Shown here piece by piece: positions 1 to 64,000 of a stretch of 64,000 bases of DNA. The translations under genes were made by a program, and so were the position numbers. The notes under the pieces are model-generated. The model was not told the origin of the DNA, ran no database searches, and was given only the letters and a program-made list of their open reading frames with translations. Position 1 is the stretch's first letter. The number at the start of each line of letters is the position of its first letter. The DNA is from Zygnema circumcarinatum SAG 698-1b (taxonomy: Eukaryota; Plantae; Zygnematophyceae): contig CM074810.1 of assembly GCA_037447605.1 (NCBI GenBank), forward strand, positions 2,328,880 to 2,392,879, given 5' to 3'.

Positions 1-3000
1 ATTGGAGGGGGGAGGGAGGGGGCGGAGGGAGGCGGCAGGGTTCGCATTTGGGGGAGAGCGGCTCTGGGAACGCTTCACGGTAACCCTGCAAACTCCGAAC
101 CCTAAACCCTAAATCTTAAACCTTAATCCCTAAACCCTAAACTCCAAACCCTAACCCTCAACCCTAAATCTTAAACCTTAAACCTTAAAACCCTAACCCT
201 AAACTCCAAACCCTAAACCTTCAACTCTAAACCTTAAACCCTAAATTCCAAACCCTAATCCTTAAACCTTGAACCTTGAACCTAAACCCTAAACCTAAAC
301 TTCAAACCTCAAACCCTAATTTCTAAACCTTAAAATTTGAACCCTAACTCTAAATCTTGAATCTTAAACAATTTCAAACATCAAAGATAGTTGAAATTTT
401 CCCAAGTTCTTAGCAACAAACTAGAGAAGTTTCATAAGGAAAACCCAAAGAAATTCTTTGATTTCCGGCAATTTTTTTTTATATGTTTTTTATTTTCTTG
501 GGTTTGGAGGGACTGTTTGCAGGTGTTTATATTGTCTTCTGATGGAGCCATTTTTGCAATTTGTCCTCTTGTTCCATTTGGAAGGTGAGATTTTTTTCAA
601 AAACTCGGAATCTTATTTTAAAGAGGACTTTTAACGAGACCACTTAGCAAAATGCCATTAAAAAATGTTTTTTGGCATAAATGTGACTTAAAGAAGGGAG
701 CCATGTGACTCTGTGGTTGTGACTTTAACGAGGGGGGGGGTTGAGTGCAGTTTTTCTCCACGGAAAGTTTTAGAGGAGCTGAAACAAAATCTTGAGGAAG
801 AAAAGAATAACTTTCGAAGGGGGAGAGGGAAAATCGGATGTGCATATCTCGCATCTCATTGGCTGATGGAAAGTTTTCCGATTCTGGATGACAAGAAAAA
901 GAGCTCGAAATCAGGAAAAGGAGAGAGCAGAGATGTATCTTCTCCCACTCTCACTATGGCTCAACGATTCGCTCTCCCTCACACCTCTCTCGCTTTACAG
1001 GTGAGTTGTAAGAGAAGAGAGCGAGTGTGAGTGGGGGGAGGGGGGGAGGGAGGGAGGGAGAGAGGGGAAGATTGGGAGAGGAGGGAGAAAGGGCGAGGGA
1101 GGTCGATAGCGAGAGGGAGAGGGAGAGGATAAGGAGATGAAGGAGAGAGAGGAGGAAGGGGAGGAGAGAGAGAGGCGGGGAGGGTGGGGGAAGGGAGAGG
1201 CAGATGGAAAGTGATAGGGAGAGAGCGGGCGGGGGGAGAGAGAGAGAGAGGCGGGGAGGGTGGGGGAAGGGAGAGGCAGATGGAGAGTGATAGGGAGAGA
1301 GAGCCGGAGGGTAGAGAGAGAGAGAGAGGCGGGGAGGGACGGGGGGGAGGGAGGGAGAGACTTGGGGAGGAAATGGCTTTGCATTTCAGATGATAGATCG
1401 ACCTCCTACCCGCACTTTCTCTACCCCCTCCCCCATGCATGAACTAACAGTTTATTCTCATGAAAATTTTGAATAATGATAATAATAATAATTTTGAATG
1501 AATTTTCCCGCAGGGTCCTCTTCCCGTGGTCGGGAAAATGAGTGAAATTTTGAATAAGCGGTTCCAAGCAGGGGGGCTTTTGACTTCCTTAATCGGAAAG
1601 GATACTCTTCTCTTTTCTGTAACTATCCAGCGCGAAGTACTCGTTCATACTTTAGGAGGAGAAGTAGAGCCAAGATGGACCAGAGAAATTCCAAGTTTAA
1701 ATTGTAGCTTAGAAAATAGGCTCATTTCTGTGGCAACAAAAGTCAAACCTTTTGAAGGGCAGGAGTGGAGACCTCCATGGGTTGTGGGAGAGGAGGGAGA
1801 AGGAGAGGAGGTGGAGGGAGAGGAGGGAGAGGAAGGAGAGGAGGGCGGGGAGGGAGATAACGCAAGTAAAGGGATAAAGGGAGGAAGTGTAAGTCGAGAT
1901 TTTCCTTCATTACTGCTTGTAGGAGTAGCTGATTTTTCTCACTTTCCTGAAGAGAGAGAGGCTGCTCCTCTCCTTCTCCTCTCAGATCCATGGCTTCCGG
2001 AGAGAGTAATATGCTCTCACGCAGGGGGAGTGGATTCTCTCACAGTAAGGCTCCTCCCTTTCTCAGATGAATATTCGGAAACATTAAAATCTCAGCCAAG
2101 AAAAGAGCCCACTTTCCTTGAACTGGAAACATGCATAGATTTAAATTCAAGATCGGAATCTTCGACGGTTTTTTCCGGAGTCGCTATTGCGGGAGACACA
2201 GTGGGAGGGACTCTGCTTGTGGTGGGAACTACCGCAGGAGAGAGAGTGGTAGAGAGGCTCACTTTGGGAGAGGGAGGAGAGGGAGGGAAGGGAGGAGAGG
2301 TGGGAGGAGGAAAGGAGGGAGTGGGGGCAGAGAAGGGAGGGCTCAGCCATGATCTTCTTCAAGGCAATCAAAGGACAAGGAACTGGGTGTGTGATTCTCT
2401 CCCTGTTTCTCTTACTTCTTCCCTCTCCTTCCCTCTGCTTCCCTCTCCCTCCCTCTCTCTCTCTGTCTTCCCACCCTTCCCTGTTTCCTGGTATTCTCCT
2501 TCTCCGCCTTCATTGTGGACCTTAATGTACATTCCTTTGCTTGGAATTCAAACACGTTTCCACGTAGAGTTCTATTCTGTGAATCCTTTTCTAAGCAAAA
2601 AAGATCAAACTCTCTCTCTGTGTCTTACTCTCCTCCCTCTCTTTCCCCCCTTCTCCCCCCTCCCCTTCCCCTCTACCTCTACCTCTACCTCTACCTCTAC
2701 CTCTACCTCTACCTCTACCTCTACCTCTACCTCTACCTCTACCTCTACCTCTACCTCTACCTCTACCTCTACCTCTACCTCTACCTCTACCTCTACCTCT
2801 ACCTCTACCTCTACCTCTACCTCTACCTCTACCTCTACCTCTACCTCTACCTCTACCTCTACCTCTACCTCTACCTCTACCTCTACCTCTACCTCTACCT
2901 CTACCTCTACCTCTACCTCTACCTCTACCTCTACCTCTACCTCTACCTACCTCTACCTCTACCTCTACCTCTACCTCTACCTCTACCTCTACCTCTACCT

Positions 3001-4187
3001 CTACCTCTACCTCTACCTCTACCTCTACCTCTACCTCTACAGAGCACCACTGGGAGCACCCTAACTCTGGCATCAGTGGAGGGCCGAACTCTCCTTCACG
3101 AGAGATGCAAACTTCTTCACGAACAGTACTTGGAATATGCGCATCGGGTGAGAGAAGAAAAATAAAATAATGATAAAAATGGGAGGGTGGGGTTCTAAAT
3201 TTCGAGAGAGGAAGGAAGGTCAATCAAGATGGAGGAAGAAACTGAGACGATAAAGAAATAGTTAAGCAAAAAAATGAAAAGGGTAACTGACTTGGCCTTG
3301 GGATTCGAGTTCCTTTGCAGGCATATGTGGAGCTTAATGCAGAAGCATTGAGACTGAAGTATGTTGTGGATGACCAGAAGAAGGAGAGGGAGAGGTTGCG
3401 AGAGATAGTGGATGAGGAGCAGGAGAGGACCCACGAGCTTCAGGGAGCAGTACAGGCGAGAGTGCAAGCTGTGAGAGAGAGAGAGGAGAAGCTGGAGAAG
3501 ATCAGCCAGCTGACAACTCTCTCCCACTCTCCTCTCGCGGCGGAGGAGAGGAGGTACAGGCACCGGTTGGGTGAGTGCTTCGGGGGGAGCGTGGGGAGGA
3601 GAAGGGAGGGGAGGGGGAGAGCGAGAGGGGAGAGGAGAGGGGAGGGAGGAAAGGGAGAAGACAGGGCGAGGAGAGATGGTAGAGAGAGTGAGAGGAGATT
3701 TCATTTCAATTTTGTCGTTTGTTCCTTAAGGCATTTTCAGGATTTTTTTTTTTGTTTTTTCGCTTTTGCTCTCCCTGCCCCTCTCTGCTTGCCTCTCCCC
3801 TCCCCCTGTCCCTCTTCCCCTCCTCCACCCGCTCTCCACTCCTTCTCCCTCTCATTCTCCCCTCTTCTCCCCCTCTCTCGCCCTCTCCCCAAACCCTCCA
3901 TCTCCACAGATATGTGGCAATACGAAGAGGTCCCTCAGCTTTCTGCCAAAGTCAACCAGCTGGCAGACAGAGCGAAACGAGTTTTGAGGCTGAAGGAGAG
4001 GGAGGTAGAGAGCGCTCTCCCGCGGTCCCCTGTGAGAGAGGGACAGCCGGCGGTACCCAAAGCACAGATGCTGCGTGTGAAGGCAGCCGTGGAAGAACTG
4101 GCAAAAGTGATCGAGTTCCTTCTCGAAAACCTAAAAAGGGCGGAGGCTGCTTTGAGAGAGAAAGAGCTTCTCCTTCCCCATTCATAA
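1..4187 (+). CDS. NUP88: Nuclear pore complex protein NUP88/MOS7 homologue, 5'-partial. Exons <1-79, 523-584, 751-1000, 1514-2386, 3043-3147, 3321-3570, 3910-4187
   Basis: The spliced peptide contains LWERFT|VFILSSDGAIFAICPLVPFG, LASHWLMESFP, LQ|GPL, SDPWLPERVICSHAGGVDS and SVEGRTLLHERCKLLHEQYLEYAHR, matching plant NUP88 as recalled. All junctions are GT-AG and phase-compatible. Confidence 0.9.
95..365. repeat. Degenerate telomere-like (TAAACCC/TAAACCT)n array in NUP88 intron
   Basis: About 270 bp of imperfect CCCTAAA, CCTTAAA and CCTTGAA heptamers. Confidence 0.85.
2671..3040 (+). repeat. (CTCTAC)n microsatellite of about 61 units with one 2-nt phase slip near 2946; directly abuts the NUP88 acceptor AG at 3041-3042
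   Basis: Read directly from the sequence. It generates the spurious STST/YLYL/RGRG ORFs. Confidence 0.97.
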
Positions 4188-4899
4188 CGTTACTTCAGTC
4201 TGTACAGGTGAGAGGGTGTATGGGGTGAGGGAATAAGGAATGTCTGATGTCGACTCTGACGGGGATTCAGGTGTGCATGAGGTACTCTATAGGATGATGG
4301 GGAGGGAGAGAGAGAGAGAGGAGAGAGGGATAGCAACATGTCAGAAGTCCTGTAACATACGGACATACTCATCCATTTAGAACAGCCATGCCGTCATCCA
4401 AAAGGCATTCAACGAGACAAAGAAAAAGATGACTCTTTCCTGCCTGCTTCCCTCCCTCCCTCCCTCCCTCCCTCCCTCCCTCCNNNNNNNNNNTCCACGT
4501 ATGACACTGCTCCAATATACAACGCCTCCCCTCTACCTCTCTCTCATATCTCTGGTTCCTCTCCCTTGCCCTCCCCTCTCCCCTCCCCTCCCCCCCCCCC
4601 TCTCCCCTACCCTCTCCCCCACCTCTCCCCCACCTCTTCCTCCCCTCTCCCCCCCACCTCTCCCCTCCCCCCACTGCTCTCCCATCGTTCCCTTTCCCAT
4701 CTCCTTCCCTTCCCTATCTCCCCTCTCTCTCCTCACCTTTTATCGACACCTGATTCAACACCAGCACATACATCACAATGCGTGCCCCTAAAATCCAAAC
4801 CCTAATCTCCACTGCCTCCACTGCAATCTCCCCTCCTCCTATCCTAATCCTAACTCTAACCTTAACCTTAAACGCTCTCCACATCTCCACATCCACATG

Positions 4900-7148
4900 T
4901 CACAACTGGTCAGGGTTCATGATCTTCGGTCTCGGCCCCATTCTGGCAAAAGCGATTTCCTGCTTGTTCCGACTCGTGTGCACTATATGGAAGCCCTGCT
5001 GCTTCAGCACCTTTATACATTCTGCCTTCTTAACTGCCCCATCCTTCATCATTCTCTCATGGAACTCGATCAATATCTGGTCGGCCGGAATGGGCCGGTT
5101 TCTAAAGTCATCCGATAAGCAGATGTCCATCTCCACTCCCTCCACATCCATCTTCAACACATCCACCCACTTGTGTTCATGCATGCACATGAAGGTCCTG
5201 AACCGTAGAACTGCGGCTTGGAAACCTCCGTCTTTGTAGTTAACCTTCAAGTCATCCAACGCTACCGCCGTTTTTGACTGAATTTTGGGATTTTTGGACT
5301 GGAAAAAGGTGATCACTCCGTCCGTTGCGGCCAACCCTAACTGTTGGAACTTGAACTGTTCCGGAATCTCGTCCTTGTCGTGAACCTTGAAATTTCCTTT
5401 GACCTTTTCGGTTGTGATGGTCGGGTCGAATGCATGGACCTGGACAATGAAGAGTCGGTGAGCGAGCTAGTGAGAGAGAGAGAGTGTGAGAGAGAGAGTG
5501 AGAGAGAGGGCGAGAGAGAGAGAGACGGATTCCACGATGTCATGCTATACAGAGTTTAAAAAGAAGGCCCTTTCAAACCCCGAACCTTTTTGATTGTGTT
5601 GGAAGTCCACAATCAACTTCTTGCAAACTTAATGCGATCAATCAACCCGAAATAGTCCCAAGAAATATTGGAGCCTTACCGTCAACCCTTTCTCCACCAA
5701 GGCGTTATCAAAACTGACATCTCCTCCAATTCCGAACGAATACACAACCCCTCCTTCCTCTAAACGATCTCCACATAGAATCCACGCTCCGTAGTTATCG
5801 GGAGGCCGACCCCCAATAAGTTGAAGTCGACAAGTGCTGGATGAAGGTTGAATTCCGGACTGACTCCCGGCCTCCTCACCCTCCCCTACCACTTCAGCTT
5901 CTAATTCACTCCCTACTGTTGAAGATGTGAAGAAGCTTCCCACCATTCGAAAAACATTCTTGATAGCATCCGAAGCAGTCTTCACAGGTTTTTCGGGAAT
6001 ACTTTGCATAATTTGCCGTTCTGTCCTGCAGCGGTCAACAAGGAACATGTAAAAGGTAAGACTTTGCTTTACAATCATTGAATCTGTTGATTATTGTCCC
6101 TCCCCACCTCCCTCTATCTGACTACATCCTGAAGATCATAAAGTACTGGGTGGCAACTATTATCCAAAAAAAAAACAGCATTCAAAACAGTTGTGACTGC
6201 AACTGGAGGGATTCTAGATGAGTCAGAAGACCCTCCCCTCACCCTCGCTCCTGCTTCCTCTCTCTCTCCTTCCGTCTCTGTAACCGTCACACCAACCTCC
6301 ACCCTCACTAAATCCTCGTCTTCTTCCTCTTTTACCTACGCTTATTCTCCAGTCCTTTTCTCAATCTGTCTGACCTTATATCTCTCTCCCTCCCCCTCCA
6401 TTTTCTCCTCTCCATCGCCCTTCTCCTCCTTTTCCCCTCTGCTTGTCCGTCCCTCTGCTTTTCTCTCTCCAAATTTTCGCCTTGCTGCTCAAATAAATTA
6501 GCTATACTATCTAACCTTAGCAGCCCACGAAACAGCAATAATCCAGAACCAAAAATGCCCTAGGCTTTGAGATCCAGCAACAAAGTGACCACTTGAAAAA
6601 ATAAAATGAAAACTAACGTGAATACAGATCTGCAACCTAACTCCAACCTTCACTCTAAAACCATTATCAAAAACAACAAGAGGGATAACCTCTACCAGAT
6701 CCTGCACGATCCATTCCATAACTTGCAGTACAGTGTCTCCCTCCCTCCAACCTATTCCTCTCCCTCTACCACCTCCCTCACTCTACGACACCTCTCCTTC
6801 TACCACCTCCCTCACTCTACGACCTCTCTCCCACTACCACCTCCCTCACTCTACGAACTCTCTCCCTCTACCATCGTACCTTGCCAAGATCCCATCCGTC
6901 GCCGCTTCACCGCCTTCTTTCTCTACCTCCGGATTCTCTCCTGTCACCCTCTTCTCATACCTCAATCCGAGAATTGTGAGCTGCACAATGAGAGCGATCA
7001 GAAAGAGAATATGCCAAGTGCTGCAGCAGGCTCCCTTCCCCTTCTTGGAAGCAGATCCGCCTCCGCGGTACACCTCCTGCCTGGAGCCCCCCACGAGGTT
7101 CCAGCGGTGAAGGCCCGGAGAGCGCGGGGAGACTCTTGGAACCGCCAT
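4900..7148 (-). CDS. Type II membrane SAM-dependent methyltransferase (FkbM / Methyltransf_22, METTL24-like). Exons 7148-6880, possibly small unresolved exon(s) at 6.1-6.7 kb, about 6083-5680, 5439-4900
   Basis: N-terminal transmembrane segment HILFLIALIVQLTILGL. Core motifs YGAWILC, VYSFGIGGDVSFD, VHAFDPT, QLGLAATDG, VDVLKMDVEGVE and QILIEFH. Confidence 0.8.
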
Positions 7149-7164
7149 ATTGAAACCTAGGCTT

Positions 7165-7340
7165 GGAGTTATGCTTAAGGTTAGGGTTAGAATTCGGGGT
7201 AGAGTTGGTCACTCAGGGAGGCGGTCCTTAGTGTTAGGGAAAGAAGTAGGGACTTGGGTCAGTGTTAAAATGAGGGTTAGGATAAGAATTAGAGTTAAGG
7301 TTAGGGTTAGGGTTAGGGTGGGGTTAGGGTTACAGAGGTT
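7165..7340. repeat. TTAGGG/GTTAGG-like telo-box array just upstream of the methyltransferase start
   Basis: gttagggttagggttagggttagggtggggttagggtt at about 7295-7332, plus degenerate copies. Confidence 0.7.
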
Positions 7341-8234
7341 ATTCAAGGTTTGGAGATGCAATCTGATCGATTTCTACCTTTTCAAGGAGTACATTTCTCA
7401 TTATTTTTTCCCAGCAATGATTTATCAATGTCTACAAATGATGTCAAATATAATTTTGACGTATATTCTACACTGCCGAACTTTGGGATTCACGGACGCC
7501 GAGCTCCGGAAGGGGGAGGGAGAGAGGGAGAGTCAGAGATGCTGGGGGAGAGAGTGGAAAAGAGGAAGTGGGAGAGGGAGAGGGAGCGGGAGGCGGTCCT
7601 TAAATTCGCACGTGTGAAGCGACTGTGAACCGTGCTTATACTTCCGTGTAACAGTTCCAGTTACAGTAAAAAAAGCGCTGCAACTCATTCCCACAACTGC
7701 GACATACATTTCACATAGCACAGGTCGGACCAATCATTGCATCAACACTTGTCAATGGTTGGCAACTCATTGCCAATGATTGCGTCGATTGGAGCCAACC
7801 ATTGATAAACGGAACAAATTCCCCATAGATTGGTTGGAATCAACGGTCCCGACCGGACAAGTCCTTCGCGGAACCCTGCGGAGGGAGGAGGCCGACTGCC
7901 AAAAAAAAAACGGGCTGGACCAATAGCCATCGGCCACGTGGACACAAAATGTCAATGGCGTCTCGTGATTGGCCGATTTTTAGGGTTGGAATGCAGAAAG
8001 TGAAGGCGGGGTCCTCTGACGACAGCTGCGCTTCTGACACGGGGCGGGACGGCTGAGGTCAGCAGTAGGCTGGGAACGGGGGGAGAGAGAGAGGGGTGCG
8101 GTAGAGAGAGGCAGAGGGCGAGGGGTGAGAGAGAGGTAGAGGGAGGGGGAGAGGGAGAGCGGGAGCGGGAGGGGGAAAGGGAGAGGGAGACTCAGAGAAG
8201 AGTAAACCGAGGGAGAGAGAGACAAGGGGAGGGA

Positions 8235-8284
<50 letters not shown>

Positions 8285-8291
8285 AGGCGCC

Positions 8292-10383
8292 ATGGGGAAG
8301 GGCAGCGGGTGCATGTCGAGTTCGATGAAGAAGGCGCCGCCCACGAGCGACGAGAAGGTCGACGTGGCGGCTGATGTGGCGGCTGACGTGGATGCTGCGG
8401 CAGTGGCGCCGGTGGCGGTGCCGGCTGCTGACGCGGCGGACGGGAGTGCCGACGTCAAGGCGGAGGGCGCGCCGCCTGTGGAGGTGACGGAGGCGGCGGT
8501 GGAGAGTACGGGAGAGGCAGGTGAGGGAGGGAGGGAGAGGCGGAGAGGGAGGGAGTGGAGAGGCGGGAGGAATGGGACTAGGGGGGATGGAGTGGATGGA
8601 CAGAGGGGTGGTTAGGGAGGAAGGGCAGAAATGGGAATGGGGGGAGCGAGTGGGAGAGAAAGAGGAGAGAGGGGGAGGGGGGGGTGTGGAATGAAGGAGA
8701 GATAGAATGAGGGTGGAGAGAGGTAGGAGAGGGAGAAGGGGGGACGGAGAGGGGAATAGCGAGGGGGGAAATGGAGAAGAGAGAAAGTATGGGGAGAGGA
8801 CATGTTACCCTGTTTTTTGGTTTTTTTTAACCAAATTAATCCGGAAAGTAATGCTCCTCCTTCTTTCAAGAGATCACCACCTCTTGTACAGGTGTCAGGG
8901 CCACGTTTGAAAATATATTTTCCTCATTAGATCCTTTCGCAAGATATCCTTTGATCCAATTACCTTATAACCAGCATTAAAGGTTCTTTTTTTTTGGTGT
9001 GATATTTATCTGCAGAACCTGTGAAGCCCGCTGAAGAAGTAGCTGCCCCAGTTGAACCTGCAGCTCCGTTAGTTAAAATCTACATTGTGTAAGTTTTTGT
9101 ATATCTGCTCTCTTTTTGCTATCTCTTTCGACTCCGTTAATAAATGGACTTTCTTCGCTGGCCTCTTCGCAATGATTTTTTTTTTATTCTTCTTCTTTGT
9201 TTGTCTATTTATTGTTATCATTTCAGGTTTTATTCCATGTATGGACATATTGCGAAGCTGGCAGAGAAGATCAAGGAGGGAGTGGACAGTCTTGAAGGAG
9301 CTGAAGGAGTCCTATTTCAGGTATAAAAAGATATATACTTTTCTGTCCTTTCTTTTGTGGTTCTTTTTGAGCTAGTTGGAGGGGGTGAGAATGCGTTGAT
9401 GTTGCAGAGAGGGAGAGAGATAGAGATAGAGAGAGGACAGCTGAAAATAAAAAATGCAGATTAGCATGCTGGTAGGTAGAGTGAGCTGCAGTGGGAGAGA
9501 GAGATAGTGAGTTATTAAGAGAGAGAAAACACAGAGTGGCACATAGAAGTGTTCAAAGAGAGCAGCTCATTCCTATCTCTCATCTACCATACGAGCGATC
9601 CCTTCTCCCAACCCATTTTCCCACAACTTCGAACCCATCTTTTCCGACTCCTCAAACCTCGTCCATCTTCACCCCCTATCTACACCCCTTTCCCTACCCT
9701 ATTTCCCACCCCACTTACACCCCATTTGCACCCCATTATCAGGTGCCAGAAACTCTCCCGGAAACCGTTCTCCAGAAGATGGGCGCCCCCCCGAAACCTG
9801 CCCATATTCCGATCATCGAACCCAAAAATTTGGTCGATGCGGACGCTGTATTGTTCGGAATTCCGACCCGTTTCGGAATGATGTGCGCTCAAATGAAGGC
9901 GTTCTTTGACGCGACGGGCAGCCTCTGGCAGTCGCAGGCACTGGCGGGGAAGCCGGCAGGGTTCTTCTTCAGTACGGGGACGCAGGGGGGAGGGCAGGAG
10001 ACTACAGCGTAAGTTGGAGGGNNNNNNNNNNCTCTCTCTCTCTACCCCTCTCTTTATCCATCTCCCCAATATCTCCCTCCCTCTCTCCCTCTCTCCCCCT
10101 CTCCCCCTCCTCCTCCTGTCCATCTCTCACTCCCTTCCCTCTCCCTCCCTGCAGGATGACTGCCATCTCCCAGCTGGCCCATCACGCCATGCTCTTTGTC
10201 CCCGTGGGGTACACCTTCCAGGGCCTCTTCAGCATGGACGTGCATGGCGGCTCTCCGTACGGCTCCGGAACATTTGCAGGAGATGGAACACGCGTTCCGT
10301 TGGATTTGGAACTGGAACTGGCAATGCATCAGGGAAAGCTGATGGCTGGTGTGGCAATGAAGCTGAAGAGAGGAGCATATTGA
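8292..10383 (+). CDS. FQR1-like: Flavodoxin-like NAD(P)H:quinone oxidoreductase (FQR1-like 2/WrbA) with acylation-type N-terminus. Exons 8292-8520, 9016-9088, 9227-9320, 9743-10008, 10155-10383
   Basis: MGKGSGC start, VFYSMYGH, FGIPTRFG, STGTQGGGQETT and GGSPYG motifs. Splice phases are consistent. Confidence 0.95.
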
Positions 10384-10876
10384 GAGAGAGGGAGAGAGGG
10401 AGGGAAGAGTGGGAGAGAGGGAGAGGGGTTCTCGAGTTGGTTGCATAACGGCGAAGGCAGTTCATCTGACTTTGCTGCTTGTTAATTATTAGGGTTGGAT
10501 TGGGATGTTGAAGGGAAGGTTATGGTGAGGAGGTAGGTGGAATTGGTGAAGTTTCTTGGCTTTAGCCTCCTTTAGTGAGGGGAACGAAGAGGAGAGGGAG
10601 GGAGAGAGCTGTGAGGGAGTGAGGGAGGGAGGGAGATAGGGAAGGAGGAGGGAGGGAGGAATTAGAAGGAGATGATTTTTAGGTAGAAATCGGAGTTGAT
10701 CTGTTAGAGGTATAGCATGAGGGAGGTCCGTAGAGCATAGCAACAGGTTTAGGGTTAGAGTCGGTCATTTGTGGATCCCGCCATGCGGTTCGCATATCTA
10801 ATAAGTGGTCCTGTTCGTGGTTAAGACTGTCTGGGATTTATTCTACTTGTGTCCCCCCTGAAACCCTTAACCCTCG

Positions 10877-10940
10877 AAACCCTAAAACCCTAAAACCCTA
10901 AAACCCTAAAACCCTAAAACCCTAAAAAAAAAAAAAAAAA
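10877..10940. repeat. (AAAACCCT)n telomere variant (TTTTAGGG), 6 units, followed by A17
   Basis: Read directly from the sequence. Confidence 0.9.
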
Positions 10941-11050
10941 TTCTTCGTTAGGTAAGTTAAAGAGAGTAAAACTGGTGCTAAGACAACGTCGCCCTTCTTT
11001 ACCTTGTGAAATTGTCCATTTTTGCGCAGACGAAAACTTTTTCACGACAT
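10941..11050 (-). pseudogene. Bacterial RnpA-like N-terminal fragment (reads with TGA=Trp)
   Basis: ATG at 11050 gives MS(TGA)KSFRLRKNGQFHKVKKGDVVLAPVLL, resembling the RnpA start motif RLRKNxxFxKVxKKG. The frame runs into the poly(T). Confidence 0.4.
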
Positions 11051-11114
11051 TTAGTTGCAAGAAAACTCTTAAATTCATTTAAGGAAAGCTAATAACAATT
11101 AGCGGCATTTATCT

Positions 11115-11210
11115 ATGAAAAGGACCTGACAACCGAAAAAAGTTGAACGCTTGCGTAAGCACGGATTTCGGCAAAGGTCGGCCGATGGGGAGTAAGTGCG
11201 CGCTAATTAG
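11115..11210 (+). pseudogene. rpmH: Bacterial ribosomal protein L34-like sequence, decayed, with in-frame TGA at the Trp/Tyr position
   Basis: MKRT(TGA)QPKKVERLRKHGFRQRSADG matches the L34 consensus MKRT[WY]QPxKxKRxRxHGFRxRMSTADG. The C-terminus is eroded by deletions and stops. Confidence 0.75.
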
Positions 11211-11879
11211 TTCTTTATGAAATCTTTATAGAAGAAAAATAAAAATAAAAGAGTTTAGATCAACATAGCTTTTTGCGGATTCACGAGTTTCGTGAGTACT
11301 AACATTGCTTGCTACAAATAGAGGCAATTTATGTTATTACTTACTTTGTACTTTGAAAAAATGATTTCAACAAGTACCAACAACTTCACTTTCTGTTTCT
11401 GCTAAAGCAAGATGTTTTTTTCTTGGGAACGCTTCTCAGCAAAAGAAAGACGACGAAATTTCTCTAAAAGAACATTCTTTACGTAATTACTTCCAGCTAC
11501 TTGTAAAGTTTTTTCTCAAAGATTATCAAAATAAAAAACGAAAGAATACCTAAAATACCTTTTTATGAATAAAACAACCAAGGTTAGTAAAAGACAAGAC
11601 GGTACAAAAAAACAGTGATATTAACCAAATTCAATTTTAGAAAAGAATTTCTATCCCTTAACCTCGACCCCGCCCCCCCGAACAGCAGAACCAAACTGGG
11701 CTGCAACTGGAACTGGGGCAAAAAAACTGAAACTGGAAACTGAATTTCGGCTACAATTTCTCTATGTGAGCTGTACGGAAATTGAAATTGAACAGCCGTA
11801 CTGCATGTGTGACCTATTTTTTGTCGTTTCTGAACACGGAAACGCCACAGAAGGGCGACGTGCCAAGCAGCCGTATGGT

Positions 11880-12240
11880 ATGTACGGTCACCGCCCAATG
11901 GTGACCCACCACGTGTACAATTTGTACACGCGGCGCGCGTTTTTGATTGGCCGATCCCCGAATTCGGTCGCAAATGGAAAATTTCCCGTAGGATATTCGC
12001 ATTTTCTGTCTAGGGCCGAACTGGACGCCGGAAAAGCGCGCGACGTGCGACCTCGTCGTGAGATCTTAGCCGTTGACATTGTGATCGGACGGCCAATAAC
12101 GATCGAAAGTCACGATGATCGCTCGGACAGGAGGACACCACGTCAGGTACATCCACGGTGCTCCTTTTGCGATATCTTGGCCGTTGAACAAATCGGACGG
12201 TCAGTAGAGCGTATGAAAATCGGACGGTGGAGAGGATGTC
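11880..12240. promoter_or_regulatory. CpG-rich upstream region with hairpins and repeated CCGTTGA...ATCGGACGG (MSA/AACGG-core-like) pairs
   Basis: Hairpin cgtgtacaa-t-ttgtacacg at about 11912-11930. gccgttga followed by tcggacgg at about 12068-12092 and 12180-12200, with a third tcggacgg near 12220. Confidence 0.4.
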
Positions 12241-12946
12241 ACGTCATCATATCTGACGTTGGATATTGGCCGGAGTGGTCTGACGAGTTTTCGAACGCCT
12301 TTTTGGATGTCCTTTTTCGGTACCGTAGTTTTGTGCTAGGTTTCGTAAATAATCAGTATCATGCAAATATTATTTTTCGATAAGAATTTGGTTTTGCAAA
12401 GTACGGATTACGGCTGATGGTGGTGCTTTTATTTTTTAAACGGACGGGAACCAGAAAGGTAATACTTTTCTCACATCATATGAAATCATTTTTGTTCGGG
12501 CAGATGAAAAATTCTTGGAGAACATTTTACCTGTGGCTAATTTTTTTCTTTCTCTCTTTAATATAATTTCAACATTTTTTTTGAAATACCAAATTCATCC
12601 ACTTTTTTTTCTGGCCGGCACCTGTGGAATGCCTACTTTACCGGACTGCAAAATCTGAAAAAAATACAAATCCTTCAAAGACATATTACCATCCTGGTCT
12701 CCCATCTACCCGAATCCCAAAATAATTCCAAAAAATGTTCAAAAACCAAAAAATCAAAAACGTCAATTTTTTTTAAAACCATTTTCAATCCTGGCCCCTC
12801 CTCTCCACCCACCAATCCTTACCCCCCCCTCTCCACCGCCTTCCCTCGCCTACGCCCCTCCCTCGCCCTCTCCCTCTTCCTCTCCCTCTCACTTTCCCTT
12901 TCCCTCTCCCTCGCCCTCTCCCTCTCCCTCTCCCTCTCCGGCAGCC

Positions 12947-14548
12947 ATGGCCGCCCCCAACCGCCGGCTGAAAGCTTCCGTGAAGTTTCGTCCCGAGCAG
13001 CAGCCCCTCCTTCATGTGAAGGCTCCCATCTCCATCCTCGGTCTCCCTCTCTTCACAGGCTGCCACGTGGGCGAGAAGGAGGACCTTGCTGTCCTCCTGG
13101 GGACGGCCATGGCTGCCGGTCCCTCCGTTCGCCTCTGCTATCGCCCTAACGACTCTTCCTCTCCTTCCCTCTCTCCCTCTCTCTCCCCCTCCTCCCCTCT
13201 CGCTCCCTCCACTCTTATCGTGAAGGCGGGCCTGGGCCCGTGGCTCTCTCCCAACGCCTTCCTCTCGCTCTCTGCGGAGATCGACTTGAAGGAGAAAGGG
13301 AACACCAAAATCATGCTGAAGACTAACCCTAAATTTGGGGACTTCAGTCTGAGTCGGAGCCCGCTGGTGGTAGAGCAGGCGGAGGGAGGGAGCCCTGTGG
13401 GAGGGGGAGTGGGAGAGGGAGTGGGAGAGGTGCGCCGGAAGGTGGAGTTCATTAGCAAGCTGGGGGGGAAGCCCTTGAACGGAGTCAACGGGGTCAACGG
13501 AATCAATGGAGTCAATGGACACGTCCTTGATGTGGGGTTCCCTGAGTCTAACGGAAAACTGGAGAACGGATTTGCTAACGGTAACGGACACATCGGACAT
13601 GAGTCTCCTTTGACGATGTCGCCGCCAGCTGGCGACATGGGGGAGCTCCACGTGGCCAGTGGAGGAGGCGGAGGGAAGGAGGGAGAGGAGAGAGGGAGAG
13701 GAAAGAAGGGCCCTCTCGCGGGCTTTCCATGGATGAACGGAACTGGAACTGGAAATGCGCCATGGAGCCGTAAAGCGAAGGAGGGCATCTGGGCTATGAG
13801 GGTTCATAGTGACCTCCCTTTGGGGCTTTGGGGAATGGCTACTTGCAGGTGGGGCTTAACTGTTCCTAAGGATTTTTTTTCAGAGGGAGGAGTCAACTGG
13901 AAGAATGTGGTGGGAGGGAACTCTCTCCCATCCCTGGCCCTCGATAAAGTTACGGTCTATGCCGGGAGGGGAGCGGGAGTGAAGCGAAGGGAGAGAGGAG
14001 AGAGAGTGTGGAAGGGTGAGGGAGGGGCTCGGAAGGACTTGGCTCGGCTTTCGGATGATGTGATTGCGCTGCATGCGGAGAATTATAATCTGCGGAAGAC
14101 TATGGAAGATTTGAAAGTGGAGTTTGGTAAGGCAGGGAAGGGGGGGAAAGGAGTGCTAGTCATGGGGAAGGCGGAGAAAGGGGAGATGTATGGGAGAGAG
14201 GAGAATCTGCTCAGGTCACAGGCTTTCGATGAGCTTGTGCAGGACAAGGCCAATGGGAGGGAGAAGAAGGCGGGAGTGAAGGAGACCTTTTTCATCAAGG
14301 TAGAGGAGAAGACGAAGGGAGAGAGCAAGAAGGGAGAAGGCAAGAAGGGAGAGAGCAAGAAGGGAGAGAATAAGAAGGGAGAGAGTAAGGCGGAGGGGAA
14401 GAAGGGAGGGGTGGTGGGAGAGATGAAGGAGGTGAAGGAGGTGGGGAAAGAGAAGGGAATGGTGGGAGGGGACCTCAGCATGAGTGGTGGGAAGAATGTG
14501 AGCAAGGAGCTTCACAAAGCGATTATGTCTGCGAATGTCAGCAATTAG
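12947..14548 (+). CDS. Intronless conserved plant uncharacterized protein (recalled as At3g57990-like), 533 aa
   Basis: LKASVKFRPEQQPLLHVKAPISILGLP, GPSVRLCYRPND, PKFGDFSL, a coiled coil (ENYNLRKTMEDLK) and C-terminal VSKELHKAI match the land-plant family as recalled. Confidence 0.8.
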   Translation: MAAPNRRLKASVKFRPEQQPLLHVKAPISILGLPLFTGCHVGEKEDLAVLLGTAMAAGPSVRLCYRPNDSSSPSLSPSLSPSSPLAPSTLIVKAGLGPWLSPNAFLSLSAEIDLKEKGNTKIMLKTNPKFGDFSLSRSPLVVEQAEGGSPVGGGVGEGVGEVRRKVEFISKLGGKPLNGVNGVNGINGVNGHVLDVGFPESNGKLENGFANGNGHIGHESPLTMSPPAGDMGELHVASGGGGGKEGEERGRGKKGPLAGFPWMNGTGTGNAPWSRKAKEGIWAMRVHSDLPLGLWGMATCRWGLTVPKDFFSEGGVNWKNVVGGNSLPSLALDKVTVYAGRGAGVKRRERGERVWKGEGGARKDLARLSDDVIALHAENYNLRKTMEDLKVEFGKAGKGGKGVLVMGKAEKGEMYGREENLLRSQAFDELVQDKANGREKKAGVKETFFIKVEEKTKGESKKGEGKKGESKKGENKKGESKAEGKKGGVVGEMKEVKEVGKEKGMVGGDLSMSGGKNVSKELHKAIMSANVSN

Positions 14549-16157
14549 ATTGGCTACCATTCTGATTGCATCTTAGGGAGAGGCGGAGAGCGAGAGAGAG
14601 AGAGGTGCTGGAGGTACCTTGGGCAGGAGGCAGTCCGATGTTTCTACCATACAGTGTTGTTTCAGAGCTTAAGATTTTTTGCGGGTTTTCCTGCAAACTA
14701 AAGATAGGGTTTTCAGTGTCAATCGATGAGCAATAAAATAAGGGTCGTCGTTTTCTGCATGTGGGTTGTGCTTTTAGTGGTAGCGTGAGAAGAGAAATGT
14801 CTTTTCGTAGTGGAACGGGAGAGAAAGGAGTCGCCGGGAGCAGCTCTATGTACATAGTTGTACTGTCCGTCAGACAGGTTGAGACAATGTTCTCTGAGCT
14901 TGTAACTTCCAGTGCTGCGAAGTCATTTGTGGGATGTGAGAGGGTCTGAGAGAAGGAGAGAGAGGAGAGAGTGGAAGGTAATAGGAGGGAAGCAGGGAAC
15001 AATGTGTTAGCAGCAGCATGAAGGTGACAAGGGAGCTGTGATGGATTGGGTCGAGTCCAGTCGAGTCGAGTCTGTACTTGTTTCTCTTTTTCGAGTCAAA
15101 AGTTAATTATCAGATGGGTTATGGAAAATCTCCTTTACTGCTCTTTCTGTTTGCAGTTTGCTGCTATGCTGCTTTCTCCATTGATGTTTTGAATGTGGTG
15201 ATTTCAGGGTTTCAGGTAGCCATGGTGTGAGCGGACTTGTTGAATCAGTTTAGGTCAGTTCAGTTGCGCTATGGCACGCCATGTATGGGTGCAGGCCATG
15301 CTTTTTGAATGCCATTTATGTCGATCATGGTCATGCATGGTTGTGCTTTGTCTAAGTCACAGATGTGCCAACATTACAGACTATGTTTGGGGCAAAACTG
15401 TAACCAGTTACACCTCACAAAGGCGGAAGAATAATACATGCAGGAAGCCAGGTCCTTCGAACGCTGAACCATGTATCCCCCATGCAAAACATGCTTACAA
15501 TCGTTTGGTATATAGACTACGTGGGTAACTCGACAAACATGAAACTCGCCTTTTCAATCAGTATCATAAACGATCGATCAATTCAGACTATTTACTGCCA
15601 TAGAACAGCATCATTCAGGAAGGATGCGTAGTATATTTACATTGCTTAAGTCCATAACCCACAATATCTGTATTCAGAGGACTTGATGGTAACTGAAACC
15701 CCGAAACCCCAATATATACATGATGTGATGCAACCCTTGGGGTCTATGCTCCCTCCCTCCGTCTGTTTCCTCTCCCTATCCCTCTGCCCCCCTTCTCTCT
15801 CTCTCTCTCCCTCTCTCCCCTCCTCTCCCTTCCCCACACCCTTTCCTCTCTCCCTCTTACTTCCATCTTTCTCTCCTCTTCTTCTCCCCCCCTCCAAATT
15901 TCCATCAATGATAAATGATTGGTGGTCACTATTTACCCAAATGCGCTGCAAACCCTAAAATTGGGAAGTGAACTCTACAAAATTATATACAGATTTGGAA
16001 TTGCATGTTAAACACTACCAAGGGAGGAGACCTATCTCCCCTCCTCTCCCTCCCCCTCTTTCCCTCTCCCCTCCCTAACCATGAATAGAGTTCCTTTGAA
16101 GCATTATTTGATCTGAACAGTGCCTTTTTAAACAGTTTAAGGAACAGAAGCAGAATT

Positions 16158-18871
16158 TCAATAAGCGATACCTCCCGATAAACCGTTGCCATCATGAATG
16201 AAGCTCTCCGTGAGCCAATAACCGTCCCAATTCCCTCCCACTCGCTGATTTGAATGGGAGAGGGAGAGAAAGAGCAAGAAAAAGGAAAGAAAAGGCACAA
16301 AAAAAAGGAGGGAAAATTCAGATTGCAGTTCAGGTAACGAATTGGCTGATTGCGCTTCATTTCTCTCCATAATTTCCCCCTCCCCCTCCACCCATTCTCC
16401 CGCTCTCTCTCTTCCTGCCCCTCTTTCAACCCTGTCTCTGTCCCTCTCCCTCGCCCCCTCCCTCTCTCCCTCTCCCTCCCCCTCCCTCTTTCCCCCTCCT
16501 CGCCCACTCCCTAGCCCCCTGGCTCCCTCATCGCCCCTCTCCCTCCCTTCCCCTCCAACTCCCCCTCTCCTCCCCCTCCCCCAACCCCTCCTCGTCTCCC
16601 CCTCCTCCCCCTCAACATCCCTTCCCCCTCCTCCGCTCCGCTCCCTCTCCCCCTCTCCCTCTCCTACCCCTCTTCTCCGCCTCCCCCACTACCTCCCTCG
16701 CTCCCTTTCCCTCTTCCCCCCCCCCCTCGCCTTCCCCCTTTCCCTCTCTCTCCACCCCTCCTAGATTTCAAGTTCGTGTTGAGATGTACCTGAACCACAG
16801 TGAACTCAAAGGTCTCCTCCTCTGAAGGCCGCGCCCCCCGAATCCAAACACGCTGCTTGAAGCAATGCTGAAATTGACACAAAACATATACAAAAATAAG
16901 TAAAAAATCCAAAAAAGAATGCAAACATTCCCAAGAAAGCTTCAAAATTAATTTCGGATTTGGAGGTGGCCTGCATTCCACCGAAACGGATTAAAGGAGA
17001 GGAATGCGAGGGAACAAAAGAAAGAGGATTAGAAATACCTCGTTCACATTGAAGCTACTCAATATGCGATACTCCTTGTAGCTCAATAAAACGCGGTACG
17101 AAGAATGATGAAAAATTCGACGGAACCGCTCAAACTGCAAGAGTAGACAACATTGAATAAATGCTCTCTCTATTTACAATGAAACCTCCCCCTCCCCCTC
17201 CCCCTCCCCCTCTCACCCTCCCCCTCCCCTTCTCCCTCTCCCCCTCCCCCTCTCCCCCCCTGNNNNNNNNNNCCCTCTTCCCCTCCCCTTCCCCCCCTTC
17301 CCCTCTCCCTCTCCCCTTCCTTCTCCCCGACCCTTGTGATTTCTAGTTTGAATTTCAAAACTTCACCTGTCCGAGGTCATAGCGAGGTCCAAAATAAGTC
17401 GAACGCTGAAATGGGTCAAATCCTGCAAACTGGGGCCCTCCAATACTGCCAAAAAGTTACAAACAAAAACTCCTCCACTTGATTCAACGAATCACAAAAT
17501 GCCTCTCAAAAAAACCTTAAGAAAGGCTTCGAATAGAAATTGGAGGTGCCAAAAGACCTAAGATTCGGTAACTAGCGCACCCTAAAGCCTAGAAAACATA
17601 AAAGCCCAATAAGCATTACCCCATTTAACCCTTTTACATCAAATTTAAAGGGCATTTTAAGTGGGGACTCTCTAATTACCTCCATGAGAAGTTTAAATTT
17701 TTATGAGGTCAAACATCGTGCTCACTCTGTACATGACTTCAACTCCATGGTCAGGATATGGAAAATCGTTGTTCTTGAGTGCTGCCAGCTGGCACAGAAT
17801 GGCCTCCTCACAGGAGTACTGCAGTGCATTCCAATAGAGGCAAAATGTTGAGAGGGGAGGGAAGGGAGAGGAGAGAGAGAGGGACAGAAAGAGACGCAGA
17901 GAGAGAGGGGAGAGGGAGAGAGAGAGGGAGAGAGAGTGGGGGGAGAGTGGGGGGGAGAGAGTGTGGGGGAGAGAGTGGTGGGGAGAGCGGGGGGGAGAGA
18001 GTAGGAAAGCGTGAGGGAGAGGGGGATAAAAAGAGAGTGAGAGGAGAGCGTGCGTGAGTGTGAGGGGAAATAAGGGAGGAAGGAAAAGCGAGAGCAGGAG
18101 AGAGAGAGAGAGGGGCGGGAGAGGGGGAGAGATAGGGGGGAAGATTGCAGGAGGAGGGAGGAAAGGACCAGTTGAGGGGAGGGAAGTGGATGCGAAGGGG
18201 GAATGAAAGTAGAGAGTAGCGAGCGAGAGATAGCGGAGAGAGGAGAGGAGGGAGAGAGAGCGAGAGACGGTAGGGAAGAAGGGCATTCATAAAAAGTAAA
18301 CGAACTGATCGTAGTTGAAATGATTAGAAATTAGACATTTGATTAAGTTCATTTCATTCCACGGATTTCAAACGGAAATGTAGGAGCATGGAACGGGGCC
18401 CACCTCAAAGCTTGGCCCTGGAGGCTTCTGACGCCCCTTTGCCCTGAAAACCCCAAAAAAGAACGCAAGGAGAAAATAAAAATAAATCAAAAGTAGACAT
18501 AATTAATTCTCAAACCAACAAGGCATTCAAGAATGCAATTTGGTAACCTTCAAATTATACAAAAACGAAAGAATGAATTATCGGTAGAAGAAATTATCAG
18601 AAGCTCACCACACCGAAGGCAGAAAATCAGGAATTTCTCCGCAAACTGGAAGAATTCCGTTCAATTTTCGCAGTTTCAGTTTTACGGAACTACTTTCCGA
18701 CGAAATTTGCTTCCGCATTTGTCGTCTGAGGCCGTCCCATTGAGAAACGCTCCGACTTCCACCGCTTGACCTCATATGTTGAACATTTATTTGAAGATTT
18801 TGGCGTCCAAAATGCGATGAAGAGACCCTAAATTCTGTGCTGGAATGAATCTGGCCACCTGCATAAGCCAT
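16158..18871 (-). CDS. Conserved plastid-targeted protein (NTF2-like/DUF4864-related). Six or seven exons
   Basis: Spliced: transit-like exon, then WAKGRQKPPGPSFE|YSCEEAILCQLAALKNNDFPYPDHGVEVMYR|FAGFDPFQRSTYFGPRYDLGQ|FERFRRIFHHSSYRVLL...|HCFKQRVWIRGARPSEEETFEFTVVQ|RVGGNWDGYWLTESFIHDGNGLSGGIAY*. Confidence 0.85.
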
Positions 18872-19314
18872 AACCTCCTTAGACAGCCAAAAGAGTATCT
18901 ATATATACTTGTAGTGAAATGTTAGAAATAAGTGAAAAGAAAGGTCGAATGTGAAGACAATCGAGAAATTTGAAAGTGGATCGTAGTTGCTTTCTGCTAA
19001 AATTGATTCTTCGAGCGGCGTCAGATCTGACAGTTTTTCCTGAAAAACTTGCTTTGTGCAGGGCCAGATATTTAGGCTTAGATTTTGGAGGAGGGAAGGA
19101 GGACCACGATGGTAATTTGTTTTTTGGATTCAGATTTTAGGGGGCGCGGAACCGGTTTCGCTTTTAACTGAACCGGACTGTGACTGTAACGAGCAGTTTT
19201 TAACTAGGGAGCAGAGAGCGCACAGCTAGCGTTGAAAATTCCGGAAATCAGAATCAGCGAAACTCAAAGGGCCTTTCTGGCATTGCGATATTCGAGCATG
19301 GGGCATAATGTCCT

Positions 19315-19625
19315 GTCGCCACGTGTCGAGACACCACGAATGGCCTTTTTCACGTGTCATAGTGTCCTACGTGTCATTTCGTGATTGGATAATGCTCTAG
19401 TGAAAGTCGGAATTGTGAAAAGCTTAGTACACGTGACAATTGTAGTGGTTGCAGTTAATGTGCTGACGTGCTTGCATACGATTGGTTCTGGTATTGTCCT
19501 TTTAACACGTGTCAATGAAATATAGAAGAGGTGGATGACGTGACATGCTCTCATTGGCCCACGCCCTTTTTGAGCCTTCCAAGGACCACATCGAGGGACG
19601 ACAATTTTGACGTGACAGCCGTCAC
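19315..19625. promoter_or_regulatory. Dense ACGT-core (G-box/ABRE-like) cluster between divergent genes
   Basis: At least 8 ACGTG cores (CACGTGTC three times, TACGTGTC, CACGTGAC, TGACGTG three times) in about 310 bp. Confidence 0.5.
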
Positions 19626-19651
19626 GCGGAAATTGGAAAAAATGGTAATTA

Positions 19652-19929
19652 GGGGGAGTCAGACCTTGACCATCGCCAAATCAATTTCGCCAGCCCGTCG
19701 GGATAAATTCTGCTTTGTACGGCAGGCCTTTTTCGCCAAAAGTGGACGTTCGACAGGCTCGGTTGCCGAGCCTGTAACTCATTTTTGTAACCTATTTCGA
19801 AGTACGGACGGGACAGACAGGTTCGTGGGGAGCCGCGGTTTCCGATCCGAATTCTGCAATTGAAATCAATACCTTTCCGCCGGCGGAAACGTTCAATTCC
19901 GCGGGCGATGGTCAAGGTCTGACTCCCCC
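19652..19929. mobile_element. MITE, 278 bp, perfect 26-bp TIR (GGGGGAGTCAGACCTTGACCATCGCC), flanked by TA
   Basis: Left TIR 19652-19677 is the exact reverse complement of 19904-19929. TA at 19650-51 and 19930-31. Confidence 0.9.
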
Positions 19930-20400
19930 TATTGAAAAACAATTAGATCAGTTTTGTTAATATTATGACATGTTCGGAGTGACGTGGCGGTACGTCATTG
20001 GACGGCTCCGAATAAGTCTTAAATGACGTACAGTACTTCCTTCACAAGTGCCCATAATCAGTTAAAAAGCAGTACTAAGCACATGCTGCAAATTTTGGGT
20101 TTTCCATGTTTCCTGTACGGGTTCTAATTTATGATATCGTGAACTCTAACAAAGGCGACATGTAAACCTGTTGCCAGATATTCTGCACGCCCTCTTGGAA
20201 TATGAGTACCTTTTTGGCGTCTGGGAGAAATTCTCCGCCACATTCATTCCCTGTCTGCACTCGAACTGAGTTTTGAAGAAAAAACCTGAACGCCATCTGA
20301 CGATCAATACAGCATGCGCATAACTGACAACTTTCCATGACTAATTTAAGTAATTTCTAAACTACAAAGTGGTTTTTTCTGCAACAAATTCCCTGTTTCG

Positions 20401-23400
20401 ATGGCTTCTGTTCGCCAGATCATGTTGAGGTCCCTCGGAGGCTCTTCCTGTACATATTCAAAGGAAAAGGATGAGCAAAGAGAGCATTTTAAAGTTAAAA
20501 TGGGAGGAAATGAATGTTTTTCTGCAGAAATACGCTTAGAAAGACATGATGTGTGCAGGAAAAACAGTGAGTCTCCAAACTGCTTAAGCAGCAATTGGCG
20601 GAATGAGAGCTTCTCTAGGAATGGGGAGGACGGTGCTCTTGCTTTTGGGATGAGTGATAATTCCAATTGTAGAAAAAGTAGATTTTTTGGTATACCTTTT
20701 AAGAATAAGTTGACATTCTCATCAGAAGCAATATCTTCAAAGAAGAGACATTGGAGAGTGAGAGGGAGTGCGGTGGAGGAGGAAATCAAGAAAGGTGAGC
20801 GGGCTTTTTTTTTTTTTTCCCTTTTAGTTTCTTTGATGTAAATTTCAATTCAGATAAACATCATTTCACCATAGTGCTTAATTCTCTTAGGCATTGAGAG
20901 AGGGGGGGAGGGAGAGAGAGAGAGAGAGACGCACGGAGGGAGAAGGGGAGGAAAGGGGGAGAGGGAGGCACAGAGAGGGAGAGGGGGACAGATAGAGGGA
21001 GATGCACCGAGAAAGTGGGAGTGATTGGGAGTGAGAGCACAGGGAGAAAGGGAGGAGGGAGGGAGAGAAAGAGAGGGAGGGAGAGGTACCAGCAGTCATT
21101 CTCCCTGCCCCTCTCTCTCTATCTCCCCCCCGCCGCCCTTCGCTTCGGTTCCAGATCTTTTCTAAAATGTACCTTCCAAAAAGCAAAATGTTCACGTTTT
21201 AACTCTATTTAAACTCTCAACTTCTCTCAAAACAGAGCCCGCTTCCAACTCTCAGACTCCGCACTCAGAGGAGATTCAACGCAGTTGGAAAAGTGCAAAG
21301 GAGATAGATGACGGAACGGAGGGCAGAGAACCCGAGCATGGAACCGTTGCAAGGGGGCCAATTCTTTTTGGAGTGGAGATGTCGGCAGACACTACCGCTG
21401 TTGCTGTCGTTTACTTCGTTCAGGGCGTTTTAGGGTTAGCCAGACTGGCGGTAACTTTTTTCTTAAAGGATGAGCTTGGGCTCGACCCAGCAGAGGTGAG
21501 AATTGAGATATCAATATATAGTACTTTCTTTTGTGATCCGAAAAAAAAAATACCTATCTTTGTTTTGTTCTGTTTTATTGTTCTTTCGTTTTCAATCTCT
21601 TTTTAATTACTTGTTGGGTCTCGGAGAAGTACATGCAGACGGCATTTCTTTCGGGAATTTCCGCCGCTCCATGGCTCATAAAACCGTTGTACGGATTCAT
21701 CAGGTGATCTGCCCAGGCCTCTAACTAGCAACAGGTGAGCCCTCATGGGCAGTTCTATTTTTTTGTTGTTTTCTCATTATCCAAGTTCCATTACCCTACT
21801 CTCGTCCTACGTCCTCCTTTTCCCTCCGCCCACGCTCTCCTTCTCCCTCTCCCCCTATCCTCTCCACTCCTCACACTCACTCTGCCCTCCTATACCCTCT
21901 CCTACCCTCCACCCTGCCCTTCCTCCCACCTTCCAACAGACCCCCCATCCAATGTGCACGGCCCATTCCTCTCCTTCCTGACCCTTCCCCCTTTCTTCTC
22001 CCTCCCTCTCCCTCTCCCTCTCCCTCTCTCCCTCCCCGCTCTCCCTTCCTCTCTCTCCCTCTCCGCAGTGACGGCCTCCCCCTTTTTGGATACCGCCGGC
22101 GCTCATACTTAGTTCTTTGCGGCCTCTTGGGAGCGGCTTCTTGGGGAAGTCTTTCCGCCTTTGTGAATGGAAAGTATGAGGCCGTGGCCCTCATTCTCCT
22201 CTCCTCTCTCTCTGTGGCCTTTTCCGATGTGGTAAGCTCGTCCATCCCTCCTATCTTACTTGCCTTTCCTCTCTCTCTTACACACCCTCTTTCTCCCATT
22301 CCCTCCCCCCCCCCTTCTCCCGCCTCTCTCTCCTCTCCTACCCTCTCTTTTTCCCTCCCCCCTCTCCCTCTCCCTCTCCCTCTCCCACTCACCTCTATCT
22401 CTCTCTATATCTCTATCTGTTTCCCTCTCCTTCCTTAAAGGTGGTGGATTCCATGGTGGTAGAAAGAGCAAGAGGAGAGAGCCAAGGGACAGCTGGCAGT
22501 CTTCAAAGCCTTTGTTGGGGCTCTTCCGCCATAGGGGGAATTGTGAGCGCTTACTTTAGCGGCTCGCTTGTAGAAGCCTATGGAAGCAGGTACGGATTAG
22601 ACCTAAAAACTGAGTGGAAATATGACAAAGAATAAGAGGAGGAATAATCAAAGATCAGGAGCATTTTTTTCGACATTTTTTTGGTTTTTTTTCCTTGTGT
22701 TAATTTTTATGGATTTTTTTCGCTTTCCAGGTTTGTATTTGGGCTTACAGCAATCCTCCCTCTCCTCACTTCCGCAGTCGGAGCTTTCATTCAAGAGGAG
22801 AAGATCGACCACTCTCCAGCCCTCGATCTTGTGCAGAAATCGACGGTTGAGATCGATCAATCCGAGAGCTTGCGTAATGTGGAAAAGGAAAATTTGAAAG
22901 CGCAGGGAAATGGGTACAATGGGGTTATAAGCGATGGGGCATTTGGGACTAAGGAAAATAATTTGGTGGAAACAATTCGAGTTCAAATGACTTACTTGTG
23001 GGAGACCATTCGGGAGCCGACTATTTTTCTGCCGACTTTGTTCATTTTTTTATGGCAGGCTACACCGGTTTCCGATACTGCGGTCTTCTACTTCACGTGA
23101 GTAGCCAACCCCCCTCCCTCCCTCTCTTTCTCCCTCTCTCTCTTCCTCTCTTTCCCTCTCTCCCTCCCTCAAGCCCTCCCCGTCTCTCTCACGCCCTCAC
23201 TCTCTCTCCTCCCTTTCTCTCGTTCTCCGCTCTCTCCCCCTCTCTCCCTCCCTTTCCCAGCCCCGTTTCTTCTCCACGTTCGTTCGTTCGTTCGTCCACG
23301 TTTTTTCGTTTTTTCTTCGTTTTTTCTCTCCTCCCTCTCTTAAACTCTCTCTCCCTCTCTCCCTCCGTTTCTCCCCATCCTTTTCCCTCCCTTCACCCCA

Positions 23401-24865
23401 CTTCCACTTCCCTCCTAACTATCAAATCCCCCATTCCCCCTCTCTCTCTGTCTTATTTCTCCGTCTCCTCCTCCTCCCGGTCACTTCTGTTATTCTCTTA
23501 TGTAACTGAAACCCTGAATTATCTCCATAAGTTCTAATTTCTCTAACACTTAAATTTCTTCGAAAATTGCTTTTGGAATTTTCAGAACGAACGAATTAGG
23601 GTTTGGGCCCGAATTTTTGGGCCGAGTGAAGCTTGTGACATCTGTCGCTTCTCTCGCGGGAGTTGGCGCATATAACGCCTTCTTAAAAGATGTCCCTCTA
23701 AAAAAAATATTTTTTTGGACGACTGTTCTGGGAGCAGTTCTTGGCTCCACACAGGTGCGAGAGAGAGGGAGGAGGGAGGGAGATAGGAAGTGAGAGAGAG
23801 GTGAGAGAAGAGGGGGGGGGGAGGAGGGAGAAAGGGAGGGAGGGGAGGGAGGGGAGGTAGAAGCTGGGAGAGGTAGTCTGGAAGAGGAGGGAGAGAGGGG
23901 TTGGGAGGGGGGGAGTGAGGGAGGCAGACGATGGGAGAGGGGAACCTATGGTGGAGGTGAGTGGGGAGGTAGAAGGTAGGTGAAAGGTGAAACTGAGAGA
24001 GGGAGTAAGAGGCCAGGTCGAGGGAGATAGTTGGCGGAGAGAGACGTAAGGTAAGAATGTAAAATTAAACGAAACAAATTGATGTTTATACGTTTTGGAG
24101 CGGTCTTTTGCAGCTTCTTTTGGTGACAGGTGTGAACCGAACGCTGGGGATCAGCGATCAATTTTTTGCCATTGGAGATTCTCTCATACTCACTGTTCTC
24201 GGACAGGTAAATAACACTCTTTAAACTGAGTAATTGCTCCTGTATGTTTTAGGGAAGAAAGAGGGGAGGGGAACCAAGGCGGAGAGGAGGGGGAGCGGGA
24301 AAATATATGGTAGAGAGAGAGAGAGGGAGAGGGGGGGAGAGACTTCCAAGAGTTTCCTCCCTTACCCTACCTACTTACTCCAACTTTCTCTCTTTTTATC
24401 TCATCTGCCTCCCCACTTTCCCACCCCTGCCCCCTGCCCCCTCTTCCTCTCCTCCCCTCTCCGTCTTCCTCCCTCTCTTTCTTTCTCACTCACTTCCTCT
24501 CCATCTCTCTCTCACTCGCCCTCCCTCTCCCTCCCTCTCTCTGTCTCTTACAGATATCCTTCATGCCAGTCCTTGTATTGGCCGCCCGGCTTTGTCCTCC
24601 CGGAGTGGAAGCCACTCTCTTCTCCACTCTCATGTCTATAAGTAACGGAGGAGGAGTCATAGCGGGCCTCCTTGGAGCCTCTCTCACCAAGGCGCTGGGA
24701 GTGACAAGTACGGAATTCGGGAGCCTCCCTCTCCTCCTCATCCTCTGCAACACCTCCTCCCTCCTTCCTCTATTACTCATCGACTTTTTGCCTTCGGAAG
24801 AGGAGTTGAATAAGGCGGTGGATGAGGCAGAGGAGAAGATCGACGCAAGGAAAAGGAGGGAGTGA
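20401..24865 (+). CDS. FBT1: Folate-biopterin transporter 1, chloroplastic (BT1/FBT family), 9 exons
   Basis: Transit-like exon 1. Motifs [75 protein letters not shown] and [20 protein letters not shown]. Confidence 0.95.
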
Positions 24866-25328
24866 GAGTGGTAGTGGTAGTGGAGTGGAGAGAGAGGGGA
24901 TTGGGAGGAGAGAGTGAGGGAACCATCCGAGCACTAGCCTATGTTGGGCTGTTACGTGGGGGGGAGGGGGTGCAGAAGTGCAAAGGAGGGAGGGGAAGGA
25001 AGAGATGTTTCTATTTAGTTGTTGAGATAAGGATACGTAGCTCTCTCTCTCTCCCGCTCTCACTCTCGCCCTCCATCTCTCTCACTCTCACTCTCTCACG
25101 CACACAGACACGAGGATTTGTCTGTTTACTTTATAAATGATAAGGTTAACTTGTTGAGCTAAGCGTGAGAGCTTAGCCCTAGTTTTGAGGGAGTTCTATC
25201 ACCCGCCAATCTTATCTATACGGACCATCACATAGACACAATCCTCTGTTCAATTGTACGGTAATCGGTACATCAGAAACGTAGAACTCGGGGAGCAGCT
25301 ATCCATATTGGCGCAAAAAAAAGGAAGG

Positions 25329-25741
25329 TTCGCGGCTGCTTCTAGGGAGGGCTGCGTTGGTGCGCCTAGGCGGAGTTTTTCGCTCCTCGCTTTTTTCTTT
25401 CGTGCTTAGGTCCTTTGCGACCCGTTCCTCGTGGTTCCCCATGCTGTTTTTGTCCATGCTGTACATTTGATGGCCTCGCCATCGTGAGATCAATGCCATT
25501 TTCCCTTTCTCTTGGACCGAGCCAGATACGACAAATATGGAGTCCACAAAACGACAAAGCCGTAAAGGACGGGGAAACTTTCATTGAACTCGCGATGGCG
25601 AGGCCATCAAATGTACATGGACAAAGGCAAAATGTGGAACCACGAAGGACTGGTCACAAAGGACCAAAACACAATAACACGAAGCTAGGAGCGGAAAACT
25701 ACGCCTAGGCACAACAACGCAGCCCTAGAAGCAGCCGCGAA
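25329..25741. repeat. Foldback element: imperfect inverted arms 25329-25495 and 25582-25741 around a loop of about 85 nt
   Basis: ttcgcggctgcttctaggg pairs with ccctagaagcagccgcgaa, and tgtacatttgatggcctcgccatcg pairs with cgatggcgaggccatcaaatgtaca. Confidence 0.85.
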
Positions 25742-25756
25742 GGTCNNNNNNNNNNG

Positions 25757-26335
25757 GAAAGCAGGGTTAGGAGGGAGAGTTCGCAAAAGGTATGACGGAC
25801 GCAAAGCAAAACAACGAGTAAGCAAAGAAAAAGCCACCTGAGGATCTGAAAGATGTGGAAGCTCATCGACCTGAGACGTATCCTCAACCAAAGCATCATC
25901 AACAAAACGATCAACATAAGATGCAACGCCAAAAGGGCAGCCTAAAACACGAATACCAATTCCATCAGCACAAGTATGGATACCACAAGGGAGCGAAAGG
26001 GTAGAAGGGATACCAACCGGAGACCAAGCAAAACACTTCGACAAATTTACCGTCAAACGCATAGCGGCCAATCGAGTAGTAAAATCAGTAAACGCGGCAA
26101 CGACCTGGTCAGCAGGGCCAATGATGTGAGTATCGTCGGCCACCGATGGAAAAAGGCAGCCTGGAAAAGCCTGTGCCGAAGCTCGAAGCGCACGAATGTG
26201 CGCCAAAGCGAACAAAGGACCGCCTAAAGGGTCGCCTTGGCGGGTCCCGGTCGCAGACTCCAAGGTCGCCACTCCACCAGACGCATCGCCAAGAGGAAAA
26301 AGGAGCGGGCTCGAACGAGAATAAAATGTGCGCAC
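25757..26335 (-). mobile_element. Non-LTR retrotransposon reverse transcriptase fragment (CRE/R2-group-like), truncated
   Basis: RTFYSRSSPL, TRQGDPLGGPLFAL, SVADD, VNLSKC, LGCPFG and SDPQVAFSLLTRC...SYLLRTLPP. Confidence 0.85.
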
Positions 26336-26369
26336 AAAAGGAAAAAAAGTACAAGTAAAGTACTTGTAA

Positions 26370-26625
26370 AGTGATTACGGTTATGGAGTTGGCAAGTTTA
26401 AAGTGACGTCAATATGGTATCTGGTTACCTCACTGCCACGTGTTGAGCATCGAACGGTGGGATCCACGACGTTGCGCCTAGGCGTAGTTTTCCACTCTTA
26501 GCTTTTTTCTTTCGTGCTGAGGTCCTTTGCGACCAGTCCAGTCCCTCGTGGTTCCCAATGCTGCTTCTGTCCATGTTGTACATTTGATGATCTCGCCATT
26601 GTGAGTTCAATGCTATTCCCCCTCT
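26370..26625 (+). repeat. Second copy of the foldback arm plus a module shared with 47478-47570
   Basis: gcgcctaggcgtagttttcc...gtcctttgcgacc...tgtacatttgatg, and cacgtgttgagcatcgaacggtgggatcc. Confidence 0.8.
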
Positions 26626-27012
26626 CGTGGAAGGTCAACATCGAAAAGACTTTGAGAATTAGGTTTGGAACAGACTTGAGAACGGTTCTCAACCTAACCG
26701 ATGTCAAAACTGCTCCTGTAAATAACTCAAAAGAAAAAAAGAATTTTAAGTGAACGAAATTTCAGAAACTGGCAACGCGCATGGAAAGCCCATGGATATA
26801 TCGCGATATGTCGCTTCCCATATCGCCTACAAATCTCGATACGGACCAAAGCCGGCTGCCGACACTTGGAGGCGGCTCTGTTGCCACGTGACGTGAATCC
26901 ATCCCAATAAAAACATGCCACGTCACACGGTTTTTCACGTGGCGTACCGCTATTGGAGCATGCTCGACTATTTTAGCACTTGCCCTGGAGAAAGGCCTAA
27001 TATGCTTCATTA

Positions 27013-27170
27013 GGGGGTGTCAGACTTAAAAAAATTTCAATACGCGTGTTCGTAAGTTTGACATCAGAACGAGTACTCCAGTATAATCGCGATCCTCCTG
27101 CGGCGGAGTACTTTCGTAACCTTTTTTTTCGTAACGCTTTTCGTAAGATTTTGTTAAGTCTGACACCCCC
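27013..27170. mobile_element. MITE, 158 bp, perfect 17-bp TIR (GGGGGTGTCAGACTTAA), flanked by TA; same family as 19652-19929
   Basis: 27013-27029 is the reverse complement of 27154-27170. TA flanks on both sides. Confidence 0.88.
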
Positions 27171-27270
27171 TATTGACAGACCTCCCTCTCCCTCCCTCCC
27201 TCTACCTCACTCTCCCTCCCTCCCTCCCTCCTTGGCCACTGCAAACGCTCCTTCACGGAAGAGCCCTCCC

Positions 27271-30200
27271 ATGGCGGGAGCCTCCCTCCCTCTCCGTCTC
27301 CTCCTCGTCCCTCTCTCCCTCCTCCTCCCATCAGCTTCCGCGGTACGGATTCCGTACTCCTCCTCTCTCCTGCCTTCCGCCCTGAACCCCTTCAAAACCA
27401 CAAAAGGAGAGAGCCCCCTGAAAAGCCCCACCGACATTCTTCCGGTGTACGTGGGCGCTGTAATTCCCGGAGAATCCTTGAAATGGAACGGAACCTGTTT
27501 TACGGAAACTGAGGCGTACATAGATCTCACATCGGCGGAACAGAGAGAGGGAATTGAGGTTGGCGCCATTCTCAACATCGAGGTCAGGCCATCAATCACA
27601 TCTATATGTGCATTTTTTTCGAATTTATTCGTGAAATCATTATCGATTTGATGATTTCAGCTCAATTCGATTCATAATCCTTGCTTTCCTTTTCGTATGT
27701 TATGTCTACACCTAGAGCGTGTTCTTGGGTTCAAATTTTAGGGTTCGAGATTGTTCGGAGAGGGGTGGGGAGAGGCGGGGGGGGGGGAGGGTTGTATAGG
27801 GGCTATTTATAACCCTGAATTCGAATATTGTTGGGCTTTTTACTGTTCATAAGAGCTCATTTTTTTAGGTTTTCTAAGGTTGAATCCCTCCCTCCCTCCC
27901 CCCCTCCCTCCCTTGTGACAGTTATTGCTTGATTTTGAAAGCGATTCCTTTCCTTTATGCACTGTTCTCCTCCTTTCTCTTCCATTTTGGCCTTCTCTCT
28001 CCCCTCCGGCCCCTCTCTCTTCTTTCTTCTTCCCCCCTTTGTGCTTACTTCTATATTTATATTTTTTTCGCTTTCCGGTGAGCAGACATGGAGCCCTAAA
28101 AGCTGGACGTGTATGGACCTCTACGCCTTCGCAACTCCCTATCGCCTGACCGGAGACTTCTTCTTTTTTCGCGGGCACCACAAATTTTCACTAACTTGGT
28201 TGGATCCCTCGGAACGGACATATGTAAGTTGCAGCAAATAACCCATTTAGAAATCTGAAATTATATCAGAAGTATCTGTAATTGATCGATTAGGGATACC
28301 CTTTCCAAGAGAATGTTTCATTGTTTTGAGTCGTCTCTTCTTGACGACATTTTTCAGCTCCTCCCCTAACCTTTTGCTTTCTTCATTCTCTCCCTCTCGT
28401 CTCCTGCTTCTCCCTTAACCACATCATGCCCATTATTTTTCGCTGCTTTCCCAGAGCCCCTCCTCTTTTCCTCCCTCTCGACTCTCTTCTCCCCCTCTCT
28501 CCGCTCCCCTTCTAAATCCTCCAAACTTGAAGTTATTCTAATCTAGTTGTATCTAATTACTCCCAACTGACTTCAGCGAGTCTTACATTGGAATTCCTAT
28601 GTTATTCTTATGCTGTCACAACCATTGTTTGGACCAATGCCTACACAAACCACTACCATATTCACCACTATTGTTTCCTATTGCTATTATTCCTCGTAAT
28701 ATAATTTATCGTATTTTTGCAGGTTCTTCAAAAAGGTTTATCTGTATTTTTGATGCCAAAAGGATTCCTTGGCACTCTGCATGGCCTATGGGATGTTGCC
28801 CCTCTTCTCTCCAACTCATGGCTGGGCGAAGCAGCGCAGCTCGCCTTCCTCGAACGCAGAATGGGAGCCGAGTTCGTGGCCCGCAAGTAGGCACAGAGTG
28901 AGGGAGGGTGCAGGGGGGGAGAGAGAGAGGGGGGGAGGTGAGAGTGAGAGTGAGAGTGAGGGCGAGAGAGGGGGGAGCGAGAACGGAGGGAGAGAGAGAG
29001 TGTGAGAGAGGAGAGGGGAGAGGGGAGAGAGAGGAGAGGGGGAAAGGAGGAGGGGGATGGGGGGAAGTGTGGGGTAGTTCAGAGGCGAGAAGAGAGAGAG
29101 TCGAAAGAGGGAGAGGGAGGCCGAGTGAGTGGAGGGTATACTTACTTAGTAACCTTCGCTTTTTTTGAAGTGTATTCTATAAGTCTTTCTTACTCACGCT
29201 CTTCCTTTTTATCTCCTTTCTCTCCCCTCCTCCCTTCCTCCCTTCCTCCCTCCTCCCCCGCCCCNNNNNNNNNNGAAGGGGGAAGGGAAAGAGGGAGGGG
29301 GCGGGCGGCCGGGCGGCCGGGTGGGAGGGAGTGAGGGAGGGGGAAGGGAGGGGGAGGGAGGGAGATGGTGCTCAATGCTTTGGAATTGACAGTTGAGACG
29401 CCTCTGGGGCAATTGCCTATCTTAATCTCTTAACTTAGAAACCTGAATATCGAACTCAGTATAGTCCTAATTCTTGTATTCTTCTCCCTCCCTCCTCCTC
29501 TGCAGAGTGAGCCCATAATTGCAGTGATGCCGTTCTTGGAGTGGTGGGAGGCTCAGCTGAAAGATGTATCGGAGCCACATATTGCAATTCTGCCCCTCCG
29601 CTCAGACCTCCGAAAAATTTGGAACAATAGTGCGGCATGGGAATTTGTTCGGAGCATGGATGGGAAGAAGTTTGGATTTCACAACATTATTTTCAGTTGG
29701 ATCGATACTCCAGATCAGAATTTTCCGCCTCCGGTTAACTCACAACTGGTATTGGGACAAAACTGAACTTGAATTGGGATCTCTATGGAGGCCATGAGCC
29801 CTTTGTATATTCAAACTACTTTTTTTCTTCTGTCTTGTGTTTGCATTGTGAATGGGAGAGGGATTGAATGTGTGTAGAACTCCTGAACATGTCCTATGAT
29901 AACAGAGGGATGTTCAGTCGAGTGGAAAAGTGCGAGAGAGAGAGGGAGAGGGGGAGGGGAGAGAGGGAGAGAGATAGAGAGGGAGAGAGAGGGAAAGAGC
30001 GGGAGAAAAGAGAGAAAGTGAGAGAGGGAGAAAGGGAGAGAGAGAGAGAGAGATGTAGAGACATGCAGAGAGGAAGAGAGCGGGAGAGATGGAGAGTGGG
30101 AGAGTGGGAGAGAGAGGGAGAGAGGCAGACTTGCTTATCCAGAACTTGGTGGCCTTTGGAGACAGGTGGCAGCCTTAGCCTCTATGTGGATAAGACTGCA

Positions 30201-31158
30201 GCCGGAGTATGCGGGGAATCTCTGGGAGGAGGCTCTCAATAAGCGGCTCGGAACTCAGGTAAGGGAAGGGTTCAGGGCGCAGGGTTTAGGGTTTAGGGTT
30301 GCAGGTTTCAGCGGTCTTGCAGTATTTTTTGGCTCTCAATATTTAGTGTTTTCTTCAAACTTTTAGGGTTTCCACTCGCTTTGACCTTTGCCTTACTTGT
30401 TTTTTTTTTCCTTGCTCCCGAGTTTTGTCTTTATATTAACATAAAAGTCTACTGATTTTTTTTTTTTTTTGGTGTTTGTTACAGGATCTTGAATTTCCTG
30501 GAATTTTGGAGGAGTGTGGGCGCCGCGAAATGACCTTTGGCGAGCTGTTGGCGATCCCTGAGGATGACACGTGGCGGTACAGTGACGGTATCTCCACCTC
30601 CTGCGTGGCCTTTGCCGTCACGACGTGGAAGAAGGCGGGGATTCTCGGACCCTACTCGGACGATATTCAAGCTACAGAATTCACGGTACTGCTGCTGCTC
30701 TCTCTCTCTCTCTCAGTCCTCCCCTTCTACTACCCTCTCTCTGTCTCTCTCTCCCCCTCCCCCTTCCCCTCCCACCTCCCCTTACTTCCCGCTTCCCCTC
30801 CCCACCCCTCCCCCTTCCTCCCTGCCTTCCCTTCCCCCCCCCCCTCCCCCATTTCCCCCTCTCCCATCCCACCCCTCCCTCCCTCCACTCACCCTCATGC
30901 CCCTCCCTCCCACATCCTCTCCCTCTCCCTGCCTGCCTGCAGATCAGAGACGCGTACAACCTAAAAGTCTTCGAAGACGACCCTGAGAAGCTTCCTTCTT
31001 GGTGTAACCCCCATGAAAATGAAAAGCTGCCCTACTGCCAAGTGTTGGGAAAATGGCGCTTTGACCTCCCGGGCTACAACAGCCAGGAGCCCTACCCCCA
31101 TATGAATGAGCACTGCCCAAGTCTGCCCCCTGACTACTATCGCCCTCCCAACTGTTAG
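27271..31158 (+). CDS. Secreted conserved plant protein (At4g27020/At1g70160-like; permuted papain-like amidase family). Central exons missing in the gap near 29265
   Basis: Signal peptide. Motifs WNGTCF, SWTCMDLYAFATPYR, GFHNIIFSWIDT, EYAGNLWEEALNKRLGT, YSDGISTSCVAF and C-terminal MNEHCPSLPPDYYRPPNC. Confidence 0.88.
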
Positions 31159-32103
31159 AATATGGGGACCAAAAATGTAAAAATAGTTTGTACAGAAACT
31201 TATTCTTTGTATAAAGGAAAGATTGGAGGGGGGAAGGGAGTGGGAATGGAGAGACGAGTGATGGTCGCAGAGATCATCTGTAGTTTACAAGGGGAGATAG
31301 CTTCAAGTACATTGACGCGAACATGTTTCTTGTGGAAAATGTCTCTCAGATGCTGAAGGAACTTGGATGAAACAAAGAATGGTGAAGAAGTGAATAAAAT
31401 TTACTTTTAATATTCCTTGCTTGATTGCTTCTTTGAATCCATTGTCAGTCAAAACAGAAGGCAACGGGACAGCAAAAGTTCTTTGCATGCACTTTTGAAA
31501 ATCATTCAAATTTTGAGCAGCCATTATGATAAAGAGAGCATACAAACCTGTTACTCTAAAACTCTGCAAGTCCCTCGAACAACAAATATTCCCTGCACAG
31601 TCTGCGTCTGCAATTCATGCATGAGAAAATTTGGAAATAATCAGCGGAATTCATGTCAACGCTCCCCCTCCCCCTCCCCCTCCCCTTACCAACCCCAATT
31701 CACATGCAATTACGGTTGCTAACTTAGTTCCGTCCCTGTAAATATGTCGAGTTCGGTTGCAGCTATGGAAAGAGCAGCTCCCGAAGCCATGTCGCGCTTA
31801 AAGAGAGAGCGAGGGGCGCTCCTCACATGGCTGCAGTCGGTGACTTCCAAAGGGCAGCAGTCAGCCTTTGGCAAAGAGGCGGGCGGCTGATTACAGTGGG
31901 CCAAGGCGGGGGGACAGCAGTTGGACATGGAGCCACTAAGCCTCTCTTTCAAATCGTACTCTATTCTGTCGCTCTGCCTTTCACATCTATTGCAGTGGAA
32001 CAAAACGAAAATTGGTAAGCGAGCCTTTCAAAACTTAGCAGTTTCTGAGCTTGAGTGATAAGGGCAGCCTGCGCCGTAACGAGGGCCCACTATTTAAAGT
32101 ACG

Positions 32104-33155
32104 CTAGTTCAACAACTGGAGAAATGTTCCATATAGGGTTGCCGGCAGTGCAGTGCTTGCAGTCGCTTCGGCTCGCACTCCTCGCTGAGCGGGAGCACGT
32201 CGCCGCTGTTCATGGACGTCATTGACAGAATTCTGGCTGCCCCGCAACAAATCTCTGTCAGGCAAGGATGTCTTGCAGTCGCTCATTCGCTTCTTTTTCA
32301 GAATAAGGTATCGTCTCTGGCGAGCCAAAAGACAGGTCCGTCGGTAGATTTCTAAAGAGAGCTCTGCAGGCTCAGGCGACCTTCTTTCCGCTTCTTTTCT
32401 GCACCAAACAAGCATCAAAGAGCCAGTATTGAATGGGCATCAAGTTTTCAGAAAGAGTTGAATTCTTTTTAGTCAAGAGTAACAAAAAAATAACATTCAC
32501 AAACTGCTGAGTTTTCGTGTATTGAGCGCACCTTGTGCCTTCCTTCACTGCTGTAACACATGCGCTTACAAGGGACTCGTTTGTTCCAGTTCTAGATTGC
32601 TTTGTCGATCCCTGCAGGAAACATGTTTGAACTGAAGGTAACATCAGTCCAAATAGAAGAGCCTCTTCTCACTCTGTACTTGAAGACGGTAGAAAACAGA
32701 GTTGGGTTAGTCAGTTAGTCAGCTCGTTAGTCACAGGTTAGCTAGTTCACAGGTTTGAAACTGTTCTCTTGCATGCACTCCATGCTAGACCCGCCGGTCT
32801 TAGAGTCAATTTTTTATCTCGTTCATGTTGAGAAGAACATCACTGCATTCGATCTTTTTTAGCTCTTTATAAAATGCATCTATGTGACTCAGATCTACCT
32901 TCTCTTCAAAGCTCTGTTTCTTCTCCTCTCTTTTCGTTGTCTCCGACTGTTGGTCGACATTGGAGCAGGTTCTGGAGCTGCCTCGTATTGCAGCCTGCAC
33001 TTGCAATATAATCAGATATGGCATATTTCAACCTTTATTTTACCTTACAAGAGGCCTTAACTTCAGCGGCTGTTGAATTGGATGAATACCTCTATCACAT
33101 CCACCTACATTTCGTGCCTTACATTGAAACCTGCGATTGAAGAGGACGCGTCCAT
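32104..33155 (-). CDS. Putative orphan spliced gene, about 170 aa; 5' structure uncertain
   Basis: Three phase-compatible GT-AG exons (about 32994-32899, 32613-32534, 32398-32104) give AAIRGSSRT...FEEK|GSTKQ...EGTR|KEAERRSPEP...QLLN*. No family recognised. Confidence 0.35.
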
Positions 33156-34021
33156 ATGCCCTTCAAATGGTCTTTCAGGATTTCAAGTCTCAACTCAAGT
33201 CAAGTGTTTTCATCAAGTACAAAAACAGCGACGTTTTTATCTCTTTGAAAATCTCTACAGCAACGATAAAGTCTCAGCTCCTAATCCTTTCACTTCCTAC
33301 TCTTCAATCCCCTCACATTCTCCTCCCTCACCCTCTCCCTCTCTCTCTCTCTTCCTCCCGCTCCCTCTCCTTCTCCCTCTCCCACTCCCACTCCCCTTCT
33401 CTCCACTCCCTTGAAGTCTTCAGCTTCTCACAGCAGTGCAGAGAAATTTCCAAAACTCAACTCAGTTTCTGCACCGCTTACAAGGCCTCGCTTTCCCCAA
33501 CAAACAAAAAAAAAAACAAATTTCAAATTTCTCTTCCAATACAGAAACAGCGCTTTGCATGGACTGTTTTTTGCAGACTTTTTTGCCGCCGCTCGATTAT
33601 GGCTCCGGATTTTCAAAACGGCTTCATTCTCGTTCTTTGTTCAAACTACATTTTGTCCAATTCGTTTCTGAACTAAACTGCGCCTCTACGTGTATCAAAA
33701 CTTCCAACAATGTCGTCCATTCACGTGACATGGATCGGCATCCGATACACGTTACGGTATAGGATACTACGATGTCCGATATATTCCTTATATTTTATAT
33801 TGCGATATACTGATCAAGAATCATTTGCGATATATCATTTTTATACGATATTTAACAATATGAATATCGAGTAAGATACAATACATGGATATACCGAGGT
33901 ACGATATATTAGATAATCTTAATTTCGATACGATACGATAAATGTTATCTCGATCGGTTTGACTCTCGGTTCGGTTCGATACAGAACAAGGAAGTAGGTG
34001 TCAGCAGGTAGCGAGGCCGCG

Positions 34022-36303
34022 ATGGCTGAAGCCATGGAGGAGCCTGCAAGGGCAATGGCGGAAAGCCCTCCCCCAAGGATGAAGAAGCGGATTAGGAAAA
34101 ACGAGGTGTCAAAGGTGAGATGACTCCAAATCCCGGATTTTCCCTTTTTTTTTTCCTTTCCCCTTTGTATACTCTCTGCCCTCCCTTATCCACTTCATCC
34201 TGATTGAAGGAATGAGGAGATTATCGAGCACATAAAAGATTTAACGTGCTGCATAACGTGAATTCTTGGAATCCTGATGGCTATAATTGAAATATTTCTT
34301 TAATATTTCTTCAAGATTTTAAATAGTTATGAAGTGGGTTTTGAGCAGGAGGTCAGTAAGGATCACTCTGATCGTTCCAGGTGGAATGCGTGGCGGAATA
34401 TGGAGATCGATGCGGAATTGAACTGGCGAGAATATCATTTGAAGCGAAGCGAATTTGAAGCTGAAACCTCAGCGAAGGTGGAAAAAGTAGGAACTGGAAC
34501 GGAAATTAAAGCCCCCTCAAGAGATTTCCTAAAAGAAGGTTCCAGAAAGAGAAGCATATATGAGGATGTGGGTCATGAAGGAACGGTAAGAGGAGAGAAG
34601 AATGGGAATCTAGATGAAGAGGAGGATACCAAGTTAGCGAGGCTTCTAGGTCTCGATCCTGAATTCGATGAAGGTGAAGACAAGGAAGATAGATATGATG
34701 ATGGGAATGAAGATAGGGATCAGAAAATGGCGGTGGAACTCGGTGAAACAAGCATGGAAGAGCTTCAGAAAAGTAAATTCTGGCGTCTTCTTTGGGAGAT
34801 TCAGCGAATAGAAATGAAGAATTTGCCGAAATATCGACATGATGACGTCGAGCTATTTCATTGGCTAGTGAGAGAACACGGACTTCCATCATCAAAGTGG
34901 GGTCGACAGCTCATAAGAAGGAATGTGAGAGAGTGGAGAAAACTAGAGAGGATAGAAATTGGTTATAATAGCGGTGTAGATGACGACGAATTGTTCGGAA
35001 ATTTCCGTCGTCAAATTTCTCGCAGTAGTCAGAAAATAGAGGGGTTGACTAAAGGGAGTGAGGATTTCATAGAAGAGAAAGATAGAGTGAGAGAATATGG
35101 GTCTGCAGCAGGCTCTTGTATGATTTGTAGAGGCACAAAACATGATTCACTTCTTGGTCTTGACTATGGGTGCTGCCCTTTAGTTCTGATAAGGCAAGAG
35201 GAGGAGGCTCTGAGTAGAGCGAGAGAGGGAGTGGAGAGTGGGGAGGGAGGAGGGCTGCCGGCAGATGCGGGAGAGAGGGAGGAGGTAGGAAGAGGGAGAG
35301 AGTCAGAGATTCCTGGGTTTGTTTTTGCAGGGAAGAGTGATGGGGTGGAGTTATATTACTGCAGTGTGAAGGGCTGTCCTTGGGAACCATTTGGAAAGAA
35401 ACCACCGACGATTTTGAAAGCTGTTGCATCTCATTGGGAGAAAATGCATAAAGGGAAGAAGATTGAGCCCATGAATAAAGATGAGATTTGGGCGGAAGGA
35501 CTTTCCGAACCAACATTGGTATGTATGCAAGTCCCTAATCCTTATCGAATGAACGTATTGTTAAGAAAATAACTTGCATATTAAAGAGGGTAGAAGAGGG
35601 GGTAGAGCATCCATAAAAATATTTTCCTCACTAACTTTTCATCTTTACAGTCCCATTACTTTTAAATTTTAAGCTTTGAAGGAAGAGTTTTTTCTTTTTT
35701 TTTTTCTGCTGTGCAGCGCTTACTGACAGCGATCCAAGACCTTGGGGGAGCGCACGCGAAGCTGATGGGGCTAAAAATTGGGCCCAAAAAAAAACTTTCT
35801 CCTTCAGACTTGCGAGCTGTTGGTATGCTCAACCTTCCCAAACTACTTGAAGGAGTTCCCTACCGTCCTGCACTTAGGATTCCGCCTCCCTGCCTTTCCC
35901 CCTCGCTCTCTCCCTCCCTCCCTCCCTCCCTCTCTCCCTCCCTCCCTCCCTCCCTACTTGAGGACTGTACCTGCCTTCCCTCACAGCCATCCTTCTTCCC
36001 TCCTCTCCTCCTCCCAAATTCTCTTCCTACCTTCCTCTCTCCCTCCCTCCCTAGGTCTCGTCCTCCCACTCTTTCTCCCTCCCTCCCTCCCTCCCTCCTC
36101 GTCAACCTCCTTCCTTCCATTCCTTCCCCTCCCGTCCCCTCTCTCCCTCCCCCCCCCCTAGTCTGTCCCTTTCACTTCGTCCGGCCGTCTATTAAATCAG
36201 GATTTCTCCCATTCTTGCAGAAGCTCTCGTGGAGGAGATGGTGGAGGACTCCATCCGCCAAATGTCGGCTTCTTTTCCAGAGGATGCAGGCGGAGAGTCG
36301 TAG
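34022..36303 (+). CDS. Uncharacterized protein with a C2H2-like zinc finger and a degenerate GARP/Myb-like C-terminal segment. About 4 exons
   Basis: Exon 34022-34114, a long open exon to about 35519, exon 35717-35822 and a last exon from 36221. Motifs YYCSVKGCPW...HWEKMH and RLLTAIQDLGGAHAKLMGLK. Confidence 0.6.
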
Positions 36304-37166
36304 GCCTTGGAAGAGTATTTCCATAGCGGATTTCTGCTAAATGCAATTTTTTGCAAAGTTTAGTTTTTTGCCTCTTCAGGTTTTTGTCAACTCGGTTCTT
36401 TCATGAAAGCCATCAAGTGAAAAGTCGTCTGCAATTTGCAGTTTTTTCGGGGTTTGCAAGATCTCTAAAACTCTAGAATCAAAATGAAAAAAAAACCCTT
36501 TTTTTGTCATCTGAGTTTTCCACTGCTAATGAGTGAAAGCTAACTCCAAATTTGTCCTTCACTACTGAGGTGGAAATATCTGCACCTCTATTATTCGCTT
36601 TCGTCTATTTTGAACGTCCTCAAAATCCTAAATACCTTCATTTTGCAACGAGCTGATTGGCAGAAGGAGCTCCCTTCAAATACTCTTTGATGCAAAGTCT
36701 CGTTAGTGGTTTTGGCATCAACAACGTCAAAAAACAGCTTTTATAATAATAAATTAAGTTGCAGATGGGGTAGCTGTAAGTGGCAACCGGGCTATGCCAT
36801 CTACTCCTATTCCTCTCCTTCCTCTCTTTATCGCGCTGTCTCCTACTCTTTTTTTCCTCTTTCTCACGCGATCTCTCTCTCTCACTCTCCCTCCCTCCCT
36901 CCCTCTCTCTTTCTATTACCTTTACTGTACAGTATTGCACATTAATGTTGCTTCTAAACCCCCTTTAACCCTTCCAAACCAGTAGTCCTTGAACGCCTTA
37001 TCACATCCCACGTCTACAAACCACTAATAAAAGTAATCCCTCCCCTCGCTCGCTCCCTCTCTCTCGCCCTCCTTCCTTCCCTCCTTCCTTCCCTCCCTCC
37101 TTCCCTCTCTTCCTCCCTCCCTCAAACCCTACGCCTCTCTACCTTTACAACCCTCCAACCCTAACC

Positions 37167-40100
37167 CTAAAATATACCCCGAGGCGCCTGCTTAGGGGAC
37201 AACTCCATTGACATGACTAACCGGTCCTTAGTCACTCCGCCATGACTAGACCGCGGAGTCTCATGCAGGGCCTCTCCCAAGGGAGGGCGAAAATTGGCTC
37301 CGCCGGCGGAGTGTGCGCCCAACCAGAGCCACTCCGCCTCCTCCTGAAGGCTGAGGGCGCCGGACTTCTGCACGAACTCGTGGTTTCCTTCAGGGAGTTC
37401 GGCCCAAGACCTGCGTTTGCAGGAGGAGGGAGGGTAAGACTAGGGAAAGGGGGGGAAGGGGGAGAGGCGGGGAGAAATGAAGAAGAAAGAGGAAGGAAGA
37501 GGGGAAGGGAGAGGAGGAGGAGGTGGGGGGGGAAGAGGGGGAGTGGGTGGGGGGGGGGAGGGGAGGAGGGAGGGGGGAGGGTGTGAGGGGAGGGGGGAGG
37601 GTGTGAGGGGGGGGGAGGAGAAGATGGGGAGTCGGAGAGTGGGAGGGGGAGATTGAAAAAGAGAGGGGGAGGGCGGGAGGACAGGACGTGAGAGTAGAGG
37701 AGGGAAAAGGAAAGTAAGAATTACGGAGAAAGAGGGGGAGGCGGAGGAGGAGGACGAGGAGAGGGGATACCAGGGAGACTAGGGTAGGAGGGGAAAGAGG
37801 GAGGGTGGAGAGGGGAGGAGAGAGGAGCAGAGGCTGGTTATGAAAGGAGCAAGGAGAGTCAGAGAGGATGAGTAGGGGACAATGAAGTCGAGAAGGCGGA
37901 GCAAGCGAGTAAAAAGGAGAGGGGAGAAATAGGAGGGGAGTGAGTAGGAGAGAGGCAATTGAGAATCGTACCCGGCGGGACCTCCTCCCAAGGCGAGCCG
38001 ATTTCGGGGGCTTGTGAGCGGTTGTTTTTTGAGCTTTTGGCGGCCAATGGGAGAAGAGCTCGTCTTCACCGTCCGATCGTGAGCCATCCTTCCAAGTGTG
38101 TCTGTGGCGCCAATCAGACCGTTGAATGACTTGTTGATGTGATCAACATCCAAGTTGTATGTAGCAATGTCACTTTGCCTCCTGATTAGTTTAAGAGGAT
38201 ATCTGAAGGTTAGTGATAGAAATAAGATTTATAAATCTTTTGGTTTGTATTGACTAATTTAGTTATTCTGTTAAAATCTTACAAGGATCAAGAAGAAAAC
38301 GTGGGATTAGGCAGAGATATTTTTGGATAGTGAGAGGAATCTGTGGTAAGGAGAGCTATCTATGATTTCATTTCGAAACGATGAAATAAAATAGAAATAG
38401 CAATTGCAAGCAAAAGGGAGCACCTCTGCTGGGGAATTTTTGTCATCAACTTTTTGAATATTGTAATCGTAAGGAGGACTCTTACGTTGCTTTTGTTGGA
38501 CTTCGCGCCATTTTAGGAAACTTTGAGGTCGCCATTTCAGCAAACCCAGCTTTTTTTTGTCTATCTTGGCCCGCTTCTCCTTCTCTTGCCTCCAATTCGG
38601 AAAATATTTCATCCATCTCTTTTCCCTGACTTTCCCTTACATTCTCACCCCTAAAATTCTTAAAAGAGTCTTGCTGCTCGTCCTCGGGCACAATCTCTAT
38701 TTCAGAACCTTTTCCTGCCCGAGAAATTGGATCTAAAATACCTGAAATTGAATCCTCCTTTTTCTCACCTTCAAAATATTCACTCGCATCTTCCCAGTCG
38801 TCGATTTGTACATCTTCGAACTCCGGCTCGGTCTTATACATAGTACTCGAATTAATTGAAAATAAAGATGCAAAGGAGGAAGTCCTGGATGGTCCTTTAT
38901 CATCATCTTCCTTGGCAACTTCATCGGAAATATTTACATCTTTGGCCTCTGAACAACCCCCAATAAAATTACCTTTTTCTGCTGTTTCAATTCCTCCGGA
39001 AATACCTTTGATAAATTTTCCTCCTTCTAGGCTTGTTTTGCTTTCACTTGAGTTGCACTCTTCACTCCTCTCTCCCTCCTTTCCTACCTCCTCCTCTCCT
39101 TCCCCCCTTCCACCATTCAAGACTATTGCAGTCTCATCATTACCCTTTTCTCCTTTCAAAATTTCACCTTCACATTCTCCACTCTCTCGTTTATCCTCCT
39201 CTATATTAGTGAACTCTATTTTTCCCTCCCTCAAGCTTTTTTCGCCAGACACGGAGCATTCACCTTTCTCCACTTCTGTGGGGCTATTAGAATCCTGTCC
39301 TTCCCTTGAATTTGTCAATTTCTTCGATTCTGTGAGTCCTATTGTTAGCGACATTTCAGCTGAATCGTGAGCTACATTCTGTATATTTTCATTTGATGGC
39401 TTGTCTTCGATTTTTTCATGGAACTCCTCAAAATCGTCATATTGAAAATCATCGTTTTTCGTTGAAGAGTCTCTGGAAAACAAAGCCATGGATGCCGCCT
39501 TATAGGCGTCAACCCTACGCTTACCATCCTCCTGCAAAACAGTAAATGTGCCGACATGTTATACGGGCAGAGGGAGAGAAGCCGGGTAGGGGGAGAGAGA
39601 GGGGGAGGGGCGGAAACGAGAGAGGGAAGGGGGGAGAGAGAAGTTGAGGGGAGCGAGAGAGAGAAAGAGAGAGAGAGAGGGAGAGAGAGAGGGAGGGCGA
39701 GAGAGGGAGGAGGGGAGGGCGAGAGGAGGGGGAGGGAGAAGGAGGGGGGGAGGGGGGGGGGAAGGGGGAAGTGGTGAGAATTGCTAGAATTAAAAACATG
39801 AATGAAAATAAGAGACATAAAAAAACATGAAAAATATATCAAAATACTGGGATCGATTTCATTTTCTAGTACCTGATCTTTTTTTTTCTGTTCAATTGCT
39901 CGAATTTGTTCCAGTGGCACTCCATGCTCGTCGACTTCCGGCTTCTTTGGTCCTAAGCCGATCGCAGAAGCTCCTGTATGGACCACTGTAGCCCCCAAAT
40001 CCATGACTGCCTCTCCGAGATCTATCCCGATATCGACCACCATATTAATAGGAGCAGATATTATCCCTTTTAGGGTTGTGGGACTTGGAGTCCCTTCTCC

Positions 40101-42700
40101 AGACCCTGCATTGCTGTGAAAACTTTTGAACTTGCCGACCTTAGAAGCCGGCGACTTCACGATCCGGCTCACATTTCCATACCCTTCAATCCTTTTCTTC
40201 ACTTCTTGGGAGTCTAATGTTGCATTGTTATTTGATGGGGATTCGAATGTTTGGGCCTCCTTTTCCCCATGTTCTCCCCTGTCGATGCTAATCGGGAGGG
40301 AGAAACTGCGAATGATGGGGTTTGGGGAGAGTGAGGAACTTGACGGTAGGATTGGAGAGGGTTCTGCAGAATCAGACCTCTGTATATTGCTATTCCTAGT
40401 TTCAGTTGAGTTTTCTGCTGTTCCAGAATCCGGCTGGAAAGGTGATGTCGGATGAACGACTTTCGGTGAAAGTAAGACTTTCCCTTCTCGTGATTCGACC
40501 GTCTTTTGGAGAATTTCGATCGGTTTTATGAGCGGCTTTGCAGCTTTCTTCGGTTGGTTGCTCGGAAGTAAACCTAACATCAGAAAGTTTTTGATTGCTG
40601 GGCCTCCTTGTTTTCCTGCACTTTTCGGTCCAATCTTTCGGGGAAGATGGCTCATGTTTCCGTAACCTTGGATGCGTTTAGTCACCTCTTCCGGCTGCAG
40701 GTGCTCGTCCACTGCAATTTTACTCTCTGAAGAAACTTCAATCTGCTCTTTTTGTTCCAATCCGACGGGAATTTCCATGCCTTCACTCAATGTAGAAGCG
40801 TTATTCTGATCATCTTTCGCTTCCAAAGTGGGCGACTCTCGTACATTGCTATCGCTACTTTGCATAAACTCTTCTTTCTTGTCTCCACCCTGAAATGATA
40901 GTCTGCCGCTCTCCTTGCTCGCTTCACTAATGTCATTTCGACCATTTTTTCTTTCAGTCAATTCCATCTTCTCTTCACCGGAGGAGGCTTCATTCTTGCG
41001 TGCTTCATAAACGTTTTCTTGAGATGAAGGTATATCTGGAAACTCAAAATCAGACTGTTTTCTGTTCAACGGAACGGATTTTTCCTCATGTGCATGTGTC
41101 TCACCCGGCTGACTTGGCAAAGGCTCTCTGTCCAGTTTTCTCGTCCCTTCCTCCCGAGAAAAGTGGGATGCGGATATCTTCAGATTTTGAATCAGACTAT
41201 CGCGATGTACTGGATCGAATTTTTTTGATGAACCTGGCGACGAACTGGCGAATATTTTTGTGAGATCTGTCAAGCCCTTCTGCTTTAGCCAAGACACAAT
41301 TGTCTCCACTCGAATACCTGCTTGGAAATTATCGGTACTGGTAGCTGCAAGAAAAAAAGATAAATAAATAATAGAGAATTACTTTTCAAGATCCCTCCTC
41401 CATCTCCCTCTTTCATCATTATTCCCTCTCGTCTCTCTGTCAGTCCCTCCGCCACTCACTCTCTTGCTCTCATCTGCTCTCCCCCTCACCACTCTTTCCC
41501 TCCACTCTCTTCCTCCCTCTCTCCCTCCCTCAACCTTCACTATCTCAATACCCATAGACAAACATACAATATATGCCGCTGGTTATTTGCAACATAGGAA
41601 GCAAAGTTTGACTGAAAATTGCCGCTCACCTGCAGCTTTCTTTTCATTCACATCTCTAAACTGCTTCGGCTGACAGACCATCATTTTAAAGTTCCCAAAG
41701 GAATCGAAGCCGGCCGTTCCATATTTCCATCTGAATGCCGTCCTTTTGTACTTGGTCAGGAAAGTCACATAGTCCTCCTCTTCTTGACTGACTCGGTTCC
41801 AAGCAAATTTCAGCGCACTTGCATTCATGATTGTAACGTCCCCAAGATGACCAAGCAGAAGGACTCTGTTGCCCGTTTCAAGCGAGTTTTGGCTTTTTTG
41901 TTCGTTGAAGTTGAGACTGATTGGAGTTATGTTTGCAGCCACGCCTTCACAGGCGACGACGGTGAGATCGAGTTCCGCATTCGTGAGAAAGAGACTGCGC
42001 AGCAAAACATGCCAATGCAGATTGTTCGTTTCTAGGTTAAAAAAAGAATTGGTTTTTAAGTTTTATCCTTAACAGGGTCAGGGTGTGCAGCTCAGTTTTT
42101 ACTGATTGGTTTGGTATAATTGGAAGCAGGTTTTGGGGTCTTTTTCGTTTCTTAAGCTTGATATTGTTCTTCTGGTTGTTGAGAACCATTTTTTGCAACG
42201 ACACATCCTTTTCAATGCTGCAAAACGTAATCCTGAAGTGAAAAGTTTCTCCATCCCAGAAACCATCATTGTGGACAAACGTGGCACTTACTCCATTGGT
42301 CTCAATTGAATGGTTGCCACATCGTCAGATGCAACTCGTTTAGCTCTTTGCATCTTCACAGCGTCATTGGCGCTTTGAACTTTCGCTTTAAGGGCGGATT
42401 GAAACGTTGGAAGAATGCTGTGACTTGTCAAGAGAACTGATTGTGACAACAGTAGACCCGTGCCTTGCGATGTCTCACTGCAGAAATTTCAACTTTGAAT
42501 TCAGCTTCAGTGAGAAAAACTATTGAAGTCATGATCTGCACTGTGGAGTATTCCTTTCCTTTATATCGTAAAGCACGGACAACGTCACGGTCAACGTTAT
42601 TTTTTTTCAGATTCTATCATGTAACTGTCAGTGATGATGAGAGAGTGTGAGTGAGAGAGAGAGAGAGAGTGAGAGAGAGAATGAAAGAGAGAGAGCGAGA

Positions 42701-42746
<46 letters not shown>

Positions 42747-42830
42747 TTCTCTTCAGAAATTCTGCAGACAAGCAAGCAAGGACTCACACAGGTGAATGGG
42801 GCAGACACTTTTTGCAAAGGAAGAAGGAAT
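37167..42830 (-). CDS. Trypsin-like (Trypsin_2) domain protein of a land-plant uncharacterized family with a long acidic low-complexity C-terminus; 5' end unresolved
   Basis: QGTGLLLSQSVLLTSHSILP, LFLTNAELDLTVVAC, LETGNRVLLLGH and WKYGTAGFDSFGNFKMMVCQP. Downstream exons join in phase (KKKDQ|EDGKRR, KAT|YPLK, PAG|SWAE). Confidence 0.7.
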
Positions 42831-44250
42831 ATTGCAAAATACTGAAAATACTAGTCGCATGTAATGCACAATATTTCACCTGATAATTGTAAAACAAGCT
42901 GGCTTCAGGTTATTGCTCAAGTCAACCGCTTGCTTCTTGCTGAGCTTCGATTCATGCTGCTGTACTCCACTTCCACACCATCGGAAACGAGCCATATTTT
43001 TCGCTCTCCTTACGAATCTCCTTATAATTTACAGGCCTTCCTTAACAGTATGAATCTAAATAATCTTTATATGTAAATACCCTCACCCATATGCAGGTTT
43101 CTGAAGATGTGCACCTTCAATATGACTCCTGAATGCCGATAAAACAATGAAATCATACTCATCCCAGATTCAAATACCCCACTTCTTAAAAAAAATCTTC
43201 AAAAAACCTAAAGATAGCATCAAGATACAATACTGCTTTGCACGCAGCAGCGATGATTACGACCTTCTACAGACACAAAAAATCCATGAACAGCTTCACT
43301 TTGCAGTCCTGCCGCCATAGGGAGCAGTCCTGCTGCCCCTTCTTCCAGCCATTTCAGAGCCATATTCCTCTAAAAATATTTGATCCTGAAGCAGAAACAG
43401 AAACAGAAGCGGAGCGGCTCCAGATTTCCTGAAGCCATGAAAGGTGGTCTTTCAGGGGAACAAAGGGAGCCTTTCGGGCCGACGGGTACTTTTGGACCAA
43501 GCAGGAAAACGGTTCCATGTACGAGGACTACGACGGTAACTGGATTCAGTTACGAGAAATCCGTGAAATTCTCAACTGCAACTGGAACTGGTGTACAGGG
43601 AAAGAGTCACAAAAATCCGCTTCTGGCTCATGTCATGGCATGGCATGGGCGTGAAGTCTACAGATTCTATGGAGCGAAAAAGCGTCCTGTTAAACGCTTT
43701 TAGGGGTTGCATGGGGCACGGCTTGCCGACAAGCCGTCTACGTGGCAGCCACGTGTACATCATCTTTCGGGACTCTCTTCCCGAGTTCCATAATAAAGAA
43801 AAATGAGATAAAATATCCAATCGGTAGATGCCACGCGACCACCCTTCTGCCATGTCGGATACTATTGCCACGCTGGCTCACTGCCATCGACCGCGGTGAC
43901 GGCCGGTCAAGGCCAGAGCCACGTGACGACTACGTGGCGAGCGCTTATTGGCCATACATTACAATGACGTCACATTACGTTCTGTAATAACGTCTCGTCA
44001 CGTCCGGTCCCGTCACGCCTTGGTGGCTCCCTCTCCGCCTCTCGTGAGGCGTCCCTTTGAGCGTCCGCGGTGAGCAGCCAGCAGCCATGGCTGCCGCCCT
44101 CTCCCTCTCCCCACTGTTTCCTTCTTTATCTCTCCTCGTCTGCCGCTCTCTAATCTCTTCCCCCCTCTCACTCTCCCGCCCTCGCTACCGCTCTCGCCCT
44201 CTCCCTTTCCCTTCCTCTGTCCCTCCCTGTCTCCCTCGCTCTGTCCCTCC

Positions 44251-46755
44251 ATGGACTACTACCGCGTGCTGGGGGTGAAGCGAGACGCGACCTCTCAAGA
44301 GATCAAGGTGAGGGAGGCAGAGGATCGGACATGTGGTGGGCATGCGTGCACAGATCGAAGAAGAATTGAAAGAGAGAGAGAGAGGGAGAGAGAGAGGGAG
44401 AGAGGGAGAGAGAGGAGAGGGAGGCGATAGTGTATAGACTCGCATTTTTCTGAACAAGGGAGAGGAGAGAGAGAGCGAAAGAGAGAGAGGGGGGAAGAGA
44501 GAGAGAGTAAGAGGAGAGGGAAGCGATAGTGTATAGACTCGCATTTTGCTGAACAAGTGGGGTACTTTCTGAGCGTAAATAGTTTTAAATAGGAAAGCAT
44601 CAATTTCAAATAAATCACGGGTATAATTCACATAATTGCAAACAGTTATCTCCGTTTAGTTTTATCTTTTAAATTCTTTTTTTTAAGCTGGTTTTCAACA
44701 GACAGCATTTCGCCAGCTAGCACTTCAATGGCACCCGGACCGACATATGTACGGAGATGAGCGGTTTCGGGAAAAAATTGGAGCGCGATTCAAAGAGTTA
44801 GCAGAAGCGTATGAGGTAATCTTATCGTATATTGCAACTTGAAAATTTAAAGAAGAATAAAAAGACCATACAGAACATTGTGACTTCTGTAAAAAAGTGA
44901 TACCTTTTTTTTATTTTTATCTCTATTCGATCTCATGCATTCAACATAAGCCATTTTCATGCCGCAGGTTTTAAGTGATGATAGCCGCCGAGCGCAGTAC
45001 AATAGAGAGGGAGGTCGTACAGCTGCCACGTGGCGCTCTCCAAGAGGTCCAGACTATGGCTCCAATGTCAGAAATCGAGCCAATTGGAGGAGAACAGGAG
45101 CAGAGAGAGAGGGCCAACAGCAGAGCAGAACGAGCAATAGCAGCAGTGGTAGTGGTAGCAGTAGCAGTAGTAGTGGTAGTGGTAGTGGTAGTGGTAATGG
45201 GAGTGGGAGTGGTAGTAATTACAGATATGGACAGAGCGGTGCTCAATATGAGCAAGGAGGAGGGTATCAGCAGAGCTATGCTGGGGAAGGGAGAGGGAGA
45301 GGGTTCGGATTTTCGGTGAGAGAGAGATGGTGGAGACTACCATGGAGAGGAGGAGGGAGATACGACACCGTGCTGCATGTGACTCTGGCAGGGTGAGAGT
45401 AGGGACGGTGGGAGAGAGAGAGGGGAACATTAGGGTGGAATGCTCTTAGGGCTTTTAGGGTTTAGGGTTATGGAAATTGTCATGGTTTGGTTTTGATGTG
45501 AGTGGAGAAAGGGGAGGACGAGAGGGAGTGGATAGGGAGTCTCTGGTTGGTGAGAGAAGAAGGGAGGGAGAGTGGGAAGTGCGAGGGAAATGGCTAATGT
45601 AGAAACGATGGAGAAAGAGAGAGAGAGATATGGGGGGGTGAGGGAGGGAGAGAGAGGAGGGGGAGGGGGTGGAGGAGAGGGAAGGGGGTTCTATGTTTCG
45701 CATTGAGCTTGGAGGATTGTCTTCTATGAGCAAAAGTAGAGTTCATAGACAAGCCGGCGTCTCTTTCCCACTCTCGCTCCCTCTCCCACTCTTCCCGTTG
45801 TCTTTTCCACTCCCTCTACCACTCCCGCTCCCACTCTCTCTCCCACGCCCCCTCCCACTTCTCCCATCTTCAACCCTCTTTCCTGCCCTAACTCTCCTGC
45901 TCCCTCCCTAACTGCCTCTCCGACTCCTTCCTTTTTGCCAAATGAAGGCCCCTTTTTGTTGTTTTTTAATTTTTGTTCCCTTGCTTCTCTCTAGCTGTAT
46001 GTTTTTCTCCCTCTCCGCTTCCACTTTCCGCATTGTATGGTGTGCTGATGAAATGAAGAGTTTTGGTTTGCCTGTTTGAATATCTCAGTAGTGATTGTCT
46101 GCAGTATGTTGTAGTGAAGGGGGGGCTTAATAAGGGGCGCTCCATGTGGCGCAGGGTGATGCTGACAGGTGTCATATTCTTAGGCAACGCCGCTAACGCT
46201 CTGTGGGAGACTCGAAACTCCGGGGTGAGAGGGAATAATTGACCTAATTTTGGGGTTTTAAAGTTTCAATGTTCTGATGCTGTCACTTTATCAAGTAAAG
46301 TAGTGATGAATTAGTGGTAAAACATCGCTATCGATGTAACGGAGAGGTGGAGAGGGGATGAGATGGATAGAGATGGGAGAGAGAGAGAGGGGGAGAGAGA
46401 GAGAGAGGAGAGGGGGAGAGGGAGAGAGGGAGAGAGGGAGTGGGGGAGTGAAAGGTTTCAGTAGAGAGGAGTAGTTGGAGAAGAGAGTAATGGCGAAAAA
46501 GGCGAGGGATACTTGAGTGGGCGGGGAGAGGGGAGGGAGGGAGGAGAAGAACAGGCAGGAGGGGAGAGAGTCAGGTGCAGAACGATATAGTATTGGGAGT
46601 GAGGGGAGGAGGGAGAGGGGGAGCAAGACAGAGAGAAAGGAGGAGAATTTTTGAACTGACAAATGGTTTTTGGGCTGCAGAAATCATTTGAGGAGGCCAT
46701 GGAAGCATTGGAGAGACGGCGAAATTCTATTTCAGATTCAACCCAGAAACCCTAA
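44251..46755 (+). CDS. Type III DnaJ chaperone (DnaJ72/DJC72-like). Exons 44251-44307, about 44702-44815, 44968-45392, 46155-46224, 46681-46755
   Basis: MDYYRVLGV, HPD, FKELAEAYE|VLSDD, a transmembrane segment, ALWETRNSG|KSFEEAMEALE. Confidence 0.92.
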
Positions 46756-47330
46756 AACCCTTGAAACCTTTCAATCCTTCAAAATCCCAGTTCATAAGAA
46801 AGTTCTAAAGCTTAAAACTGTCTCCTTGAGTCATTCCATTAGTCAATTGCCTCCTTTTTGGTGAATTCAGTCACCTTTTTTATTTTTACTCCAAGATGTA
46901 TTGGTAGAATTTTTGAGGCCAAGATCATATCAAGAGCATGGAACGCGTCAGTTACGGAAAAATTCAGCAAGGCCATTGTTGGGTCACTTGGTATGTAAAA
47001 TAGGTAAAAAAAACTTTGATGATGTGAATTCAAGAATGGGTTCAAAGGGGGTACAGGCTAAGGCATGAGTATAGGACTATGTTTTATGCTCGTCCCAAAA
47101 AAAATCCTCTTGTTGAAGATTGCGATTGTACAAAGTCATAATTACCAATGTGGTGCAATACTTCCCTTCTCTCGCCCCTTTTCTGCCAACTTTTTGTTGC
47201 TAGGAGCATGAGGATGATGGCATGCGATGGACCTCATGTCTCATGTCTAGGACGAGAGTTGTGCATGCTCGCGATGCCAACTCATGAGCTATCTCATATC
47301 ATGTCACGTCACAATAGAGGAAAATGGAAT

Positions 47331-47575
47331 TGATCTCACGATGGCGAGGCCATCTCATGGACAAAGGAAGCATGGGAAACCACGACGGGCCACGTCACGA
47401 CGTATTCATGCGAGTGGTGGTTCGCTCTTGGGCTGAGCCAGATACGACAAAGAGTCCACAAAACGACAAAGTCTTACAGTGATTTCGGTTACCGAGTTGG
47501 TAAGTTTGGTGTGACGCCATCTGTTTTGATGACGTCACAGACACGTGTTGGGCATCGAACGGTGGGATCCGTGAA
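47331..47575. repeat. Third member of the foldback repeat family (arm, loop and 26.4-kb module, rearranged)
   Basis: cgatggcgaggccatc, gagccagatacgacaaa...gagtccacaaaacgacaaag and gcatcgaacggtgggatcc. Confidence 0.8.
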
Positions 47576-47943
47576 AGCTATCCGATATTGACGGTATTGC
47601 GATTAAGAAATGTCGATATCATATATCATATATCGAAGGGATACAGTACAGCAATATCTGTCCGATACGGTCCATTCCGCCTTTCAGCCGTTGGCCTGTC
47701 ACTTTCTCTCTCTCTCACTCTCGCTCTCTCTCTCTCTCTCTACACCCTTACTCAAAAAATTCAAAAAGCCTAAAATCTGAATAACCCTAAAACCCTAATA
47801 CTAGCAATCCCGCATCCCATCCTTCTGCCCTTTCCATTTTCTATTGCCCTTTTCTTTATTTTTTCCTCTCTCTATTGCGTCTTTCTTCCTTCCTTTAGCC
47901 GTGACGTCCTGTCCAGGCTCTCTCTGCATCGAGGCGTGGTTCC

Positions 47944-50780
47944 ATGGCTTGCAGCGAGCTTTCCGTTGTGGAGGAAAACCTAACTGAGAATGGAGAGAAG
48001 CCCTTAGCGCTTATCCGGCACGTCATTTTTGACCTGGACGGCACCTTGCTGGACACAGGTCAGGACCTGCAAAAGGGAGGGAAGGAGGGAGGGAGGGGGA
48101 GAGGGAGAGGGAGGGGAGAGGGAGCGGGAGAGGGAGAGGGAGAGCGAGATAGAGTGGGGGAGGGAGAGGGAGAGGGAGAGGGAGAGGGAGAGGGAAAGAG
48201 AGGGAGAGGGAGAGGGAGAGCGAGAGATAGTCGGAGAGGGACAGGGAGAGGGAGAGGGAGAGAGAGGTGGAAGGGGTGGAAGAATGGAACATAGAGTAGA
48301 GCACGACAAAATTTGAGATTATTACTTGTTGTCTACATCAACTACTCCTCTTGTCGCCTCTCACTTTCACCTTTTCCCTCCTCCTCTAGAGAGCCTTGTG
48401 CAGGAGGTAGCTCAAATACTGGTAGAGCGTTACAACAAAAAATGGGATCCTAGCGGAGCTGAGAACCGGCTGGGGAAGAGGCCTCTGGAGGGCGCGCAGG
48501 CGATCGTGGAGCAGTTCGAGCTTCCTTGCTCTGCTGCGGAATATCTTTCGGAGAGCCTCATCCTTCTCTCAGAAAGGTGACAATATAGTCCTATAATTAG
48601 TTTAGGGTATCGTCTATGCACGTTTCAGGGTTTTGGCATCTGCAGAGTTCAGGCTTCTTTCAGGTTTACGATGTCAGGAGCTAGGAGGATGTTGCATCCG
48701 TGCTACGATACTAGGGTTAGTTTTTTTAAGGTTAAGATGGGTTTAGGGTTGTCAGGGTTATGAATGTCAGTGGGGTTAATGTGTCTCGTTCAATTTAGAG
48801 GACGTGATTTCTCATCTTATGTATGTATGTGCAGATGGCATAAAGCTAAAGCTCTTCCAGGAGCGAATCGTTTCATTAAGCATTTGCAAAAGTTTAATAT
48901 TCCGCTTGCGTTAGCTTCCAGTTCACCGCGGAAAAATATCATTGCGAAGCTGTCTTATCATCCAGGTGAGGTTTTGAGCCTCTTTTATGAATTTACAAGG
49001 GTGCAATATATCGAGATATAGTCAATTTATGCATGTGTGGACGTATGCTTTTGGCGGATTCAGAATGGAAGGAAGCTTTTCCTGTAACAGTCGCAGGAGA
49101 TGAAGTTGCACTCGGAAAACCTAATCCGGAAATGTAAGCTCGCCTCTCCTCTCTCTCTCTCTCTCTCCTCTCTCTTCCCCATAGTCTCTCCCACTTTCCC
49201 TCCCTCTCATCCTCACATGTTCTCCTCAAATTTCGTCTGATCCACGTGCAAGTTTCCTGCTCACCTGTCTTTCGATCAGTGGTTGGGCTGAAACAGAATT
49301 ATAACATCACCTGTAAACTGTAACTGGAACCAAGCAAGCAAGCATGGAACCGTTTAAGAGTTTATGCCTCTTGACTTGCTATGCAGATTTTTGGCTGCTG
49401 CTGAAAAGTTGAATGCGGAGCCGAGCAGCACTTTAGTGATCGAGGATGCTCCGTAAGGTCTTGCCCCAAAGACCTAAGCCTCCACTGTTTCGATTGCAGT
49501 AAAGATTAAAATATATATACAGAGTGGAACGTATATTTTTATGGATATGTTTATATATGTTCTCCCCTCCCCCCTTCTCCCTCGTCGCCCTCTCCCTCAC
49601 CCCTTCCCACTCTCTCCCTCGTTCCTTCTCCGCCCAACTCCCTCTGCTTGTCCCGCTTCCCCCCCCTCCCTGCCTCTCTCACTCCCTCTTCCGTCCCTCT
49701 TTTTCCCTCCTTCACTCTTCTCCTCCTTGTCCCGTGTCTCCCTCTCCCCCTTCCCCTCTCCCGTCCCTCTCCCTCCTTCACTCTCCCATTCTCACTTTCC
49801 CACCTCTCTCCCTCTCCCTCTCCCCATCTCCCTCTCCCCCCTCTCTCCCCTCCCTCTCCCCTCCCTCTCCCCTCCCTCCCTCCCTCTCCCCTCCCCTATC
49901 CACCTCCCTTTTCCCTCCCTCTCTCTCCCTCCCTCTCCCCCCCTTCCCTCTCCCCTCCCCCTCTCCCCCTCCATCTCCCCCTCCCTCTCCCCCTCCCTCT
50001 CTCCCCCTCCCTCTCTCCCTGCAGTGCGGGAGTGCTGGCCGGAAAGGCAGCCGGCATGGCAGTCTTGGCAGTCCCCTCCCTCCCCAAGAAGGGAGCGCGC
50101 CCTCTCTACCGCGAGGCCGACCAGGTGGTCAGTTCGCTCTTGGATGTCAGACCGGAGCTTTGGGGGCTGCCTCCCTTTACTGACTGTGAGTAAACTAAGT
50201 TTTCCTTCACAAACGAGGAGGAGAGAGAGGGAGGCGGGAGAGGGGGAGAGACGGAGGAGGGAGGAAGGAGGAGGGAGGGGAAGGGAGAAAAGGGAGAGGA
50301 GAAGAGGGAGGAGGGAGAGGAAAATAGGAGGGAGGAGAGAGGGAAGTGGAGAGGGAGAAAGGGAAAGAAGGGAGGAGGGGAGGAGAGAGGGAGGAGGAGA
50401 AGAGGAAGAAGGGAAGGAGGGAGGGAGAGAGGAGGAGGAAGAACTTGTTTGAAGGGTTGAAATTGTTTTGGAAACGTCTGAATGCATTACTTTCATGCGA
50501 TGAAATGAAATTTCAATGTTATTTGGGTTTCTTCAGCTGTGGAGGCTTTTTCAGATTCCTCAATGTTTAGAGTTTCGATTAGAACCCGTTCCATTTGGTT
50601 TTATGGTTTCTTTGCATGTTGTTATGATCTACTGTATCTATTTTTGTGTTGTTTATTTTATAGCTACTTTTGGTTCATTTTCAGGGGTGAAGGAGGTCCT
50701 TCCTATAGATCCGTGGTACATTAAAGGGCCTGTAATTAAAGGCTTTGGGAGGGGTTCAAAAATTCTCGGAATACCTACTG
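47944..50780 (+). CDS. FMN/FHY: Bifunctional FMN phosphatase (HAD)/riboflavin kinase, 3'-partial; remaining kinase exons are not in the visible sequence
   Basis: FDLDGTLLDT, LPGANR, LASSS, GKPNPE, VIEDAP, GVLAGKAAGM and GPVIKGFGRGSKILGIPT. The last visible donor is at 50781. Confidence 0.93.
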
Positions 50781-51209
50781 GTGAGTCAATTTTCTTCTTC
50801 ATTTTTTACTTAAACATGTAGGAGTGTGCTTCAGGAAGCGATCTTCATGCTATGAATCAATGTCTCTGCAAATGACCCCTACCACTTCCCTCTGCTTCCT
50901 TCTGTGAAGGTTGAGTCTAACAAAACTCCCTTTCCTCTGTCCACGTCCTCTGCTTCCTCTCCTCCCCATACCCTCTCCCACCTCCCCCCCTCCCCTTTCC
51001 CACCTCCCTTTCCCCTTCCCCCTTCCTCTCTCCCCCTACCCCTCCCCTTTCCTCCCTCCCTACCCCCTTCCCCTTTCCTCCCGCCCTCCCACCTCCCTCC
51101 CTCCCTCCCNNNNNNNNNNNNNNNNNNNNNNNNNNNNNNNNNNNNNNNNNNNNNNNNNNNNNNNNNNNNNNNNNNNNNNNNNNNNNNNNNNNNNNNNNNN
51201 NNNNNNNNN

Positions 51210-52555
51210 CCAAGGAGGTTTCGCTCGCTCAAGGGGAATGGTATGACCCACCCCGCGTGCCGGAGGCAGACCTCTTGGCAGATCGTCTGGGAAAACATCC
51301 TCAAACGCTTTCAACAACGGTTGAAACAAAGCTGGAACAGTTGGCATTGCCTCACCCGCAGTGGGCTGCCACTCTTGATCCTCGTCATGAGCGTCCTCGG
51401 TTGCCGTCATGACTTGCACCATAAACAAGATGCTACTCGTTTTTAGTGCTCTGCCCAATTGCATGGCGGAGCACAGAAACGACAAAGATGACCGCAACGA
51501 GGCTGGTCTCGAAGGAGTGCCTGGTTGCAGAGTCATGCGTCTTCCTTCACTGCGGAGGACGCAATTAGGGACAACAAAATCTAACTGAGCGCCCATAAGC
51601 GTCAGCCATTTGCTTCCCAAGATCAAGTCTGTTCCTGGGGCTAATAACGTCAACAAGCAGTTGACCACCCCGGAGTAAGACTGAATCTTCAATTTCACGC
51701 TGACGCTACCAGAAATCTGGCCAGTGCGTCCATCCCCGAAAGTTACACTATCGGAATGAGGCTGGACTGCAAACCCTGCAGTCCTGACAAAGGCTGCGCT
51801 AACAAAGTTAGCGTCCGCGCCAGTGTCCAGCAAAACCACTGCTGAGTGTCCATCAGCCGAACCCTGGAAGGTCATAGCACGATGAGACAAGTGGAAAATG
51901 GACCGTAGCACATTCGGTGCGTGGGGGCGCACTAACCGCCACACAAGGGGGTGAGGAGACTTCACCAGCACACTGGTGGGAGCTCCAATCACCCACCTAA
52001 GAAGGGAGAAGCCCTTTTTCCAAAGCTTTACCACTTTCCACTCAGTCTGTGGATAAGCCTTCACTGCCACGTGTTGTGGGAGCAGTACTCGCAGACTGAG
52101 TACATGGTCTTTCGACCGCAGCAAGCGCAAGGCATCGAATGCACATTGCACTAAGGCATCACTGCCCATGGCATTCAAGATAATGACATGCCATTCATTC
52201 ATCAAGACAGCATTCGGAAATGCTGTTGGAGTCACAAGCATAGCAGGTGGCAATGAATAATCAGCAGGGAATGCATCGCACACAAACAACAGATTCCCGC
52301 TGAAAACTCCCCCAATCACTTTAAGAATGTCATCCGCCCTTGGAATACAACATTCTACACTAGTGATGGCAGCTAATGCGCTGCCCCCCCTACTGTCAAG
52401 CCCACCAGCAGAGACTCCTAAGCTGCTGGTGGGGAGCCGTTTTCCGCCGGCCCCTTCCCCTTTCGATCCTTCTTGAAAGATGGGCAATCGTAAGACCGAT
52501 GCCCCACCTTCCTGCAGCGGAAACACTTGTTTTCCGCTCGCAAAGCCTCCATCTC
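51210..52555 (-). mobile_element. Ty3/gypsy gag-pol fragment bounded by assembly gaps: gag zinc knuckle, -1 frameshift, extra domain, aspartic protease, start of RT
   Basis: CFRCRKVGHRSYDC (52525-52484), VLLDTGADANFVS (Asp at 51827-51825), DLILGSKWL and FEDVFPDDLPRGLPPARGVGHTIPL. Confidence 0.92.
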
Positions 52556-52689
52556 NNNNNNNNNNCCGCCACAAGGATCGAGCCCAAGACCTCCTGCGGT
52601 CTTGGCAGCGTCCTAACCTATCCGCTAGGCGCTGAGATGAAGGGGTAGTCATAGTATCACTATGAGTACGCCTCCGGGGTCACGCTGTA

Positions 52690-53437
52690 GCGTTACGCTA
52701 CACCTACATGGTCGGACTCTCATTGGTCAAGCAAAGGGTTCAAAGATCTGGAGCACCCGGAAACGTTGACATATGAGCTCGAAAGTCCAGTCTGTTTGGT
52801 AAGTCTATTTGGGTCAAACTTCGGGTTTCTAAATTTTTTGGGTTCCATTTAAGGTTTCAGGAGTTTATGGAGTATGGGTTATTTTATTTTAGAGTGGTTT
52901 CCAGTTTCCAGTTTTTCGGCGTTCTCGGTGCAGGTCTGGGGTATTTTGAGAGTTTGATGCCAACGCTAAACCCATTACTCATTCGGATGATAAGTTCAAG
53001 TTAGATTCAATTCCAATAAGTTAGTAATTATCAACCTTAAGTACCAAGCTCAAGTTAACCTTAAACCTAGAGTTGAAGTTAATCCGTTTTACTTCTTGTA
53101 TTGATCATGACCTTAAGCCGAATCTTCTCCGATACCATAACCCTAATGATAAGAACTTCAAAGGCAAAATCTGTAATTCGAACTATCAGGTCTTAACTTG
53201 AGTCGAGCCTTTTGTTAACCTTGACAATTTGTTAGGGTTGGAGTGAACCTCATTTGCACTTCACTGACTAACTTATCTTCATCACCTTTTTCCCCCCACT
53301 CCCACTCCGCTCCCTCTCCCTCTCCTCTCCCTCTCCCTCTCCCCACCTCTCTTTTTCTCTCTCGATCTCTTCTCTCGCTCTCCTTTGCTTCTGCTCGTTT
53401 TCCTCCACAGGTACATGAGGTGATGGTGCAGCCTTTT
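52690..53437 (+). pseudogene. F-box protein At4g00755-like gene. Exon ending 52798 and next exon 53411-53437, interrupted by a copia LTR
   Basis: SHWSSKGFKDLEHPETLTYELESPVCL|VHEVMVQPF matches the recalled SYWSSKG...PETLxYKL...CVITExxxQPF. GTAAGT donor at 52799 and pyrimidine-rich acceptor at 53410. Confidence 0.75.
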
Positions 53438-55007
53438 TGTTGTACAGCACTAGAGACTGTACACCGTTTTGGGACATAGACTCTCTAGGGAGGTTAGATG
53501 CGCCTTGCAGGTGTTAGAGGCGCATGTGTACGGACGTCCGAGTATACCGTACTGTACCGTATTGTACTGTACCGTACCACTTTTACCTGGTGTATGAAGT
53601 GTACAGACAGTATAGATGTACAGGAAGTGTGGCGCCGCATCGCCACGCATAAGAGTCAGCCTTCTGACGGCTTGAACCCTTGATCGATCTAGCCGCTTTC
53701 AGAGAGCTTGCTGAGACGTTTGGCTGTAGCCAGGGCAGGTGCTTATGGGATATGTGTGGGTTAGTGCAAGGAGGGACAAGTANNNNNNNNNNAGCTGCTC
53801 TCGTATGTCGATGGTACCATCAAGCCACTTGACAAGAAGACAGCGACTGCAGCCGATTTTGAAGCTTGGACTGAAAAGGATGCCAAATGTAGACACTTCT
53901 TCGCTGCAAGTATTAAAGGCAAGCCAGCTCACATGCTCATGCATCTGAAATCTGCTCGTGAGATGTGGGAGAAACTAGAGGCCACTTATGATCTAGTTGA
54001 CATCACTGGAAGGTCAAATTTATATGATGAATTAGCAACCATTAAAATGACTTCAGATGAGACAACACTAGATTACTTGATGAGGTTTGGCAATCTAATG
54101 CAGAAGTTCACTATGCTGGACAAGGTTTTAGATGAGGATCACCAAATCAATGCATTTTTCAGAGGCCTGCCCAAACGTTTTGACGTCACTGTCAATGGCC
54201 TGCGGACTCACCACTCCTTCTCTACACTCACGTTAGCCCATGCCATGGCCCGTATTAGAGAGGAAGACACATTTCAGAATGCATCCAAGCCAGGGGCAGA
54301 CGGTATCACTTAATGCGGCAGCAGAAGCCTCCGAGAGAGCGCTGACCAGAGGACCTGCAACTTCTGCACTTACTGGAAGAGGAGGGGCACATTGAATGAA
54401 GCTTCTGACCAAATAAGGCAGCCCAAGGAGTGGTAGCCTCAGCTGGGAGAAGGCAGGGAAGGGCAAAACTGTCATCTGCTATAAGTGTGACCACTTTGTA
54501 GGTCAGCAGGTCAGGAGGAGCTGCAGTAGGCATAGCTGGAACAGAAGTAGCAGAGCCTGCACAGGTAGAGAGTAGTTTGATGGCTAGGGCAGCCAAGAGA
54601 ATCGATTATGTAAATCAAGTTTATCTTAATGACAAGAATCATTTACCGTGGCTCATTGACTCAGGGGCTTCCAAACACATGTGTAGTGACACCTCTCTCT
54701 TTGCAGAAATGCAGCCTTTGGCTGAGGCTAGATGTGTGTTTTCAGCAACAAGAGATCAAGTTGATGTCACTCATGGTGGAACTGTCCATTTTGCGCCTGT
54801 TGGAGAAGGCACCCCTTTCCAACTCAGGCTTGGCAATGTCTTGCATACACCCACGTTACAAAACAATTTCTTTTCTGTTAGTCAGGTGTGTGGCAAAGGC
54901 TATGAAGGAATTTTCAGAGAAAATTCATGTAAAATTTTAGATAGAAAAACTCGGAAAATTCTATGTAGAGGGACACAAAGGGACGGCCTGTACTACTTAG
55001 ATTGGCA

Positions 55008-55504
55008 ACACGTGGGATTCAGGGAGAAGATTACGCAGCCTCGGGGCGGCCTTGAATGAGTATGGTGGAGTCATGCGTGCCCGAGGCGGCGTGGCCCGGC
55101 GGCGATCACACTTTCCCGCCCGGGCGGGCGCAGCTACTGGCGGTGGAGTGCGCGCGTGCCGAGGCGGCGGCGGCATGGCTCACTACTGCGCCTCGGGCCG
55201 GCCGGTGAGTGCGGTGGAGTCGCCCGCGGCCGGGGGCAGCTAGCGGCGGCGCGTCACACGCACTGCGCCTCCGGCGGGCGGCACAGCTACTGTGAGTCGC
55301 CGCGTGCCCAGAGGCGCCGCGGCGGCGCTGATCCCTGCAGGCCTGGGGCGGCGCCCGATGAGGCCAGCGGTATGCGCTTGCGTGCCCGGTCGCGGCGGCG
55401 GCGACGCGATCCGTCAGCGCTCGGTGTCGGACGGCCCTTGCAGCGTTGCAAGGCGCGCCGACCCGGATTGTAGTGACGTGACGCAGCGCCATGCTCCATG
55501 GCAC
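55008..55504. other. Very GC-rich, CpG-rich degenerate repeat segment inserted in copia A
   Basis: It interrupts the frame right after GLYYLDWQ. Repeated words include gtgcc(c)gaggcggcg, actgcgcctc and cagctac. Confidence 0.6.
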
Positions 55505-57700
55505 TGTTAGTGTACATAGTTAGTTCAGATTAGCATGTTTGTGTTGGCGCTTAGTTCCTAGGGGTGTGCTTCTAGGTGTGAGATGTATGGGGGCGGACTT
55601 ACTTCATGGTTGACTCAAGAGCGTGCGCGCGGAGGCGAAACCGACCGACAGCCGTACGGACAGTACGGCCAGGAGTCCGACATTCAGTACCGCTCCGAGG
55701 AATCGGTCCTGGAGTACGGAATCAAGGAATGATGCGGCGGCGGAAGACGGCGGAGTCGGTGGAGGCGGCGGAGCGTACTTTGAGTACGGAAGTTAGTCCT
55801 TGTGGGTGACGGCGGGAAGTTCAGCCCGGCGGTAGAGTACATGGCCATCTGGGTTAGAGCGGTGGTGTTGGTACGTTGCCAGGCTGGATGTACTTTGCAT
55901 AGCAAGACACGAAGTAGTTTATTTAGGTTGTTTGAATAAGGTTGTTGCATGCATGGTCCCGGCGCGTGTGACGTGACATTGTCACGTCACAGCCCCATAC
56001 TATATAGTGAGAGTGGGTGTGTAAGTTAGTAACCTTCTTGATATGCATTGCAAGGCTATGGCAGTTTGAGGGCATGGCTTTGGCAAGAGGAGGTGGACCT
56101 TTGTGAGGAGTCTCCGTGTGTGGAGAGCTGCCTCACGTGAAGGTGAAGTGATCATGTGGTGAAAGCTTGACTAGGCTTATGGGGGCTTGAGTTGGAAAGC
56201 TTGTCATCATAAAAGGAGTTTTAGGCTGGGAGCTTTCTCCTACGTTTTTCTATTCCGCCTCTTGTGTGTTGTGTGTACACTTGAGTGAAAAATGAGTGAG
56301 AGTGCTGCGGGCACCAGGAGGGAAGTTTCCATGGATAATGAAGAGGGGGAAAGGGTTGGAGATGAATTTGCTTCTCATCCCTCTGCCCCACTCACAAGTG
56401 GTATCAGAGTGACTCAGAGATTAATCCTCTTGAGTATGAGAAGTGGAGGGTTAAGGATTGCAAGGTTAGGACCCTGCTTTGTGCTGGCGTTAGTGAGGAA
56501 CCTACAGACCTGATTTCAGAGTTAAAGACAGCTCGGGAGATGTGGGATACTCTAGAGAAGATTTATGATGTGGTAGATAATGCCACTATAGTTTATCTCT
56601 ACACGGAGCTAGGAAAACTCAGTTTGGATTCAGGGGAGGAGCTGAAAGACTATGTGATCAAGTTTGATAATCTGATGCAAAAGTTTGATGGGATGAAGCA
56701 GCCCCTTCACTTGGATCACAAGATTAGTCTATTCCTTGGAGGCTTGCTGGACATATTCATCCCCTCTACTGCCTCTACCAGCCTCAGCTTTCATGTAACT
56801 TAAAGATGGGTTTGAGCAGGCTAGAGAGAGTGGTAGAGGAGGATGGTCTTCAGGATAGAAACAGGCAGGTCAGTTCGCAGAAACCGCACGCTGACCGCCC
56901 GCCCATACAGGAACGCAAGGGGACCAACGCAGCCAAAGATGGTGGAGAGCTGAAGACTCTGAAGGCTTGCTACTCTTGTGGGAAGACCGGTCACTTCAAG
57001 AGGAACTGCCCCAACATTCAGAATGGCGGTTCATCCTCGAATGCAGATGCTCCAAAAGAGCAAGAAGGGAGGAGGGGTGATGGCAGGTATCCCAGAGATG
57101 AACGCAAGAGGATTCACGAGACGAACTTGATGTTCTTGGAATTGGAACCTAATGATGAACTTAACTTTCTATGTCTTAGAGTTGAAAATTCAGCTAAACC
57201 TTGGGTAATTGATTCCGGTGCTTCAAGGCACATGTGCGTGGACGACTCACTCTTTGCAGAGAAGGAGACTTTGGAGGAAACCCGCTCGGTCTACTCAGCA
57301 ACTGGAGAAGGAGTCACGGTGACGCAAGGCGGAACAGTCAAGTTGGAGGTGCTCGGGGAGGGAAGCACGCAGAGGGTTGTCCATGTTGGTAACGTACTGC
57401 ATACTCCCGGACTACAAATTAATTTCCTCTTTGTTAGTCAGTTGTGTGAGAAGGACTAAGGAGTATGGTTTGAGAAGGGTAGTTGTGAGGTCATTTACAA
57501 GGAGACAGGGCAAGTCTTGTGCAAGGGAATCCAGCAAGGTGGGATTTACTTTCTAGAGTGGAAGGAGGCTCAAGGGCTGAGCTATCCCGCCAAGGACCCT
57601 GTAGGGAAACCCATTCGCCATAAGATAGATCCAGACCAGCTTGGAGGAGGAAAGGGGATGCTAGAGCAAGCATTGAGGCTCAGGGGAGCAGGGGATTATT
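55505..57700 (+). mobile_element. Copia element B: 5' LTR 55505-56396, tRNA-iMet PBS 56399-56410, gag with CCHC knuckle, protease
   Basis: TG...CA LTR, TGGTATCAGAGT, CYSCGKTGHFKRNC and WVIDSGASRHMC. Confidence 0.88.
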
Positions 57701-57928
57701 TNNNNNNNNNNGCCGGAAACACGGGCTTGTTGCATCCAAACAAGGATGGAGTTGAAGTGGAGGGGTCCTTTCAACCCAGGGTAGTTGAGCAGCCTGAGCA
57801 TAAGGTTGCGGCTACAAAGGAATACCCGGTTGCTGGACCTATGAGGAGTTCAGCGGAAGCGCCCAGGATCGAGTGTGAAAGGCGACCAAGTGAAGATCAA
57901 GAGGGGGAAGATGATCTCNNNNNNNNNN

Positions 57929-58141
57929 GAAGCTTGGCTCTAGTGTTGTCAAGTTGTATTTCATCTTTATCTTAAGGAGTTTTAGGTTGGTGGCTTTTTC
58001 CTTACATTTTCATATTTCCGCTGAGTTGTTCTCTTGCATTTAGTGTGCTTTGTGTGATTGAGCAATTCATTGAAGATGTCGAGTTCTACCCAAGGTAGAG
58101 GAGAAGTGGCAGCCCCACCAAGAGAGGGCGCTGCAACAACA
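57929..58141 (+). mobile_element. 3' end of LTR family C, near-identical to about 60508-60720
   Basis: About 210 bp near-identical duplicate ending GCAACAACA. Confidence 0.9.
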
Positions 58142-59500
58142 GCTAGACATAAGAAAACTGGGAATGTCTTATTTCAGGGGCACCGGAGAGAGGGCCTGTA
58201 CGTCTTACAGTGGAGTAAGCCTGAAGAAGAAGGAGAGTCAGTTTTGCTTATGACCCAAGATGAGGTGCAGAAGTGGCATAGGAGGCTTGGGCATGTGAGT
58301 TTTCGAGCCATGCGAGAGTTAGCTCAGAAGGGGTTGGTCCGAGGCTTGGACTTGGAGGGTGCGGTTGATCCACAAAGGATTTGCGATGACTGCATTAAAG
58401 GGAAGATCCATCGTGGGCCATTCGTGAGAAGAGGAGATGGAGAGGGGCGCGCCAAGGAGCCGTTGGCGCTTGTGCACACAGACTTGTGTGGCCCCATCAC
58501 CCCGGCGAGTTTGGGAGGAAGTCGATATTTCATCACTTTCCTTGATGACTACTCGCGANNNNNNNNNNCCGAAGGTCGCGCGTGGAGGGAAGTTTTTCCC
58601 CAGGGGCAAGGAGGGCTTCTTTCTTGGATACGCCAGCGATTGCAGGGCTTACAGGGTGTATAGTCTTGATACCAAGAAGGTGAAGATCTGCAGGGACGTT
58701 AGGGTGGACAAGGAGGCTCCACACGTTCCCTTTACCCACTCATGGAGGCGTGCTGATGAGTCGTGTCCACTCGGATTCACCTATGAAGGTGAAGTGATCG
58801 TGAGTCACCCTGAGCAGGAGAAGGTGCCAGTGGCCACCCAAGCTCAGACGGAGGAGAGTACCACGCCCATTCATTCACGACGGCCTGTAGAGTCAGAGAG
58901 TGATGATGAGACGAAACCGGTGACCTTTACTCCCTTGGGTTCTCCACATTGGGGAGACATGCAGGAGTCTGTGGGACCATCGGTGGAGGCATGAGCTGCG
59001 AAGTCTCAAGAGGAGACCTTCAGTTCACGAGAGGTGATAGCTAGCATGCCGCATAAGTTGGTGGCTTCAGAACCACGTGCAGTGGCGAATGAAGAGTTGC
59101 TGGAGGAGATGGCTGATGAGCCAGAGGAGGAAGTGTCAGCTCTAATGCGAGCTGTGGAGCAGCCTGAAGAGCATCCCTCTGTGATGGATAAGACAAGTGG
59201 GAGGACCAGGCGGCCTCCAAATCGTTTCAGTCCGGCTGTGCCTACGAAGCGCATGCGGAAGAGAGCACGAAAGAATGCCCAGGATCATTCTGCATCATTC
59301 TCAGGTGACATGGACATGATTGCCCATTGTTACATGGCCCATGCTGTTGAGCCTCAGACTTACGGGGAAGCTGTTGAGGGGCCAGATCAGATCAAGTGGC
59401 AGGAGGCCATTGATAGCGAGTGGAACAGTCTGATTGAGAATCAGACTTGGCGCCTGGAGAAGCTCCCACCTAGGAGGCGTGCCATCGGCTGCAAATGGGT
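58142..59500 (+). mobile_element. A third copia internal sequence (GAG-pre-integrase, integrase, start of RT)
   Basis: GLYVLQW, WHRRLGH, CDDCIKGK, VHTDLCGP, GYASDCRAYRVY, EPQTYGEA and AIGCKWV. Confidence 0.85.
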
Positions 59501-59689
59501 CNNNNNNNNNNCATTTGTCGTACAGCGGTCTGGCGACCCTTGCTACCCAGAGTCTTGCGAGGGGGCTCCCCTTTACGAAACTCTCCAAGGTCGAAACTGT
59601 CTGTCCGGACTGTGCCGTGGGCAAGAGCCACCGTCACCCCTTCCGAAACCATGGCCAAGACTCTTTCCGCGCATCCCAGCGGTTGGAAC

Positions 59690-60720
59690 TGTTAGTGTAA
59701 AGTAGTTAGGGACTTGTTGTACACTAAGTTGTTGGTACTAAGTTCTAAAGAGGGGTGTGCTCATGATGTCTATATTGTACGGCGAACCGTCTAAGTGACC
59801 GTACAAGTCTTTAAGGGGTGTGCATGTAGCGCGCGAAGTCTGATTTGGTAAGGCATGGCATTAGAATGTCGGTGGAGCCAATCAGTGGTACGATTTGTAA
59901 GGCCAGGACCTCGAATGTACGGACAGTGGTCGGTGGCTCGGCGCGGCGTGGCGGAGTCAGATGTGACGTGGTGCGACGCGACAAATCGAGAAGTGACAAG
60001 GCGCGAATCAGCGCGCGGAGCAGAACTGACGAGGTACGGAGTCAGCAATGATTCATTTGGAGGACAGTGGCGAATCGGAAGGCACCACGTGTCGGGTGAA
60101 AGGGAAGGCCTGTACGGCCTAGGTCGGTGGCGCTCGTAGGCTTACGGGGTCCCACATGACGCCAAGTAATGAGGAGTCAGATCCTACGGTGGAGGACTCG
60201 GATGGAGATAAGGCTGAGGCGGATCTGACGGCAATGATGTGCTGGATCCGTGCAAGCTGAGGAGGATCCGACGGCGCGAGATTAAGATCGGGATAAGGGT
60301 CTTGCAAGGCGTTGCATGTGCGGCCGTGATGTGACAATGTCACTAATGGCGCCATATTGTATATAAGGGTTAGATTGTTTGGTAGAAGTTAACCTTCTCG
60401 TGACTCACATTGGGGAGTGAGGCTATCTTGCGTAGGGCCTAGGAGATAGTGGGAAGAGTTCAGCTTGTAGTGGGTGGTTTATTCACGTAGCTTGAGTGAA
60501 GGTGCTTGAAGCTTGGCTCTAGTGTTGTCAAGTTGTATTTCATCTTTATCTTAAGGAGTTTTAGGCTGGTGGCTTTCTCCTTACATTTTCATATTTCCGC
60601 TGAGTTGTTCTCTTGCATTTAGTGTGCTTTGTGTGATTGAGCAATTCATTGAAGATGTCGAGTTCTACCCAAGGTAGAGGAGAAGTGGCAGCCCCACCAA
60701 GAGAGGGCGCTGCAACAACA
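59690..60720 (+). mobile_element. Solo LTR (family C), 1031 bp, with 5-bp TSD GGAAC
   Basis: GGAAC at 59685-59689 and 60721-60725 with TG...CA ends. Removing it restores RASQRLELVHNDLCGP. Confidence 0.92.
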
Positions 60721-63700
60721 GGAACTAGTTCACAACGACTTGTGTGGGCCAATCACCCCAATGACGCCCAGCGGTGCACGGTACTTCATAACCTTCCTGG
60801 ATGACTTTTCTAGGAAGATTTGGGTTATACTGCTGGCACATAAATCTGACGCCTTTGAGGCCTTTCAAGATTGGCAGCTCCAGGCCGAACGGCAGTCCGG
60901 TGAGAAACTTCAGCGAATCCGGACGGATAATGGGGGAGAGTACAAATCCATCCAATTCTCTGACTATCTCAAGTCTTTGGGGATTCNNNNNNNNNNTGAA
61001 TCGTACTCTTGGCGACATGGCGAGGTCCATGCTGAGTGAGTCCCCCTTCTCCTTGACCTTTTGGGGAGAGGCCATCCTCACAGCAGCCTATCTTCGGAAC
61101 AGGTGTCCCTCTAACGCCTTGAAAGATGAAGGGCGAGTACCTGAAGAGATGTGGAGCGACAGCAAGGCAACAGTTCAACACCTCAAAGTGTGGGGCTCCC
61201 AGTGCTGGACTACGATTCCCAAGGTGCAGCAGACTACCAAGTTCAGCCCAAGAGGAGAGTTTGGTTACTTCCTCGGCTACAATGATGATAGTCTGACCTA
61301 CCGCGTGTGGAATCCCTCTACGAACAAGGTTATGACTACCCGAGATCTCCTTGTTGAGGAGACCATCACGGAGGCAGATCAAGCGAGGATGCGGCACCTA
61401 CCACTCCCAGACATCGAGTTCCTCCCTGTGAGGGACACTCTGGGAGATGAGGCGTTCCCACCACCTCCACCTAGCCCTTTGGATGAAGAGTTTGCAGAGC
61501 AGTCTTCCATGGCTGAGCAGCCATTGTGGTCCCAACCACTCTCGAATGAGCAGCAGCATAGCTCATCAGAGCTCCCGGGGGAACTGCCTAATGAGCTTTC
61601 TGACGACCCTAATATGGGCCCTATGGAAGATGATGCACCTTTGGCACCGGCACCATCCGAGGTACTGCCCACGGCTAGCCGTAGATGGGGTCCACACTCG
61701 GAGAAGAAGCAACGACCCGTCCGGGATACCAGAACCCCGGATTGGTATGGTGAGTGGAAGCGCTCCCCGTGGAAGAAGAAGGGCTCCACAAGGCGACCTC
61801 CAGAAGAAGTTGAGGAGAGAGTTCCGTTGGACTCTGCTGACTTTGCAGGGATGGCCATTTGTCTCATGGCCCACGCTGAGGAGCCTCAAACATATTCCGC
61901 TGCATTGGAGGGCGCGGATGCAGGGAAGTGGAAGGAAGCCATTGATAGTGAGCTAAACAGCCTTAAGGAGAATGCAACGTGGCGGTTGGAGCCGCTGCCC
62001 CCAGGACGAAAAGCTATCGGCTGCAAGTGGGTATTCAAGGTCAAACGGAAGTCAGATGGGAGTGTTGACAGATTCAAGGCACGGTTAGTGGCCAAAGGGT
62101 TCACGTATACTCAAGAGATAGACTATTCTCAGACCTTTGCACCCGCGTCAAGTTTAACTTACCCGAAAGCATTGATCTCTATCATTGAAGAAGGAATGCA
62201 CGCCCACCGCTTGACATCAAGATCGCTTCTATGGGGACCTGCTATTGAAATCTACATGCGCAGCCCCCTGAGGGGACTGCTGACAGCGGAACGTATATCT
62301 TGTGCGCATTTTGAAAGCCCTTATGGCCTTAAACAAGCAATCGCAGGATCCGTACCGTAAGATCCATGACCTGCTGGTAGTGAACGGCTTCACTCGGTTC
62401 CATGCTGACCATTCAGTGTACAAGAAGGGGAAGGGAGGTGCCCAGCTGTTTGTAGGCATCTACGTTGATGACCTGATCATTGTGAGTGCCTCTTTGCCCG
62501 CAAGTATTCAGGGTCTCAAAGACCTTCTACAACAGAATTTTCAGATGTCGGACCTCGGCCCTGCAGAATACCTCTTAGGCATCCAGCTTAAGAGGGGGAA
62601 GGATGGCAGTATGTTCCTCTGCCAGGAGAAGTACGCTAGAGAAGTTTTGGCGAAATTCAATATGGAGACGTGCATCCCAAGCTCCACCCCCATGGACGCC
62701 AGCGTGAAGCTCAGCTGTGACATGAGCCCTCAGACTGAGGCAGAGACGAGAGAGATGATAAAGATTCCATACCGATCTGCCATCGGGAGCTTGATGTACC
62801 TCATGGTGGGCACACGCCCTGATCTGACCAAGGCTGTCAGCACTGCAAGCAGGTACATGGAAAATCTTGGGGTCAAGCATTGGGAGGCTGTCAAGAGGAT
62901 CTTCAAGTACCTCAAGGGCACATCTCATTTCGGAATTCGGTTTGAGAGGGGGAGCGGCACTCCTGTGTATGGCTACACAGATGCTGATTGGGGCGGGGAC
63001 CTCGATACTTCCAAGTCCACTTCGGGCTATGCTTATCTCTATGCACGTGGGGTCATTTCTTGGAGTTCGAAGTTGCAAGAGACAGTCGCTCTCTCGACCA
63101 CCGAATCCGAATATGTGGCTGCTTGTCACGCCGCTCGGGAAGCCGTGTGGTTATCGTTATTCTTTGAGGAATGTGGGCCCCAACTTCCCTTGCCGATTCT
63201 CACCGACAACCAGTCCTCCATTGCGCTTGTTGAGAATCCAGTGTTTCATCGGCGGAGCAAGCACATCAAGCTCCAATATCATTACACGCGGGAACTAGTG
63301 GAGGCGGGTGAGATCACAGTGTTCTTTGTCGAGACAGAAAACATGGCAGCGGACATGCTTACAAAGGGGGTCAGCGGGCCCATCATGTGGAGGAATGGTC
63401 TTCTACTGGGGTTGGGTCCGTTTTGAGCCTAGGCCCCAAGAGGGGGAATGTTGTACAACACTAGAGACTGTACAACGTTTTGGGACATAGACTCTCTAGG
63501 GAGGTTAGATGCGCCTTGCAAGTGTTAGAGGCGCATGTGTACGGACGCCCCGAGTATACCGCATCGGGTATCGCATCAGATCGGGTAATCGCACTACTTT
63601 TTACCCGGTGTATGAAGTGTACCTGACAAAGATAGATGTACAGAAGCGTGTATGCCGCGATCACACGCGATGAGTCAGCCTTCCTCGACGCTTGAACCTC

Positions 63701-64000
63701 TTAATCGATCTAGCCGCTTCGCAGAGCTTGCCGAGACGCTTATCAGAGCTGCAAGGTGTGCTTACGGATATAAAGCGGTTAGTGCAAGGAGGGACAAGTA
63801 GTGTGGCACTGCTTTACATACCTTGTACTCATTCATTGAAAACAAGAGTTTTGGGCCGGTAGGGCTTTTCTCAATCTGTTGAGCTTGTCTTATGTCTGAA
63901 ATGTCTGAGACTGGAGATTCAGGAGGAGGAGACACGGCTAGTGGTAAATCCATGGATGGAGTTACAACACTTTTCAGGGTACATCCTTCCTTCTCCCCCA

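Follow-up and report, generated by a model that had tools for sequence, protein, structure and literature searches.

A scrambled, non-functional AT-rich insert in a Zygnema chromosome, probably derived from a UGA=Trp mollicute related to the MRE

How does a short block of AT-rich DNA, with the start of a bacterial ribosomal protein gene in it, come to lie in a chromosome of the alga Zygnema circumcarinatum, and what kind of organism supplied it? We address this question for one window, meaning the whole stretch of 64,000 nucleotides that was analysed. An earlier note had described an AT-rich, mollicute-like block at 10941-11570 of this window, carrying an rpmH-like and a divergent rnpA-like frame in which TGA would be read as tryptophan. 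The block exists, with a GC content of 0.33 as against 0.53 in its left flank and 0.48 in its right flank, but its right end lies at 11654 and not at 11570. Together with a tract of (CCCTAAAA)6 and poly-A on its left, it appears to form one insert of 777 bp (10878-11654) that is bracketed by a direct repeat and is laid out as follows.

10864-10877, no strand: left copy of the direct repeat, CCCTTAACCCTCGA, which may be a target-site duplication or microhomology; the window has no other match to this word with up to 1 mismatch allowed
10878-10940, minus: telomere-type tract, (TTTTAGGG)6 after a run of about 15-19 T, or (CCCTAAAA)6 and poly-A when read on the plus strand
10941-11114, no strand: AT-rich filler, GC 0.35, containing the rnpA-like minus-strand frame at 11050-10941
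11115-11192, plus: 5' scrap of rpmH (bL34), codons 1-26, with TGA at Trp-5 (11127-11129) and similarity to about codon 23
11193-11404, no strand: AT-rich filler, GC 0.30, containing a hairpin at 11281-11295 and a GAGG word with ATG at 11331
11405-11620, minus: ABC-ATPase protein scrap, N-terminal membrane part, 72 codons open if TGA is read through, core at 11411-11578
11621-11654, no strand: AT-rich tail of the insert, assigned by composition only
11655-11667, no strand: right copy of the direct repeat, CCCTTAACCTCGA, which has one base less than the left copy; the window has no other match to it with up to 2 mismatches allowed

The insert is non-functional and none of its sequence is expressible as protein. 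About half of it is without assignable homology, and two pieces can be named. Taken together, the evidence makes it probable that the insert is scrambled DNA of the repair type, and that it came from a code-4 mollicute akin to the Mollicutes-related endobacteria (MRE).

The first of the two pieces is the 5' end of rpmH. The frame reads ATG (11115) AAA AGG ACC TGA (11127-11129) CAA CCG and onwards, that is, MKRT-TGA-QPKKVERLRKHGFRQRSADGE, and its description as L34-like is borne out by both Pfam and a profile of our own. Ribosomal_L34 (PF00468) is matched by 11130-11192 alone (E 1.4e-5; 25.4 bits against a cut-off of 25; profile positions 6-23), and the NCBIfam model rpmH_bact gives E 0.001 for the same stretch. 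The matched piece consists of the 21 residues after the TGA, with MKRT and the TGA directly in front of it; these database searches took the pieces beside the TGA as queries. Our own profile, built from 120 bacterial L34s, aligns over positions 1-23 of 44 at 29.2 bits, its sole match in the 64-kb window. The N-terminal bL34 motif, MKRT-[FYW]-QP followed by a basic stretch and HGF, is present as MKRT-(TGA)-QPKKVERLRKHGFRQR. The C-terminal half (G-R-x-V-L-x-x-R-R-x-K-G-R-x-x-L) is absent; no frame continues into it, and a TAA stands at codon 27. We considered whether a complete rpmH had decayed here through three TAA stops, and rejected this because the profile alignment just ends at position 23. 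What is preserved here is a gene fragment, not a gene.

The TGA within this fragment bears on the genetic code of the donor. Codon 5 of L34 is Trp in 122 of the 122 L34s that were compared, and it is written as TGA in the L34s of two metagenome contigs, L121 and L122. One TGA only of the insert sits at such a Trp position: that inside the ABC scrap aligns with a Gln (CAA) of L121 and of a further contig, L128, and the remaining one lies in the rnpA-like frame, for which there is no homologue. All 120 sampled genomes whose L34 has the MKRTWQPKK start (Patescibacteria, Solirubrobacterales, Chloroflexota, Pelagibacterales and others) use TGG, and none of them is a mollicute. Over residues 10-23, code-11 L34s match the scrap at 9-10 of 14 positions (L012 10/14, L101 9/14), compared with 6/14 for L121. 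Because of these two results the TGA alone is insufficient to show code 4. The earlier note had set best matches among code-11 bacteria against a code-4 reading, and for this piece that is partly what we see, both in the nine-residue start and in the residues that follow it.

It could be, then, that the L34 scrap came from a code-11 bacterium (of the Patescibacteria, Chloroflexota or Pelagibacterales), that TGG turned into TGA after insertion, and that at most the ABC scrap is mollicute-like. Besides the 120 TGG genomes and the closer match over residues 10-23, this agrees with the composition of the scrap (GC 0.51, 7 CpG, and a GC3 of 14/26 as against 6/26 in L121), and by our own count only a few transitions could create a stop within the 26 codons, TGG to TGA being one of them. 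We nevertheless consider such a donor unlikely, for reasons that lie in the metagenome contigs and in the second of the two pieces.

Searching a metagenome collection with a very specific pattern for the L34 scrap (21 residues) gave zero matches. A scan with the L34 N-terminus and TGA fixed at codon 5 returned two contigs only, L121 and L122, so that in this collection TGA versions of the L34 start occur only on contigs of MRE type. These contigs have a GC content of 0.25-0.28, are 87% identical to one another over 2.4 kb, and each carry an intact L34 containing two in-frame TGAs, the one on L121 starting MKRTW(TGA)QPKK. The scrap shares 15 of its first 18 residues with the L34s of both contigs, with TGA at the same codon, and 15 of 23 with the MRE-type contigs overall. 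Long genes on L121, L122 and L128 (GC 0.27, the third member of the ABC family, in which TGA is likewise read through) are open only with TGA read-through; on L121 and L122 there are 6-8 in-frame TGAs in gltX, 3 in fusA and 9 in the ABC gene.

The same contigs lead to a named lineage. For the L23 of L122, identity is 72% with Mollicutes bacterium UO1, 67% with Ca. Moeniiplasma glomeromycotorum and 64% with GvMRE; all others are at 48% or below. L121 is grouped with the MRE on the basis that it is 87% identical to L122, whose L23 groups with these named MRE. The contigs that match the scraps are code-4 contigs with MRE affinity. Extra MRE loci fetched around L23 (L123-L127) lack both rpmH and the ABC gene, and they gave no further match.

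The second nameable piece lies on the minus strand. A tblastn comparison with L121 aligns 11411-11554 at 44% identity over 48 aa (48.9 bits), and comparing all frames of L121 and L122 with the whole window gives the ABC match at E 4e-7. A three-member profile (L121, P0122, P0123) scores 34.0 bits here (i-E 6e-12), its sole match in the window; identity to the MRE-type contigs is 44-49%. The full protein on L121 (ORF 4300-5811) matches ABC_tran at E 4e-10. Its ATPase domain (Walker A, PF00005) is missing from the window, where about 56-72 N-terminal codons remain, and Pfam ABC_membrane matches neither these codons nor the N-terminus of the L121 protein. In our searches the family appeared solely on metagenome contigs that are AT-rich and in which TGA is read as Trp; the link consists of three metagenome sequences, one of which is tied to the MRE, and this via its sister contig only.

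The arrangement of genes on L121 connects the two pieces. A segment of 2.7 kb on this contig contains the ABC gene, an RluD-like gene and rpmH; the ABC gene is 2.2 kb from L34, and rpmH and the ABC gene are neighbours on one strand. This 6-kb contig had been fetched for rpmH alone, and by our own estimate the chance of also meeting the ABC match on it is less than about 1% if the donors were unrelated, which argues against a code-11 source for L34. So do the restriction of TGA versions of the L34 start to MRE-type contigs and the fact that neither homologous stretch contains TAA or TAG. Arginine in both scraps is written AGG, CGT, CGC or CGG and never AGA, a common habit that is weak evidence for one donor. 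Named MRE loci use CGN and AGG codons freely, which also counts against a code-11 source.

We infer from this a single donor, which may have lived in or beside the alga. Some 80 codons of donor sequence survive, of which the L34 part is no closer to the MRE-type contigs than to code-11 bacteria. Since the ABC scrap is only 44-49% identical to those contigs, and the L34 scrap only 15/23, the donor would be a relative of the MRE from outside the sampled lineages. The proposal of an insertion from a code-4 mollicute therefore stands, carried by the match of the ABC scrap to code-4 contigs, by the L34 with TGA at codon 5 on L121 and by the placement of the L23 of L122 with the MRE, and not by the TGA of the L34 scrap alone.

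The remainder of the AT-rich block fared differently. A minus-strand frame, MS-TGA-KSFRLRKNGQFHKVKKG, does exist at 11050-10941, yet nothing supports it as RnpA (PF00825). It has no Pfam or NCBIfam match even at E<=10, and of two profiles made from RnpAs encoded downstream of rpmH in the fetched loci, the one with 49 members does not match it and the one with 65 gives -2.6 bits (i-E 1.8). A full HMMER search with this piece against 1.84 billion representative proteins returned one spurious tandem-repeat junk protein and no RnpA; a protein-atlas look-up gave no usable match, and the frame has no match on mollicute contigs. A composition-preserving shuffle test was favourable to the frame, and a sliding-window null was unexceptional. 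An rnpA gene would be expected immediately after rpmH and in its orientation, but this frame is on the other strand and precedes the rpmH scrap; nor do the MRE-type contigs have an rnpA after rpmH. Two other candidates were rejected. An S4-domain (RluD-like) reading of the frame aligned with the RluD-like gene of L121 no better than shuffled sequences did. A plus-strand frame at 11269-11550, open for 94 codons in code 4 and considered as rnpA, is antisense to the ABC scrap over its 3' two-thirds and has no matches.

Two further signals proposed for the block were a terminator-like hairpin and a Shine-Dalgarno-like word. The hairpin TCACGA-GTT-TCGTGA is real (6-bp stem, 11281-11295), but it is followed by GTACTAAC, with no T-run, and a terminator scan of 10850-11700 gave 0 sites. 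The GAGG word before the ATG at 11331 opens a frame of 24 codons only, which has no relatives. Rfam, tRNA, promoter and terminator scans of the block were all empty. Among all 28 stop-to-stop pieces of at least 20 aa in the block, L34 alone matched Pfam; the NCBIfam search of the block pieces likewise matched L34 alone, and blastn with the block as query matched no plasmid or phage. For the left filler (10941-11114) there were zero family, profile or contig matches, and for the right filler (11193-11404) no family match, terminator or promoter site, Rfam match or tRNA.

As this is a draft scaffold, with 13 N runs inside the window, and the contrast in composition with the flanks is sharp, we considered whether a piece of a contaminant bacterium, or of an MRE-carrying fungus, had been joined into the algal scaffold during assembly. 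The structure of the insert and its junctions makes this very unlikely. The rpmH similarity ends at codon 23-26 of an essential gene of 44 codons. The scraps are truncated, inverted relative to one another and separated by 215 bp, whereas the corresponding genes of L121 lie 2.2 kb apart on one strand. The N runs nearest the insert are at 10022-10031 and 17263-17272, leaving none within 850 bp of either junction, and the same host word occurs at both edges. The genome of a living contaminant would present a different picture. On these grounds, that is, truncated similarity, scrambled scraps and a bracketing direct repeat without N gaps, the contaminant read offered by the earlier note as its alternative is unlikely.

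The word at the edges is the direct repeat CCCTTAACC(C)TCGA, which agrees at 13/14 nt and sits exactly at both ends of the insert; its right copy begins precisely where the AT-rich sequence ends. Across the window, direct repeats of 13/14 nt at spacings of 300-1500 bp are about as frequent as chance would give, so the flanking repeat counts by its location only, with a naive p of about 1e-3 that was judged post hoc. It gives moderate support for a target-site duplication.

Such a duplication, together with a minus strand that ends in a T-run and (TTTTAGGG)6 abutting the repeat, could also have been left by a mobile or retro-copied host unit of 777 bp, for example a subtelomeric transcript ending in TTTTAGGG repeats, in which old scraps of bacterial genes were present by chance. 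In that case the bacterial DNA would have entered the genome earlier and at another place, and we give both the unit and this earlier entry little chance. There is no second copy of the 777-bp unit within the 64-kb window and the insert has no terminal inverted repeats or foldback structure. Family searches found no reverse-transcriptase or transposase signal in any frame of the block, and the flanking repeat on which a mobile unit would lean is of modest significance only.

We therefore return to repair as the origin of the insert. Most likely, a chromosome break in algal nuclear DNA was repaired with filler, leaving a single dead insertion of 777 bp, probably in one repair event. The filler would be a scrambled mosaic of a telomerase-type (TTTTAGGG)6 tract with its T-run and short bacterial pieces, the latter from a UGA=Trp mollicute related to the MRE ('Candidatus Moeniiplasma') of mycorrhizal fungi. 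Two of the pieces can be named: codons 1-23/26 of rpmH, in plus orientation, and some 56-72 codons from the membrane part of the ABC-ATPase, in minus orientation. Telomerase involvement is suggested by the tract, which lies inside the repeat-bracketed insert and is the sole multi-copy CCCTAAAA array of the window. Before insertion, the empty site would have read ...CCCCCCTGAAA-CCCTTAACCCTCGA-CCCCGCCCCCCC...

Comparable insertions are known from other genomes. NUMTs, NUPTs and Wolbachia-to-insect nuclear transfers are filler DNA captured in double-strand-break repair, and the insert described here resembles them in being short, non-functional and scrambled, as they often are, with a foreign composition between normal host sequence. 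It differs in that its donor is not an organelle and is not known to live in this host, and in that it also contains a telomere-type repeat tract. Interstitial telomeric repeats in primates and rodents arise when telomerase inserts them at break sites during repair. These too are short, perfect intrachromosomal tracts beside other filler, with a short host duplication at their bounds; in the present case the unit is TTTTAGGG and the tract joins foreign bacterial DNA through a T-run. The locus is a clean case of a break-repair insert joining a telomere-type tract with foreign DNA.

Eukaryotic chromosomes are known to preserve dead scraps of bacterial DNA as fossils. The value of this one lies in the identity of its donor. 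'Candidatus Moeniiplasma glomeromycotorum' is the MRE of Glomeromycotina (bioRxiv 10.1101/2021.09.13.460061; review PMC12306442). The contigs that match both scraps resemble it in being AT-rich, in reading TGA as Trp and in an L23 that is 64-72% identical to those of named MRE. The window itself contains dead scraps and no bacterium, and the host is an alga rather than a fungus. The MRE lineage has so far been described only from fungi of the Glomeromycotina and Mucoromycotina, mycorrhizal and related, and our literature search found no report of MRE, or of MRE DNA, in any alga.

More speculatively, this streptophyte alga or a recent ancestor may have lived closely with a UGA=Trp mollicute from the MRE lineage, or have harboured one, with repeated entry of its DNA into the germ line; we hold this as a tentative possibility. 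If the MRE assignment holds, and if such scraps share a donor, the insert would point to a past intimate tie between a relative of land plants and such bacteria or their fungal hosts. Were the closer association also true, these scraps would be a datable record of an alga-mollicute, or alga-fungus-mollicute, association near the base of the land plants.

The window is eukaryotic DNA with a GC content of about 50% and is clearly a draft scaffold. It holds 13 runs of N (12 of 10 bases and one of 100 bases, at 51110-51209) and abundant GA/CT-rich low-complexity tracts; the GA-rich and CT-rich tracts are very dense across it, and each repeat family runs to hundreds of copies. In 10941-11654 the GC content drops to 0.33, from 0.53 in the left flank and 0.48 in the right. 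The AT-rich block described in the earlier note is therefore real, although its end had been placed about 85 bp short of the real one at 11654. The block forms part of what looks like one insert of 777 bp (10878-11654), and the nearest N runs lie at 10022-10031 and 17263-17272.

Features of the probable insert and its edges
10864-10877: left copy of a direct repeat, CCCTTAACCCTCGA, ahead of the telomere-type tract
10880-10927, left of the block: telomere-type tract, six perfect copies of CCCTAAAA (TTTTAGGG on the minus strand), then about 15-19 A
11115-11192, plus strand: broken piece of rpmH, the gene for ribosomal protein L34
11405-11620, minus strand: open frame of a broken ABC gene piece, with its core at 11411-11578
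from 11655: right copy of the direct repeat, CCCTTAACCCTCGA one base shorter, starting exactly at the AT-rich end

Both copies of the repeat are unique within the 64-kb window. Direct repeats of this 13/14-nt quality, 300-1500 bp apart, occur in the window at about the chance rate (roughly 30 expected), so that the weight of the flanking repeat lies in its edge position alone, for which the naive p is about 1e-3, judged after the fact. An (AACTGG)n-like word occurs at 10309-10322, about 550 bp left of the insert, and at 11703-11716, about 40 bp to its right, and the flanks therefore look like one kind of host sequence. At 77-390, 7-nt telomere-like units (CCCTAAA, CTTAAAC, CTCCAAA and similar) form a degenerate array whose super-period is 14 nt; its unit type is unlike the perfect 8-nt tract at the insert.

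The L34-like frame is exactly as the earlier note gave it: an ATG at 11115, a TGA at 11127-11129, then QPKKVERLRKHGFRQRSADGE and a TAA. Taken alone, the 21-residue piece 3' of the TGA matches positions 6-23 of Pfam Ribosomal_L34 (E 1.4e-5, 25.4 bits, against a cut-off of 25 bits), NCBIfam rpmH_bact (E 0.001) and, again at positions 6-23, many bL34 chains of solved ribosomes. Directly ahead of it stands MKRT, followed by a codon where L34 has Trp, Phe or Tyr. A profile built from 120 bacterial L34 sequences aligns positions 1-23 (29.2 bits) and has no other match in the six frames of the window. Judging from these alignments, the resemblance is not due to chance. No frame continues the alignment past position 23 of 44, so what is present is only rpmH's first half rather than a gene.

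Whether the in-frame TGA was read as Trp (code 4) was approached by scanning 185,579 species genomes for MKRTW-QPKK, with TGG or TGA allowed at codon 5. Among at least 120 matching loci, codon 5 is TGG in all 120 listed, and none of these is from a mollicute; they include Patescibacteria, Solirubrobacterales, Chloroflexota, Pelagibacterales, Bacteriovoracaceae, Abditibacteriota and others. The best identity to the rpmH piece among the listed matches is 19/26 residues, DNA-level identity is at most 70% for every one, and elsewhere in the block none of the 120 has a match. Nine of the listed loci (L007, L013, L015, L020, L052, L054, L056, L099, L104) are MAG contigs titled 'uncultured Gammaproteobacteria' (GC 0.33-0.41); their L34 is of the Patescibacteria/Microgenomates type (MKRTWQPKK..HGFLKRM), and the titles may be wrong. 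The earlier note had taken code-11 best relatives as grounds for rejecting code 4, and the genome scan looked like such a refutation because ordinary bacteria have the same N-terminus and a TGG to TGA mutation is easy.

In metagenomes, a pattern in which 19 of the 21 leading L34 residues were fixed had no match, and a nine-residue pattern with TGA fixed at codon 5 returned exactly two contigs, L121 and L122. Both have a GC content of 0.25-0.28; in each, L34 is intact, at 42 codons, with TGA at codons 5 and 38, and their other genes are open only with TGA read through (gltX with 6-8 TGAs, fusA with 3, an ABC gene with 9). As read from these genes, the contigs are from a code-4 bacterium. Their L34 (L121 3062-3187, L122 5627-5752) has an odd middle, HGFLESNRKRK... 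instead of HGFRxRMxTxxGR, and its second TGA-Trp falls within the C-terminal GRWKLTV. The contigs are 87% identical over 2.4 kb, across rpmH, a membrane-protein gene and gltX. Upstream of rpmH they differ (regions compared: L121 3062-5811, L122 3389-5752), with an ABC gene and an RluD-like gene in L121 and rplD-rplW-rplB-fusA in L122; gene order in this lineage is, on the evidence of the two contigs, fluid. The TGA-free L23 of L122 was used as the marker for placement.

Relatives of the L23 of L122 (identity)
Mollicutes bacterium UO1: 72%
Candidatus Moeniiplasma glomeromycotorum: 67%
two Mycoplasmataceae MAGs: 65-66%
endosymbiont GvMRE of Glomus versiforme: 64%
sequence filed under the mycorrhizal fungus Cetraspora pellucida: 62%
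next best group: at most 48%

From these identities and the 87% identity of the two contigs, both belong to the Mollicutes-related endobacteria of fungi (MRE).

Comparison of the six frames of the block with both contigs revealed the second bacterial piece: minus strand 11411-11554 matches L121 5565-5422 with 44% identity over 48 residues (48.9 bits). When all frames of the contigs were compared with the whole window with composition correction, this was the top match (E 4e-7), ahead of L34. The L121 gene has 504 codons; its C-terminal part matches ABC_tran (E 4e-10), and its N-terminal membrane part has diverged beyond what Pfam recognises. The piece in the block has no match in Pfam or PDB, and the likeness is therefore specific to the L121-type ABC family. 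A word-indexed database yielded P0122 and P0123 as two further members for the N-terminal part; P0123 is on a contig (L128) with a GC content of 0.27 and TGA read through. A profile of the three members matches 11411-11578 (34.0 bits, i-E 6e-12) and nothing else in the window. The frame is open for 72 codons (11620-11405) with its single TGA read through; this TGA is no evidence for code 4, since its counterpart in L121 and L128 is CAA (Gln). A long plus-strand frame, 11269-11550, was rejected as a gene, being mostly antisense of the ABC piece.

In L121 the ABC gene, the RluD-like gene and rpmH lie in that order on one strand within 2.7 kb. This contig was fetched solely for its rpmH start, and by our own estimate the chance that, with an unrelated donor (genome about 0.6-1 Mb), the best relative of the ABC piece would fall on the same 6-kb contig is below about 1%. 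The Arg codons of both pieces (n=10) are AGG, CGT, CGC and CGG only, never AGA. The simplest account would be one donor region with rpmH and the ABC gene as neighbours. In the window the pieces are broken off, lie 215 bp from each other and point in opposite directions, and the insert is therefore scrambled.

The shared neighbourhood and the codon-5 TGA that the rpmH piece has in common with L121 and L122 suggest that UGA stood for Trp in the donor, a case that is good but not conclusive. The mollicute reading of the earlier note thus gains support on grounds other than its own, namely the MRE-type contigs and the ABC piece. Against it, the rpmH piece at residues 10-23 is closer to code-11 proteins (9-10/14) than to L121 (6/14), its GC3 of 14/26 exceeds that of L121 (6/26), it contains seven CpG, and the named pieces cover only about half of the insert, leaving 10941-11114, 11193-11404 and 11621-11654. 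Named MRE loci use CGN and AGG codons freely and MRE-type L34 is unusually divergent mid-protein, so that a less derived MRE relative could fit; none with a fitting L34 was found, and the further MRE loci (L123-L127) hold neither rpmH nor the ABC gene. We would call the donor a putative relative of the MRE clade outside the sampled lineages, and that it was a code-4 mollicute related to MRE seems to us fairly likely.

Other elements proposed for the block fared less well. The sequence does contain the minus-strand frame MS-TGA-KSFRLRKNGQFHKVKKG, but reading this frame as an RnpA start has no family, profile or database support. It had no Pfam or NCBIfam match even at E<=10; two RnpA profiles were made from the genes that follow rpmH in the loci retrieved, and at this place the first had no match and the second scored -2.6 bits (i-E 1.8). 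A protein-atlas look-up returned no usable match, and the one match in a full HMMER run over 1.84 billion representative proteins was a tandem-repeat junk protein, P0001 (747 aa, about 11 repeats, each of about 68 aa), which gathers spurious Pfam matches and probably represents translated satellite DNA. The frame did well in a shuffle test against RnpA N-termini (0/500 shuffles reached the observed mean score), but it did not stand out in a sliding-window null taken along the actual window. Its position does not suit rnpA either, being upstream of the rpmH piece and on the other strand. The supposed terminator is a 6-bp hairpin lacking a T-run, and a terminator scan gave no site; the Shine-Dalgarno-like GAGG before the ATG at 11331 opens a frame of only 24 codons with no relatives. 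The insert carries neither RnpA nor a terminator.

A contaminant read caught up in the assembly would also place bacterial DNA here. However, a living contaminant's piece would carry an intact rpmH, and the L34 likeness ends at codon 23-26. The neighbouring ABC piece is inverted, about 2 kb of intervening sequence is missing relative to the donor-type order, and there are no gaps near the junctions. We therefore regard a genuine dead insert of bacterial DNA as very probable from its structure. The 13/14-nt direct repeat at the edges could be the trace of a staggered break or of microhomology-templated repair. Its two copies enclose the telomere-type tract, and on the minus strand the order is foreign DNA, T-run, tract; telomerase may have extended the free end of the captured fragment before it was rejoined.

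Such an insert resembles a NUMT, a NUPT or a Wolbachia-type nuclear insert in being dead filler DNA; unlike functional members of the L34 family, it lacks the C-terminal half. MRE have been described from arbuscular mycorrhizal fungi (bioRxiv 10.1101/2021.09.13.460061; PMC12306442), and a full-text literature search gave no report tying MRE or their DNA to any alga. A dead nuclear insert is a kind of object already known, and it is the donor that is the unexpected part.
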